A DNA stretch of 64,000 nt, from the NCBI GenBank assembly GCA_963422365.1, contig OY729426.1:1024001-1088000 (forward strand). The letters are read 5' to 3'. The stretch comes from Nitrospirales bacterium. GTDB lineage: Bacteria; Nitrospirota; Nitrospiria; Nitrospirales; UBA8639. Made by a program: the position numbers and the translations under genes. Of this stretch, positions 1-64,000 are shown piece by piece (position 1 is the stretch's first letter; each line of letters opens with the position of its first letter). The notes below the pieces were generated by a model. That model was given only the letters and a program-made list of their open reading frames with translations. It made no database searches and was not told the DNA's origin.

Positions 1-162
1 CAGGTCGCGATTCAACGGGCGACATGGCACCGGGATTATTCCGAGATCGACCGCTTGCGGGAACTGCTGTGCCACCCGTTCGATGACCAACCCGAGATGA
101 ACGAGTATGCTGCTCCGCCGCCGGATTGGGGAAAGCAGCTTGTGTTGAGCTGTTCGTCGTAG
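1..162 (+). CDS. selO: Protein adenylyltransferase SelO/YdiU, C-terminal part (runs off window start)
   Basis: Frame +1 reads QVAIQRATWHRDYSEIDRLRELLCHPFDDQPEMNEYAAPPPDWGKQLVLSCSS*, the characteristic YdiU/SelO ending (PFD...PP.W...SCSS). Confidence 0.85.
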   Translation, partial: QVAIQRATWHRDYSEIDRLRELLCHPFDDQPEMNEYAAPPPDWGKQLVLSCSS

Positions 163-223
163 CCGTGGGGCTCGCTCTGACGGACACGATCCTTCCTGTC
201 GCTTCCCTCATAATCAGCATGAG

Positions 224-910
224 ATGATACGAGGCGTTCTTCTTTTACTCATGATCATGGCCGTGTTGCTTGGACCGCAGTTGTGGACCAAATGGGTCTT
301 CAAGAAATATCGCGGTCATCGTGAGGATTATTCAGGGACAGGTGGTGAACTGGCCAGGCATTTGCTCGATCGCTTCGAGATGTCTCACGTGCAGGTGGAG
401 ACGACGGAACTCGGCGATCACTATGACCCATTAGCCAAAGCGGTGCGGTTGCTCCCGGATCACTATCACGGCAAATCTTTGACCGCGGTGACGGTCGCGG
501 CGCATGAAGTGGGACACGCCATTCAAGATCGAACAGGGTACGGTCCGCTGCAAGAACGCACCAAACTCATTCGGTTGGCGCAAAGGGCGGAAAAGGTCGG
601 GTCCTTCGTCATGATCGGGATTCCTCTCGTCGCCGGGCTGACCCGTTCACCGGCCGGCGGATTGTTGGTGCTGCTCGCGGGGCTTGCCGTGATGTCCATC
701 GGGGCGTTGGTGCATCTCGTGACCTTGCCCGTGGAATGGGATGCCAGCTTTCGCCGGGCGCTTCCGATCCTCAAGCAAGGTCACTATGTTCCGCCGAAGG
801 ATATGGAAGGGGCTCGAAAAATCTTAACGGCTGCTGCGCTGACGTACGTGGCGGCGTCGCTGGGCGGGTTGTTGAATATCTGGCGGTGGATCATGATCAT
901 GCGACGGTAA
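224..910 (+). CDS. Membrane zinc metallopeptidase (YugP/Zn_peptidase_2 family)
   Basis: LGDHYDP, AAHEVGHAIQD zinc motif, VTLPVEWDAS and AAALTYVAA. Confidence 0.9.
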   Translation: MIRGVLLLLMIMAVLLGPQLWTKWVFKKYRGHREDYSGTGGELARHLLDRFEMSHVQVETTELGDHYDPLAKAVRLLPDHYHGKSLTAVTVAAHEVGHAIQDRTGYGPLQERTKLIRLAQRAEKVGSFVMIGIPLVAGLTRSPAGGLLVLLAGLAVMSIGALVHLVTLPVEWDASFRRALPILKQGHYVPPKDMEGARKILTAAALTYVAASLGGLLNIWRWIMIMRR

Positions 911-1043
911 GAGGGATGTTCAATGCCAAGAAGGAAATGATTGTATACAGGGTTTTGCCCCCACACGACAAGGCCTTTTTGTTTCGGCAAAAGGGACCCC
1001 CAAACCAGTTTCGCCCGGGCGTGGCCACCCGCAGTGTGTACCT

Positions 1044-1096
1044 GTAGGGCCGCCTCTCATGCGGCCAAGAAAAGGCACGATAAGATCCCACCCTAC
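1044..1096. repeat. GTAG-type REP/REPIN-like element
   Basis: GTAGGG...CCCTAC termini with internal hairpin GGCCGC-ctctcat-GCGGCC, intergenic. Confidence 0.5.
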
Positions 1097-1181
1097 AAAT
1101 GCTCAAACAGTCCTCGCCGAATCGTCGGATTCGGCGCCGGGTACGCCGCGCCCAGGCGGGGGGATAGACGTCATTCCTCTG

Positions 1182-1271
1182 TGTCATTCCCGACGTTTAC
1201 AATCGGGAATCCACACGCCTGAAGGGCGAGGGTGAAAAGATGGATCCCCGCTTACCCCTGCGGGGATGACA
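1182..1271. repeat. TGTCAT-terminated palindromic (MITE/REP-like) element
   Basis: TGTCATTCCCGA..TCGGGAAT hairpin and ATCCCCGC..GCGGGGATGACA hairpin in inverted orientation. Confidence 0.7.
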
Positions 1272-1276
1272 GCTAT

Positions 1277-1360
1277 GTAGGTTGGATTAGCGCAGCCCCA
1301 CATCCACGAGGGCTGGCATATTCCGTTCTGTCTGGTTATGCTTTCGCTAACCCGACCTGC
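1277..1360. repeat. GTAG-type REPIN-like doublet
   Basis: GTAGGTTGGATTAGCG ... CGCTAACCCGACCTGC imperfect terminal inverted repeat; related copy at 43303. Confidence 0.65.
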
Positions 1361-1444
1361 GATGCTGAACGTGATGCCTCTTCCAGGCCGCATGAGATGC
1401 GGCCGCTACCAATCAGGAGAGGCACGCAAGGCGCTTCACGTCTT

Positions 1445-1753
1445 TCAAACTTCTGAAAGCTTGCGAAGCGCCGTTTCCGCTGGCGTTTCCAGCTTCTTCT
1501 CTCGATTGCACTCGGGACATGCCGGTACGATGTTTCCCTTGGTCGATTTCCCGCCGCGGGCCAGCGGCACCACGTGGTCCATTGACAGTCGGTCCGGCTG
1601 AAACGGGTTGCCGCAGTAGTGGCAGACGCCTTTGTGCAGTTGCTGTTTCCACCAGGGCGTCCGTTTGAGTGCTCTGGCCTTGTCCCGCTCTTTGCAAATC
1701 CGTTTGGCGGTGTCCGGGTCAGAATCGATTTCAAAGTAGGGTTCGAGGGACAT
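1445..1753 (-). CDS. HNH endonuclease family protein
   Basis: CHYC...MDHVVPLARGGKSTKGNIVPACPECN; start moved to MSLEPYF after an AGGAG RBS. Confidence 0.9.
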   Translation of the reverse strand: MSLEPYFEIDSDPDTAKRICKERDKARALKRTPWWKQQLHKGVCHYCGNPFQPDRLSMDHVVPLARGGKSTKGNIVPACPECNREKKLETPAETALRKLSEV

Positions 1754-1973
1754 GAGGGCTATCTGTGCTACTCCTTCCTTACAAAGGAGGGAGTTAGGAT
1801 GCAGTCTGCGCATGCGCAGCTTAAAGGAGTTCCCCGAATTTTTCACGTGTCTTCTGCGTGCTTGAACGGCCACGCCGCGTTGGAGGCGAGCAGGCCCATG
1901 CCTCTCTCATCGATAGGTTCAGAGAAGGGACATTCCTCTAGCGACGGATCAGGGCAGATGGTATACTGCTGGA

Positions 1974-2615
1974 ATGTACCGCCTAGGACAACGGAAACGA
2001 CCCCTCGGGTTCACGAGTAGCTTGGTGGTGACGCTTTTACTGGGCGGGGTGAGTTGGGCCGGGGCCGAGATCGGCAACGGCGTGTTCCAAGGATTCCTCC
2101 ACCACATCGCCCGGCAGATTACCAAGGACAAAGTTGATTTTGCGGTTGCGGAGTCTTGTACTTCGTGGTTTTATCAACAATTACGAAAGCCCCCCACGGT
2201 TCGCCCTGATGTTCAGCGTCTTTCTTTTTCCGTTGCTGACGAAGGGCCCGATTCCCACGCCTGTGCCAGTCGATACCTTGGAATCAATGAAGCGCGTGAA
2301 GCCTTTGCACAAAGCCAATCCATCCTCTCGTTAAGCCTGACGTTTTATCAATTGGCGTTGGTGGCTGATTGGGATGATGATGGGCGCTATGATGCGAGAG
2401 AGCTCAGCGATATATTGGCATCCCTGAATGTGGCGCTGTTGCACGGCGATCCTCCCCTTCAGCTTCTTGCAAAGCTGAAGGGAAAATTCGACGACGTTCG
2501 TGAGACGGTCGAGTTCACGATACTGACCGATAGCATGCAGGCGCTTTACAGCAAAGGGTACCGGTTCACCAGTAGGGATCAGGCTGCGATGGGCCGCGTG
2601 ACCGGAGCGCCCTGA
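1974..2615 (+). CDS. Hypothetical exported protein (EF-hand-like DWDDDGRYD motif)
   Basis: 213-aa ORF with signal-peptide-like N-terminus. Confidence 0.6.
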   Translation: MYRLGQRKRPLGFTSSLVVTLLLGGVSWAGAEIGNGVFQGFLHHIARQITKDKVDFAVAESCTSWFYQQLRKPPTVRPDVQRLSFSVADEGPDSHACASRYLGINEAREAFAQSQSILSLSLTFYQLALVADWDDDGRYDARELSDILASLNVALLHGDPPLQLLAKLKGKFDDVRETVEFTILTDSMQALYSKGYRFTSRDQAAMGRVTGAP

Positions 2616-2633
2616 CTCCCCGTTGCGTCCCCG

Positions 2634-3287
2634 TTAACCCATTCGTTCGACCGCTTCTCTTGAGCGGCTCCGCACGGTCTGGTCCCAGTCTTCCTTCATC
2701 GTATATTCCAACTTGGTTTTGGCTTCCGTGGCGCGCATGCGGCCCAGAGCCAGCGCCGCAGATCCCCGAACGTACGCGTGATCGTCTTCTAACGCGTTCA
2801 TTAACAGCGGGATGCTTTTTCGATGTTGCACGACTCCTAGGTAACTGACGGCCATGCCCCGCATACGGTGTTGTTTGTCACCAAGGGATCGTTTGAATGT
2901 AGACAGGAAGACCTCTGCCATGTCTTGGGCGACACTGTCCAACCCCTCCAGTTGATACTCGTTGAGTTCGATGAGTTCGCTGGCCAAATCAAACCGCTTT
3001 CGCGGGGCCTTTTCACGGGAAAATTTTTGAAGGAGCATGGCTCGCCGTTTCGTTTTGTTTTTCGCACGCTTGACCTTGCGAATGTTCACCCACGTGATGA
3101 GCATGAGCGCGAACGCCAGCAACAGGACGGGGACGACTTCATCGATAATAACGTCTTGCGTGTCGAAGTCCAAATGGTTCCAAATCCAGACCCCGCCGAC
3201 GAGAAGAATGAGCAGGACCAAAGCCATGGTGAGGTTGGCTTGTCCCTGTTGGTTGTCGAGATGAGATGATGGTGCGTCGGTGGCCAT
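2634..3287 (-). CDS. Membrane-anchored HEAT-repeat protein
   Basis: Two TM segments then HEAT repeats (LMNALEDDHAYVRGSAALALG); start moved to MATDAPS. Confidence 0.8.
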   Translation of the reverse strand: MATDAPSSHLDNQQGQANLTMALVLLILLVGGVWIWNHLDFDTQDVIIDEVVPVLLLAFALMLITWVNIRKVKRAKNKTKRRAMLLQKFSREKAPRKRFDLASELIELNEYQLEGLDSVAQDMAEVFLSTFKRSLGDKQHRMRGMAVSYLGVVQHRKSIPLLMNALEDDHAYVRGSAALALGRMRATEAKTKLEYTMKEDWDQTVRSRSREAVERMG

Positions 3288-3315
3288 GACGCCAACGGAG
3301 TTGTTCAGGAAGCTG

Positions 3316-4224
3316 CTAGTGCAAGTTTGAGAGATTCTCTCTGTTTTCAAGAGTGGTGAGAAGCCGACGAAATCGCTGGCTGTGCGTGGCCTCTTGACGG
3401 GTTTCGTAAATGGCGATGAGGTTGCGAAGCATGCGAGCGAGGATTTGGGCATGAGAGCAGGGTTCGAGATAGCGATGCTCAAACGCGACGCCATGTTCCT
3501 CTACCAATCGCGCACAATCCTTTTCCGTGAGCAGTGCCCCGTGGTGAAAACAATCGATGAACACGGGTTCCGTCTGCAGCCTGACGAGAAAATGTCCCGG
3601 CAGGCCGACCCCGGACACCGGCACGTGGAGCCGTTGCCCCAGGAGTACATACAGAACCGATAAACTGATCGGGATTCCGACACGCTCGTCGATGACGCGA
3701 TGTAGAAAACTATTGTTGGGGTCGTAGTACTGTTGGGTGTTCCCTCGAAACCGCAGGGTGTGAAACAGATACTCGTTCATGCTGCGCACGACTTGAAGAG
3801 GGGGGTGTGATGAGCGCGGGGTGAGCTCGGCGGCCATGTCGTCTAGGCGCTGCCGATAGGGGGCCGTCTCCAATTGGGGGTCCCTTGCCTGGGCAATGAG
3901 AAAGGCCCCGGCTTCCAGGTCAAGCTCCTGCTCCGAAGGCGTCACCAGCGTGTCCCAGTGCCGTTCAATGTCTGCTTGGGTAATATCTGCGATGATGGCG
4001 TGGATGCGTTGGGCCAGGGAAGGATCGTCGGAATCCAGGAAGGCTTGTCGGAGAAAGGGCAGGGCCTCGCGGCCCACGTCGATGAGGTATTGGTGAATTT
4101 GCCGGGCGACGTGCTGGTCTTGATCGGAGAGCAGGTGGAGTAATGCTTCGATTTTCGTCGCGGATTGTTCAGGGGCGGAAGACGGCGTTTTCTTCATCAC
4201 GGTCCATGAGGTGCCGGGTTTCAC
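3316..4224 (-). CDS. SirB1/transglutaminase-like (Transglut_core2) protein
   Basis: FRGNTQQYYDPNNSFL...GIPISLS...GVGLPGHFL...ILARMLRNL. Confidence 0.85.
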   Translation of the reverse strand: MKPGTSWTVMKKTPSSAPEQSATKIEALLHLLSDQDQHVARQIHQYLIDVGREALPFLRQAFLDSDDPSLAQRIHAIIADITQADIERHWDTLVTPSEQELDLEAGAFLIAQARDPQLETAPYRQRLDDMAAELTPRSSHPPLQVVRSMNEYLFHTLRFRGNTQQYYDPNNSFLHRVIDERVGIPISLSVLYVLLGQRLHVPVSGVGLPGHFLVRLQTEPVFIDCFHHGALLTEKDCARLVEEHGVAFEHRYLEPCSHAQILARMLRNLIAIYETRQEATHSQRFRRLLTTLENRENLSNLH

Positions 4225-4230
4225 GCAAGA

Positions 4231-5016
4231 CTAGCCAATTGCTCGACGGAAGGCTTTGGCCCCTCCGTATAAGCACACGGCATCAAAAATTACCAGTATG
4301 ACAAAGGCCAGGACGACTTGAGGGATGGCTGCGTCCCATCCCGTGATAATGAGCGGACGGACGGCATCGATGACCCAGGTCATCGGATTCACCAGTGCCA
4401 GTGCTTGCATCCATCCTGGCATGGCTGACAGGGGCACGAGCGCTGAGCTGAGAAAAATCATGGGAAGGGAAAGAAAGCCCAGCAAGGAAAAGAAATCTCC
4501 ATGGCTTTTGACGGAAAACGCGATGCCCATTGAAATGGCGGTGAGACCCACGCCGAATAACATCCCGATCGCCAGAATCAGGGCGATGCCCAGCAGACCC
4601 GTTTCGAGGCGCACGCCAAAGACGAACGCGATACTCAGAATGACTAAAATTTGCATCCCGGTAATGGCCATCACAAAGAGGTAGCGACTGAGGATCACGG
4701 AAGATCGGTGAATGGGCGTGGACATCATGCGTTCTAAAAACCCGTTTTCTTTATCAAACAAGAGATCGACGCCGCCGGCTAATCCATTATTGAGGACCGT
4801 CATGACGACCACCCCGCCTGCCAGGAAACTCATATAGTTCGGGGCCTGGAGAATTTGGATATTAGCGGCGTGTTGAAAAAGGCTGCCGAAGAAGATCAGC
4901 CAAAACAGCATGGGTTGGACCAGGGTAAACAGCATGCTGAATTTTTCTCGGCTGAGTCGGCGAACCCATCTCATCGTCAAGGCAAGTACTTCTTGTTTGT
5001 AGTGTTGGATCGTCAT
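4231..5016 (-). CDS. ABC-2 type exporter permease
   Basis: About six TM segments, DKENGFLERMMSTP, NPMTW motif. Confidence 0.9.
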   Translation of the reverse strand: MTIQHYKQEVLALTMRWVRRLSREKFSMLFTLVQPMLFWLIFFGSLFQHAANIQILQAPNYMSFLAGGVVVMTVLNNGLAGGVDLLFDKENGFLERMMSTPIHRSSVILSRYLFVMAITGMQILVILSIAFVFGVRLETGLLGIALILAIGMLFGVGLTAISMGIAFSVKSHGDFFSLLGFLSLPMIFLSSALVPLSAMPGWMQALALVNPMTWVIDAVRPLIITGWDAAIPQVVLAFVILVIFDAVCLYGGAKAFRRAIG

Positions 5017-5036
5017 GGTGTTTCGGTAAGTCTTGG

Positions 5037-6017
5037 CTATTCCTCTGCGACGTCCGGAGCGCCCCCTTGTAACCCATGCCCGGTATAGGCGATGAACACG
5101 TCATCCAGTCGGGGACGATGATACTCAATCCCATCAGGGTGACAATCAAGGCGGTGCGCGATCTCAAGAACGGCCGGGAGGGATTTTTCCGGAGATTCCA
5201 CGCGAATATTCAGGCTATTTGCTTTGATGCGCACGTCACGCACAAAGGGCAAGGCTGTGACCTCTTCGCTCAGACGAGGGAGTTTTTCCGCTCCGGTTTC
5301 CTTGATCGTCAACGACAAACTATCGCCACCTAATCCGGTCTTCAATTCTATCGGTGACCCGATGACCCGAATGGCCCCGCCATCGATGATCGCGAGTCGA
5401 TCGCACAGTTGGTCGGCTTCTTCCAGATAATTGGTCGTCATGACGATGGTGATCCCTCTCTCACGGAGTTGCCGAATGTAGTCCCATATCCGAAGACGAC
5501 TTTGGACGTCCAACCCTAAGGTCGGTTCGTCCAAAAACACAATTTTGGGATTGGGGAGCAACCCGCACGCAATATCCAGTTTACGCTTCATGCCCCCGGA
5601 ATAGGTTTTGGCTACACGGTCCGCGTGGTCTTCGAGATCGACGAGTTTCAATAGTTCGGCAATCCGTGGTTTTGTGTCCTTTGGGGAAAGATGGTAGAGC
5701 CCGCCTAACAGCTCGAGATGTTCGCGACCGGTCAGAAATCGATCGACGGCCCGTTCCTGCGGCACATAGCCGATCAGGCTTCTGACGGTATCGGCCTCGG
5801 TCACGACGTTATGCCCCAGCACCGTTGCCGTTCCGGCAGAGGGGGGCAACACGGTGATCAAAATACGCAGGGTCGTGCTTTTCCCTGCGCCGTTGGGGCC
5901 TAGGATTCCAAAGATTTCACCGGCACGAACCGTGAACGTCAGATTCTCGATGGCTGTGACCGAGCCAAAGGTTTTCCCTAACTGTGCAGCTTCGATCACG
6001 ATGGCGGAATTTATCAT
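5037..6017 (-). CDS. ABC exporter ATP-binding protein (DrrA-like)
   Basis: GPNGAGKST, YSGGMKRKL, FLDEPTLGLD. Confidence 0.95.
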   Translation of the reverse strand: MINSAIVIEAAQLGKTFGSVTAIENLTFTVRAGEIFGILGPNGAGKSTTLRILITVLPPSAGTATVLGHNVVTEADTVRSLIGYVPQERAVDRFLTGREHLELLGGLYHLSPKDTKPRIAELLKLVDLEDHADRVAKTYSGGMKRKLDIACGLLPNPKIVFLDEPTLGLDVQSRLRIWDYIRQLRERGITIVMTTNYLEEADQLCDRLAIIDGGAIRVIGSPIELKTGLGGDSLSLTIKETGAEKLPRLSEEVTALPFVRDVRIKANSLNIRVESPEKSLPAVLEIAHRLDCHPDGIEYHRPRLDDVFIAYTGHGLQGGAPDVAEE

Positions 6018-6019
6018 CC

Positions 6020-6682
6020 TTACCTTGATAAGTGCGTTTTGCTATCGAGTTTAAACGTCAAGAGGTCGATTAAGCGGCGGGTTTGTTGATGCAGGCTTTC
6101 GGCTTCGAGCAGGAACTGTTTTTCTAGCGGTGTCAAGTCTAAGCACGAGGAAAGACTATTCACAAGCACGGGATCCGTCATGGAGGCCTTGGTCATCAGC
6201 TGACAGAGTTCGTTGGCCTTTCGTGACTGGAGGTAGCGTATCGCTAACGCCATCAGGGTTGCGCGAACGGAATCTTCGGTAATCGCTTGAAACGGTTCAC
6301 TCGGCCCCAACGTGATTTTGGCTTTGCGATACCGCGCATCAAAAAATTCTTTTTCAATCGTATACCGATGCAAGCCTTGCAGGATCAGGTTTGAACGACC
6401 ATCCTGGAGCGGCTGTAGATGTGTAATGCGCCCTACACACCCTAGAGGAAAGACAGGTGGATTGCCATCATACTTCTTTTCCCACCCTTGCTTGAATAAC
6501 ACCATGCCGATACAGACGCCCTCCTGACTGGCCTCTGCGACCATGTCCCGATAGCGAGGCTCGAAAATATGAAGCGGCAAGTAGGTATCGGGAAACAGCA
6601 CCACATTGGAAAGCGGGAAGATCGGAATGATCTCCGGAATGGGAAATGTCTTTGAAGGGGGAGTGTCATTTAATGCAGGCAT
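6020..6682 (-). CDS. LON peptidase substrate-binding domain protein
   Basis: IPIFPL..VVLFP...LPLHIFEPRYRDMV. Confidence 0.9.
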   Translation of the reverse strand: MPALNDTPPSKTFPIPEIIPIFPLSNVVLFPDTYLPLHIFEPRYRDMVAEASQEGVCIGMVLFKQGWEKKYDGNPPVFPLGCVGRITHLQPLQDGRSNLILQGLHRYTIEKEFFDARYRKAKITLGPSEPFQAITEDSVRATLMALAIRYLQSRKANELCQLMTKASMTDPVLVNSLSSCLDLTPLEKQFLLEAESLHQQTRRLIDLLTFKLDSKTHLSR

Positions 6683-6879
6683 GCGGTACGATAGACGACG
6701 CTCAAAAGCCTTGTCAACGTTGTGATGCTCTGATGGATTGGTTGCTGAATGACAAATTTTCTCTCCAGGAAACCCGATTGTGCAGTCTCTGTTCGGATGT
6801 TCTCGGCCTCGACCAGGAAACCCCGCAGCACGAACGTTCGTGTCGTGACGGGTAGAATTTAGGGGGAGGGTGAAGCGGA

Positions 6880-8046
6880 ATGCCGGGACGGCGTGACGGG
6901 GTGATCAGTCTTTTCTGTGCGCTATCAACGATTTTCAGCGTGCCGATAGGGGCCGCACCTGCCCATGTCTCGTCGGTGAGCGTGGTCCCGGCACAGCCTG
7001 GGTATACCTATACCTTTCCCCGTGATCATGGCTCGCATGAGCACTATGGTCTGGAGTGGTGGTACGTCACCGGCCACGTCTATGACCGGTCAGCGCGACG
7101 ATTCGGCTATGAAGTCACGTTTTTCCGCAAGACCGTCGATGATCCGCGTGTCCACAAGCACCCATCCCGCTGGGCGTTACGGCAACTGTATTTCGCACAC
7201 TTCGCCTTAACCGACGTCGAGGGGGCCACCTTTCGATTTTCCGAAAAATTGAGTCGAGCGGCTTTTGGGAAAGCCGGAGCCGACCCCGATCGGATGAAGG
7301 TCTGGATCGACCGCTGGACCCTGGAATCCGTGACCGAGGATCATCACCAGTTGCATCTCACGGCGAAGGATTCCGGATTCGGCGTCGATTTCACGCTCAC
7401 CCCGAATAAACCGCCCGTTATCCATGGACAAGAAGGGATCAGTCGAAAGGGCGTCGATCCTGGCCAAGCGTCACACTATTATTCACTCACCCGCTTAGCG
7501 ACTCAGGGCATCATCTGGGTTCGCGGCGAACCATTCGAGGTCACAGGGAACAGTTGGATGGACCATGAATTCGGATCCGGTGCACTAGGCGAGGATCAAG
7601 TCGGATGGGATTGGTTTAGCGTGCAATTGGACTCGAATGTCGAATTCATGCTCTATCTCTTGCGTAGACAAAACGGGTCTCATGATCCGATGTCGAGCGG
7701 GACGTTGATCTTTCCGGATGGAACGAGCCGGCATCTGCAACGAACGGACTTCGTGGTTCGAACGTGGCATCAGTGGACCAGCCCGTCAAGCCATGCGCAA
7801 TACCCTGCGAAATGGACACTGGAAATTCCGTCGGTTCCGCTTCACGTGACGGTGACTCCAGTCCTGTCCGATCAGGAGCTGCGAACCGAACACAGTACAC
7901 GGGTGACGTATTGGGAAGGTGCGGTCGACGTGCGCGGCCACTACCGGAATGCGCCTATTGCAGGGAACGGGTACGTCGAACTTACCGGATATGCGAACCC
8001 GCGTGAATTCGACCGTCGTTCACGCAACCACCCTCTGAGCCCATGA
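6880..8046 (+). CDS. Lipocalin-like/CrtC-AttH family secreted hydrolase
   Basis: FPRDHGSH..EWWY, SHYYS, WMDHEF, GWDWFS, YWEG, GYVELTGY. Confidence 0.9.
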   Translation: MPGRRDGVISLFCALSTIFSVPIGAAPAHVSSVSVVPAQPGYTYTFPRDHGSHEHYGLEWWYVTGHVYDRSARRFGYEVTFFRKTVDDPRVHKHPSRWALRQLYFAHFALTDVEGATFRFSEKLSRAAFGKAGADPDRMKVWIDRWTLESVTEDHHQLHLTAKDSGFGVDFTLTPNKPPVIHGQEGISRKGVDPGQASHYYSLTRLATQGIIWVRGEPFEVTGNSWMDHEFGSGALGEDQVGWDWFSVQLDSNVEFMLYLLRRQNGSHDPMSSGTLIFPDGTSRHLQRTDFVVRTWHQWTSPSSHAQYPAKWTLEIPSVPLHVTVTPVLSDQELRTEHSTRVTYWEGAVDVRGHYRNAPIAGNGYVELTGYANPREFDRRSRNHPLSP

Positions 8047-9071
8047 CGACCGTCGTTCGACATGCCGTCATCTTTTCGATGCTGGTGAGCATGCTGGTGG
8101 GATGTAGTCAGCGAAGCGATCGAGTGGTCTCAGTCGTGGTGCATCCCAACAAGCCGAAGCTTGTCTATGTGGCGACGCAAGAAGCCGTGTATAAAACCAG
8201 AGACGGGGGGCATGTGTGGCAGCGTTTTTCAGAGGGGTTGAACCGCGTTCGGGTGATGAATGTGGCGATTGATCCGCAGCTTCCGGCTAATGTGTTTGTC
8301 GGAACGCTTGCCGATGGGGTGTACAAAAGTCCCGATGGGGGTCGACGTTGGCTTCCGCGAAATGCCGGCATCCAGAAAGGGACGATCTCTGCCAATGTCA
8401 ATCAACTGGTCTTCGATCCGACTGACTCACAAATCCTGTACGCGGCGACTACCGTTGGGGTGTTCCAAACGAAGGACGGCGGGCAGTCCTGGACGGAGCG
8501 CATGCAAGGCATGAACGAGATCAGTTTTATCGTGGCGTTGGCCGTCGATCCGGTTCGCCCCCATATTCTCTACGCGGGGACAAGCGGTGGGGTCTATCGC
8601 AGTGTTGATGGAGCAGACCATTGGACAAAGGCCAATAACGGGCTTGTCCCCGACGATGCCAAAATGGCTTCTATGGCCTTGGGCGTGAATGAATTGCTGA
8701 TCAACCCTGCTAATCCGGATGAGGTTTATGCGGGGACCACTCAAGGCGTGTTCAAAACTCTCAATAAAGGTGAGGTGTGGACGAGACTGGCGACCGACCT
8801 CGGAGAACTCTATGTGAGCAGTCTCGGGTTGGTCCTGGGAAAGGGGCATCACATCTATATGGGAACCAGCAGGGGAGTCTTTCAAAGCCGGGATGGCGGT
8901 CAAACATGGCGTGCCACCAATGCCGGGTTGGGCAACCTCAATATTCGAGCGATCGCCATGGACCCCCACAATGCACGCGTGCTCTACGTGGGAACAAATG
9001 GCCGTGGCCTCTTTCGCAGTCAAGATGGTGGTGAGTTCTGGGACCATATCCCCTTGGTGCCGAAACCGTAG
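8043..9071 (+). CDS. BNR/Asp-box beta-propeller lipoprotein (VPS10/Ycf48-like)
   Basis: Repeated S/T-x-DGG-x-x-W Asp boxes; lipobox LVGC. Confidence 0.85.
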   Translation: MTTVVRHAVIFSMLVSMLVGCSQRSDRVVSVVVHPNKPKLVYVATQEAVYKTRDGGHVWQRFSEGLNRVRVMNVAIDPQLPANVFVGTLADGVYKSPDGGRRWLPRNAGIQKGTISANVNQLVFDPTDSQILYAATTVGVFQTKDGGQSWTERMQGMNEISFIVALAVDPVRPHILYAGTSGGVYRSVDGADHWTKANNGLVPDDAKMASMALGVNELLINPANPDEVYAGTTQGVFKTLNKGEVWTRLATDLGELYVSSLGLVLGKGHHIYMGTSRGVFQSRDGGQTWRATNAGLGNLNIRAIAMDPHNARVLYVGTNGRGLFRSQDGGEFWDHIPLVPKP

Positions 9072-9092
9072 AGTGCGTGGCGGCCAGGAATT

Positions 9093-9471
9093 TGTTACCA
9101 ACGGGTAACGAAATTGCAGGGGATGGCCAATGTGTCGTCACGCTTCGATGTGCAGCTCAACTTCTAGGGTTTCGTTTCTTTTTGGCTCACCAAAGCCAAA
9201 AACATTTATCTAATATCCTCTGAGTACCGCTCAAATATTTTTCATGTCATATCGTGACGGCGTTATGGAGAGCTTAGAATAGTCATTGTGTCTTGCATGT
9301 TACCAAATCTAAACGTTCTAGGAGTAAGCAATTCAACCCGATGTCTCGTAGATGAAGTCAATCTATTGTTTTTATTGAAATAAAATTGAAAATTGAAAAA
9401 TATTCAAGAAGTTGCTTGTGGAGTCGTCTCTTTTGATCGTACAAGTCATTATGTGCTACCAATTGGAAACA
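9093..9471. promoter_or_regulatory. Three candidate activator-binding palindromes (about TGTTACC-N4-GGTAACA) upstream of nxrA
   Basis: 9093 TGTTACCAACGGGTAACG; 9298 TGTTACCAAATCTAAACG; 9454 TGCTACCAATTGGAAACA. Confidence 0.55.
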
Positions 9472-9516
9472 TCACGGAATATTCCTTGATTGCTTAGAAA
9501 ATACATTTATTTTTAT

Positions 9517-9529
9517 TTTCAATATGTTA
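9517..9529 (+). promoter_or_regulatory. IHF-like binding site
   Basis: TTTCAATATGTTA, one mismatch to WATCAANNNNTTR, in an AT-rich tract just upstream of the sigma-54 motif. Confidence 0.45.
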
Positions 9530-9554
9530 TGAATATTAAAAAAATCGTTCATGA

Positions 9555-9570
9555 TGGCGTGGAAATTGCT
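9555..9570 (+). promoter_or_regulatory. Sigma-54 (-24/-12) promoter of nxrAB
   Basis: TGGCGTGGAAATTGCT matches TGGC-N7-TTGCW with exact GG-N10-GC spacing. Confidence 0.8.
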
Positions 9571-9742
9571 TAAAAATAGATGAAGATGAAGTGCCATGAA
9601 TCAATAATTAATGAACCGATGATGAAGCAACAGTCAGGAAAGGGGGTGGTTGGGCAGAGTTTTTCCCCATTAGGGGTTTTTCAATTAATCCATTCCACGT
9701 TAGGCCGACATGGATCGGCCTTTACACGAGGAGGTATTCACA

Positions 9743-12700
9743 ATGTTTCTTTCTAGACGTCAATTTTTAAAAGTGACCACCGGGACGGTCGCGGCAGTGG
9801 CATTGGCGGACAAAGCCTTGGCATTGACTGCACTGCAACCGGTTGTCGAAGTTGGTAATCCGCTGGGCGAGTATCCAGATCGTGCCTGGGAGCGGGTGTA
9901 CCACGATCAGTATCGTTATGATTCATCGTTCACGTGGGTCTGCTCCCCGAACGACACTCACGCCTGTCGCGTGCGTTCCTTTGTGCGTAACGGGGTGGTG
10001 ATGCGGGTGGAGCAAAACTATGACCACCAAACCTACGAAGACCTCTACGGTAATCGCGGGACGTTTGCGCATAATCCGCGGATGTGTTTGAAGGGGTACA
10101 CGATGCATCGACGGGTGTATGGGCCCTATCGGTTGAAAGGCCCCTTGATGCGCCGTGGCTGGAAAGCCTGGATGGATGCGGGAAGCCCGGAATTCACTCC
10201 AGATGTCATGAACAAATACAAATTCACTTCGCGGTACCTGGACGACATGTTGCGGGTAAGCTGGGATACGGCATTTACGTACTTGGCCAAAGCCATGGTG
10301 ATTATTGCGGAACGGTACAGCGGCGAATCCGGCGCCCGTCGGCTGCGTGAGCAAGGCTATCCACCGGAAATGATCGAGATGACCAAGGGCTCGGGCGTGC
10401 GGACTATGAAGTTCCGTGCAGGTATGCCCATCTTGGGCGTGATTGGGAAAATGGCAATTACCCGGCTCAACGGTGGCTGTGGCGCGTTGCTCGACCACTA
10501 CATTCGGAAAGTGAAGCCCAACCAAGCCCAAGGCGGGCGGTATTGGTCGAACTACACTTGGCACGGTGACCAAAACCCAGCGCATCCGTTTTGGTCCGGG
10601 GTGCAAACCTCTGACATCGATATGAGCGACATGCGGTTCTCGAAGTTGAACACGAGCTGGGGTAAGAACTTTGTCGAGAATAAGATGCCGGAAGCGCACT
10701 GGAAGCTCGAGAGCATTGAACGTGGAGCGCGGGTGGTCGTGATCACGCCAGAGTACAATCCAACGGCGTATCGAGCCGACTACTGGATTCCGGTTCGACC
10801 AGAGACGGATGCGGCATTGTTTTTAGGTGCCTGCAAGATCATGTTCGACGAGAACATGCATGACCATGATTTCTGCGCAGCCTATACGGACATGCCGATT
10901 CTGGTTCGTACGGATACGCTGCAATATCTGGATCCGCGCGACGTGATTAAGGGCTATTCATTGCCGGACTTCTCGAAGACCTATTCGGGGAAAGTGCAAA
11001 CGCTCAATCCGGCGAAAATCGCGCGTCTTGGCGGTTTCATGGTGTGGGATATCAATAAGAACCAAGCCGTGCCGATTCACCGGGAGTTAGTGGGTTGGCA
11101 TTACAGGAACAGCGGCATTGAGTCAGCATTGACCGGTACCTACAGGGTGAAGTTGCTGAATGGCAGGGAAGTCGACGTGGCACCGATCTTCCAGTTGTAT
11201 CAAGTCCACTTGCAGGATTACGACTTGGATACGGTGCATCAGATCAACCGGTCCCCGAAGGACCTGATCGTCCGCTGGGCCAGAGATTCCGGTGCTATTA
11301 AACCGGCAACCATTCACAACGGGGAAGGAACGAACCACTACTTTCACCAAACCATCATTGCGCGCGGCGCAGCGATGGTGTTGATTATTTCTGGGAACGT
11401 CGGGAAGTTCGGGACCGGACAACATACCTGGGCAGGGAACTATAAAGCGGGGATCTGGAACGCCACCCCGTGGTCTGGCGGTGGTCTGGGAACGCACACG
11501 GCGGAAAATCCGTTTAAGATTACGACAGATCCGAATGCGCACGGTAAAGAAGTGCACGTGCGTGGGTACTACTATGGTGAAGAAGTGGCTTACTGGAACC
11601 ATGGGGATACGGCGTTGATCGTGAACACGCCGAAGTATGGGCGTCGGGTGTTTACCGGAAAGACGCACATGCCGACCCCAAGTAAGTTCCGGTGGGTGGC
11701 GAATGTGAACGTGGTCAATAACGCCAAACACCACTATGACATGGTCAAGAACGTGGACCCCCACATTGAATGTATTGTCACCCAAGATATTGAGATGACC
11801 TCGGACGTGAACCATGCGGACGTGGCCTTGGGTGTGAATACGTGGATGGAGTTCACGTATCCTGAGCATACGGCGACGGTGTCGAATCCGTGGTTCCAAG
11901 TGTGGAAAGGGGGCATTCGGCCCTTGTATGACACCAGGAACGACCTGGATACCACAGCCGGCGTGGCCGCCAAATTGACCGATATGACGGGCGATGGGCG
12001 GTTCCGTGATTACTTCAAGTTCGTCTACGACAACCGGGTGGACGTATATGTTCAACGGTTGTTGGATGCGAGCTGTACGGCGTATGGGTACAGCGCAGAT
12101 ACCATGCTCAAGTCCGAGAAGGGCTGGATGGTGCTGTGCCGCACCTATCCACGGCAGCCGTTCTGGGAAGAGACGAATGAGAGTAAGCCTCAGTGGACCC
12201 GGACTGGTCGGTATGAGAACTACCGGACGGAACCGGAAGCGATTGAATATGGGGAAAACTTCATCTCGCACAGAGAAGGAACGGAAGCAACGCCGTACTT
12301 GCCGAATGCGATTATGACGACGAACCCCTATGTGCGGCCGGATGACTATGGTATTCCCATCACGGCTCAGCACCATGATGACAAGACGGTACGTAACATT
12401 GCGTTGCCGTGGCAGGAAATCAAGCGGTACTCCAACCCACTGTGGGAGAAGGGGTATCAATTCTACTGCGTGACGCCGAAGACGCGGCATCGTGTACACA
12501 GTCAATGGTCAGTGAACGACTGGGTGCAGATGTATGAGTCGAACTTCGGAGACGCGTATCGGATGGATAAACGAACACCGGGTGTGGGTGAGCATCAATT
12601 GCATATGAACCCGCAAGCGGCAAAAGACCGGGGGATCAACGATGGTGACTATGTATACGTTGACGGTAACCCGGTTGATCGGCCATACCGAGGATGGAAG

Positions 12701-13180
12701 CCGAGCGATCCGTACTACAAAGTGGCTCGGTTGATGATTCGGTCGAAGTACAACCCGGCGTTTCCGTACCATGTAACCATGGCGAAGCATGCGCCGTATG
12801 TGGCAACTGCGAAATCCGTGAAGGGGCATGAAACCCGACCGGATGGACGGGCAATTGCGATGGATACGGGTTATCAATCAAACTTCCGGTATGGAGCGCA
12901 GCAGTCCTTTACCCGTGACTGGTTGATGCCGATGCACCAAACCGACTCACTGCCAGGGAAACATGCTGTGGGCTGGAAGTTTAAATTCGGGTATCAAGTG
13001 GACAACCACGCGGTCAACACAACTCCAAAAGAGTGTCTGATGCGGATTACCAAAGCAGAGGACGGTGGTATTGGCGGAAGGGGTCCATGGGAGCCGGTCC
13101 GGACCGGGTTTACGCCTGGGCAGGAAAATGAGTTTATGATCAAGTGGCTCAAAGGCGACCACATTAAGATCAAGGTGTAA
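9743..13180 (+). CDS. nxrA: Nitrite oxidoreductase alpha subunit (periplasmic Nitrospira type)
   Basis: Tat motif SRRQFLK, Fe-S motif CSPNDTHAC...C, YTWHGD Mo-ligand region, ends KGDHIKIKV; GAGGAGG RBS before ATG 9743. Confidence 0.98.
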   Translation: MFLSRRQFLKVTTGTVAAVALADKALALTALQPVVEVGNPLGEYPDRAWERVYHDQYRYDSSFTWVCSPNDTHACRVRSFVRNGVVMRVEQNYDHQTYEDLYGNRGTFAHNPRMCLKGYTMHRRVYGPYRLKGPLMRRGWKAWMDAGSPEFTPDVMNKYKFTSRYLDDMLRVSWDTAFTYLAKAMVIIAERYSGESGARRLREQGYPPEMIEMTKGSGVRTMKFRAGMPILGVIGKMAITRLNGGCGALLDHYIRKVKPNQAQGGRYWSNYTWHGDQNPAHPFWSGVQTSDIDMSDMRFSKLNTSWGKNFVENKMPEAHWKLESIERGARVVVITPEYNPTAYRADYWIPVRPETDAALFLGACKIMFDENMHDHDFCAAYTDMPILVRTDTLQYLDPRDVIKGYSLPDFSKTYSGKVQTLNPAKIARLGGFMVWDINKNQAVPIHRELVGWHYRNSGIESALTGTYRVKLLNGREVDVAPIFQLYQVHLQDYDLDTVHQINRSPKDLIVRWARDSGAIKPATIHNGEGTNHYFHQTIIARGAAMVLIISGNVGKFGTGQHTWAGNYKAGIWNATPWSGGGLGTHTAENPFKITTDPNAHGKEVHVRGYYYGEEVAYWNHGDTALIVNTPKYGRRVFTGKTHMPTPSKFRWVANVNVVNNAKHHYDMVKNVDPHIECIVTQDIEMTSDVNHADVALGVNTWMEFTYPEHTATVSNPWFQVWKGGIRPLYDTRNDLDTTAGVAAKLTDMTGDGRFRDYFKFVYDNRVDVYVQRLLDASCTAYGYSADTMLKSEKGWMVLCRTYPRQPFWEETNESKPQWTRTGRYENYRTEPEAIEYGENFISHREGTEATPYLPNAIMTTNPYVRPDDYGIPITAQHHDDKTVRNIALPWQEIKRYSNPLWEKGYQFYCVTPKTRHRVHSQWSVNDWVQMYESNFGDAYRMDKRTPGVGEHQLHMNPQAAKDRGINDGDYVYVDGNPVDRPYRGWKPSDPYYKVARLMIRSKYNPAFPYHVTMAKHAPYVATAKSVKGHETRPDGRAIAMDTGYQSNFRYGAQQSFTRDWLMPMHQTDSLPGKHAVGWKFKFGYQVDNHAVNTTPKECLMRITKAEDGGIGGRGPWEPVRTGFTPGQENEFMIKWLKGDHIKIKV

Positions 13181-13286
13181 CCAGAGATGAAGGGGTGTCG
13201 TTGTTGGGCCCCCACAAGCAACCAAGATCAAATGTGGAATTTTAGAGAGATTGGACTAACTTTGGTTCAAAGAAACGGAGGAACTT

Positions 13287-14576
13287 ATGCCAGAAGTATA
13301 TAATTGGCAATTAGGACGGAAGATGCTGTATCCGTATGAAGAACGGCATCCGAAGTGGCAATTCGCCTTTGTGTTTAACATCAATCGCTGCTTGGCCTGC
13401 CAGACCTGTTCCATGGCTGATAAATCCACATGGCTGTTCTCGAAAGGCCAAGAGTACATGTGGTGGAACAATGTGGAAACGAAACCGTATGGTGGCTATC
13501 CACAGTTCTACGATGTGAAAATCACGCAGTTGATTGAACAAGTCAACCCAGGCGGACAGGTGTGGAACGTGCGGGTCGGTCGCAAACACCATGCGCCGTA
13601 TGGGGTGTTCGAAGGTATGACGATTTTCGATGCCGGGGCGAAAGTGGGCCAGGCAGCGATCGGGTACATACCGACTGACCAAGAATGGCGTTTTGTCAAT
13701 ATTTATGAAGACACGGCCACGTCAATGCGAGCTATTGTGGAAGGCATTGATAAGACCGGTTTTACCAAAGAAGAACCATGGCGCATGACCGGCAGCAGCT
13801 TGCCGGAACATGAAACCTACTTCTTCTACCTGCAACGCATTTGTAACCATTGCACGTATCCAGGTTGTTTGGCCGCCTGTCCGCGGAAAGCCATCTATAA
13901 GAGGCCTGAGGATGGGATTGTGCTGATCGACCAAAATCGGTGTCGTGGGTACAAGAAGTGTGTAGAGCAATGTCCATACAAGAAGCCGATGTATCGGGGC
14001 ACGACTCGGGTAACCGAGAAATGCATTGCATGCTATCCGCGGGTGGAGGGGAAAGATCCTCTCACTGGTGGAGAGCCAATGGAAACCCGGTGTATGGCGG
14101 CCTGCGTGGGTAAGATTCGTTTACAGAACCTCGTCAAGGTTGGTGAGGATGGACTGTGGGCGGAAGATCGCTGGAACCCCCTGTATTACACCATTCGGGT
14201 GGAACAGGTGGCTTTACCGTTGTACCCTCAATGGGGCACGGAGCCGAATGGGTTTTACATTCCCCCACGGCAAGCTCCTCGTGGCTACATCCGGCAGATG
14301 TTTGGGCCTGGCGTGGACAATGCGATCGAGAAGTACTTGGTGCCGAGCCGGGAATTGTTAGCCGTACTCCAGCTGTGGAGAGCGAGCCAGCAAATTATCT
14401 TCCGGTATGATGTGATTCCTGGGCCGAAAGTGTTTGAGACCCAAATACACGGGCGGAAGTTCGAGATGTACAACGACACCGTGTTAGGGTTCAACAAGTC
14501 TGGGAAGGAAGCGGTGCGGCAGCAAGTGGAAGAGCCGATTTACATTCGGCCAGCCGAACGCGCTACTTGGCTGTAA
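13287..14576 (+). CDS. nxrB: Nitrite oxidoreductase beta subunit
   Basis: MPEVYNWQLGR start, Cys clusters CLACQTCSMAD, CNHCTYPGCLAACP, CRGYKKCVEQCP, CIACYP. Confidence 0.98.
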   Translation: MPEVYNWQLGRKMLYPYEERHPKWQFAFVFNINRCLACQTCSMADKSTWLFSKGQEYMWWNNVETKPYGGYPQFYDVKITQLIEQVNPGGQVWNVRVGRKHHAPYGVFEGMTIFDAGAKVGQAAIGYIPTDQEWRFVNIYEDTATSMRAIVEGIDKTGFTKEEPWRMTGSSLPEHETYFFYLQRICNHCTYPGCLAACPRKAIYKRPEDGIVLIDQNRCRGYKKCVEQCPYKKPMYRGTTRVTEKCIACYPRVEGKDPLTGGEPMETRCMAACVGKIRLQNLVKVGEDGLWAEDRWNPLYYTIRVEQVALPLYPQWGTEPNGFYIPPRQAPRGYIRQMFGPGVDNAIEKYLVPSRELLAVLQLWRASQQIIFRYDVIPGPKVFETQIHGRKFEMYNDTVLGFNKSGKEAVRQQVEEPIYIRPAERATWL

Positions 14577-14593
14577 GAGCCGGTAGGGTTTTT

Positions 14594-14629
14594 AAAAAGC
14601 CGGAGGTCTTCGGACCTCCGGCTTTTTTT
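14594..14629 (+). terminator. Rho-independent terminator of nxrAB (potentially bidirectional)
   Basis: AAAAAGCCGGAGGTC-TTCG-GACCTCCGGCTTTTTTT. Confidence 0.92.
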
Positions 14630-14916
14630 GTTTGAAAACGGCACAGTTCCTGAGAACATGGCGGCTTCTCGATAGAAGAATTCCTAAATTTTTTCTGATC
14701 ATCTCGCCATCACGGAGACCAAATAATTTTTGGCTGTCCTCGATAATGAGCCCGTTTGTATTGTGCCTCGGGTAGAGAGGAAAACTCCCAAAAAATGATT
14801 AGATTCCTTCTCTCGATGGTGTATCCTAGACCGATGGTTTTTCTTTTCCCTCAACAGTTCAACAAAGACTCTCTCCTGAGATATGCGAAAAATCGAATAG
14901 ATCGCACAACAACACA

Positions 14917-15399
14917 ATGAGTCTCTCTCCTCCTGATCCTGTCGCTTTTTCAGCTCAGGCTATTCCCTTTTGGGAACTCTTAGAAACCGGCAAGGTTTCC
15001 GATGAGGATCTCAGGACGGAGTCTGTGGCTCAACAATTTGTTGAACGGTTGGGGCATGATGTGTTAAGCCTCCCTTCTCAATTAGTTTCTATCCCCCAGC
15101 TTTCCACGATTCTTGAGCAAATTGATACCAGCCAGAAAATTTTCTTTTTGAAACGCTTACAGGCACCAAGTCCCAGCAGCTTAAAGGAGTTTGCTCCACT
15201 GTATTACGAAGTCATGGCAGCATTTCATCCGTTATTGTTTGCCGGACCCTTTTCTCAAGACATGGTGAATAGGCATCGAGAAGACGGTTCCTGGAGACGC
15301 CCGATGGAGAGAGGGTCAATGAGAACGAAAGGGAACCGACAATGTGCAACGATTCCTAGGGAGCAGAGGACCACGGAAGAAAAATGCCGAGATAAGTAG
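14917..15399 (+). CDS. Hypothetical protein
   Basis: 160-aa ORF; no motif recognised. Confidence 0.5.
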   Translation: MSLSPPDPVAFSAQAIPFWELLETGKVSDEDLRTESVAQQFVERLGHDVLSLPSQLVSIPQLSTILEQIDTSQKIFFLKRLQAPSPSSLKEFAPLYYEVMAAFHPLLFAGPFSQDMVNRHREDGSWRRPMERGSMRTKGNRQCATIPREQRTTEEKCRDK

Positions 15400-15453
15400 T
15401 CGATGAGCCAACGAAGTCTGTATAATAGCCTCAGCCTTTTTTTAGGAGGAACA

Positions 15454-15822
15454 ATGAATTCAACTTTACATCGAGCGGTTTCAAGTTTTTACAATCTGAT
15501 TTATGAAGCACAGGCGTTTTCCACAACCATGGCTCGAATCGATTCGGCTGAACATGATCGGTATTTGGGGCGAGTAGAAGGGCTTAATTGGGTGCTTGAT
15601 CGATGCCAAGAGTTTGAAGATGTGGATCAGAATCTCACCACACCCTCGCTTCACAAATTGTTAGGCGATGTCAAATCGGATCTTGATCATGAATTGTCCG
15701 TCCAACGACGAGAAAAGGGCAGAAGGGCCGATGGAAGAGAAGAAGCGCTTATCTTCGTGACCGATTACCTCACGAGTTTGATGACGGCAACAGAAATCGA
15801 GTCGGCTAAAAGCCCTGTGTAG
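15454..15822 (+). CDS. Hypothetical helical protein
   Basis: AGGAGG RBS before MNSTLH. Confidence 0.7.
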   Translation: MNSTLHRAVSSFYNLIYEAQAFSTTMARIDSAEHDRYLGRVEGLNWVLDRCQEFEDVDQNLTTPSLHKLLGDVKSDLDHELSVQRREKGRRADGREEALIFVTDYLTSLMTATEIESAKSPV

Positions 15823-15930
15823 CATGTCCCATTGGGCTGTCGCTTCTGGGAACGCAATGTCCCGCAATGACTGAGACTGAGAGGTGCGACTTTTTCGATG
15901 TTGATCGCTGATGCATTCAAGTCTCGCTGT

Positions 15931-16152
15931 ATGAGAGAGTGGATTATTTTTGGCATCTGCCTTGGCCTGGGCGGGCATATCGCGTTGGGCCTCTTGCTGC
16001 ATGCTCCGGAACAATGGCCAGCCAATACCCTTTGGCTGTATGGCTTATTATTCACGCTCGCCGTCTATGTGTGCGTGCAGCTGCTTCGCTTGGTATGGTG
16101 GTTTTACCGGGGTGAGCGGCAGGAAGAGTCTGATTCGCAGGAAGAGGCCTAA
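15931..16152 (+). CDS. Small two-TM membrane protein
   Basis: MREWIIFG...; two hydrophobic segments. Confidence 0.55.
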   Translation: MREWIIFGICLGLGGHIALGLLLHAPEQWPANTLWLYGLLFTLAVYVCVQLLRLVWWFYRGERQEESDSQEEA

Positions 16153-16207
16153 CGCGAGAGAGCCTTGTTGCTTGGGGAATGGCGGAGAGTCGGTCGTTGC
16201 CTCTAGC

Positions 16208-16498
16208 TTACAAGATCCCGTCGATGAGGATCCCTTCCTCAATAAGCATGATAGGAATCGTCTCCCTGATCGGATAGGTCACCTTTTTGTCGCTTCGGAG
16301 TAGCCCCCCATCAAGCGGCTCTTTCACCATGTTTCCCCCCTTATTGTGCAATTCCCCATCCGCAATTTTTCGATTCAGGATTTCGAGAGAAGCGGCATCC
16401 AAGAGCGTCATCGCTTGTTTGGTTTCCGGACAACATAAAATTTCTAAAAGCGTGGGATCGATAGGGCTTGCTGGGGATGAACTGCCGTTAGGACTCAT
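16208..16498 (-). CDS. Trm112 family protein
   Basis: IDPTLLEILCCPETK...YPIRETIPIML. Confidence 0.9.
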   Translation of the reverse strand: MSPNGSSSPASPIDPTLLEILCCPETKQAMTLLDAASLEILNRKIADGELHNKGGNMVKEPLDGGLLRSDKKVTYPIRETIPIMLIEEGILIDGIL

Positions 16499-16657
16499 GA
16501 TTTCTAGACCTGTCTCCCACGTTTTTTATCGAAGATTCCTTTACCGCGTGTAGTTGTGTTCCTCTTCCGTCTTTCATACACTAATACACTAGTCAATCTT
16601 TCGATTGATTGCAAGGCTGCTCAAGGGGCGGGCGTGTTCTCTGGTGAGACATGACGA

Positions 16658-17299
16658 ATGGGTAAGCACAGTCGAGTTCATCAACTCAGACGATATTTCC
16701 TTACGGGATTATTTGTCGTCATCCCGGCGTGGGGAACCTTCCAGGTTTTGTTGACCTTGTTTGTGACGTTGGATGGGCTGTGGGGAAATCTGCTGGGCCC
16801 TATGATGACACTTGAAATTCCAGGAGCAGGCATTGCGCTCTTACTTCTGGTCATTGTAGGGGCTGGGATGCTGGGGACTCACCTTGTCGGGCAACGATTC
16901 GTGAGAAGGGTAGAGGAACCGTTTGAGCGGATACCATTGGTCAAAAGTATTTATCACACACTCAAGGGGATGACCGATCTGTTTCAATTCCGGGAACGAT
17001 TTGGCAAAAGTACGGTGGTCGTGTTTCCGTTTCCTCGCACCGGCCTCTGGGCGATTGGATTTCTGATGGGAGACGCACAGGGGATGCTCCAAATTTCCAA
17101 AGACGATTCACTCACCATGGTGTTTGTTCCTACGGCCATTCATCCCTTTACCGGGTATTTGGCTTTCGTGGGAAAATCGAAGGTCCACCGCGTCAATCTG
17201 CGCCCTGAAGAGGCCATGAAATTAGAATTTTCCGCGGGGCTGTATCGACCGACCCAGGGGTGGTTGGCATCTGCACCTCTCATACGACCGGATTTCTAG
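16658..17299 (+). CDS. DUF502 membrane protein
   Basis: RRYFLTGL, ERIPLVKSIY, VFVPTAIHPFTGY. Confidence 0.9.
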   Translation: MGKHSRVHQLRRYFLTGLFVVIPAWGTFQVLLTLFVTLDGLWGNLLGPMMTLEIPGAGIALLLLVIVGAGMLGTHLVGQRFVRRVEEPFERIPLVKSIYHTLKGMTDLFQFRERFGKSTVVVFPFPRTGLWAIGFLMGDAQGMLQISKDDSLTMVFVPTAIHPFTGYLAFVGKSKVHRVNLRPEEAMKLEFSAGLYRPTQGWLASAPLIRPDF

Positions 17300-17356
17300 G
17301 CTTGTCCCCCTCAGGCCTTTAACGGGGATCTATCGGAAAATTTCTGTTATCCGACT

Positions 17357-17857
17357 ATGACACAGGAACCACATTCAGATTTCCATATTCGTTTGGCTAC
17401 GCTCGACGATCTTGAGTCGTTAGTCACCTGTAATCTGTCTCTCGCATGGGAAACGGAGGGGAGACAATTAGAGCGGGCACGCCTTCAGGCCGGCGTGAAT
17501 TCGATACTGGCCGACGCCACCAAGGGGTTTTACCTAGTGATGGAGCATCGGCCCGCTGGGCAGAGTATCGGACAGTTGTTGCTCACCTTTGAATGGAGCG
17601 ATTGGCGTAATGCGGTCTTTTGGTGGCTACAAAGCGTGTATGTCCAAAAGGAATGGAGACAACACGGCGTTTTTAAAAAGTTGTACGATTATGTATTACA
17701 GGAAGCGGAACGTCAAGGGAACGTGGCTGGCATTCGTTTATACGTGGAAGAAGAAAATGCTGTTGCCCAAGGGGTGTATGCGCATGTAGGGTTGTCTGTG
17801 GCACCGTATAAATTGTTTGAGAACGATTTTATTCTACCAACCAGACCAAGTGAATAA
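17357..17857 (+). CDS. GNAT family N-acetyltransferase
   Basis: TFEWSDWRN..WWLQSVYV..WRQHGVF, IRLYVE.EN..AQ.VY. Confidence 0.9.
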   Translation: MTQEPHSDFHIRLATLDDLESLVTCNLSLAWETEGRQLERARLQAGVNSILADATKGFYLVMEHRPAGQSIGQLLLTFEWSDWRNAVFWWLQSVYVQKEWRQHGVFKKLYDYVLQEAERQGNVAGIRLYVEEENAVAQGVYAHVGLSVAPYKLFENDFILPTRPSE

Positions 17858-17957
17858 CGCCGAACAACCGTAGGCATCCGCCGGAGATCATCCGGGCGTT
17901 TCTGGTAGACAAGCATGCGGACCCGTTGTTCGACTTTCGATCCGGTGAACGTGCCTC

Positions 17958-19139
17958 ATGCTATTCCATGTTGCCATAGCTCGTGATTCGAACGCAGCCC
18001 AAGTGGCTCAGGCTTTAATCACATCTATACGGGAGGTGTTTGGCCAGACGCCCCTTGATTTTTTGGCCTGTCTGTTTTTTCCACCACATTATGCGGACGC
18101 CTTACACGAATTGGTCGATGCCCTCTACCGGCAATTAGCCCCACGAGTGATGGTCGGCTGTATGGGCGAAGGGACCCTCTGAAGAATACGAAAACAAGTC
18201 GGTGGTGACCTTGTGGGTGGCCATTTGCCTGCGGTACAAATGGATCCTTTCCATTTGATGTTCCATGAAGAGAAAGAGCAATCCTTTATCCTGGAGGGGT
18301 GGCCGAAGGCATTGGACTCGCTGTCGGATCGGCCGACGTTTCTGGTGTTGGCGGAACCCTTTTCTACGCCCATCGAGGATGTGTTTCAGAAAATCGAAGA
18401 ATGTTGCCCCGGCGCCCCGCGATTGGGGGCCTTGCGAGTGGAGGGGCCGATCTTGGCGAAAATCGGTTAGGGCTCAACAACAAGATCGTGGAGGACGGCT
18501 TCATTGGCGTGGCTCTGTGGGGACCGTTGGTGATTCGAACCGTGGTGTCTCAAGGATGTCAGCCCATTGGGGATCGTTACGTGGTCACCAAAGCCGAAAG
18601 AAACATTATGCATGAGTTAGGCGGCATGCCGACCTTGGAACATCTCCAACAGACACTCCAACGCCTAGGAGCGGAACGGAGAAAAGAGGGGTCCTAGGGG
18701 TGCAAGTCGGGGTGGCATTTGATGAGCAATCTCGAACGGTTTGACCGAGGAGATTTTCTCATTCGGGGGCTGCTGGGGGCAGACCAACGATCCTGGGGCA
18801 TGGCGATTTCCGATATCGTCAAAGAAGGGCAGACGATTCAATTTCATGTGAGAGATCCGAAGGCCGCGAGTGCAGATCTCAATTTATTGCTGGCCTAGGA
18901 TCGCCTGGCCTACCCGCATTCTCCTCTCAAGGGTGCCTGTTGTTTAGTTGTAACGGTCGAGGTCGACGATTTTCGCCGAACCGAATCATGATATTACGGC
19001 CCTCCAACGACGGGCCAAAGGGATTCCGGTTGCGGGGGGGGGGGGCGCTGGAGAAATTTGGCCGGTGGGCGGGAAAAATTTTATCCATGGGTATACCGTG
19101 AGTGTGGCGTTATTTACCGAGCCGCCTTCAACAGAGTAA
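17958..19139 (+). pseudogene. FIST N/C domain signal transduction protein, pseudogene
   Basis: Fragments in several frames ([46 protein letters not shown]) with stops and frameshifts. Confidence 0.85.
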
Positions 19140-19171
19140 GTCCATCGGCGAAACGAAAGGAACGAAAGGCA

Positions 19172-19609
19172 ATGCTGTTCAAGACAATCAGAACATGGGG
19201 ATGGGTCGTTGTGGTGAGTGGGTTGTTCGCTCTCCAAGGGTTGGGAACGGTTCTCGGAGCAGAACCTGAACCCATCAAGACTTTTTCCGGGCTCCACTAC
19301 GTCGACTTGGTGACAGGCCACGGTCGGGCGGCTCACGTGGGGGAAACCGCGATCGTCCATTATACGGGGTGGCTGGAAGATGGAACGAAGTTCGATAGTT
19401 CGGTGGATCGTGGGGACCCGTTTTCGTTTCGATTGGATGCCGGTCGAGTTATTAAAGGCTGGGATGAAGGAGTCGTGGGGATGAAAATCGGAACGAAACG
19501 CAAGTTGATCATTCCGCCTCATCTTGGATACGGCAGTCGTGGTGAGGGCCGAATCATTCCTCCAAACGCGACGCTGATTTTTGAAGTGGAACTTTTGGAT
19601 CTCCGGTAA
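19172..19609 (+). CDS. FKBP-type peptidyl-prolyl isomerase
   Basis: [46 protein letters not shown]. Confidence 0.95.
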
Positions 19610-19678
19610 GGGGTCGTGCTTGTTGCCCGTTCACAGGATCGCGCACTCATCTGCCCAACTACCGTTTTTCTCTTTCCC

Positions 19679-20782
19679 ATGAAACAGACCTCCCTGTATG
19701 AGGCCCATGTGACCCAGAAGGCCAAAATCGTTGATTTTGCCGGCTGGGCCATGCCCATCCGGTATTCAGGCATCCTTGATGAATATCACACGGTCCGAAC
19801 CACGGCAGGGTTATGTGATGTGAGTCACATGGGGCGCCTTTATCTAGAAGGCCCAGGGGCCGTGCCGTTCCTTCAGCGCGTGACCACCAATGATGTGCAA
19901 CAAGTCGAGCCGATGAGTTCTCAATACTCGATGGTCTGCAACCCCGCTGGCGGCGTCAAAGACGATATTTTTCTGTATCGGTTGGGTGAAGAGCAGTTTC
20001 TTCTGTGTCTAAATGCGTCCAATCTCGACAAGATCAGAAGTTGGCTTTTCCAGCAACACGATGAAGAACAGGGAAATCTTCGCATCATTGATCGATCGGA
20101 AGATTTAGCCCAACTGGCCCTACAAGGGCCTGCCTCAAAGGCGCTCTTGCAGGAACACACGGGATCATCACTTGATGGGCTGAAGCCACGACACTGTCTT
20201 CGAGAGCCGTTCGGTGACGTCGATTGTCTGATTACGCGAACCGGCTATACCGGAGAGCTCGGGTATGAATTATATGTGTCGGCGACTCAGGTTCGCTACG
20301 TGTGGGATCGACTGATGCAGTCAGGGGAGAAGTTCGGCTTGAAGCCCACTGGGTTGGGCGCACGGGATTTGCTTCGGCTCGACATGGGGTACTTGTTATA
20401 CGGTAATGATCTGACCGAATCGATCACCCCGATCGAGGCGAATGCTGCCTGGACAGTGAGTTTCGAGAAGGGCTCCTTCATCGGCGAGACAGTCCTCAAA
20501 CAACAAGCCGACCAGGGCCCACCCCAACGCTTGGTGGCGTTCGAATTATTGGAAAAAGCCGTTCCCCGTCATGAGATGAAATTGTTTTCGCAAGACAAAC
20601 CGATAGGGACAGTCACCAGCGGGAACCTTTCTCCCATTCTGCAAAAAGGCATTGGCTTAGGGTATGTGGAGCCCGCCTATAGCAAAGCCGGTACGGCTTT
20701 CGATGTCGAGATTCGAGGCAAGCGAGTGCCCGCACAGGTGGTGGCCCTTCCCTTTTATAAAAAACTCAAGCGACCAACATGA
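19679..20782 (+). CDS. gcvT: Glycine cleavage system aminomethyltransferase T
   Basis: DFAGWAMP, DVSHMG, RTGYTGELGYE, GLGARD.LRL. Confidence 0.95.
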   Translation: MKQTSLYEAHVTQKAKIVDFAGWAMPIRYSGILDEYHTVRTTAGLCDVSHMGRLYLEGPGAVPFLQRVTTNDVQQVEPMSSQYSMVCNPAGGVKDDIFLYRLGEEQFLLCLNASNLDKIRSWLFQQHDEEQGNLRIIDRSEDLAQLALQGPASKALLQEHTGSSLDGLKPRHCLREPFGDVDCLITRTGYTGELGYELYVSATQVRYVWDRLMQSGEKFGLKPTGLGARDLLRLDMGYLLYGNDLTESITPIEANAAWTVSFEKGSFIGETVLKQQADQGPPQRLVAFELLEKAVPRHEMKLFSQDKPIGTVTSGNLSPILQKGIGLGYVEPAYSKAGTAFDVEIRGKRVPAQVVALPFYKKLKRPT

Positions 20783-20834
20783 GAAATGCGTGCTCACATA
20801 ACCCCGTTCGTTCCATGAATGTCTGTCATGGTGC

Positions 20835-21368
20835 ATGATGAAAAAAACGATCTATAAGGGAAAAATCATCGAGCTGTCCGTGGAGACGGTGACCCTGCCG
20901 AATGGGGCCATGGCTGACCTTGAGGTCATTGCCCATCCCGGGGCCGCGGCCGTCGTGCCGATGAAAGATGACCGGACGGTGGTCATGGTCCGGCAATATC
21001 GTCATGCCGTGGGAAGCTTTATCTATGAAATTCCTGCGGGCAAGCTGCATCCCGGCGAAGACCCCCGGGATTGCGCGGTTCGGGAAGTCGAAGAAGAAAC
21101 CGGCTACAAGGTGAGGCGGTTAGAGCCGCTCCTGAGCTTTTTGACCACGCCGGGCTTTACCAACGAAATCATTCACATTTTTGTGGGAAGAGATCTCGCG
21201 TCAGGCACGCAAAACCTGGATGCGGATGAAGCTCTGGATGTCATTGAAATGCCGCTTGCCCAAGCCATGAGTCTCATCAAGGACGGCGTCGTCAAAGATG
21301 CAAAGACCATCATTGGCCTGCAGGCCACCTCTCTCAAGGTAGCAGACAAGCACGAAATCTTACCCTGA
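20835..21368 (+). CDS. NUDIX hydrolase (ADP-ribose pyrophosphatase-like)
   Basis: Nudix box GKLHPGEDPRDCAVREVEEETG. Confidence 0.92.
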   Translation: MMKKTIYKGKIIELSVETVTLPNGAMADLEVIAHPGAAAVVPMKDDRTVVMVRQYRHAVGSFIYEIPAGKLHPGEDPRDCAVREVEEETGYKVRRLEPLLSFLTTPGFTNEIIHIFVGRDLASGTQNLDADEALDVIEMPLAQAMSLIKDGVVKDAKTIIGLQATSLKVADKHEILP

Positions 21369-22373
21369 AAGTTCTGAGCCTCCCAACAGAAACCCGTCTT
21401 TTAATGGGTCGTCCGGATCGATCACAAATTCGTGACGCCCCGTGAGGTAGGCTTGGCTTTCGACTTCCGGAATAATCGCCAGAAGAGGGCCCAGTTGCGT
21501 CTCCTCCACAATTTTCCCTCCGAACCGCGTTCCCACAATGCTTTCAAACCGGAGTGATTGTCCTACTTGAAAGGTCCCTTTGGCGTGGAGGAGAGCCAAG
21601 TGTGCGCTGGCTCCGGTTCCCGTTGGCGATCGATCCAATGCGCCATTGGCAAAGATGGCCGTCTGCCGGACGTCCCCTCCAGGCGTGTGAGGCGGGCCGA
21701 CGAAGATCGTTCCATAGAGGTAGCCGAGCTCGGGTTCCGTGTGGTGGGAAATGGTACGTTCGGCCATGATGGCCTGTTTGATGGCGAGGCCCAGGTCTTA
21801 GAGGTGTCGCGCATGTCTGGGGTCAAGGGTGATGCCCAGTGCCTCAGACCGGCAAAAGGCATAGAATGCTCCGCCAAGGCTACATCATAGTCGACCGAGC
21901 CGAGACCTGGAACCTGACCGTCTGCTCCACGTCAAGAATAAAGGACGGCAGATTGAGAAAAGAGACGCGTCGAACCTTGCCTTCATCAATGGAAGCCCGT
22001 GCCGTCACCAGGCCACTGGGGGTGTCGAATCGGATCGTGGTGGTAGGGCCGGAAACAGGAAACAACCCCTGTTCCAGCATGACCGTCGTGAGCCGATGAT
22101 GCCATGCCCGCACATCGTACTGTAGCCTTCATTATGAAAAAACAGCACCCCGGTATCGGCTTGTGGGTGTGCAGGGGTGACTAACAGGCACCCATACATC
22201 TTGTGGTGGCCTCGATGTTCCCACATGAGCGCCGTGCGAAGATGGTCCAGATGTGTCCGGCAATACAGGCGTTTTTCCAGAATGGTCGAACCGGAGGGTT
22301 CTGGGAATCCTACTGTCACGACACGAAGCCCTTCTCTGGCAACATGACAGTCAAGGGTGGTGAGGGCGTGCAT
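21360..22373 (-). pseudogene. Proline racemase family protein (Cys/Thr type, trans-3-hydroxy-L-proline dehydratase-like), frameshifted
   Basis: [30 protein letters not shown] and DPDDPLKDGF in different frames. Confidence 0.85.
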
Positions 22374-22440
22374 GGGTGAGGCTGAAATACGTGAGTCCCG
22401 AGCCCGCCATGCCAATGAGCAGGACTCAAGGGAATCCTCG

Positions 22441-23097
22441 TCAGGCGTACGGTTCAGTCATGAACCAACCGGCGATCGAAAGCCGTTTGTGGTCATCCGC
22501 TAACGCATCGACCCGACACACGCGATGGAAACGGGGCACGGCAAAGAGGGCGAGCAATCCTGGTTGCGGGGCGATGCAGTGTGTCACTTCCAAAACACGG
22601 TTCCTCTGTGGGTCCTTCTTGGCATGATAGAGGATGAGTTCCCCGCCCCAATCGGTGTTCCATTCGGAATGGAGATACGTAGCCAGGGCCAGCCGCCGGA
22701 GGGGCGGTGGGCAGTGACGGTGGGCGGCATAGGCTTCATTCGTATCATCATGCGTCGGAAGACAGTCTCCAGCACCATAGGAATAGTAATTAAAATTCAC
22801 GTGCCGTTGCCTGACGTTGGGAAAGGAGTCCATGTAATCCGCAATGCAAGGCAGTGACAATTTGTCAAGAAAGAGTTGCCGCTCGCAAGGGCCGATTTCG
22901 GCCTTCAGCCAATTGCCTGAATGGGGGAAGGCTCGGGACACCGTCGGCATGTCCAGCAGGCCCATCCAGGTCGAATGAGTCATCGCTGCTCTAAAAGTGT
23001 TCATTTCCTTTTCAGTCCAAAAATTTTCCAGCACCAGCACCGGGTCTTTCTGAAAAGAGAATTTCTTGGGATTAAATTGATGAAACTGAACTTTCAT
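22441..23097 (-). CDS. 2OG-Fe(II) oxygenase, Tpa1/OGFOD1-like (2OG-FeII_Oxy_3)
   Basis: HDD iron motif, [10 protein letters not shown]...[17 protein letters not shown]. Confidence 0.88.
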
Positions 23098-23174
23098 GAA
23101 CGGACCTCAAGCTTGCATGACGCAAGCAGGACAAGTAGTGTTCGTCAAAGAGTAAGGGAACGGGAGGGGTAGGG

Positions 23175-24829
23175 TCAAGAAAGCGCAGGCTTTGGCTGAG
23201 ACAGGCGTTTGGCTAATCGACGTGCCACCCGGGTTATGGCGGTGGAGTGATCCTTGGGGTCGAGGATCACGTTGAGGATATGCAGGTGGTGGGCGTCTGC
23301 CATGGCCGAATCCAGGGCCTGCACAAAGGCTCCGAACGTCTCGACCCGATGCCCGATGCCGCTGCCAATTAATGCGCAGATTTTGTCATAGTGCCATTGA
23401 TGAATGTCATGAAACGGACCTTCTAAAATTTTTCGTTCGGTCGCATAGCCGCGGTTATTGAGAATGATGATAATGGGTGTGTGATGGTTTCGAAGACAGG
23501 TCGAGATCTCGGTCCCGGTCATCTAAAACGCGCCATCGCCGACCAAGACCAGCGGCCTCAGGGACAGATCGGCAAATCCTGCGCCAAGCGCAGCGGGGAG
23601 GCTAAACCCCATGGATGTATAGTAGGCCGGAGAAAGAAACTCAGTGCTTCTCCGCACGTATAGACCTGCGGCAGCAAAGAGTGATTTACCCACATCGGCA
23701 ATCACCACGGTGCTCATCCAGGTATCCAAACATATTGTGAAGGGTGACGGGAGCGTCCGTCGAAGGCGCTTCAAATTTGCCGCGATCCTGAACGGGCAGG
23801 GGGTGAGGCGGAAACGAGGGCAGCGGGGTGGCCGAAAGCGCTCGGATGAAGTCCTCGAATCGAACGCCCTCATAGCGATGGTGCTTAATGGCCATCGAAT
23901 CGGCTGTTGCATGAAGCGTTCGTCCCGTGGCTAATACACTGGAATGGACTTTGACGTCTTCAATGTCCGTCAGGAGCGTGCCCAGGTCAGCAAGCAATCG
24001 GCTTGATCCACAAATTCCAAAATTTCGTCATGACCTACGAGACCGCCATATGCGCCGAGGTACAAGGGGGTGATCTTCTCGAATGACCGATTTGCCGAGC
24101 AACGTCGTTGCCACGGGCATGCCCATGCGTTCGACCAAAGCCGTGAGCTCGTGCTGGAGTCCGAACCGGTAAATTTCCGCGCCGGCCAAAATCACCGGTC
24201 GTTCCGATTCTGAAAGAATGCCCCCGGACTTCGGCAATCGCTTCCTTTAACTCGGCGGGTTTGCTTTCACATTCCGTCACCGTGGGAGGCGTGGAGTAAG
24301 AAATCTGAACGGGGGTGAGTACCACGTCACGAGGAATTTCCCAATAGATCGGCCGCTTGTCTTTCAGTAGGCGGTCAGGGCGCGATCGATCTCCCGTTCG
24401 GCGGTGAGGGGATCGTCCAGATCACCGATGCGACGGTGACTTTTTCAAACCCGTTTCGTTGGGTGGAAAAGTTTCGAAACCTGTGACGAAGAAAAGGGGG
24501 TACCAATCGTTCCGCAAGCCCCGGCGAACCCGACAGCATCACGACCGGCGACTGCTCCGCATAATAGGCGCAGGCAATGGCATTGACGATAGTAAGCCCG
24601 CCGACGCAATACCTGACACAGGCCCCGCCTATTCCATGGAGCCGCGCATAGGCATCAGCCGCAAACCCGGTGCCATGTTCACGGGTCGTCCCAAGTGCTC
24701 AATGGGTGATACTTCGATCAGCTTGTAGAGCGTGAGGACATATTCCCCAGGAACGCCGAAGATATGCTTCAGCCCAAGCTGGTCTAGACGATCCAGCAAA
24801 AGCGAGTCGATGGTGTGAACCGTACTCAT
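23175..24829 (-). pseudogene. TPP-dependent alpha-keto acid (indolepyruvate-like) decarboxylase, pseudogene
   Basis: HIFGVPGEY, TLLGKSVIREDHP, SPAYYTSMGF, LVGDGAF*MTG (in-frame stop), ILNNRGY; many frameshifts. Confidence 0.9.
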
Positions 24830-24890
24830 GTCCCGTCCTCTTCGCTCATCATCAGGATCTCCGAAGATGTGGTGCGCGGGAGAGACGGTG

Positions 24891-26153
24891 TTACGTCTGA
24901 TGTTCCAACCGATCAAGCACTGCGGCTCCCACCGCATCTCCCCAGACGTTGACCGTCGTGCGGCAGCGGTCAAGCAACCAATCGATCACGAGAATGAGTG
25001 CAATGCCTTCAATGGGAAGGTTCACGGCTTTGAGGACGATCACCATGGTGACAAGGCCGGCTTCAGGGATGCCGGCGGCTCCGATAGCGGCTAATGTCGC
25101 CGTCAGTACGATAATAACCGTGTGGGCGAAGCTGAGTTCGATGCCATAGGACTGCGCAATAAACACGGCAGCCACTGCCTCGTAGAGGGCCGTGCCGTTC
25201 ATGTTGATCGTGGCGCCTAAGGGGAGCACGAAGCGCGCGGTTCGTGATGAAATCCCGTGTTCATCGATAACGGCTTCCATGGTGAGAGGGAGCGTGGCGG
25301 AGCTTGAACTGGTAGAGAATGCGGTCGTGAGCGCGGTCCCGAGATTTCTTGCGTATTTGAGGACGCTTTGCTTCCCAATGACGTGAAGGATAAGAGGAAG
25401 CACCAGGAGAGCATGAATCAATAACGCCAGAAAGACGGTGCCGGCATAGGCCCCTAATTGAACCAATTGCGGCCAAAAGCCGCTGAACCCTCCTGCCTCG
25501 CCTAAACGGCCGGCAATCAAGGCGCCGATGCCAATGGGTGCGGCCCACATCAACAGATGCACCATGGCCATGATGGCCCCGTTCACCCCTGCAAAAAATC
25601 GGATGACGAATGCGCCTTGTTCCCCAAGTGTCGTGAGGACTCCGCCGAATATCAGAGAAAAAACAATCAATGGCAGCACGTCCGCGTTGGCCATGGCCGA
25701 GAACAGATTTTTGGGGATGAGCCCAATCAAGATCGTCCGAAGCAACTCGGTGACGTTGGCGGGTTTATCCTCTAATCGTTCAGAGACCGTGGTCATGTCG
25801 CCGAGGGCGGATCCAGCCGTTTCTTGAGCCCCCGGCTGAATCAGTAAGACCAGCACCAGCCCGATGATGACCGCGCTGCCCGTGGTCATCATGAAATAGA
25901 GGATCGTACGGCCGCCGAGCGGGCCGAGTCGTCGCACGTCGCCCAAGCTGCTGACTCCGACGATCATGGAACTGATGACGAGAGGAACCACCATCACGAA
26001 TAGGGCTTTGAGAAATAATTCTCCAAGGAACGAAACGGAGTGTCCTATGACTGGGAAGGCTCCGCCGAGGATGGTTCCACCCCCGATTCCGAACAGGATG
26101 GCCCACAGCAGCGGGTTTGGCGATTTTGTTTTCAAGGTGTGTTCAATCATCAA
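24891..26153 (-). CDS. Dicarboxylate/amino acid:cation symporter (DAACS)
   Basis: TSSSSATLP, GATINMNGT, AAGIPEAG, DRCRTTVNVWGD. Confidence 0.95.
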   Translation of the reverse strand: MMIEHTLKTKSPNPLLWAILFGIGGGTILGGAFPVIGHSVSFLGELFLKALFVMVVPLVISSMIVGVSSLGDVRRLGPLGGRTILYFMMTTGSAVIIGLVLVLLIQPGAQETAGSALGDMTTVSERLEDKPANVTELLRTILIGLIPKNLFSAMANADVLPLIVFSLIFGGVLTTLGEQGAFVIRFFAGVNGAIMAMVHLLMWAAPIGIGALIAGRLGEAGGFSGFWPQLVQLGAYAGTVFLALLIHALLVLPLILHVIGKQSVLKYARNLGTALTTAFSTSSSSATLPLTMEAVIDEHGISSRTARFVLPLGATINMNGTALYEAVAAVFIAQSYGIELSFAHTVIIVLTATLAAIGAAGIPEAGLVTMVIVLKAVNLPIEGIALILVIDWLLDRCRTTVNVWGDAVGAAVLDRLEHQT

Positions 26154-26186
26154 GCGCTGGTGAAATCTTCAGGCTGCATCCTGAGT

Positions 26187-29078
26187 TTAGGATTCTTGAT
26201 AATGATCGAGTGGAGGGCACGTGCAGATGACGTGGCGATCTCCATACGCACTATCGATGCGTGAGACGGACGGCCAGAATTTAGCGTCGCGGAGCCACGG
26301 CAGGGGGAAGGCCGCCTGTGCACGGCTATACGGACGATTCCAGTTCGGGTTCGTGACGGCTTCAATCGTATGCGGGGCATTTTTCAAGGGATTGTCGTCT
26401 TGCGGGAGTCGCCCTTCTTCAATGGCTGCAATTTCTTTTCGAATCGTCAGTAGCGCGTCGCAATACCGATCGAGTTCCGCCTTGGATTCGCTTTCCGTGG
26501 GTTCAATCATCATGGTGCCGGCTACGGGCCATGAAATGGTCGGGGCGTGGAATCCAAAATCCATGAGGCGTTTGCCAAGATCTTCCACTTCAATAGCCGC
26601 CGACTTTTTAAACGGTCGCAAATCGACAATAAATTCATGGGCACACAAGTTGCCTTTTCCACGGTACAGGATGGAAAAATTTTTTTCCAGTCGCTTGGCC
26701 ATGTAATTGGCAGTGAGAATCGCGATGTTGGTAGCTTGGGTCAATCCTTTTCCGCCCATGAGGGCCATAAAGGCCCAGGAAATCGGCAGAATACTCGGGC
26801 TCCCATATGGTGCCGCGGATATCGACCCAATGCCGTGTGCTCCCCCTGTGTTGTGCATCGGATGTCCCGGCAAAAACGGAACCAGATGCCCGGCAACGGC
26901 AAGCGGCCCCATCCCCGGACCGCCGCCCCCGTGAGGAATGCAAAAGGTCTTGTGCAAGTTGAGATGACAGACATCGGCGCCGATATCGGCAGGTCGGCAT
27001 AGGCCAACCATCGCGTTCATGTTCGCGCCATCCAGATAGACTTGCCCGCCGTATTCATGCACAATTTGACAGACTGCTTGAATCGTTTCTTCAAACACTC
27101 CGTGCGTCGAAGGGTACGTCACCATGAGGGCGGCCAACGTGTTGTGATGGCAGTCGGCCTTGTCGCGCAAATCGACAAGATCGATATTCCCGTGTTCGTC
27201 ACAAGCCACGGGAACAACTTGCAGGCCGGCAATCACCGCACTCGCGGGGTTCGTCCCGTGAGCAGACGACGGGATCAGACAAATATTCCTGTGCCCTTGC
27301 CCTTGGTTCTCGTGATACGCCCGAATGACCAGCAGTCCGGCATATTCCCCCTGGGAGCCGGCATTGGGTTGGAGTGAGACTGCCGAATACCCCGTGATTT
27401 CCGAGAGCCACGTCCCCAATTCCTTGAATAGACGGGTGTACCCTTCAGTTTGTTCAGCAGGGGCAAAGGGATGAATACGACTGAATTCCGGCCATGTCAC
27501 GGGGAGCATTTCCGCTGTTGCGTTGAGCTTCATGGTGCAGGAGCCCAGGGGAATCATGGAATGCACCAGCGAGAGGTCTCGCGACTGAAGCCGATACATG
27601 TAGCGTAACAGCTCATGTTCGGAATGATACTGATGAAAGACTGCGTGCGTCAGAAAGGGGGTTGTGCGAGCAAAGGGGGCTGGCAACGAGACGGAGCGTG
27701 TTTCCGCCAGTTCTTTTGCCGTAAACCATAACCGACCATCTTTTGAAAACGTTTTCCATAGGGTCTCCACGTCATCCATGGTCGTGGTTTCATCCAATGC
27801 GATGCCGAAGGAGCCATCTGCAAAGTCTCGAAGGTTGAGACGATGCTGCTCTGCTCGGCTGCGAATCAGGTCTGCCTGGAGCGCGTCGGTGGATACCCGC
27901 AACGTATCAAAAAAGAGTTCGTCGGGAACCTGACATCGGAGACGGGTCAAGCCCTCGGCGAGGACGACGGTCAAGCCGTGGACGCGTTCGGCAATGCGTT
28001 TCAGCCCGCTGGGTCCGTGATACACGGCATACATGCTGGCAATATTGGCCAACAACACCTGAGCGGTACAGATATTACTCGTGGCTCGGTCGCGACGAAT
28101 ATGTTGCTCGCGGGTCTGTAACGCGAGCCGGTAAGCCGTTCGTCCATGACTATCTTTGGATACACCGACGATTCTTCCAGGTATTTGTCGCTTGTAGGCT
28201 TCTCGCGTGGCCAGGAATGCGGCATGCGGGCCTCCGAATCCTAACGGGACCCCAAAGCGTTGGCTGGATCCCACGGCGATATCCGCGCCGAATTCTCCTG
28301 GGGGTTTGAAGAGAGTGAGCGCGAGCAAATCGGTGGCGACCACGACCTGTGTGCCCGCTTCATGGGCTCGCTGAACCAGATCGTGGTAATCGCGAAGCGT
28401 GCCATCCGTGGTGGGATATTGGAGAAGGAGCCCACAATATGCCCCCTGTTCCCAGTCGATTCCATCGACCGTGCCGATATCCAAATGGAGCCCGAGCGAT
28501 TCAGCGCGCGTCCGAACCACGGCAAGTGTTTGCGGGTGACACCCATGAGAAGCGAAAAACGCCCGTCGATTCGGCCCGCTAATGGCTTTGCACATGGCCA
28601 TGGCTTCCGCTGCGGCGGTCCCTTCGTCCAGCAGTGAAGCATTGGCCAAGGGGAGGCTGGTAAGATCAGCCACCATCGTTTGAAAATTGAGGAGGGCTTC
28701 CAAACGTCCTTGGGCAATTTCTGCTTGATAGGGGGTGTACTGGGTGTACCACGCCGGATTTTCCAACATATTTCGGAGAATGACCGGGGGCGTGTGACAA
28801 TCGTAATACCCCATCCCAATAAACGAACGGAACACCTGATTCTGTTGGGCCATGTGCTGAAGGTCGGATAAGACCTCCTGCTCGCTCCGTGGGGCCGGCA
28901 AGTTGAGCGATGCCTGAAGGCGAATGTCATCTGGGATAGCGGCATGGACCAGCGCCTCCAGTGACGGTAAGCCGAGGGCCACCAACATCTCCTGAATTTC
29001 AGCTTCTGTCGGCCCCACGTGCCGATTCAGGAAAATCTCTGAGGGCGCGAACCAACTCTGTGCGGTGCGGTCAGTCAT
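26187..29078 (-). CDS. gcvP: Glycine dehydrogenase (decarboxylating), single-chain P protein
   Basis: [43 protein letters not shown]. Confidence 0.97.
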
Positions 29079-29436
29079 GAATCGCGGAAAGGGCGATGCC
29101 CTGTCTGGCCTGAAAATAGTTTCATGGGGTTCTTTTCAGGTTCTTTTCAGTGAGAAGGATAGGAAACAGGTGTCGTGAGACAGCAAATGCGATTAAAAAA
29201 TGTTCAACGAATATGAAGAGGTTGATGCGGCGGTTACTTGTGTTGTTGTTCCGTGGCCGAGCGCACATGCTCTCAATATGAATTTCAAGATTATCATGGT
29301 TTCGCGGACCCTGCCAAGTGGCAGTTGTGCCTTGGCACATTCGTCCACTTCGAAGGCAGAGAGTCGTATCGAGTGAGGAAGGGCCACGCCTAAAACGCTA
29401 TCGATGTTTTTTTATATGGCGGCAAAACGTCACGCA

Positions 29437-29449
29437 AATCAACGAGTTA
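29437..29449 (+). promoter_or_regulatory. IHF-consensus site in the gcvP/amidohydrolase divergent region
   Basis: AATCAACGAGTTA matches WATCAANNNNTTR exactly. Confidence 0.35.
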
Positions 29450-29529
29450 TACTTTTTATCGCTTGAAAAATTTTCGAGGTTCCGGTACAGAGAGATAGAA
29501 CACTTCCGACTTGTACGCAGGGGTGCACG

Positions 29530-30840
29530 ATGATCGTTCTCTCCAACATCAAAAAATTATATGACGGGACCTCAAGCACCGTTGCGGCGGTTCATGAAAG
29601 GGTCGATGTGTGGGTTGAAGGGGGCACCATAGAAGCGGTGCACCCGCATGAGGCGCAGCCTTCTCACGGCCAAGGTGTTCGCCGCATTGATTGTTCCGTA
29701 CTCACCGCGACGCCGGGGCTTATCGATTGCCATAGTCATGTCACCGTGTTGGGCATCCGCGATGAAGACTTGGCTGCCGTGAATGGGCCGGCCGGCCTGC
29801 TCTATACGGAGCGGATTCTCTATGCCACGTTGGTCCAGGGCGGGGTCACGACCGTTCGTGACGTGGGAGGCGCCACGCATGTGGTGAAACGATTGGTGGA
29901 TGAAGGGCTCCTCATCGGGCCTCGTTTGAAAATTGCCATTTGCATGTTGTCGACGACCGGCGGCCATGCGGATTTTCGAGGCACGGACCGGTGCCATGAG
30001 ACGGTCTCCCGGTTATGGCCCGCCGGACCCGGTCGTCCCTCGAGTCTCGTAGATGGGCCCTGGGAATGTCGAAAGCGAGTTCGTGAAATCGCCGCGTGTG
30101 GCGGAGACTTGGTAAAAATTTGTACGAGCCCCGGGGTCGTGTCTCCCTCGGATAAATTAGAGCATCGGGATTTCACGCAAGCGGAAATTGAAGCGATTTG
30201 TGACGAAGCCGCAGGTCGCGGCATGATGGTCGCGGCTCATGCCCATAGTCAGCGTGGCATCGAATTGGCCATTGATTGCGGGGTGCATGATATTCAGCAC
30301 ATCTCGTTTCTGAATGACGCCTTAGCGGAAAAAGCCTATGCCAAGGGATGTACGGTGACTCCAACATCATGGATCAATTATGAGCTTCCCCAGGTCGAGG
30401 GCTTCTCTCCTTTTGTCGCTGAGAAAGTGCAACAGGTGGCTCAGGTGCATGCCGAAGCCGTTAGAATTGCGCAGGCGAGTGGTCTGAATATGATCACGGG
30501 GACGGACCCAATCCTTCCCCGTATGCATGGCCGAAATTATATGGAGATGGTCTCGCTGATCAAGGACGGCTTACCTCCCTTGTCGGCGTGGTATAGCGGG
30601 ACTGGGCTCGCTGCCGAGCGCATTGGACAACACGATGCCGGCAAATTACTGCCGGGGTATCGGGCCGACATCCTGCTCAGCCAGGGTGACGTCATTGCAG
30701 AGCCACACTTATTTGATCAGGGGGCGTTAGTGGAAGTGGTAAAAGACGGAATAGGCTATCGCGGCTCCCTAAGCGGAGTTCCGCAGAAAACCTTTCGCTC
30801 AGGGGTACACGATCTGCTCGCAGTTTCCCTTTCCGAATAG
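29530..30840 (+). CDS. Metal-dependent amidohydrolase (Xaa-Pro dipeptidase-like subgroup)
   Basis: PGLIDCHSH, GVTTVRDVGG, TGGHAD, AAHAH, GTD. Confidence 0.88.
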   Translation: MIVLSNIKKLYDGTSSTVAAVHERVDVWVEGGTIEAVHPHEAQPSHGQGVRRIDCSVLTATPGLIDCHSHVTVLGIRDEDLAAVNGPAGLLYTERILYATLVQGGVTTVRDVGGATHVVKRLVDEGLLIGPRLKIAICMLSTTGGHADFRGTDRCHETVSRLWPAGPGRPSSLVDGPWECRKRVREIAACGGDLVKICTSPGVVSPSDKLEHRDFTQAEIEAICDEAAGRGMMVAAHAHSQRGIELAIDCGVHDIQHISFLNDALAEKAYAKGCTVTPTSWINYELPQVEGFSPFVAEKVQQVAQVHAEAVRIAQASGLNMITGTDPILPRMHGRNYMEMVSLIKDGLPPLSAWYSGTGLAAERIGQHDAGKLLPGYRADILLSQGDVIAEPHLFDQGALVEVVKDGIGYRGSLSGVPQKTFRSGVHDLLAVSLSE

Positions 30841-30857
30841 CCGAATAGAAGAGAGCG

Positions 30858-31436
30858 TCAGGACGGTTGGATTTCCGGTTTGGAGAAGTCTTGCTGAGGG
30901 TCATCTTGCATGTCCACGACGAGGTCTCCCTTCGGCGAGAAAAAGCCTTGCCCATCAATCTGGACAATCCCATTACAGTTCTCTTGAAAGAATTCTAAGA
31001 TCCACCCATTGAAATCATAGCCCTCATCGGTGATATCGTTTTTCAGGATTCGAGTTGCAAAAATAAAGTTGGCTCGCACGACGAATTCTTTCGCCAGCTC
31101 GGCCTCCACATCACCAAAGGCGGACAGGTGCGAGGAAAACCCTATTTGTTCTTGTTCAAAGACGTCTTGATAGGTGCCTGTATTGCGAATGCAAAACAGT
31201 TGAAGCGGTTTTCTTTCACGGTGATACCCGAGAGCCACTTGGACCCATGAATACTCATCGAGCACCTCAGGAGCCATTTGGGGTATGAGGGGTACTTGGC
31301 TTTTTGATTTTAAAAAATCTAACAAAAGGCGGAGAGGGGGAGGGTCCTTTCGTTGGCAAAATACACGGGAATAGAAAAACTCGTTCCCCGCGTCATCAGA
31401 TTTTGTCAGTGAAATGACGGATAATTTTTTTCCCAT
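30858..31436 (-). CDS. Hypothetical protein
   Basis: 192-aa ORF with GGGGG RBS; no motif recognised. Confidence 0.7.
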   Translation of the reverse strand: MGKKLSVISLTKSDDAGNEFFYSRVFCQRKDPPPLRLLLDFLKSKSQVPLIPQMAPEVLDEYSWVQVALGYHRERKPLQLFCIRNTGTYQDVFEQEQIGFSSHLSAFGDVEAELAKEFVVRANFIFATRILKNDITDEGYDFNGWILEFFQENCNGIVQIDGQGFFSPKGDLVVDMQDDPQQDFSKPEIQPS

Positions 31437-31730
31437 GGCATACCCCCTTCAATTGGATGACTCAGATTGCATTCACTGTACCGTGGTCGGACCATACGCT
31501 TCAAGGAAACGAATCGATTGTTTAGGTAAAATTCGGTGATGGATCGCATCATGAAAGGGTTTTGTCGTTGACAGGGTCTCATGCTTTCGATAGACTCCGC
31601 TCCACGTTATCGGAGCGGCGTTTGCTGCAGTCAAGACCATTAAGCATTGTAAGATATCTTCCATCTACGCTGATTTGACCGATGTTTTATCCTTCAAACA
31701 TTTTTTTGTTTTGTTGAAGAGGAGCTTCCA

Positions 31731-32018
31731 ATGGCTAAAGCTATGACCAAGTCACAGATCGTCGATCATTTAGCTACGAAGTCTGGAGTGACCAAGAAGA
31801 TCACGAGCGAAATACTCGATAACTTGGCTGCCTTGGCTTATAAAGAATCGAAACACTCTTTTACCGTGCCTGGCCTCGGAAAGTTAGTCCTGTCTCATCG
31901 GAAAGCTCGAACCGGAAGAAATCCCCAAACCGGTGAACCGATCAGGATTCCAGCCAAGAAAGTGGTGAAGTTCAGGGTTGCCAAAGTCGCGAAAGATTCC
32001 ATCTTAGGTAAGAAATAA
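31731..32018 (+). CDS. hup: HU family DNA-binding protein
   Basis: MTKSQ..., RKARTGRNPQTGEPIRIPAKKVVKF. Confidence 0.95.
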   Translation: MAKAMTKSQIVDHLATKSGVTKKITSEILDNLAALAYKESKHSFTVPGLGKLVLSHRKARTGRNPQTGEPIRIPAKKVVKFRVAKVAKDSILGKK

Positions 32019-32199
32019 TTTTTCCTCGGCAGAGAAGAGATTTTGTAACGGCGAGATCGTGGGAGCATCCTGTCTTGAGCATATGTTGTCACGAGATGAC
32101 GGTTTCTTGCTATCAGGAAAAATAATAAAAACCGTCTCGCCAACCTCCTCATGTTTTGCTTGTCTTACAACCCGTCAAGAGAGCGGGTAGCTCAGAATT

Positions 32200-32475
32200 T
32201 TAATAAAACGAAGCCCCCAACCCTTTCGTCCCCATTCCATCATGGGCCACGAGGCTGATTTCGTCTCCGTCGTGGACGTGGGTATCTTCGCTCGCCACTC
32301 TTCGATTGACCGTTACCATCACCTTATGTTCTCGTAAGAGTCTTGTGACCTGTCGAAGTTTCCGCCCCTGCTGTTTAATAAGTTGTTTGACCGAAAGGGG
32401 ATCTTCCAGTTCACAGGATAAATTTCGTTCGCCATCCGATGCTTCTAAATTTCCCATAAGGGTTATAGTGACCAT
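32200..32475 (-). CDS. MoaD/ThiS family ubiquitin-like protein
   Basis: VTVN......VHDGDEISL beta-grasp pattern; lacks a terminal GG. Confidence 0.7.
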   Translation of the reverse strand: MVTITLMGNLEASDGERNLSCELEDPLSVKQLIKQQGRKLRQVTRLLREHKVMVTVNRRVASEDTHVHDGDEISLVAHDGMGTKGLGASFY

Positions 32476-32538
32476 CAACAGCCTCTTTTCTTTCAACATG
32501 ACCAAACGGTATAGCCAGAACGAACAGAGCCGCCTCTG

Positions 32539-33343
32539 TCATTCTGATCGAAGTGAACTGACTGGTGCAGGGATCAGGGCAATGATACGCACGGGTGCGC
32601 CGGTCCTCCCTGGATTTCAATCTTCAGCGCGTACACCATCGCTCCTCGTGGCGGAAGCTTTTCCAAAGAAGCCACGTTTTCTAGCGCATAACGATTGGCT
32701 TTACTCAGCATCTGATGCGTGAGAAAATGCCTGGATTGCCCAGGGTCAATGTTGGCTGTGTCGAGTCCCACTCCCCGAATGTGCCGTTAGTGAATGAGAC
32801 AGTCCATGGCCTCAGGAAAAAATCCTGGGAAATGGAAGGATAAGGAATCGGCGGGAGTGGGGCTTCCCACGTATTCGATTGTATTCGGCCACTTTTTGCC
32901 ACGGCCGGTTCGGGGAAAAACCTAACGATTTGTGGGCTCGATGGCCCCATATGGAGCCTCCCACTGTTTGATGTCATTGACCGTGAGGGTATCGTCCTGA
33001 TTGTGCGCACAGGCCGATTGGCATCCATCACAATGGCTGAGCCCATAAGATGTTCAACGGGTATTTCGTCGAGGATTATTCCAGGCGATGCGAAGTGACT
33101 CGGTGCATCAAGGTGAGTCCCGCCGTGCTCCGATGCGGAAAACGTGCCGGAAGCATACCACCAATATCCACGTGAGGTCAGGCCCCGTGCGGTGTCATTA
33201 CGTGAAAAGTTCTTGTTATTGGGCCAACAAACAATGTGTTCGTCGAAGGTAGAGGTTAAGTCGAGAATCTGTGGAGGAGGAGTGGCGTGTCCCATCAATG
33301 GGAAAAGCATTGCCGACATGACAATGAGGCCCAGCCATTTCAT
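32539..33343 (-). pseudogene. Cyclase/kynurenine formamidase family, frameshifted
   Basis: SEHGGTHLDAPSHF, GLDTANIDPGQS, LENVA.LEKLPPRG and GAPVRIIA in different frames. Confidence 0.85.
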
Positions 33344-33517
33344 CCGGAACACTCGATGACAGCAACGCAGGGTTGATTTCATACGCAATCCTATCAGGAT
33401 TCAAATCCATCCGGCAATTTGGTGAAAGGTTGGTGGCGAGAATGAAGCTGTAAACCGTGCAGGTCAATCGGCGCATTGGCCAAAAGAGCAGAAATCAGTA
33501 TACTGAACCGATCGAAC

Positions 33518-33769
33518 ATGTGGCGCATCATTATCATTTTAATTCTTCTGATTGTTTTATTTTTGATGCTTCGAAAATCCTTTCGTGATTTTCGAAGCAA
33601 CCAATCCGCTGATTCCTCCTTGCCCTCCAAGGATATGATGGTTCAAGATCCTGTCTGCAAACTGTATATCACGGCGGGCTCTGCAGTGGTTGAAAAAATC
33701 GGAGGTCAGCGCTACCACTTTTGCAGCAGCGAGTGTGCCCATAAATTCAAAAGCTATATGTCCGGATAG
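33518..33769 (+). CDS. YHS domain membrane protein
   Basis: N-terminal TM, MVQDPVCKLYI...YHFCSSEC. Confidence 0.85.
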   Translation: MWRIIIILILLIVLFLMLRKSFRDFRSNQSADSSLPSKDMMVQDPVCKLYITAGSAVVEKIGGQRYHFCSSECAHKFKSYMSG

Positions 33770-33811
33770 GGCCGGAGAAGCAGGTCGAGAGCGCCGAGGG
33801 TGGGTAGGGTA

Positions 33812-34792
33812 TCAGGCAAGTGCCCCGCCGCAGGATGATCCGGCACCGGCCGTGCACCCATAACAATGTTGGCCGATGATAATCAAGCGCTGGCCCAAGG
33901 CCTCGAAATCAAATTCCGCTATCGTTTGTGGAAGGTTGCGGCTCACGGGCAAATCAAGCATCTGATTGAAATCGCAATCGTACAGCCGTCCATCCCATCC
34001 TACACTGAGTAAGCTTCGACACATCACGGTTTCGACCGAGTGCGGGTTGAAATTCTCGATGAGAAGGCTCATGTACGCTTCATACTTGCCTTGGGCGTAC
34101 AGATCGTTCAGAAAACGGTTAATGGGCATATTGGTGATGGCATACAGTTGATTGAACCTGATGCCGAAACGCGAGAGAAGCTCATCCTTATAGGCGGCCT
34201 CCAATTCCTGTTGGTTGGGAGGCAGGTCTGCTCCCAATGGGTTGTAGACGAGATTCAACACCAAACCCGTGCCTTCGTTTCCATATCCCCACGCATTCAA
34301 TTGCCGTAAGGCGGCGAGACTCCGTGCAAAGACCCCCTTGCCTCGTTGCTGATCCACGTTTTCCTCAAGATAGCAGGGTAAGGAGGCGATGATCTCTACT
34401 TGGTGATCAGCCAGAAATCGGGGAAGATGGGCTTTCCCTTTGACAAAAAAGACGGTCAAATTGCATCGGTCGAGAACCGTTCTCCCGAGGGCACGAGATT
34501 CTGAGACGAGATATTCAAAATACGGATTCATTTCCGGGGCCCCGCCGGTCATATCCACGGTGGTGATCTCAGGATGGCGTCGAAGAACCGTGAGAATGGT
34601 CTCCATCGTCTCACGGCTCATCATTTCTGTCCGGGAGGGTCCGGCGTCGACATGACAATGATGACAGGTTTGGTTACAGAGTTTCCCGACGTTCACTTGC
34701 AACGTGTGAATGGCCTTGGCACGTAGAGGGGGCACCTCATGTTCCGTGAGGGTTTGCGAAAAGAAACTGGGGAGCACAGGAATCGGTGTCAT
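33812..34792 (-). CDS. Radical SAM protein, ArsS-like/DUF3641 family
   Basis: CNQTCHHCH, TGGAPEMNP, ASLPCY, YDCDFNQ, HCYGCTAGAGSSCGG. Confidence 0.9.
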   Translation of the reverse strand: MTPIPVLPSFFSQTLTEHEVPPLRAKAIHTLQVNVGKLCNQTCHHCHVDAGPSRTEMMSRETMETILTVLRRHPEITTVDMTGGAPEMNPYFEYLVSESRALGRTVLDRCNLTVFFVKGKAHLPRFLADHQVEIIASLPCYLEENVDQQRGKGVFARSLAALRQLNAWGYGNEGTGLVLNLVYNPLGADLPPNQQELEAAYKDELLSRFGIRFNQLYAITNMPINRFLNDLYAQGKYEAYMSLLIENFNPHSVETVMCRSLLSVGWDGRLYDCDFNQMLDLPVSRNLPQTIAEFDFEALGQRLIIIGQHCYGCTAGAGSSCGGALA

Positions 34793-35003
34793 CCTTACCT
34801 GCGTCTCAGTGAATGAAAAGAGTTCCTCATGAGTCAACATTTGTAGCAAGGCCGGCGTCTGATGATCAAGTGGCTTCACGAACCCAGGGAAAATGGGGTA
34901 GTCTCGACCCCCTTGTATCTTGCAATACGGGAAGTCTTTTTTCAAAAGACACGGTGACCACCTCCATGACGAACAGGATGGCCAAGAGAGGCCGAACGTC
35001 TGA

Positions 35004-35762
35004 CTATTGTCGGAGGGTCAGTTCGCCGGCTGCCTCCTGGTCCACGAACCACGTCAGGGTCCCTGCCTGTGGCCGAATGATTTGAGCAGGGAGTACGTCG
35101 GGTTGAAAAGGCCCTTCAAGCACGGCATGGAGCGTTTTGGCTTTTGCATTGCCACAGATGAGAAACGTGACGTGTCGGGCATGATTGAGAAGAACCGGGG
35201 TGAAGGTGATCCGGGACGTCTGAAACGTTTCTACCCAAGGGGCGGCAACGAGCCGGCGCGTTTCATGAAGAGCCGGGGTGCCCGGGAACAGGGAAGCGGT
35301 ATGAGCGTCGGGTCCCATGCCCAACAGAATGAAATCGAAGCAAGGACTTTCTGGTTCGGAGACTTCGAATTGCTTGCGCAGCATGGCTTCATACTGGTCG
35401 GCAGCCGTGTGGACATCCGGGAGTTCGCTCGGCACACGATGAATTTGTGCCATGGAAATGGGCAGGTGGCTGAGGAGTGCTTCATGGGCCATTCGATAAT
35501 TACTGTCCGCATGATCCGGGGGGACGTGACGTTCATCTCCCCAAAAAAACCGGATTTTCGTCCAATCGAGTTGACTGTGGAAGGGTGGGGCGGCAAGCCT
35601 CGCATAGAGGCCTTGCGGGGTTGATCCTCCAGCAAGGGCGATGGTAAACGCGTTTCGTGCCGTGATGGCCTGACGCGCATGATGAACAAGGTGTTGTGCC
35701 GCGGCTTCCAGTAAAGATTGAGAAGTCGGGTAGATGTGGATGTTTCGTTCGGAAGCAGGCAT
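35004..35762 (-). CDS. pgl: 6-phosphogluconolactonase
   Basis: LAGGSTP, GDERHVPPDH.DSN, LLGMGPDAHTASLFP. Confidence 0.95.
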   Translation of the reverse strand: MPASERNIHIYPTSQSLLEAAAQHLVHHARQAITARNAFTIALAGGSTPQGLYARLAAPPFHSQLDWTKIRFFWGDERHVPPDHADSNYRMAHEALLSHLPISMAQIHRVPSELPDVHTAADQYEAMLRKQFEVSEPESPCFDFILLGMGPDAHTASLFPGTPALHETRRLVAAPWVETFQTSRITFTPVLLNHARHVTFLICGNAKAKTLHAVLEGPFQPDVLPAQIIRPQAGTLTWFVDQEAAGELTLRQ

Positions 35763-35799
35763 GCGAGAGCGTCAGGAAGGTGAAACAAGGGCAATGCGT

Positions 35800-36126
35800 T
35801 TAGCAGCCGGAATAGTCTGAATCTTCGAGTGTACCCTCCTTATTAAAGTCTAAACGAATTTGGCATTCAGCGGGGAGCGTCTCGAAAAGCGGGAGGGACG
35901 CTATGCCGCCGGTAAGGCGGAAATACACCCAGGTCTCTCCTCCAAAAAACTGCTTTGATTTGGCACTGGGCTTGCCCCAATTTTCTTCAAACCACGCTTG
36001 AGATTTCCCTCGGACCTCAGTGGGGATACGGGGGGCATCCTGATGAGGAGGAGCGCCACAGCTACCTAGAGTCAGACTGAGCGTACCGAGAACCAGAAAG
36101 CAAAGGAGCGACATCAGGGCCTTCAT
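35800..36126 (-). CDS. Hypothetical lipoprotein
   Basis: MKALMS signal peptide with LGSC lipobox. Confidence 0.65.
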   Translation of the reverse strand: MKALMSLLCFLVLGTLSLTLGSCGAPPHQDAPRIPTEVRGKSQAWFEENWGKPSAKSKQFFGGETWVYFRLTGGIASLPLFETLPAECQIRLDFNKEGTLEDSDYSGC

Positions 36127-36436
36127 AGTGTTTCGCCTGTGGGGTTGAGGGACATCTTGACTCAACTTCTCGTAAAAGAGGAGAAAGGCGCGTGCTGGAG
36201 GACCTTGATTTTTTGACTTCCCTGAAACGTCTGGCAAAATCGTAATCCCGTCGTGGTGTCTAGTCAAATGAAGAAATGGGGGGGGCTCTGAAAACATGTG
36301 GAGGTGTTTCGGATTGCCAACGTCAGACTGGCTCAATTAGAATGAGTAGCATCACGAATGATCATTGAGCAACGAGACAACATGAGATGATTGAGAAACC
36401 CTTCGTCTCCTAAAAATCTTGTGAGGGAGAAAATCG

Positions 36437-37099
36437 ATGAAAATCTACTTGGATACCGGCAGCGTCAAAGAAATTACCGAAGCCGCTCGCATGGGGATCG
36501 TGGATGGAGTCACCACAAACCCATCATTGGTCTCCAAAGAGGGGCGGGACTTGAAGGATGTAATTTTAGAAATTTGTCAGCTCGTCGATGGTCCGGTCAG
36601 CGCGGAGGTCGTGAGCCTTGAGGCCGAGGCCATGGTCAAGGAAGGTCGGGAGTTGGCCCGTATTCACCCAAATGTCGTGGTTAAGTGCCCGTTGATTCCA
36701 GAAGGACTCGCCGCAACCAAACGCTTGGCCAGCGAAGGCATTCGGGTGAATGTCACGTTGTGTTTTTCGCCGACTCAAGCCCTGCTGGCAGCCAAAGCCG
36801 GCGCGTGGTGCGTGTCGCCTTTTATCGGCCGTTTGGATGACGTAAGCAGTGACGGCATGGAACTCATCCGGCAAATCGTGACCATTTTTCACAATTACGA
36901 TTTTTCGACCTTGGTGCTTGTGGCAAGCGTGAGACATCCACAGCATGTGGTCGAAGCCGCTCTGGTAGGTGGTGACATTTGCACCATGCCCTATGGCGTC
37001 TTTCAACAATTGGTCACGCATCCGCTCACGGACATAGGACTCAACAAATTCTTAGCTGATTGGGAAGCCCAAAACGTGCTGAAAGGGGAACCCCGTTAG
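36437..37099 (+). CDS. fsa: Transaldolase/fructose-6-phosphate aldolase (short type)
   Basis: [30 protein letters not shown]. Confidence 0.92.
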
Positions 37100-37809
37100 T
37101 GTATGCCGTCCACCAGTTGACGCGCGCGCCGAAACACGCGGTGAAACATGGGACGAGTGAGTTTTCCGGTAAAGGTATTTTGTTGGCTGGGGTGGTAGGA
37201 GCCTAACAGGGTGACTCCCCAGGGTGCAGAATAGATGGTTCCGTGCCCGAACTTTGGGGTGGGCTTGCCGATGGCTTGGCCTAGCGATCTGGCGGCTGTC
37301 AAATATTCGTCGAAGGCGATTTTCCCCAAGGCGACGATCACGGTGATTCGTTTCAACAAACGGAGTTCTGCGAGGACATAAGGCCGACACGTTGCAAACT
37401 CTTCTTTCGATGGTTTGTTGTCCGGTGGAGCGCAGCGTACGGCCGCGGCGACGTAACAATCCGTCAACTGCAACCCATCGCTCCGATGGGTGGACTCGGC
37501 CTGATTGGCGAATCCAAATCGAAACAGTGCCTCATAGAGCCAATCGCCACTTCGGTCACCGGTAAACACGCGTCCGGTCCGATTCCCGCCATGAGCCGCC
37601 GGAGCCAATCCAATGACGTAGAGCCTGGCACGGGGATCTCCAAATCCGGGAACGGGCCGCCCCCAATACTCCCACTCCTGAAATCGTTTCAACTTCGTGG
37701 CAGCGATGTCTCGACGGTAGGAGGTCAATCGTGGACAATGTGTGCAATCAGCGATGGTCTGGTGTAAAACGTTGAGGCTGCGCATCATAGGAATCGTACC
37801 ATAACTCAC
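37096..37809 (-). CDS. Uracil-DNA glycosylase family 5 (UdgB-like)
   Basis: [33 protein letters not shown]. Confidence 0.92.
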
Positions 37810-37865
37810 GATCGGCTTTTAAAGGCTTTCGTGTTTGAGCGAGAGATTTGCCCCTTCGCATCAAG

Positions 37866-37917
37866 ACAGATTCTTTCCTTCGCTTCACGAAGGACAAGTG
37901 CTGTGCTCAGAATGACA
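37866..37917. repeat. Right half of a TGTCAT-family element
   Basis: AGATTCTT...CTCAGAATGACA matches the right end of the 47712-47848 element. Confidence 0.55.
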
Positions 37918-38027
37918 AGAGGGCGACCACTGAAAGATGAAGGATAGGCTCAGGGCTGGCAACGGGAATCCGGAACAACAAGTCGGCAAACACATGCCAA
38001 TCCATATTCGAAGGGGTTCATATTTTT

Positions 38028-38249
38028 GTGATCGGGTTCGGCCCCGATGGCCCCGATGGTCCCACGGAGGTGGCAGGGGCTCTCGTGGATGGGCAGAGCA
38101 TTAGCCGAGCCCAGAAAAAATGGATGAGCCACGAAGCGGCGCTTCGAGAGAAGAACCGCTATCGTTTTTTCATCGGGCGGGCGGACACATCGTCACCGGA
38201 CCGACCGGTACGAATGGTGAACGACTGGTATAGGATTCTGGCCTTGTAA
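38028..38249 (+). pseudogene. MOFRL (glycerate kinase) C-terminal remnant
   Basis: GPDGPDGPTEVAGALVDG and, in another frame, HIVTGPTGTN. Confidence 0.75.
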
Positions 38250-38268
38250 ACAATTTTTGACTGAAAGG

Positions 38269-38652
38269 ATGAGGATGTACGAAGCGCAAAAAATGGTTCG
38301 GAAGTTTCATACGGAGTTTGACATCCTCACAGCGGAGAGCCCCAGTGTGCCGGATGAGAAGACTGTGGCCTTGCGCGTGCGGCTTATTCAAGAAGAGTTT
38401 GACGAGTTGAAAGAGGCCATGAAAGCAGAGAATCTTCCTTGCATTGCAAAAGAACTCGCCGATCTTCTCTATGTCGTGTATGGCACGGCAGTCTCCTATG
38501 GGATCGACATGGAGCCGGTGTTCCGGGAAGTTCAGCGTTCCAACATGAGCAAGGTAGGCGGGTATAAACGAGACGATGGCAAGTGGGTCAAACCACCAAC
38601 CTACTCGCCGGCCGAGATTGAGCCCATTCTCGAAAGGCAACAAGGAGGATGA
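38269..38652 (+). CDS. MazG-like NTP pyrophosphohydrolase
   Basis: LIQEEFDEL, KELADLLYVVYG, EVQRSNMSK, DGKWVKP. Confidence 0.9.
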   Translation: MRMYEAQKMVRKFHTEFDILTAESPSVPDEKTVALRVRLIQEEFDELKEAMKAENLPCIAKELADLLYVVYGTAVSYGIDMEPVFREVQRSNMSKVGGYKRDDGKWVKPPTYSPAEIEPILERQQGG

Positions 38653-38671
38653 AGACAAGGGTGCGGCTCTC

Positions 38672-39238
38672 TCATCGTCTAGGTCCCAACGCCTTCCGAA
38701 GGGGACGGTGCGTGTTCTCGTGAGTCAGTAAGGCTTCTTTAATGGAGAGTCCTCCGCCATAGCCGACAAGGTTCCCATTGCTTCCGATGACTCGATGACA
38801 GGGGACAATGATCGAAACGGGATTCTGCCCGTTCGCCGCTCCGACGGCGCGAACGGCCTTGGGCTTCCCAATGGCTTGCGCAATCTGCCCGTATGACAGC
38901 GTTTGTCCATAAGGGATGGACAGAAGGGCTTGCCAGACTTTTTGTTGAAACGGAGTTCCCTTCGGGGCAAGTTTGATCGTGAAGGTCTTCCGCTTCCCGA
39001 AAAAGTATTCTTTGAGTTGCTGAATAGGTTGCTGAAATGGTGTTTCGGAATAGGTCCACTGAGGATCTGGTTTGGTCGGCTGTCGGCCATCCTGAAACGA
39101 GAGATGCGTCAACGCGTGCGCATTCCCAGCTAAGAGTAACCTGCCAACGGGGCTCTGCATGACACAATAGGAAATCGCATCGCGTCGAGCGTGGCTTTTT
39201 ACAGAGAAGGATTTTTGATGAGTGATGGCTGAAGGCAT
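38672..39238 (-). CDS. ogt: Methylated-DNA-protein-cysteine methyltransferase
   Basis: GTPFQ.KVW, RAVGAANG.NP, PCHRV active site. Confidence 0.95.
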   Translation of the reverse strand: MPSAITHQKSFSVKSHARRDAISYCVMQSPVGRLLLAGNAHALTHLSFQDGRQPTKPDPQWTYSETPFQQPIQQLKEYFFGKRKTFTIKLAPKGTPFQQKVWQALLSIPYGQTLSYGQIAQAIGKPKAVRAVGAANGQNPVSIIVPCHRVIGSNGNLVGYGGGLSIKEALLTHENTHRPLRKALGPRR

Positions 39239-39281
39239 GCTCACCGCCCCGTTAGACAGATGCCATTGTAGCATAGGCACG

Positions 39282-39959
39282 TTAACTCACCAAATTGCCG
39301 ACCGGGGAATGGTGAGAGAAGAAAAATTGGATCTCATTGCTCGTGTTAAAGAAATTTGGAATGAGGAGAAGGAATTGTTCGGTCAATTCCGGATCAAATC
39401 GTAGGCGGGAGCCCCCCTTGAGGACTTGGATGGCTTTCTCAAAGGGTTGTCCTTCTCCGTGAGGATGAGGAAAAGTCAATTGATCAAACGTGTCGGCAAT
39501 ACTCAGGATTCGGGATCCAAGCGGAATTAATGTTCCTCGAAGTCCATACGGATATCCATAGCCGTCCCATCGTTCATGATGGTGAGCAATCAAGACAGAG
39601 GCGGTAGTGAGGCTGGGCCATTGTTGAAGCATGGCGGCACCAATCCGAGGGTGGCATTGATGTTTCAGATCTTCTTGCGGCGATAAATTGGTGCCGGTCC
39701 GAAGGTGAAGCGGGAGAGAGAATTTCCCGAGATCGTGTAACAGGGCGGCATAGTGAAGCTGGAGAAGTTCTTGGGCTGATAACTCGACCGCATGTCCAAG
39801 GGCCAAGGAGAATTGAGCAGTCCGTTCGCAATGGCCGACGATAAGCGGATCCTGACTTTCCATGAGTTGTAGAAATCCTCGAACCAGACAACACGGGTTT
39901 TCTTTATTGTCGATGGGGGGAGAAGGTTGTCGGAGCGTAAGGGTATAGGAACCGTTCAT
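39282..39959 (-). CDS. Stand-alone HD-GYP domain phosphodiesterase
   Basis: LLHDLGK, HHERWDGYGYP.GL, IPLGSRILSIADTFD. Confidence 0.88.
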   Translation of the reverse strand: MNGSYTLTLRQPSPPIDNKENPCCLVRGFLQLMESQDPLIVGHCERTAQFSLALGHAVELSAQELLQLHYAALLHDLGKFSLPLHLRTGTNLSPQEDLKHQCHPRIGAAMLQQWPSLTTASVLIAHHHERWDGYGYPYGLRGTLIPLGSRILSIADTFDQLTFPHPHGEGQPFEKAIQVLKGGSRLRFDPELTEQFLLLIPNFFNTSNEIQFFFSHHSPVGNLVS

Positions 39960-40072
39960 CGATGGATTCTCCTTTCGATTGATTCTGTTGCTGATCCAGA
40001 CAACTTGCCGGTTTTCTCAAATAAAAAAGTCCGGAGCGTTTTTTGCGATGCAGCTTCCTCAGTCTTCCAGCT

Positions 40073-40113
40073 TCTTATATAGTAATGATTGTGATAATCA
40101 TTACTATATAAGA
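40073..40113. promoter_or_regulatory. Perfect 18-bp inverted repeat containing a Fur-box-like site
   Basis: TCTTATATAGTAATGATT-gtgat-AATCATTACTATATAAGA; 40087-40105 matches 15/19 of GATAATGATAATCATTATC. Confidence 0.65.
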
Positions 40114-40142
40114 TCGGTTCTGTCAATGAGTCTGGCAGGAAC

Positions 40143-41250
40143 ATGGGAAGCGCTTTCTCTGTTGACCACGGTCGGATTGTCGAAACGGGATTTCAGGTGA
40201 ATGAGGTCTCTTATACCGAACAAGGCTTTTCGCGTTTTTGTTCGAGCCAATTGGTCGGAAAGGGTACGTTTAATTTTGTCGATACCATCTACGTTACTCA
40301 GGAAGAAATTTCAGATCCTCTGAACCATCCGTATGGAGGAACGGTCTGGTCTTGGATGTGGAACGCCAGACCCTCCACGCGGTACCAACGATGGGGCGCG
40401 TGGAGGGAGAAAATATGACCCCGCTGTTAAGTCCGCACGATTCGGTGGCCCTCTTAATCGGAGACGATACGGTCCTGCAAATCCACAAGGTTGAGGCTTT
40501 TGGACAACAAACCGACCTTCACCCTTCCCCGGACCATCTTGTCACGGTGCTCTTATGGTTGTCTGTCGGTAAAAAAGATGCCTCGATGTTTGAAAGTCCG
40601 AGGGGCGATTCCATTCAATGTCGAACCGGCAAACACGACGTTTTTGAAACGGAACGGATTACGTGTAGGCCAATTGTATGACTTTGTTACAGAGCATGAT
40701 GTGCGAACGGTTACGCAATGTACCGGAACGGGCTCCACCCTCACGGGCATTTGGGGAAAAACGAGGTCTTGGACAGAACGAAGGCCGGAGAAAAGGGGTA
40801 TGACCCATTTGGCTATAAAACGGGCTTGACGCTTCGTCGAGAGGCGAAAGCCGGTGGGGCCTTTCAATTTTCTCGACCGGAAGATGTGAGCACGCATCCC
40901 TCCATCGGCACACAAGCGGTCTTGGCCTCGACAGGGTAGGATGCGGTGTTTCCCGGTCATGATGCGTGGGGGACCATTGACCAAATTGATGTCGATATGA
41001 GGAAGATGAAGGCCACGCTCAAAATTTTATACGATGGCGATGATGCCGGCGGTGCGCAATTTTCACACCCGACATGGGTATTCGCAGCCCGGACAACCTG
41101 GGTTGGGCGGAGGATGGATTTATCGACATCCAAGAGGACAATACGAAAAAACAATCGCCGCTTTTGGGGAGTCATTCAGGGCAAGAGGCTTCTCTGTGGC
41201 GTTTGGATCCTCTCACCGGTGAGGTGCAACAGATTGCTCAGATCGATCCT
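40143..41250 (+). pseudogene. PhoX-like (DUF839) phosphatase, 5' part, heavily frameshifted
   Basis: FSRFCSS, YVTQEE, GRVEGEN, FSRPEDV, GIRSPDNL.W..DG.I.IQED, IAQID. Confidence 0.7.
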
Positions 41251-41639
41251 TGTGTTGCCGAATTGGGTCGTGCAGCAGCCTCGGGGCGAGACCGTTATGG
41301 GGCGGGGTACGGGTGGTGCCGTGGCGGACGAGCCGTACCGCTGGATATGAGCAAAAACGGAACTGACTGTCGCGCTCCTGAAGATGAAAGTTCTGCGATC
41401 TGCGAATCTGTCTTCAGACAACCACCGTGTGGCTTGCGGGGCCCAATCATGCCCCGCGAACACGATCAACACGACGATGAGCGCAGAACGACGGTTGGTA
41501 GCAGCCATGGCGTCCCCCACGAAATTTCTTCTTGCGTGGGTGCTCATGGGTTTTCTTCTCGATGTCGATGTTTGAGAACAGGGCTGCTGTCTCTTTCTTC
41601 GACTGCTCAGGGTCGTCCTGCCCGGCACGCTCTACCCAA

Positions 41640-42050
41640 GGTTCCGGGGTGGGGCTGGTGACCATCAACACCCTGCGCCAACAGGCAGGGCCAAGCCCTC
41701 CCTGAGCCTCGTGGATGGCGCGCCACGCAAACTCGCATTCCGCCTGGAACTCGCCCGCGACGGCGAGGATGAGGAGACTCGGACGGAATAAGATGAAGGA
41801 AGGCGGCTTGAGGGCCAACACCCACCTGTTCGATGAAGATGTCGCCCTAGACATCGAGGAAAACGTCGATGCCGGCGTGGACCCACCCTGAAAGCCCTCG
41901 CCCCGGTGCCGTAGGGCCGTACTGGCGGCAAATCCTGGCCTTGCCAACGCTGGCCCAGGTTTGCCTGCCATTCACTCCGCGGCGAGTATCCAGACGCCGC
42001 CAGCGCGGTCGCCCAGGCCAGACTCTACGCCTTGCACCGCTGCCGCACAT
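41640..42050 (+). pseudogene. GC-rich remnant resembling P2-type tail genes U-X-D
   Basis: DGAPRKLAFRLELARDGED (gpU C-terminus-like), LRANTHL (gpX-like), LRGEYPDAASAVAQARL (gpD-like). Confidence 0.45.
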
Positions 42051-42159
42051 CACCCTGTCCGGTACCCCGGCCCTCGCGGCCAAAGCCCGGCTTACCCTCT
42101 CTGGCTTCCGCGACAGCATCAATGACCGGCCCCCTTGATAAGACCTGGGATGCCGACCG

Positions 42160-42567
42160 TTGATTATTCTTGATACGCGGACACTGGTCTGGGTGGATGA
42201 AGGGAATACGCGATGAGGACTAAAATCCAGAAAGCGTATTGACAACAATTGAGTCACAAAGAAGCTGCGTCTCATTAAGAAGCAATAAGCTTCTGGGAAA
42301 TTGCCAGATTGATACAGAAAAAACGGCTCTCCCTTTCAAAACCCGTATCACAATGGATGCAAGACCGGTTGCAACAGGGCCTGAATGAAATCGCTGTAAC
42401 CGGCGGGATTGGGAGCATCGCATTGGAACTGGCAGATTTTTCATGGTGATCCTGCCGACTGCTTGATTATGGCAACGGCCATTGCAAATTCAGCGACCTT
42501 GGTGACCGCCGACCCAACCATCTTGAAGTGGAAAGGCAATCTGCAACGCCACGATGCTGGCACATAA
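42160..42567 (+). pseudogene. VapC/PIN toxin pseudogene, preceded by an antitoxin C-terminal remnant
   Basis: IILDT.TLVW, ISFWEIA, HGDPADCLIMATA...LVTAD with stops and frameshifts; upstream ...PLDKTWDADR* overlaps the start. Confidence 0.75.
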
Positions 42568-42728
42568 TCTTTCAACCTCGGTGTGTATCAAACCTGATGC
42601 GGCACAGGTGACAACATCAAACGGCACCTGTGCTCCTCGAACAGGACCATCAGACGCCATAAGCTTGGCGTGATTCCTCGACCCATTTTGTCTTGACGAT
42701 GACGTCCGGTTGTAGGAGCCTAGACTGC

Positions 42729-42979
42729 ATGAACGCGCTTGCATTCGACACACACAAGGCAGTCAAGGCCCTCAAGGAAGCCGGGGCCGATGAACGTTTG
42801 GCCGAAGCCTAGTCGCGACAGTCGGCGACGCCATGGGTGAGAACGTGGCCACGAAGGCCGATACCGTCGCTGTACGATCCGATATCGCCGTATTGGAAAC
42901 TCAACTTTACCGCCATCTTTGGGGCATGGCCGTCGGCATTGTCGGTCTCACGGTCGCGTTTGTGAAACTGACCACGTGA
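42729..42979 (+). pseudogene. DUF1640/CCDC90-like small protein, frameshifted
   Basis: MNALAFDTHKAVKALKEAG..., NVATKAD, C-terminal TM; frameshift near 42810. Confidence 0.7.
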
Positions 42980-42994
42980 CCGAAACACGCCTTT

Positions 42995-43240
42995 TTGAGA
43001 ACGACCTTTTCCGTGAAGCCAACGACCGACTCTGACCTAAACGGAGAACCGAATCCCGCCTTTCTGTATAGCACCGAGTCTGTCCTGAAGAGCGACCGTG
43101 CCAAACACATCGCCAAACAGGTAAAGAAAAAGCAAAAAACCGCGGTCGTCTTCGCTGCCCACAAGTTCATGGGGCAGAAGGAATTGACACAGATGGGAAT
43201 CTGTATTCTACGGCTTGCCGTATGCTATCCTGGGGCAGCA
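42995..43240 (+). pseudogene. C-terminal remnant of a site-specific DNA methyltransferase (Mod-like)
   Basis: KTAVVFAAHKFMGQKELTQMGI then YGLPYAI after a frameshift. Confidence 0.5.
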
Positions 43241-43302
43241 GAATCAGGACAATACTCATGACAGGATACTACGAACTGCTCCAGCGAGACTCACACCAAC
43301 CC

Positions 43303-43379
43303 GTAGGTCTGATTAGCTGAAGGTGCAATCCGACATCCCTGCCCCTTGTCGGCTTACGCTACGCCGACTGACAGGACTA
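43303..43379. repeat. Degenerate GTAG REPIN-like doublet
   Basis: GTAGGTCTGATTAGC..AATCCGACA...TGTCGGCTTACGCT, related to 1277-1360. Confidence 0.55.
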
Positions 43380-43774
43380 AGCCATATCTCAGCCAGGAAC
43401 CGAAAATGGACAACGAGAAAAAACGGATCGTAATTTTCCAGCCAAGCAGGCAGCAGTCTAACCTCGAAGAGATAAAAAGGAAGGAATGGAAAGAAAAATT
43501 CAGTCCACCATCGCCCGTGTCTGGGATAATGACGAGAATGTTGATCCTGTCGCCAGCACCCATCATCCGTTGCGCATACGACGGTCGCGGGCGCCCTGTG
43601 CTTGACCGTGACGTTATTGGCTCTCTTCCATCGCCTGCGTGGGGTCGTCGGTCGTTCGTCACTGGAGCCCTGGCAGTGCCTCCACCGAACGCTTTGTCCA
43701 GGCGGATCGCATCTCGGGTGCAATTCCCGAATGCTCATTCACGATGTCCGAAAGTTGCTTGCGGCTTACCTCGA

Positions 43775-44009
43775 GATTCCGTGCGGCTACAATGGCAGGC
43801 CTGATGCGATTGGAGAATGGGAGTCGTCTGGCATTCTTGATGTCACGCATCTATTCGATTCTTACGTTGGAGAACGAGTGCTGCTTGCCACGGTCCAAGC
43901 AACCACGATACACGATGGCCTGATCTCAAAGAGCCAGTTGGTCGAAGGCGGCCCATTCATCCTACTCAGGAAGCCCATGGCAGTATTTCCTGAACGGGCT
44001 GACAGGTGA
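43775..44009 (+). pseudogene. PhoX-like (DUF839) phosphatase, 3' part
   Basis: PDAIGEWESSGILDVTHLF...LLATVQA...LVEGG. Confidence 0.7.
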
Positions 44010-44079
44010 AAGAGCAAGGGCGCGATGAGATCGCGCAGCGACAAATGAACTTGACGGTGTTTCCCGAACCGGTCGACAA

Positions 44080-45018
44080 GTGAGAGAGCGGATAGCCCAA
44101 TCGACCCAGGCTTCCTCCCTGACTGCCTCTCAATCTCTGGGAGTTGTAACTGGAGTGCTGTTCCTGTTCTGCTTTGTCGTGTGGCTGGAGCGCGCCTCTC
44201 CTGAAACAGACGATTCGGCTCTGCCTCAGGAGTTGGAGTATCATCTGGTGGCGATCGCCGAGTTATCTCAACCATCTCCGATGGTGCAGATTCCTGCAGG
44301 GTGGTTCCTCATGGGGACCGTGCGCAAAGACGATGATCCGTTTGGGTTGGCAACGCAGTACGATGACACGGAGTTTCCGCAACGACGGATTTGGCTGGAT
44401 GCGTATTCACTCGATCGCGATGAAGTGAGCATGGCGGAGTATGTGGCCTTTTTGCACCGACAAGGTCTTCCGGTTCCGCACAAACTTCGCCATCTGATTT
44501 GGCATCTGATTGATGTCCATGTTCTCCCTGATTATGTCATGGCACGGTGGCCGGCCTTGTATGTCTTGTGGGACGAAGCGGATCAGTTTTGTCGAACGTA
44601 CGACAAACGGTTACCCACCGAGGCCGAATGGGAGAAGGCCGCCCGTGGGACTGAAGGCCAAGTGTTTCCCTGGGGGAGCGAGCCGCCCAACCCGGATATC
44701 GCGGTGTTCGAGTTGTATCACGTGCATCAAATCCCATTAGTCGCGGCCGTGGATAGTTTTGAAGAAGGACGGAGCCCTTACGGGCTTCATCACATGGCTG
44801 GCAATGTGCGGGAATGGGTGCATGATTGGTTTGGTCCGGACTCCTATCCCCTGATGCCTGAACGGAATCCCCGGGGTCCTGAGGTCGGGCGGTATAAAAG
44901 CGTGCGTGGCGGATCGTGGCGAAGCCGGCCGCAGCTTCTGCGAACAGCCACCCGCAATGGGGCGATTCCTGCAACGCGTTCGCCCAATATCGGGTTTCGG
45001 TGTGCCCGATCCGAGTGA
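44080..45018 (+). CDS. Formylglycine-generating enzyme (SUMF1) family protein
   Basis: RLPTEAEWEKAARG, FPWG, MAGNVREW, RGGSW, GFRCA. Confidence 0.92.
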   Translation: MRERIAQSTQASSLTASQSLGVVTGVLFLFCFVVWLERASPETDDSALPQELEYHLVAIAELSQPSPMVQIPAGWFLMGTVRKDDDPFGLATQYDDTEFPQRRIWLDAYSLDRDEVSMAEYVAFLHRQGLPVPHKLRHLIWHLIDVHVLPDYVMARWPALYVLWDEADQFCRTYDKRLPTEAEWEKAARGTEGQVFPWGSEPPNPDIAVFELYHVHQIPLVAAVDSFEEGRSPYGLHHMAGNVREWVHDWFGPDSYPLMPERNPRGPEVGRYKSVRGGSWRSRPQLLRTATRNGAIPATRSPNIGFRCARSE

Positions 45019-45027
45019 CGAACGACC

Positions 45028-45879
45028 TTATCGTGGAATCCGGACGATGAGATTATCGATAAATCGAATCGCCCCAATCCGGATTGCTCCGAGTAAGACG
45101 ACGGTTCCCCGAAGACGTGAAAGCGGTTCAAGCGTGCGAGCATCACAACACGCCAGGTAGTCGATGGTGAGCCGTTGCGTTGCGTCGAGGATCTTCGCCA
45201 TCTTTTTTTCGATCAAGTCTGAGCGGCGTACCCCCCCTGTGATCGCTTCCTTCCCGGCTGACAGGGCCTGATAGAAGGCCGGTGCCTGTTGGCGTTGCGA
45301 TTTCGTCAAGTAGTGATTTCGTGAACTGAGGGCAAACCCATCGGAGCCCCGAATGGTTGGGCACGGGATGACCCGCGTGTCTATGTCGAGGTCTTTCACC
45401 AATTGCCGGATCACGGAAAATTGTTGGTAGTCTTTTTGACCGAAGAAGGTGTGAGTCGGACGGACAAGGTTCAACAGCTTGGTCACAATCGTGGTCACGC
45501 CTTGAAAATGCGTAGGCCGACGTGAACCCTCCCATCGTTGGGAAAGCGCCTTGACGGTGACGGTCGTTTGAAAATTGTGTGGGTACAAGGTCTCCAATTT
45601 CGGAATAAAGACGAGATCGACGTTTTCATCACGACAGCGTGTGATATCTTGCGACAGGTCTCTCGGGTAGCGACGGTAATCCTCGGTCGGGCCGAACTGG
45701 AGCGGGTTCACAAAAATACTGACCACGACTGTCCGGCATGTTCGACGAGCGCGTTGTATTAATGACCGATGGCCGGCATGCAACGCGCCCATGGTCGGAA
45801 CCAACCCGATCGAGGCCCGGAGCACATCGTGTTGGCGTCGCCAGGTTCGAAGGGACTGGGTTGTGTGGATGATGCGCAT
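45028..45879 (-). CDS. panC: Pantoate-beta-alanine ligase
   Basis: VPTMGALHAGH, FVNPLQF, FGQKDYQQ, LSSRN. Confidence 0.97.
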   Translation of the reverse strand: MRIIHTTQSLRTWRRQHDVLRASIGLVPTMGALHAGHRSLIQRARRTCRTVVVSIFVNPLQFGPTEDYRRYPRDLSQDITRCRDENVDLVFIPKLETLYPHNFQTTVTVKALSQRWEGSRRPTHFQGVTTIVTKLLNLVRPTHTFFGQKDYQQFSVIRQLVKDLDIDTRVIPCPTIRGSDGFALSSRNHYLTKSQRQQAPAFYQALSAGKEAITGGVRRSDLIEKKMAKILDATQRLTIDYLACCDARTLEPLSRLRGTVVLLGAIRIGAIRFIDNLIVRIPR

Positions 45880-46437
45880 TTAGTCGACGGGAGGCAGGGC
45901 ACACGATGGTCGGGAGGCGAAATGCGAACCGGGCGTGGCATCGAGCTTTCGCACGCCATGGGAATCCGTCAGTTGGTCGAGCAAGGATTGAACCGTTTGA
46001 TTGTGTCGAGGATGGATCCAGTCCGGATCGAGTTCAGCCATCGGCACTAAGACGAATCGCCGTTGATGGAGACGCGGATGAGGAATAGTGAGCAACGGGG
46101 TCTCGATGAGACGTTGTCCATAGAACAAAATATCCAAATCAATGGAGCGGGAGGCGTTTCGAAGCACAGGGTCACGGCCGAGGCCCCGTTCCGTTTCCTG
46201 GCAAATGGCCAACACGTGTTCAGGCCGGAGTTGTGTCTCCAGACGAACGACACCGTTATAAAACCACATGTCGTCGTGACCATGATCCATATTGATTGGT
46301 TCGGTCTCGTAATACGAAGAGAGGCCAGTCAGCGTGGAATGAGGGAGAAGCCCCATCAAGGCAACGGCGCGGTCACAAAAGTCTTGCCGGTTCCCCTGGT
46401 TCGATCCGAAGGCAAGAAAGACGGTTTCGGTGCTCAT
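45880..46437 (-). CDS. folK: 2-amino-4-hydroxy-6-hydroxymethyldihydropteridine diphosphokinase
   Basis: GSN.G, YETEP, R.IDLDIL, IPHPRLHQRRFVL.P. Confidence 0.95.
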   Translation of the reverse strand: MSTETVFLAFGSNQGNRQDFCDRAVALMGLLPHSTLTGLSSYYETEPINMDHGHDDMWFYNGVVRLETQLRPEHVLAICQETERGLGRDPVLRNASRSIDLDILFYGQRLIETPLLTIPHPRLHQRRFVLVPMAELDPDWIHPRHNQTVQSLLDQLTDSHGVRKLDATPGSHFASRPSCALPPVD

Positions 46438-46461
46438 GATTCCCGTGAACGGCCTCTTTGG

Positions 46462-47637
46462 TCACCACCCGATTTGTTTGAGGCGATCGACGGCTTCGGC
46501 TAATCGCTCTTTCGTCGTGGTGATGGTCATGCGAACGTAGCCTTCGCCTGGAGCCCCGAACCCGTTTCCCGGCGTGGTTACAATCCCGGCCTTTTCTAAG
46601 AGATGGGCCGTAAAGGAAGCAGAGGTATATCCTTGGGGCACCTCAATCCAGACGTAGAACGTCGCCGAGGGCGTCTCAAACTGCAGCCCAAGATTTCTTA
46701 AGCCCGCGACCAACACGTCACGGCGTTCCTGGTAAATGGCCCGGAGCCTGGCGGTGAGTCGATCGTCGGACTCCAAGGCCGTTATCCCGGCTTCTTGAAT
46801 GGCTTGAAATTGTCCTGAATCCAAATTGCTTTTGATTTGGCTCAAGCCTGCAATCACTTCGGCACGGCCGACGGCAAACCCAAGCCGCCATCCCGTCATG
46901 TTAAACGTCTTGGACAATGAGTGAAATTCGATGCCCACATCCATGGCGCCTTCCGCTTCCAAGAAACTCGACGGGCGGTTGCCATCGTAGAAAATTTCAG
47001 AATACGCCGCGTCGTGGCACACGATCACGTGATGCGCTTTCGCAAAGGCAATCACGCGAGTGAAAAACGCCGTGTCCGCAATAACCGACGTTGGATTGTT
47101 CGGTGAATTCAAAAACATCAGCTTTGCTTTTTGGGCGACGTCCGGGGGAATGGCATTCAGATCAGGAAGGAACCCGTTACGTTTCAACAGGGGCATCGTA
47201 TAAGCGGTGCCGCCGGCAAAGCCGGCGGCCACCGGATACACGGGATACCCGGGGCTTGGGACGAGGACGACATCGCCCGGGTTAATAAAGGCCATGGGGA
47301 CGTGGCCGATGCCCTCCTTTGACCCGATTAAGGTGACCACCTCGGATTGGGGGTCGAGGGCCACATTGAATCGCCGCTTGTACCAGTCGGCGACGGCGCT
47401 GCGAAACGACAACATCCCGGTCGAGGAAGGATATTGATGATGTTGCGGATCGGTCACCGCCTCTTGCATTCGTTGCAGAATAGGACCGGGTGTGGGCACG
47501 TCAGGATCGCCGATGCCCAAGTTGATGATATCGATACCACGAGCCATGGCCCGTTGCTTCATCTCGTCAATGGCTGCAAAGAGATAAGGGGGTAACGTCT
47601 GAATGCGTTCAGCATAGGTGATGGGGAAAAGACTCAT
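46462..47637 (-). CDS. dapL: LL-diaminopimelate aminotransferase
   Basis: LPPYLF, NLGIGDPD, GSKEGIGH, PNNPT, SLSKTFNMTGWR. Confidence 0.88.
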   Translation of the reverse strand: MSLFPITYAERIQTLPPYLFAAIDEMKQRAMARGIDIINLGIGDPDVPTPGPILQRMQEAVTDPQHHQYPSSTGMLSFRSAVADWYKRRFNVALDPQSEVVTLIGSKEGIGHVPMAFINPGDVVLVPSPGYPVYPVAAGFAGGTAYTMPLLKRNGFLPDLNAIPPDVAQKAKLMFLNSPNNPTSVIADTAFFTRVIAFAKAHHVIVCHDAAYSEIFYDGNRPSSFLEAEGAMDVGIEFHSLSKTFNMTGWRLGFAVGRAEVIAGLSQIKSNLDSGQFQAIQEAGITALESDDRLTARLRAIYQERRDVLVAGLRNLGLQFETPSATFYVWIEVPQGYTSASFTAHLLEKAGIVTTPGNGFGAPGEGYVRMTITTTKERLAEAVDRLKQIGW

Positions 47638-47711
47638 TCCAGGTACTCCTTCTTCATCATGACCTAGAAGCTATCTCATAAATGGATGAGGGCATTTGCT
47701 GGCCACTCCCT

Positions 47712-47848
47712 TGATGTCATTCTGAGCCGTAAGTCTATGTCTTTGTCGTGGCGCCTCTCATGGTGCCTGTCTTGGCCGCATCAGATGCGGCCCTGCAGTT
47801 CGGGTTAGGGATGAGATTCTTCGTTGCAGGATCCTCAGAATGACATCA
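47712..47848. repeat. 137-bp MITE-like element with perfect 15-bp terminal inverted repeats
   Basis: TGATGTCATTCTGAG ... CTCAGAATGACATCA. Confidence 0.75.
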
Positions 47849-47972
47849 TGATGAGATATCTTCCAATCAGTTTTGAGGATCTCTTCTCACGTTACTGTAC
47901 AGGAAGGGCGATAATCAAGAACGGCTCAAGAAGGTCGGCTGACGATGACGCGCAGATGTGTGCGCTGCTCGA

Positions 47973-48672
47973 CTAAACCAGCGCCCGTTCCCGTTTATGT
48001 TTTCGTTGAGGCCAGTCCGGCAGGCAGAGGTCCAACAGCTTGTAAACATCGGAATCGTGATGGCGGTGTGAAACGTGGCAAAGCTCGTGAACCACGACGT
48101 ATTCACTGCACGCTTTCGGTGCTTTGATTAAGTCCGCATTGAGCGTCAGCCGGCTGCTTCTTGACAAGCTTCCCCAACGCGCCTTCAACTTTCTTCTTTT
48201 CAGGACGGGCCTAGCAACGTCGTTTTTTTTGAACTTTTCCCAACACAAATGAAAAACGGCCTGGAAGCAGGTTGAGGCTTTTTAGAAATACCACTCTTCA
48301 AGCAGCGTTTGAATATGGGGGTTGGAGACTGAACATGGAAATATCCGCTCTTTAAAAAACCTGCTTGGTTTTGGACCTTCTGATTTTCAGCCGGTCTTTT
48401 CGTCCGAGATAAAGGTGGGATTCTCCACCCACGTGCCGGCGTGGCGGAGTTCTCGGCTCAAACTGTTCAAAGTAACGTATCTGGCGATGAATCCATCCGG
48501 CGCGTTTCCGCACTCTGCGGACAACCTCTTCGGAATCGCTTCTAAGCGGAGTTTTCACAACAACGGATTTGTCCGGGTGGACGGCAATCTCCAAGGTCTT
48601 TCTTTTGAGGTGGAGGACGTCAAAAACAATCTCCTCTCGTCCATACGCGATTGACTCCGCCCACCGGCTCAT
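47973..48672 (-). pseudogene. M48/YgjP (DUF45) metallopeptidase associated with type I RM, frameshifted
   Basis: RKTLEIAVHPD, GESHLYLGR, RWGS, YVVVHELCH in separate frames. Confidence 0.85.
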
Positions 48673-51350
48673 CCGTGCCTCCTGTTGCGGGCCATCCTCA
48701 TTGTCCGTTCAATAATTTCATCCGGTTGCTCGTTCTTTAGTTCAACGCCTTCTTTAGTTTTCACTTCGTCATACAGATGGGCCTCAATGTCGTTGATGGC
48801 GCTGTTTCGCGTATCCGGGTCGTCACAGAAATGCACTTTGCCGTGGCGTTGCAAAATCTCATGGATGGCAAGAGCCGTATCCGCCGATCTGTCATCGCAC
48901 GTGTCGGCCCCGCAGCCGGACGTTTCAAAAACAGGTTTAATCACGCTGAAAAATGCGGCGGCATCCCTCTTAAGGCGCAGTTTCTCAGGTCTACCCTTAT
49001 TCCCGTGGCTGTCAAAGTCCCTTTGAATCTCGAAAACCCTGTTCAGGTATTCCAATCCGGAGAGACGCTCTGCTCTGAACTCATCAATGACCCGTTGGAT
49101 CAGGTTTGAAAATTTTTGGTAAAAAGCTGGGTCTTCCTCTATTTTTTCGCTGATGGTGCGCTTCATCCGGTGGGCGATTTCATCTGCCCGTGAAGCTTCG
49201 GTTTTGCTGCCGTACTCGACCTCCGCGCCGCTTTCGCCAGTCGGGAGGGCGTCGAAAATGTTCTCCGGCTTGTTTATCTGCGTAACCTTGTCGGCTTGAA
49301 TCTGGGTGTCCAGGAGCTTCTTGATTTTCGGCTCATGCTCTCCGTAATCGACTGCATCGGCGTAGCGCAGTTTCACCGAACGTCTCAGTTTTTCAAACCG
49401 TTTCAAATCCTTTTGTAATATCGTAGGGCCGTTCGTCCACGTCCGTCAAAAATCTGTGGGAGGGAAGGGCAACGGCAAGGGTTTTGGCATAGTCCGCAAG
49501 CACTCCATAAAATTTTTCTCTTCGTTCGTCATCGCTCAGAAGCCTCTCATACTCTTCCTCATCGACTTGGTTTTTGACCTCTCTGAAAACGTCCCCAAGG
49601 TGGGAATGTTTCTGCGGCAGTTTTTCAATCTGCTCATGGACGGAAACCAGCGTATGTTCCAAATCCTGCTCGTCAAATCCTTCCAGCGCGTCATACATCG
49701 TGAAAGCCGTGTTCAGTTCGCCCAGTATGCCCTCGTAGTCCACGATAGAGCCGAAGTTTTTGCCTTGATGCAGTCGGTTCACGCGCGCAATCGCCTGAAG
49801 CAGCTCGTGTTCACGCAGTGTTCTCCATAGAGAAAGAACGGTGTTGACCGGCGCGTCAAATCCGGTCAGAAGTTTGTCTGCCACGATTACGATCTCAGGC
49901 TCTTCGGCGTTCTTGAAACGCTTGATAATGTTTTCCGAGTAGTGGGCTTCCGAGCCGAAGCGTTTCATCATGCTGTCCCAGAAATTCCGAACCTCGGAGG
50001 TCGGTTCTTCGTCGATTTCTTCAAAGCCCTCCCGCCGATCGGGCGGGGAGATGACCACTTCGGAGGAAACGTCTTCTATCTCTTTCATAAACCGATGATA
50101 TTGAATGGCCGTGGCTTTGTCCGGCGCAACCAATTGCGCCTTGAAGCCTGTGCCCTTCCAGTTGGCGCGATAATGCTCGCTGACGTCGAAGGCGCGCATA
50201 TAGACGACCCGCTCCGTCTTGTTGTGGGTATTGGCGCTGGCATATTTTCTTTTCAAATCGGCTTTCTGTTTTTCGCTGAGATCGACGGGGTATCGTTCAA
50301 ACCACAGGTCTACGGCGTCTCGATCCTGCTCCATTTCCACGTGGCGCCCTTCGTAAAGGAGCGGCACAATCGTCCCGTCATCGAGGGCCTGCCGGACGGA
50401 ATAGGACGGATCAATCAACCCGCCGAATTTGACGAAGTTGTTTTTCTGCTCATTTGTCAGCGGGGGTCCCGTAAACCCAAGGTCGCAGGCCCTTGGCAGC
50501 ATCTGTCGCATCCTTGCCGCAAGCGTCCCGAACGGGGGTGCGATGGCTTTCATCAACCAGCACGAAGACGTCAGGATCGTCATCACGCATGTTTCCTGCG
50601 TTCAAAGCCTTGTCGAATTTATGCACCGACGTCGTCACAACGGGTGTTTTGGATCGGATCAGATCCATCAGCTCGCGTCCGGTTGCCGCATGCTCCGGCT
50701 CGATACCGCACTGCCGGAAGACTTTTTCAATCTGTCTGTCCAGATCTTTCCTGTCCGTCGCCATGATGATGCGCGGATTTTTTATTTTCTCATCCATGGC
50801 AAGTAGTCGCGTAAGCCAGACCATGGTCAGCGATTTTCCCGAACCCAGCGCATGCCAGATTATGCCGCCTGTGCGCCGTCCCTCATCGTCCAACTGCTTG
50901 ACGCGCTGCAAAGCGGAGCGCATGACAAAAAACTGCTCGTAGCGCACGATTTTCTTTTTGCCCGCGTCAACAAGCGTGAGAGTTCCATCAGCCTTTCCGG
51001 GCGGCAGAGGCTGTAGATGGCCCTGTTCTGCTGCGTTGCCGTGCCGAGGGTCAGCAGGCCATAAACCGCCTCGTTGGTTTTCAGCAGTCTGTCGTATCGG
51101 ACGTTTTTGATCTTCTGAACGGCGGACTGGATATTCTCCTCGCTGAACAGGTATTCCCCGCCTCTGTAGTGGATGCGATTGATTTTCTTGATCCGGCTAC
51201 GCAGGATATTTTCCAGCAAAATATTGCCGAGTTTTTTTCGCCTTGCTTGAAAAGCCTGTTTTGGCGTCAGGTATTCGTAGCCGAGGTTGATCAGTTCCTG
51301 GAGGGCGGGATTTAAGAGAGGTGTTTTTCGTTGAAAGAAAAGCCGTGCAT
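48669..51350 (-). pseudogene. hsdR: Type I restriction endonuclease subunit R, pseudogene
   Basis: WHALGSGKS, TDR.DLD.Q, VDESH, LLTGFDAP, LLQAIARVNR; several frameshifts, an early stop and an apparent internal deletion near 51030. Confidence 0.92.
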
Positions 51351-52308
51351 TTATTTTATCCAACATTCAACGGGCGTTGACAGAAAGTGCTCAAGAGCAA
51401 TGCCGCTTGCGCCAACTATCAGGCTTGTGGGATGGAATGCTTTGGAGAAAGCGTCTAAGCCTGGAAACGAATCGGGAATTCCACCACTTTTTACTTCAAT
51501 GGCAGTAAGTTTCTTCCCTTTACGCAAGACCAAATCCATTTCACGGTTGTTGTCCCGCCAAGAGAAGAGTTCACATTCCCCGCCAACGGCTGAATTGAGC
51601 AAATGGGCTCCCACGGCAGATTCCGTCAGTCGTCCCAACAGTTGGGTATCTTCAAGCACCTCTTGCCAAGTCCTACTGAATTGAGCGGTTATCAGTGCCG
51701 TGTTGAAGACTTGAATTTTTTGAATTGAGCGTCCGCTTGCCGCCACACTGCCCACATATTTTTGCAGTCCGATATGAAGCGGGCGGCTCCTGGATAGGCA
51801 TCGTAGAAAAGATAGTGTTTCAAATTCCACCCGAAAGCCCGTTTCATTTCGGGGAAACTCCAGTGAGGCAGATGCAGGGTTTCAAAACGCCCTGAAAGAC
51901 TTTCCGCAAGCCCCCGCCCCATCAAGAGCGGCGCTGAACCGAGCAACACCACTTTCACCAACCTTTTCTTGCGGGCGTCTTCATCCCAAAGACCTTTTAC
52001 CGTTACGGATCATTGCGGAATCTTTTGAACTTCATCCAATATCAGCAGGGCGCCTTTCCCTTTTGACTTTCCGCCAGGTGTCTCGCCTCTTCCCATTGGG
52101 ATATGATCCGCCCCTCACCGGCGCGAAGGGTCGGCTCATCCGCACTTGCAAAATGATAGGGCAGGTTGTTCCGCTCCGCCACTTGCAAGGCAAGGGGTGG
52201 CTTGCCCACCTGCCTTGCTCCCGATATGGACTGAATAAACCGGCGAGGTTCCTTCAGCCGTTTCGCTAACTCCTTTGCCTGCGGTCTAATAAATTCTGTT
52301 CTTGTCAT
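51351..52308 (-). pseudogene. AAA+ ATPase with DUF4143 and C-terminal nuclease-like motif, pseudogene
   Basis: GARQVGK, LLGSA...ESLSGRF, ES.VGAHL, EMDLV....AIEVKS; frameshifts and a deletion. Confidence 0.85.
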
Positions 52309-52345
52309 TTTTCAAACAACTATTCTCTCGTTTGTAATAATTTTT

Positions 52346-52394
52346 TGTTCAACAGACTGAACATTTTTGTTCAATACATTGAACAAATGTTCAA
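52346..52394. promoter_or_regulatory. Array of five alternating TGTTCA(A)/TGAACA half-sites upstream of the ATPase
   Basis: TGTTCAA 52346, TGAACA 52358, TGTTCAA 52368, TGAACA 52380, TGTTCAA 52388. Confidence 0.6.
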
Positions 52395-52453
52395 CACCGC
52401 TCCCTACCTGTTTAGCGTGGGATTTTTGTGAAATGACCGTGCTTAATCGCGTC

Positions 52454-52846
52454 TCAAATCATTGGATTCAGCACTTGTAATCCCATTGCTTTGGCTCCAT
52501 CCAACATCCGTTTATCGTACGAAAACAAAAGAACATCCTGATTTTTGCCGGCCAGAAAATGCAGAGAAGCAAGGTGGATTACGTCAAGCGTACGGACGGA
52601 AACGGGAAACGGATCGAGTGCGCGAGTAAGAGCAACTGGCGACAACTCCAGTAAACTAATTCGACCGATCAATGTGCGCGCACGTTCACCATGAGATTCA
52701 GAAAGATTCCTACTGTACAGTCTATTCCAAACCTCGTACTCCAGTAATCGGCTAGACACCAGGGTTTCATCCCATACCCATGGATGGGGTTGCCGATCTT
52801 CACTTAACATCCGGGCCAATAGCACGGAGGTGTCAACATAAATCAT
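52454..52846 (-). CDS. vapC: VapC/PIN-domain toxin
   Basis: IYVDTS, EYEV, RTLD.IHLAS, SYDKRM; start overlaps the antitoxin stop. Confidence 0.9.
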   Translation of the reverse strand: MIYVDTSVLLARMLSEDRQPHPWVWDETLVSSRLLEYEVWNRLYSRNLSESHGERARTLIGRISLLELSPVALTRALDPFPVSVRTLDVIHLASLHFLAGKNQDVLLFSYDKRMLDGAKAMGLQVLNPMI

Positions 52847-53136
52847 CGGTCTGAACGGGCGTCATCAAGATCCGAGAGCAATTCATCCAGCTTCATTACG
52901 CCTTTGGTTTCGGGGATAGGCGTGTCAGGCGAGACAGTCGGCGGCTGTAGCAAACCACTACGGACTAATTCTGCCAACATCGCATCGGCCAGTATGGGGC
53001 TCCGAAACTCCCTGGGCGCGGTAAGTTCCGCCACAATCCGGTCCCGATCCGTCACGAGGACTGTCTCCCCGGACGCGACCAAGCGGATGTACTCACTGAA
53101 CTTGTTCTTAAGAATTTTGATGCCGACAGATCTCAT
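52843..53136 (-). CDS. Phd/YefM family antitoxin
   Basis: MRSVGIKILKNKFSEYIRLVASGETVLVTDRDRIVAEL. Confidence 0.9.
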   Translation of the reverse strand: MRSVGIKILKNKFSEYIRLVASGETVLVTDRDRIVAELTAPREFRSPILADAMLAELVRSGLLQPPTVSPDTPIPETKGVMKLDELLSDLDDARSDR

Positions 53137-53217
53137 GCTTGCATGGTAGCCCGTTGGAGCCACTTTGCCCCCCCCCTGTACGCACTCAACTTCAGAGAGC
53201 GGGGTGAGCTATCCCCA

Positions 53218-53384
53218 CCTGCTGGAACCGAGGGAGACCATTTTGTTGGCGTCAACGAAATGGTCGAGAATCCTGTGTTCCGACACTTCGCACGCTACTT
53301 TAGCGCGGTTGATAACCTATAAAAGTTCCGCCAATCGGTATAGCTAAGCAGGCCCTGAAGGTCACGGGCAAGCCAGAACTCAAC
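53218..53384 (-). pseudogene. dinD: DNA-damage-inducible protein D, fragment after the insertion (3' truncated)
   Basis: VEFWLARDLQGLLSYTDWRNF then VINRAKVACEVSEHRILDHFVDANKMVSLGS after a frameshift. Confidence 0.85.
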
Positions 53385-53583
53385 GCCGCTGTAGCCGTAT
53401 GAAAATAATTGTGGATCCGGACGAAAAGAATTGCGAGGGGTCTAGAAATTTCTCTTGGGTTTGGAGGGGCACTCGGTGGTGGGGAATGGGCGGGGCAGGG
53501 GGGGAGGGTAAGGTGAGGGCGCCGATACGGCTGCGGCGGGAGCCGGCGGCATCGAGCGGCGCCAGGCTGTGGGCCGGCTGCCC

Positions 53584-56470
53584 TCACGACAGGGCGCCGA
53601 TGCGGACGCGGAGGCGTCCGGCGGCGTCGTAGACGGAGAGGCGATTGTCGGAGATTTCGACGCGCTCGCCGGCGGCGGCGGAGCGGAAGGTGCCCACGGT
53701 GGCGGAGAGGGCCGAGAGGGTCTGCACGTTCATGGCGTTGGCCGTGACGCTGCCCGGCATCAGGAGCTGGCCGTCGAGGCGCTTCTCGACCGGTCGCCTC
53801 CCCCCTGCCGTCCACGGCCCGAGTCTCAATCCAAGTGAGGGCGGGATTGTAGAGGGTGACCGTGTCGGAGAGCACCGCCTCCTGCGCATTCGGCAGCGCT
53901 GCCATCGCCGCGTAGTAGACAAAGGCCGGGTACTCAACCGGCGTGGGCCATGACCCGCTCACCCGTCGCGTGGCGATCCAATGCTGCTTGGCCTGCTCCC
54001 AGTTCTCGGGGAGCCTGGAGCGAGACCAGCCGGCCTGACTCTTGGCCGGGTCGCCGGGCCCGCTGCGGGCCGTGGTCTGGTAGATGAAGCGTATCCCGTT
54101 GTACGTGCCGAGGATCGGCCGGTGCAGGTAGCAATCGCCACGCGGGCAAGAGGGGGGGCGCCCCGGGTCGCCCTGGGGGCCGGCCAGACTCAGGAGCCGC
54201 GGGGGCTGAAGGCGCGCCCCAGGCCCCGGATCGGCCGGTTCGGCTGGAGACCCACATCCAGCGAGCTGAGGCGGAGACGCTCTGGGGCTCGTCGTACCAC
54301 CCGGTGGGGATGTCGTCGTCCGTAGTGGCGGATCCCGTGGGGGTGGTAGGGGGGTGCCTGTTGCGGTGACGCGATAGATCCACTCGGCGCCCTCGCTGTC
54401 CTTCGGGAGCGGGGGCGGAGCGGGCAGTGTGACGGTGACGGTGGCCGGGGTCGAGGCCTGGCCGGCCACGGCCACGACCCCGACGGTCCAGGGGCCTGCG
54501 GTGAGGTCGGGGGTGGTCCAGGGTGAGGCGGTGACGAGGCCGGCGTGGAGCGGGGCGAGAGTGTCCCAGGCCAAGCCCTTTGCGCCGGCGCGGAGGGCAT
54601 ACCCCACGACCGTGGGGGTGGGGGAGGCGCCTCAGGTGACCTCACGAGTGCCGTCCGCTCGGGCTGTGACGCGCAGCCCGGTCACGGGCGGCGGGGCGGG
54701 GCTGCCCCCGACGGTATGGCTCTGCTACCAGGCCGGGGCGCCGGTGCCGAAGGGCGCCACTGCGATGGTGATCTGGGTTCCCGGAGGCGCTGCGATGATC
54801 CAGGCGAGCTGCGTCTCGGTGGGGCCGAGGGTCCCCACGTGAGCCCCGTCCACAGACACCAGGGCCCCATCCCAGGGCCCGGCCGTCTCGACCGAGAGGG
54901 TGAGTTGGGTGACCTCGCCACGGCAGGCGCGGACCGGCTGCTCGGTGATCTGTCCGGCGAGGACGCGCGGCAGGAGGCGCCGCGGGGGCGGCAGGGGCAC
55001 CGAGAGATCGCTGGTGGCCGCATCGTGATAGGCTTGGACCTCGTCGATGGCTTCGAGCCGCACGCGGCTCTCGGCGGTGGGTTCCAGGGCCACGATGCGC
55101 ACGGTGGCGGGCTGGTCTGCGGTCCGATAGAGGCGCCAGAGGACGTCGATGGCCGGGGCCATCTCGTCGGGGAGGCGTTGGGCCAGGCTGACCCGCGCCG
55201 AGCCCCTGTCAGCCCCGGTGAGCTGCGTGGTGTGGAGCGTCCCCTCGGGCAGGCGCAGGACGAGCCAGTCGCCGGTCACAGCGCCCGTGTCGTGCCCGAG
55301 GTCCACCAGGAAGGGGGAGACGATCTCCCTGCACCGCCAGGTCTGCCCTCCGTCGAGGAACGAGTGGGTCAGGTAGACCACGTCGCCGAGGGCGACGGTC
55401 AGCCCTTCGGGGCCGTTCTCCCACGTGATACGGCGGCGGTGGACGCGGGGGTGGTGACCCCGGGCATCAGACGGCGCACCTCCCCCCATTGCCAGTCGAG
55501 GGCGGGCTCGAGGTAGCGCACGACGATCTCCTCGGCGATCTGGCCGGAGGCGTAGTCGAGTGCCAGGCTGCCGGCGACGATATTGCCTGGGAAGAACAGC
55601 GCGGTGGGTGCACGGTCGGTGTCCTCCCACACCACGCAGAGCCGGCCCGAGGCCCAGGTGGGGGAGGCTCGGCCGCAGCGCACGATGCGCGCGAGGACCT
55701 CGGCGTGGCTGATAGGGCGATCCAGCACGAGATCGCAGCGTAGCGGGGGGATATGGGCGTCGCACCAGGCCCCCCAGGCTCTGATGGCCGGTTCGTCGAG
55801 CCGGCCACCAGGCGGCCGTGGATCTTGGTCCCGAGCGCATAGTCGACTTAGAAGCACGCGGGGTTGCTAGTCTCGCCAGTCTCCCAGCGAGCTGTCTCAG
55901 GATTAAAGCAGGAGACCCGTCTCCTGGCGAGGCCGGAGAGTCGCTCCAGGCGGCCGCTGAGTTGCCACGAGGCCCTGATGCGCACGGCCAGGCGCCGCTG
56001 GCCGGGATACGAGGCGGTATCCGGCTGATAGGTGCGGATGGCTATCCAGGTCACTCGATCTGAGATGCGGCGGTTGCCAGAGGGGGGGGTGAGGCGCCAG
56101 AGGCGCAGCACCCAGGTGCCCGCCCCGTCGATGGCGCGTTCGTCCGCCGGGAGGGGATAGGTATAGGTCCGGCGTACCGGCGTCAGGCGGTCGGCCTCGA
56201 GCCCTTTGAGGCCCCAGGCGGCTCCCGGGAGATAGATGGCGGCGATGAGGACGGCCACCTGGAGCGTGGTGCGCAGCGGGTCGCTGTCCTGGCCGTGCAC
56301 CGGGCCTCGGGCTGTGATGCGCTCCCCTCCCCGGAGGGCGGTCTGGGCCCAGGCGGCCGGCGGCACGTTGCGCCCGTTGAGCTGCACCACCCAGTCGGTC
56401 AGGGGCCCGTGGCAGGTGCGGGCGAGCACCTGGGCCAGGGGCTCCACGGGGGAGATCCCACCGGGCGCGT
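53584..56470 (-). pseudogene. Tail tip/host-specificity protein (gpI-gpJ-like), fragmented
   Basis: DPLRTTLQVAVL, ASWQLSGRLERL, ETSNPA, IRAWGAWCD, VRLEAIDE, C-terminus GERVEISDNRLSVYDAAGRLRVRIGAL; many frameshifts. Confidence 0.75.
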
Positions 56471-56487
56471 CTCACGCCCCTCCGCGG

Positions 56488-56960
56488 TCAGCGGATGCGG
56501 CCAGCGATCGAGGATGGAGAGGACGGGGTGGGCAGCCATCGATAGATCCCGCACATCTCGAGGGTGGGGGGCAAGGCGACGACTCGGTGGAGGCACACCC
56601 CGAGGACTTGCTGGCAGTGGAGCACGGATGGCGTGCTGTGGGGGGCGCACCAGAGGCCGAGGTGCTGCCCGATCACGCCAGCCCGGCCCGGCCGCGCATG
56701 AGGACGGCGTCACCCTCGCGCAGCCTCTCGCGGCCCCACAGCGGTCTGGCGATGTCGCCGACCAGGGCGCGGGCCAGGTCGTCGCGGCTACGCACGGTGG
56801 TCGCGCGTGGCGGGCCGTCGGGCTGGCCGGGCAGCCGGAGGTGCAGTGCGAATTGCTCTCGGAGCACCGTGGCTGCAAAATCCGTGCAGTTGTGCGCCAC
56901 GGGCACCCACGGGCGACCCAGATACCGCTCACTCCAATGAGGCTGCCGGCGTTGCATCAA
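56488..56960 (-). pseudogene. NlpC/P60 tail assembly protein (gpK-like), frameshifted
   Basis: HWSERYLGRPW...NCTDF, EGDAVLM, HLGLW...VLHC. Confidence 0.75.
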
Positions 56961-57438
56961 AACAGCCCCGTGGCTGTCTGGGGGTCGAAGCGCAACCGGA
57001 CCGCGGGCTTGTCCATCTGGGGGTCGTAGCCCAGGCGGAGGGTGACGCGCGCGGCATCCACGTGCGCGCTCAGGACGTCCATCTGAAGAGACCAGTCCCA
57101 GGCGCCGGCGCCGGCCAGGCCCTGGGAGACCCTCACGGTGCCGCCGACGCCCACCTGGGTCTGCTCGATCGCGCTGGTGAGGAGGCGGCCCACATTGTCG
57201 AGGCTGATCTCCGCGTGCGCCGGCCGCCCCTCCGTCTCCGTGGCCAGGCGCACGCTGAAGCGCACGCCCACGTAGCGCACGCCGCGGACCACGTGATCCG
57301 CCACGTCGTCCACGAGGGAGATGGGGGTCTAGAGCGCCGGATGAGAGATCGTCAGCCCCGTGAGCACCACGGCGTCCGGGGCTGTGGCCCGGAGCGCCTG
57401 CTGATAGGGCGCCTTCGCGTCCCCGCCGGGCGCGTCAC
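56957..57438 (-). pseudogene. DUF1833/gpL-like minor tail protein with an internal stop
   Basis: LTISHPAL*TPISLVDD...AEISLDNVGR.L...RFDPQTATGLF. Confidence 0.75.
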
Positions 57439-57788
57439 GAGCGCCACCCCTCGAGATCGGCTGTCCAGTGCCGCTGCTGTGCGACGACGTGCGCGGTCCA
57501 CGCGATCCCGCCGAGTCCCTCGCGCACCCGGACCTGCCTCAGCGTCCCGCCATGATCGCGCCACGCGAACCACGTGTGTGCGTGCGACCTGGCCCAGGCC
57601 ATAAAGTCCGCGTACCGTCGGTCATCCGCCAAGTGCACGGTCACGCGCGTGACCGTCAGGGCCGCGGTGTGCCGGCGCACCTGCCGGATCATCCCGTCGT
57701 CACAGGTCGTGCGCTCCACATCGGGGTCTGGCCGGACGGTATAGCCATCCGCCACCACCTGCGCATACGTAGGCCACTCCGCCGCCAT
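57435..57788 (-). CDS. Phage minor tail/distal tail protein (gpM-like)
   Basis: GYTVRPDPDVERT..DDG.IRQ.R, F.AW.......WFAW; GGAGG RBS; lies directly after the tape measure gene. Confidence 0.7.
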   Translation of the reverse strand: MAAEWPTYAQVVADGYTVRPDPDVERTTCDDGMIRQVRRHTAALTVTRVTVHLADDRRYADFMAWARSHAHTWFAWRDHGGTLRQVRVREGLGGIAWTAHVVAQQRHWTADLEGWRS

Positions 57789-57872
57789 CAGGCCCCTCCT
57801 TGGTTAGGACTCATCATAATTATTCCTTGCCCCTGCTCCCTTCCTCCTTTCCCCTTTTTCTTTTCCCCTTCC

Positions 57873-59855
57873 TCATCCCGCGGGCTGCCGGCGTCCGCGG
57901 GTGAGCGTCTCGATCGAGCGGGCGATCGGCCCGCGCGTCTGCAGATCCTCCAGCACCACCCCGATGATGACCCTGTCCCCGCGCAGCGTGGCCTCGGCGG
58001 TCGTGGCCCGCTGCGGCGTGCCGCGATTGTCGAGGCGCACCTCCACTCGCTGCAGGGCCCCTGGTCCCAGCGCCGCCATCTGCTCGGGGGTGAACACCCC
58101 CGAGCCCCGCCTGGCGATGATGGGCTGCGCCCACCACCCCGCCGCCGTGATACCGCGGGGCCCCCAGCCAGGCGCGTGGGAGATGCCGTGCCGTGTCAAG
58201 GCCAGGGCCCCGACGAGGCCACCCGTATGCGCTATGCCCGCGTCGAGCCCCAGGGCCTGCGCCAGCGGCCTCAGAACCGCTTGCCGGATCACCAACCGCG
58301 TCAGATCCGCAAGCATGGCGTCCACCATCCCCTGCCAGTTCGCCTTGCCGGTCGTGACAAACTCCGTGAGCGCTGATTCCATGCGGCCCAGAGAGAAAAA
58401 GATGGCCTGCTGGGCTGCCTGCGAGGCGTCTCCGGCGAACGTGGCGTATCGCTCGAACGCCCGCGGCTGGCCGCCCGTCTCGAGGTGCTGCCGCAGCCGA
58501 GTGAGGGCCTCGGTGAGTGCCCGTATCGCCTCCTGCTGGGCCCGGACCGCCGCGCCACCAGCCAGCCCGGCCGGGATCTCTCGTGCCCGTACCTCCTCCA
58601 ACGCGTACTCCACCTGCTCGATCTGCCGCTGCACGTCCGTCGCCGCGCCCAGGAGCATATCCGGCACCCGCCGCATCTGCTCGCGGATCTCCCCGATCAG
58701 CTTGTCGTCCAGGATGCCGCCGCCCGCCAGGATGTGGGCCCGCAAGGTCTCCGTGAGGGCGCGGGTGATTTGCTCGAGCGCCACGCGTTGCACTGCGCTC
58801 GTGTAGCCGCGGGCGCTGGTGGGTTTTGCGGCCTCGGCGCCGTAGCGTGATAGCAGCGCCCGCAGCTCACGGGCCGTGGCCCCCGCCGTGACAGGCGGCT
58901 CGGTCCCCGCCACCGTGTTGACGATCCTGGCGGCTAGCCCGGCCGCCTCGGACAGCCACCCCAGCAGGCCCGATTGGGCAATGGCGTGCTGCAGGTTCGC
59001 CACAGCCGTGTGCATCCGCTCGATGTTCGCGGCCGCGCTGCCCGTGGCCTCGGCTAACGAGGCACTGTAGGTCCGTCGGAGTTGCGCCGCCAGCTTGGGC
59101 AGAAAGTCCTCGGCCTGCAGTTGGCCCTGGGCCAACTGCTTATCCAGTTCTTCCGTGGTCAGGCCCATGGCCTGCGCCGCCTGCTGAAAGGCTCCCACGA
59201 GCCGCTCGCCCAACTGCCCCCGCAGCTCTTCCGCGGAGACCTTGCCCTTGCTGATAATTTGTTCAATGGCGGTGAAGGCCCCTGCCACCTGACTGCCCGA
59301 GAGCCCCAGCACGCGCCCTGCCTCGCTCACTGCCGAGAAGATCTCGCGCGTCTGGGCGCCCGCCAGCGCCGTGCCCTTGGCCGCGGCGGTGAGCTTCGAG
59401 AAGCCCTCCCCGGCCGTCAGGAGATTGAGCCCGAGGCGCTCCGCCTCGCCCCGCACAAACGCAAACGCCCGGGCGGCCCGCTCGGGGCCGACGGCGAAGG
59501 TGAGCCGTTGGTCGAGAGCTTGAAATTTCAGGCCGGACTCGACAATCCCGGAGGCAAACCCCGTGAGCCCTCGGAACACCGTCTGTGCCCCGAGCGTCAC
59601 AAGGTTGGCCGCCAGCCCCGCCACCGCGAAGTCCAGCTTTTTGAGGGCGCCCCCAGCTCGCCCAAAGAAGGGGCCGGCGTCACGGGCGGCCGTGCCGAGC
59701 GACCGGAGCCCCCTCGCGGCCGGGCCGCTCTGCCGTCTGATGGCGTCGGCGCCACCGGCCACCCCTCCGAGCTGCCCTTTGAGCCTCTTGAGCCGCTCGG
59801 GCGTCTGCCCGAGGTCGGCCTGGATCCGCAACGCGAGCCTGAGGTCTCTAGCCAT
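57873..59855 (-). CDS. Phage tail tape measure protein
   Basis: QIISKGKVSAEELRGQLGERL N-terminal tape-measure domain; FVTTGKANWQGMVDAMLADL lambda-type C-terminal region. Confidence 0.9.
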   Translation of the reverse strand: MARDLRLALRIQADLGQTPERLKRLKGQLGGVAGGADAIRRQSGPAARGLRSLGTAARDAGPFFGRAGGALKKLDFAVAGLAANLVTLGAQTVFRGLTGFASGIVESGLKFQALDQRLTFAVGPERAARAFAFVRGEAERLGLNLLTAGEGFSKLTAAAKGTALAGAQTREIFSAVSEAGRVLGLSGSQVAGAFTAIEQIISKGKVSAEELRGQLGERLVGAFQQAAQAMGLTTEELDKQLAQGQLQAEDFLPKLAAQLRRTYSASLAEATGSAAANIERMHTAVANLQHAIAQSGLLGWLSEAAGLAARIVNTVAGTEPPVTAGATARELRALLSRYGAEAAKPTSARGYTSAVQRVALEQITRALTETLRAHILAGGGILDDKLIGEIREQMRRVPDMLLGAATDVQRQIEQVEYALEEVRAREIPAGLAGGAAVRAQQEAIRALTEALTRLRQHLETGGQPRAFERYATFAGDASQAAQQAIFFSLGRMESALTEFVTTGKANWQGMVDAMLADLTRLVIRQAVLRPLAQALGLDAGIAHTGGLVGALALTRHGISHAPGWGPRGITAAGWWAQPIIARRGSGVFTPEQMAALGPGALQRVEVRLDNRGTPQRATTAEATLRGDRVIIGVVLEDLQTRGPIARSIETLTRGRRQPAG

Positions 59856-59911
59856 GGCTCCGATCTCCTCCGAGGGCTTGATGCCCCCCCGCGGCCATGC
59901 CCAAGGCCTCA

Positions 59912-59980
59912 GCCGTTTTCTGTTTGCCTGGCGTAGTATTCAAAGTCGTTGGTGAGGGATCGGATGATTTCGGTTTTCAT
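59912..59980 (-). pseudogene. dinD: dinD 5' fragment (first 23 codons)
   Basis: MKTEIIRSLTNDFEYYARQTENG after an AGGA RBS; continues in frame at 53384 (VEFWLARD). Confidence 0.85.
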
Positions 59981-60117
59981 GTATTTGTTCCTGTTTTATA
60001 CGCATAAGACGCCGATAGGCACAGGTCAAGCCATTGCCAGGAGGTAGTGTGGGTTTTTTAGGTAGGGTTGGAATGAGAGCTACTGCGAGTGGAGGATCAG
60101 GATTTTAGTCGAAGTGG

Positions 60118-61815
60118 TCATTTAGCTTTATTTTGTTTTCTTAATGCTTCAAGAGCTTCTTTAATTCCTTTTTCTTTTTTGTCTTTCTTCCATTCATCCC
60201 AAAAATCAATAGTGGCGCTTTTGGGTTGAACTGCTGGCTCATCAATTTTCACTCTGCTTGGCAACAGGCAGGCATCACCTACAATTAAACTTTCCCCTAT
60301 ATCCAAAGCAGGCAATAAATCAGCAAAATTCCCTAAGTTATCTGGAAACAGTCTCCTGATAACATTCTGATCATCAGGGTTTGAGAGCCTCATTGATATA
60401 AAATTCCCACACTGACTTAAAACTGTCTTACTAACATCTGCTGGCCTTTGGCTAATTACAACCAAGGATACTCCATATTTTCTTCCTTCCTTTGCGACTC
60501 TCTGGAAACTATGGAGCCCCCTTTCCTCAATACTGGAGCTTGCGTTTGCAGGGATATATAAATGAGCCTCCTCACAAAATAAAGCGATAGGATGCCTTTT
60601 ATCTTCATCGGTCCATTGTTGCACGGAAAAAATTAACCTTGTTACCAACCCGGTTATCAATGGCAATATATCGGAGGGTACTTCTGAAAAATCGATTATT
60701 TTGTTTCCTTTTCGATTATTAAAATCCATTAACTTTTCGATCAAATTTTCAAGCCAGTTATACTCCTGCAAAGCTGAATTCTTATTAAAAAGAAAATTCA
60801 GCCTTTTATCGCTTTGCTTGCTTTTTAACCTCTGTATAAAACGGGTGAGTTTTCCATATAGAGGCCCTTGTTTTTCACTGCGAGACCCTGAAATCATTTC
60901 TTTGTCTTTTTCGTCGAGCTTTTTTAAGACTTCATCTATGGAATACGGAACAGGGCTATCAATCGTAAAATTATTAAGAATATTCTGTTTGTTGTTTCCT
61001 TCCAATTTCTTCTTTTTGTATTCAATAACCAAGTCAAATAAAGCTCTTGCCTGATTAGGAGCATTCTGGTCGCTTCTGTCCAGCATCATTGCTTCTATTT
61101 CTTCATACGATAAAAGCCAGTAAGGCAAATATACAATTTTTTCATCGTCTATATTGTCTACAGGTCCCGCCACTCTCAATAAAGTTGTATTGCCTAATGC
61201 CTTGAGCGGCTTATATTCTCCGTGAATATCAAATATGATACTGTTTACAGATTCTAACTGAGAAGATTTCTCTAGAATTTTAGCAACAGTCCAGGATTTT
61301 CCAGAGCCTGTACTTCCGACGATAACAGCATGTCTTTGGAAAAATTTGTTGCCATCCAAATATGCCTGAGCATCATCTGATATAACGTATTTGCCAAGAT
61401 TTAATGATTTCTCTTCCTCTTGTTCCTCAACGGACAGGGACCGCATAAAGTTGAAAAGCTCATCGCCCTCTAGCAGAAAGCAATCCGCATCAAGACTTGG
61501 TACTGTCTCTAAGGTTCGCTTGAAAACATTGGATTTTGTGCCGTATTTATCCAGCAATGTTCCGACTAAGCAGACTTTTACTACATTCTCAACAACAATC
61601 TCTTCGGGGTTATCAGGTTCTGCCTTATCAGAAAATTTGCGCATGATTTTTATGACCAAACCGATGATGGATTTGCCCGTTTTCGTCGATCGGATACGGA
61701 GTAAATTATTAACTTGAATGCTGTTAAGCATTTGCTCTTCAATGACTTTGATAACAATGTTTCCCGTATCAACACTTTCTACGTTTCCTAATGGTTTTTG
61801 TTTTGATTCACTCAT
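60118..61815 (-). CDS. herA: HerA/DUF87 ATPase of a SIR2-HerA antiphage system
   Basis: HAS-barrel-like N-terminus, RHAVIVGSTGSGKS, DIHGEY, EEAH, KEGRKYG..SQRP. Confidence 0.92.
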   Translation of the reverse strand: MSESKQKPLGNVESVDTGNIVIKVIEEQMLNSIQVNNLLRIRSTKTGKSIIGLVIKIMRKFSDKAEPDNPEEIVVENVVKVCLVGTLLDKYGTKSNVFKRTLETVPSLDADCFLLEGDELFNFMRSLSVEEQEEEKSLNLGKYVISDDAQAYLDGNKFFQRHAVIVGSTGSGKSWTVAKILEKSSQLESVNSIIFDIHGEYKPLKALGNTTLLRVAGPVDNIDDEKIVYLPYWLLSYEEIEAMMLDRSDQNAPNQARALFDLVIEYKKKKLEGNNKQNILNNFTIDSPVPYSIDEVLKKLDEKDKEMISGSRSEKQGPLYGKLTRFIQRLKSKQSDKRLNFLFNKNSALQEYNWLENLIEKLMDFNNRKGNKIIDFSEVPSDILPLITGLVTRLIFSVQQWTDEDKRHPIALFCEEAHLYIPANASSSIEERGLHSFQRVAKEGRKYGVSLVVISQRPADVSKTVLSQCGNFISMRLSNPDDQNVIRRLFPDNLGNFADLLPALDIGESLIVGDACLLPSRVKIDEPAVQPKSATIDFWDEWKKDKKEKGIKEALEALRKQNKAK

Positions 61816-62777
61816 AGCGTCTCCATAAACTTATCGAGTTGCCAGTAGTTTCCTTCTAATGAAACAGTTCGTTCACCAGCGCCATTTCCTTTTTTGACTG
61901 TGACTTTCGTTTCGCTTGCATTCTCTTCAAATAAACAATATTTGCCAGCCCTATTCAGCTTTTCCGTACAAGAATCTGTTGCCTTTTTTGTGATAATCAC
62001 AATAGGAACCCCTTCTTTGATTGCGTTATCAATCTTGGGTGTCAAATGTTTGTCATTAAAACCGAAGCCAACAACTAAAAAACTGCGTGCTTTCTCAATA
62101 GCGTTGTCCGATTTTCCAATAAGGGTTCTGTATGGCTCTTGGAATGCCTCATCACATTTATTGCGAGCAGGTAACACCATGCCATATTTGAGTGCGTTGA
62201 AATCGTGCTCACACGGTAAATAAAATAGGTCGTTGTTTTCATCAAAAAACCAGTTTAGTGAACCATGAACTTTTATTAAATTTATTATTTTTTGTTCTCC
62301 AAAAGCCTTTGGAGAAAATCTTGACAATGATCTTCCGGTGAATCCATCTGTGAAATTGTCATTGGATTGCGACAGTGCGTATTCCAAAACACGATCATAA
62401 TTAGTCGTCACGATGTCAATTTTACATGGATGAGGGTCGTAAAACTTCTTTATCATTTTGGTTATGGCCTCAAAATAATTTGTATCTTGTATGGATTCCT
62501 TTAGGCAGGCCATATCCCTTTTAAGAACTTTCTCTCTTGTAATCTTTCTGATTTCATCAGTCTTTGTTTGATCTTGAATTTTCCCCAACTCCATTTCTAA
62601 GTCAGAGTCTTCGTTAAGGCTATCCAGGACGGGTTTAAGCTCTTCTTTTAACTCATCCATACTTGGAAGCCCATATGGGATGGTTGCCCCTGAACCCCAA
62701 ATAATTACAGGAGGATTGCTTAGAAAATTTTGGACGAGTTTAGACACATCGTCTTTCTCTTCATCGCTATTACTCAT
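61812..62777 (-). CDS. SIR2-family (SIR2_2) NADase-like protein
   Basis: GSGATIPYGLP, TTNYD, KVHGSLNW, GFGFND.H; ATGA overlap with herA. Confidence 0.9.
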   Translation of the reverse strand: MSNSDEEKDDVSKLVQNFLSNPPVIIWGSGATIPYGLPSMDELKEELKPVLDSLNEDSDLEMELGKIQDQTKTDEIRKITREKVLKRDMACLKESIQDTNYFEAITKMIKKFYDPHPCKIDIVTTNYDRVLEYALSQSNDNFTDGFTGRSLSRFSPKAFGEQKIINLIKVHGSLNWFFDENNDLFYLPCEHDFNALKYGMVLPARNKCDEAFQEPYRTLIGKSDNAIEKARSFLVVGFGFNDKHLTPKIDNAIKEGVPIVIITKKATDSCTEKLNRAGKYCLFEENASETKVTVKKGNGAGERTVSLEGNYWQLDKFMETL

Positions 62778-63947
62778 GGTTTCTCCATTCTCCAGTCAGC
62801 AGTTTCTGCATCAATCCGCGTTTTTGGGTGCGGTATTGTTCAGCAAGTTGCTGAAGGAGAGTGCCTTCGCGTTTGGCGGTGTTGAGTGTATTGGCAATTT
62901 TCTTCTGTTTCTCCAAGGAAGATAGTGGGATTGGTCTTGTTCCTAAATCTCCAAAGCTTACAGTTTCCAGCACACTGCCTTGTGCGCTATTTTTTTATAA
63001 GATGAAATCCAATGCAAGAAATAATCGCTGTTAATCTTGGTTTCGTTTAACTTGAAAACAATATACATTGGACTAAGTGTGCCAATCGTCCAGACGTGCA
63101 ATGGAACCAACATTGATACGTGAAGGGGTATAAGCATACTCGCCATGCTTGACGATTTTATAGTTGGATAAATTTGCGCTGGCTATGCGGCGTTCAATCT
63201 GATCTTCTGGCAGAATAAACCCGCTATGGTTTGTGACGCTCAGCATACGCTCCATAGCATTATCGTGGTTTCGCGTTGAGACTTCGATAGCGAAGTCTGA
63301 TGTCTGTCTTTCGTGATGGCTCGTTTTGTTTATCAGCGATGTCACAAACCATCCAAATTGTTTCTTCTTGGCGGCGATGAGACGTTCGGTTTTCTCAATC
63401 GCCATGTCCCATTCATTCAATGGTTCAGGCTTTTTTTGTTGGACAGAAAACGCCGGATAACTGACTTTGACGTTGCTTAGAATTGCGGGGTTGAGAGAGG
63501 GCATGGTTCTGCCAACTGCTCTGCTTCTCATGTGGTGTTTGAATTTTTCCGTGCTGAAAAAGTATCTCAGGTATCGGCTATCAATGATCTTATGTGATTC
63601 AGATCTCACTCTGAATAATCGACCGGAAACCAGCCCTCCTCTTTTTGGGAGACCGGACTGTTTCTATCTACTGATCCCACCCGGCTAAAGAGAATATCTC
63701 CTTCTTGGACAAGACATTGAGAGAGTCGCTTTTTGTCGTAGTCAGAAACCAAGGGCAAGTTCTCCTGAGCCAATCCGCGTTCGCCTAGATGCTCAACCGT
63801 TACTATTGGCGTGCCAGCTGACTTGACCTAATCGTGCTTGTGGAGTTGTGCTCCGAAAGGCCCGGTCTTTACAGAAGCAATCTCTCTCAATCTCACCCTG
63901 TGCCAGCCCTTCGGCAATGCTTCATATTTAAAGGTTTTTCGACTCAT
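62770..63947 (-). pseudogene. hsdS: Type I RM specificity subunit S, pseudogene
   Basis: LPKGW..VRL, KTGPFGAQLH (stop follows), GDILFSRVG, QKRGLMQKLLTGEWR; stops and frameshifts. Confidence 0.88.
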
Positions 63948-64000
63948 CGCTGTTTCCCAACCCTGCTTTTTTATCCAACACTCTCGCTAGGGCCTCAATC

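Follow-up and report, generated by a model that had tools for sequence, protein, structure and literature searches.

The window, i.e., the whole stretch of 64,000 nucleotides that was analyzed, contains a dinD gene split by an element of 6522 bp, which occupies window positions 53390–59911. The genome of the window is designated G000 and its contig C1, G001 is a close relative, L numbers denote single loci, and 37 congeners were compared. The element begins with TGTAGCC and ends with GGCCTCA, and its GC content is 71.0% (0.710) vs 53.4% (0.534) for the genome. The reading frame of dinD starts at 59980 on the reverse strand and runs for 23 codons (59912–59980), after which it resumes in frame at 53384, corresponding to position 24 of the NCBIfam DinD profile. 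When the element was excised in silico, dinD aligned across the junction to nine of the 15 congener loci supplied, the best with 90.7% identity over 258 nt, and not a single dinD base was lost. The element is flanked by GCCGC (53385–53389, forward strand) and GCCGT (59912–59916, forward strand), a 5 bp target duplication that, judged against the congener dinD, matches at four of five positions; the copy at 59912 is the majority allele, carried by five of nine congener loci, while the copy at 53385, whose type was found in one of the nine, differs at the base adjoining the TG. The TG...CA termini by which Mu-like phages are recognized are thus present, and, with the junction fixed by dinD, the chance of finding TG/CA together with a four-of-five repeat is about 0.004 × 0.016. 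TG...CA termini and a 5 bp duplication are reported for Mu-type transposition (PMC1475752), and NYSRN with a central CGG is given as the Mu-type target preference (PMC5977238, PMC12486242); the dinD target fits this preference, whereas the targets of two sister elements of 1.84 kb and 4.2 kb in the same genome do not. The interruption, length, termini and flanks are all as the preliminary description had given them.

The dinD gene is itself a remnant, as its 3′ part (53212–53384, reverse strand; codons 24 to about 82, identified with the DinD profile) carries a frameshift near codon 46 and a stop near codon 82. Matches to the profile were obtained in 15 of the 37 congeners, three of them above the cut-off, and in loci L043–L048, from five congener genomes, dinD ends at about position 83–91. 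Since several congener copies also stop at position 83–91, the truncation may be older than the insertion. An assembly artefact was considered and rejected: public contigs of run X4 span both junctions, those of run X5, from another study, span the junction at 53390, and depth rises three- to four-fold over the end shared with other copies. No joint bypassing the element was found in the four runs examined, among which X4 is possibly the source sample, and X6 and X7 yielded short, shallow pieces only.

The gene content of the element is limited to a tape measure gene and lambda-like tail-tip genes, all of them decayed and on the reverse strand. The tape measure gene (57873–59855; Pfam TMP_3 and Tape_meas_lam_C) encodes 660 aa, against 721–858 aa in its relatives, and is internally shortened with a degraded C-terminal motif. 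It is followed at its 3′ side by a gene in the gpM position (57435–57788, phrog_384), a DUF1833/phrog_396 minor tail gene in the gpL position with an in-frame stop near its 5′ end (56957–57440), a gpK-like remnant interrupted by a stop (56488–56960; 33% identity to an NlpC/P60-like ORF of the viral locus L148), and remnants of the gpI/gpJ tail-tip genes, spread over several frames and carrying deletions (53584–56447; phrog_31 and FNIII-A_GpJ, with HSPs to the gpJ of L148 in three frames). The Pfam and phrog matches, along with the GC content, bear out the set of tape measure, gpM-, gpL-, gpK- and gpJ-like, GC-rich genes that had been proposed. The whole five-gene tail module was found in one of the 164 viral loci fetched, L148, compared with which the copies in the element show stops, frame changes and deletions. 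L148 is a 9.6 kb fragment lacking MuA, and no record among the 164 viral loci ties the tail module directly to MuA. No head, portal, terminase, tail-tube or integrase gene was observed within the element, which measures 6.5 kb vs 35–40 kb for a full Mu-like genome. A tailocin or domesticated tail module was rejected in view of the stops, the frameshifts and the missing tube gene; the tape measure profile was detected in none of the 37 congeners and in one of 114 other genomes of the family.

Besides the remnant state of dinD and the broken tail genes, the preliminary description had not recorded that the two ends of the element are not equivalent. The end at 53390 is a true Mu-type end (53390–53433, forward strand) with two predicted tandem sites of 22 bp, namely site 1 (53390–53411, beginning with TG) and site 2 (53412–53433), which are identical at 17 of 22 positions. 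Tandem transposase sites are established for the ends of Mu, and the repeats are as expected if they are transposase sites. Two sites per end are likewise described for KS10 (PMC2628397). The distal end (59897–59911, reverse strand), in contrast, consists of TG and 13 further bases without any repeated site; it is situated about 55 bp before the start of the tape measure gene, at the point where a sister copy diverges. Its score against the end profile is −13.2 vs 29.5–39.0 for real ends, the latter being inflated since the profile was built from them, and it ranks 105th among the 337 TG positions of the element (16th of 337 when the first seven bases are considered). With the real left end, as seen in a sister, it has the TGA alone in common, or six of seven bases when one gap is allowed. 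The repeated sites predicted at 53390 are absent at 59911, and the two-ended mini-Mu arrangement, which is lacking in the window, is present in the sister at G000:2211730–2215927.

The end at 53390 is 99.75% identical over 801 bp to G000:889959–890759. True ends were located at nine places in G000, the others being 890751, 1002737, 1741431, 1767089, about 2092040, 2196269, 2215927 and 1673167, of which the last has no first site. The flanks differ among the nine copies, indicating insertion at many chromosomal sites. A strict end pattern retrieved seven copies in G000 and none in the 37 congeners. Outside G000, matches to the end motif (none in viral contigs, eight in metagenomes and one in a genome) had neither a second site nor a phage gene and were attributed to chance. 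An integrase-driven element that entered dinD at an att core of 4–5 bp might be considered, since the termini form a weak 7 bp inverted repeat around the core. However, the nine ends have unrelated flanks and tandem sites, no integrase lies within the element, relatives encode a DDE transposase, and two empty sites at unrelated loci largely refute it, which makes this route highly improbable.

The two empty sites belong to the sister elements. The smaller sister, G000:1002737–1004576 (1840 bp), is bounded by a perfect GCCTG duplication, of which a single copy occupies the empty site in G001, while a 6 bp reading of the duplication also fits the letters. At the far end, the terminal TG falls inside a phage gene, among the opening codons; homologues of this gene begin a few residues before that point (five of seven matches aligned, with the N-terminal register judged by eye). 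This far end shares only the TG with the real left end. An open, moron-like gene for an outer-membrane beta-barrel protein, on the opposite strand, is also carried by the same sister (L001:1238–3077), which lies upstream of polA. The larger sister, G000:2211730–2215927 (L010, 4198 bp), is flanked by GGCAC and GGCAA (four of five), with one GGCAA in the empty site of G001, and possesses a real left end, in which one site is terminal and a second lies about 90 bp inward; this left end represents an end variant that differs slightly. It contains Portal_Mu, gpF and two tape measure starts, one of them 95% identical to the tape measure of the element, while most of its middle is lost. Portal and gpF were found in sisters only, and neither capsid nor terminase gave a match. 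Two of the three elements with both sides known retain no more than three left-end bases. At the remaining six ends, no target duplications were found, their far sides being rearranged or deleted relative to G001. Along with the Mu-type end, the empty sites and their 5 bp duplications uphold the earlier claim that a transposable phage, here one with a lambda-like tail tip, moved by Mu-type transposition. In two of the three two-sided insertions, the duplicated copy is mismatched only at the base beside the 5′ TG, which is C both times (window position 53389 and G000:C1:2211729); this base could be retained from the donor flank or be due to chance. Four targets, of which one was read from an uninterrupted paralogue, have in common a TTGC motif 8–9 bases from the duplication (as seen in 2 of 3000 random sets; post hoc); none of four one-sided flanks had it. 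At G000:C1:2215300–2215680 and 889360–889820, a unit consisting of a small membrane gene on the opposite strand and, after it, a tape measure start stub is repeated, which suggests that genes were inserted serially at a position immediately upstream of the tape measure gene.

These sisters also bear on the possibility that illegitimate or homology-assisted recombination at 4 bp microhomologies pasted the segment into dinD from a different locus (G000:890751, for instance), the far TG/CA being fortuitous. The 890751 copy has the identical flank GCCGC besides its 99.75% identity over 801 bp, and its flank resembles dinD by the far junction (3 of 200,000 random 21-mers; post hoc). Nevertheless, of the 6.5 kb just 0.8 kb is present at that locus, simple crossing-over would require the resemblance to be on the other side, dinD lost no base at the insertion and the sisters have clean 5 bp duplications, so that we consider this origin improbable.

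A transposase was searched for throughout G000, which is 98.6% complete. No rve match was obtained in G000 (6 of 14 controls were positive), no Mu-transpos_C match was obtained there (three of five phage records used as controls were positive), and tblastn with three MuA relatives gave no match; neither a MuA DDE transposase nor a MuB ATPase was found in the element or in G000. A strong phrog_296 match in G000 looks like host ExeA and was set aside. Because no transposase was found in G000, all the elements were treated as fossils. Among the viral records fetched, the nearest relative of the portal (61%) and gpF (67%) of the 4.2 kb sister is G420, which encodes a transposase with rve and Mu-transpos_C domains, MuB, Gam, a late activator and a terminase, and ends shortly after gpF. 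That the dinD halves join and that G420, a sister's nearest viral relative, encodes a DDE transposase with MuB both agree with the preliminary description. The latter's expectation of full-length relatives encoding MuA and MuB held for G420 as to both genes, while no full-length parent phage emerged from protein scans of viral contigs. G421 (94% complete) was dismissed as the parent, being a distant Mu-like phage without any tail-tip match.

In comparison with known systems, the element is like Mu/D3112-type phages and mini-Mu in its TG...CA termini, 5 bp duplication, tandem end sites and NYSRN-type target, and in having sisters with a Mu-type portal and gpF, but differs from these phages in its size of 6.5 kb, its decay, the restriction of sites to one end and the lack of transposase, head and tail-tube genes. 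It resembles mini-Mu in its working, but with neither a genuine second end nor a transposase it does not qualify as one. In KS10, gpF, portal and terminase lie together at one end of the genome and are encoded on the opposite strand (PMC2628397). An order like that of KS10 was recognized, from layout and not from sequence, in the 4.2 kb sister and G420, and gpF–portal–terminase at one end on the strand opposite the tail was seen in three sisters and G420, the full parent not having been found. The tail of KS10 is Mu-like, unlike the lambda-like tail tip of the element (tape measure, DUF1833, K-like and gpJ). Among the top tape measure matches in 50,697 phage records were Ralstonia phage RS138 (49% over 240 aa) and the Pseudomonas B3-like phages H71/H72/Ps59 (30% over 370 aa); both fetched records carry transposase genes, but their tail-tip genes have no match in the element. 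Moreover, B3-family transposases give 6 bp duplications (PMC8705779), unlike the 5 bp found in the window and the 4.2 kb sister, the 1.84 kb sister being ambiguous.

As to how the element reached dinD, we regard one-ended transposition with a cryptic far end, of a piece already short when it moved, as reasonably probable. A helper transposase, present transiently, would have brought together the genuine end on the tail side and a look-alike that starts with TG a short way upstream of the tape measure gene, and only the intervening 6.5 kb would have moved into dinD, giving the 5 bp duplication; the genes would later have decayed and the helper been lost, leaving an inert fossil. A transposase bound to one real end and an internal look-alike predicts bare-TG far ends directly, and the cryptic end is favored because two elements retain at most three left-end bases, for which a deletion would need to stop within 2–3 bases twice, an outcome seldom expected of random deletion. 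Against it stand the single mismatch in the duplication, the slightly different variant to which the real left end used for comparison belongs, and the parental sequence upstream of the tape measure, which was not found in the viral contigs searched; because that sequence is missing, we infer the cryptic end and the prior shortness of the segment. The preliminary description had supposed instead that a whole phage inserted and was then reduced by a deletion leaving a few bases of one end. In that case, a full prophage or two-ended mini-element in dinD would have been deleted from the first bases of the left end to a short look-alike near the tape measure gene. The real left end opens with the same TGA as the distal end (six of seven bases agree if one gap is admitted), which fits a microhomology deletion too, and internal deletions are common, as in the middle of the 4.2 kb sister and the shortened tape measure and gpJ genes. 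However, the breakpoint would have to fall within the first 2–3 bases in two separate elements, the 1.84 kb sister has only TG in common with the left end, and the opposite end is nearly unchanged. Considering also the distal score of −13 vs 29–39 and the same pattern in a second element, the supposition is doubtful, and we hold a later deletion to be possible but clearly less likely than the use of a cryptic end. All routes other than these two jointly have a small probability.

One-ended transposition of mini-Mu was reportedly obtained in the laboratory by Groenen, Kokke and van de Putte in 1986, and Goldhaber-Gordon is said to have described transposition of non-Mu DNA in 2002. One-ended mini-Mu is alike in combining one genuine end with a substitute site, but that is a laboratory result, whereas the case in dinD would be natural and fixed, and G000 would hold a second one. 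No report of a natural one-ended Mu-type insertion was found in the literature searched, which lay largely outside subscription papers and was partly noisy. The element is an inert fossil, now functionless, of a Mu-type phage with a lambda-like tail tip and one of nine traces in the genome; although such relics are ordinary, this one is unusual as a natural, fixed case in which a phage transposase seemingly resorted to a substitute end. This seems to have happened twice within G000, and the empty sites allow it to be checked. If this is true, insertions of the kind escape search tools that require both ends, and host or cargo DNA could be mobilized by a lone phage end. The relics also give the outlines of a hitherto undescribed transposable phage of high GC content, with a lambda-like tail tip, a 5 bp duplication and probably a layout like that of KS10.

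The host range of this phage was reconsidered. Portal_Mu was found in none of the 37 congeners and in none of a sample of 40 genomes of the family; in the phylum, 43 of 401 genomes had it. The two named top relatives of the tape measure are from a Rhodobacteraceae MAG and a Chloroflexota MAG. Given these relatives and the 71% GC, a visitor from GC-rich neighbours appears as likely as a resident phage. The earlier proposal of a phage specific to Nitrospirota is therefore doubtful, in view of the GC content of 71% vs 53%, the relics in 0 of 37 congeners and the tape measure relatives elsewhere. G000 itself carries Pup-ligase and proteasome genes, which we take to be consistent with Nitrospirota. 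Three CRISPR arrays with 128 units were detected in G000 with a custom k-mer finder, and the spacer comparison that had been proposed returned no match to the relics or to the 164 viral loci.

The proposed jump into a defence island was substantiated by the surroundings of dinD, all on the reverse strand: a Sir2-HerA defence pair with open frames and 39% GC (60118–62777), a Phd/YefM antitoxin with a PIN gene (52454–53163), and a type I restriction subunit R in pieces (48669–51366). G001 lacks this island, from about window position 47966 to just past the window end. A giant fn3/Ig/LRR/cadherin gene lies within 5 kb of six of the nine ends vs 4.9% of the genome, or of four of seven when related copies are merged (p about 2e-4), on a hand-made list of 12 genes that missed fn3 loci seen later; foreign DNA also clusters by survival alone. 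Four ends face giant genes and two mark an island edge relative to G001, but no duplication enclosing a giant gene was found, and at one of these loci G001 possesses a GC-rich fn3 gene itself. It is rather unlikely, but conceivable, that a lone Mu-type end served as a one-ended gene-capture device, with helper transposase and cryptic TG sites moving non-phage cargo and spreading adhesion-type genes typical of sponge symbionts. The supposed cargo comprises the outer-membrane beta-barrel gene, a 13 kb cadherin/PKD-type gene, a 20 kb polysaccharide and LRR island, and fn3/Ig genes. PMC8163846 leaves open the vehicles of fibronectin/cadherin/ELR gene transfer among sponge symbionts, for which G000 is a weakly supported candidate case; we infer a sponge habitat of the host solely from its giant-gene content (PMC8163846). 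Phage ends as the cause of the genus-wide fn3 expansion were rejected, as fn3 occurs in 33 of the 37 congeners (up to 78 matches) without relics.

Some further features of these genomes were recorded. Six GC-rich fn3/Ig giant copies sharing parts of 94–99.5% identity are located at G000:C1:853578–856766, 891145–898115, 1647529–1656498, 1666459–1671933, 1732266–1736498 and 1770321–1777256, near host duplications (a Pup-ligase region of 4054 bp, 100% identical) and rearrangements relative to G001. The 20 kb island (G000:C1:2176367–2196269) contains polysaccharide genes and an LRR gene of 2067 aa, has a phage end as its border on one side, and replaces a gene of G001 that, by eye, is CRP-like. 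In a congener, an open frame of 12,900 aa with fn3 repeats was located at G050:C1:756000–793500, with frames of 12,600–13,400 aa in G023, G048 and G052. The CRISPR array at G000:C1:875183–882373 has about 100 repeats, and its first two spacers have exact 38 nt chromosome matches at 633850–633887 and 691110–691147. Finally, G000:C1:1–58333 and 2437343–2495695 form a 58 kb terminal overlap with 99.8% identity, probably reflecting an untrimmed circular assembly.
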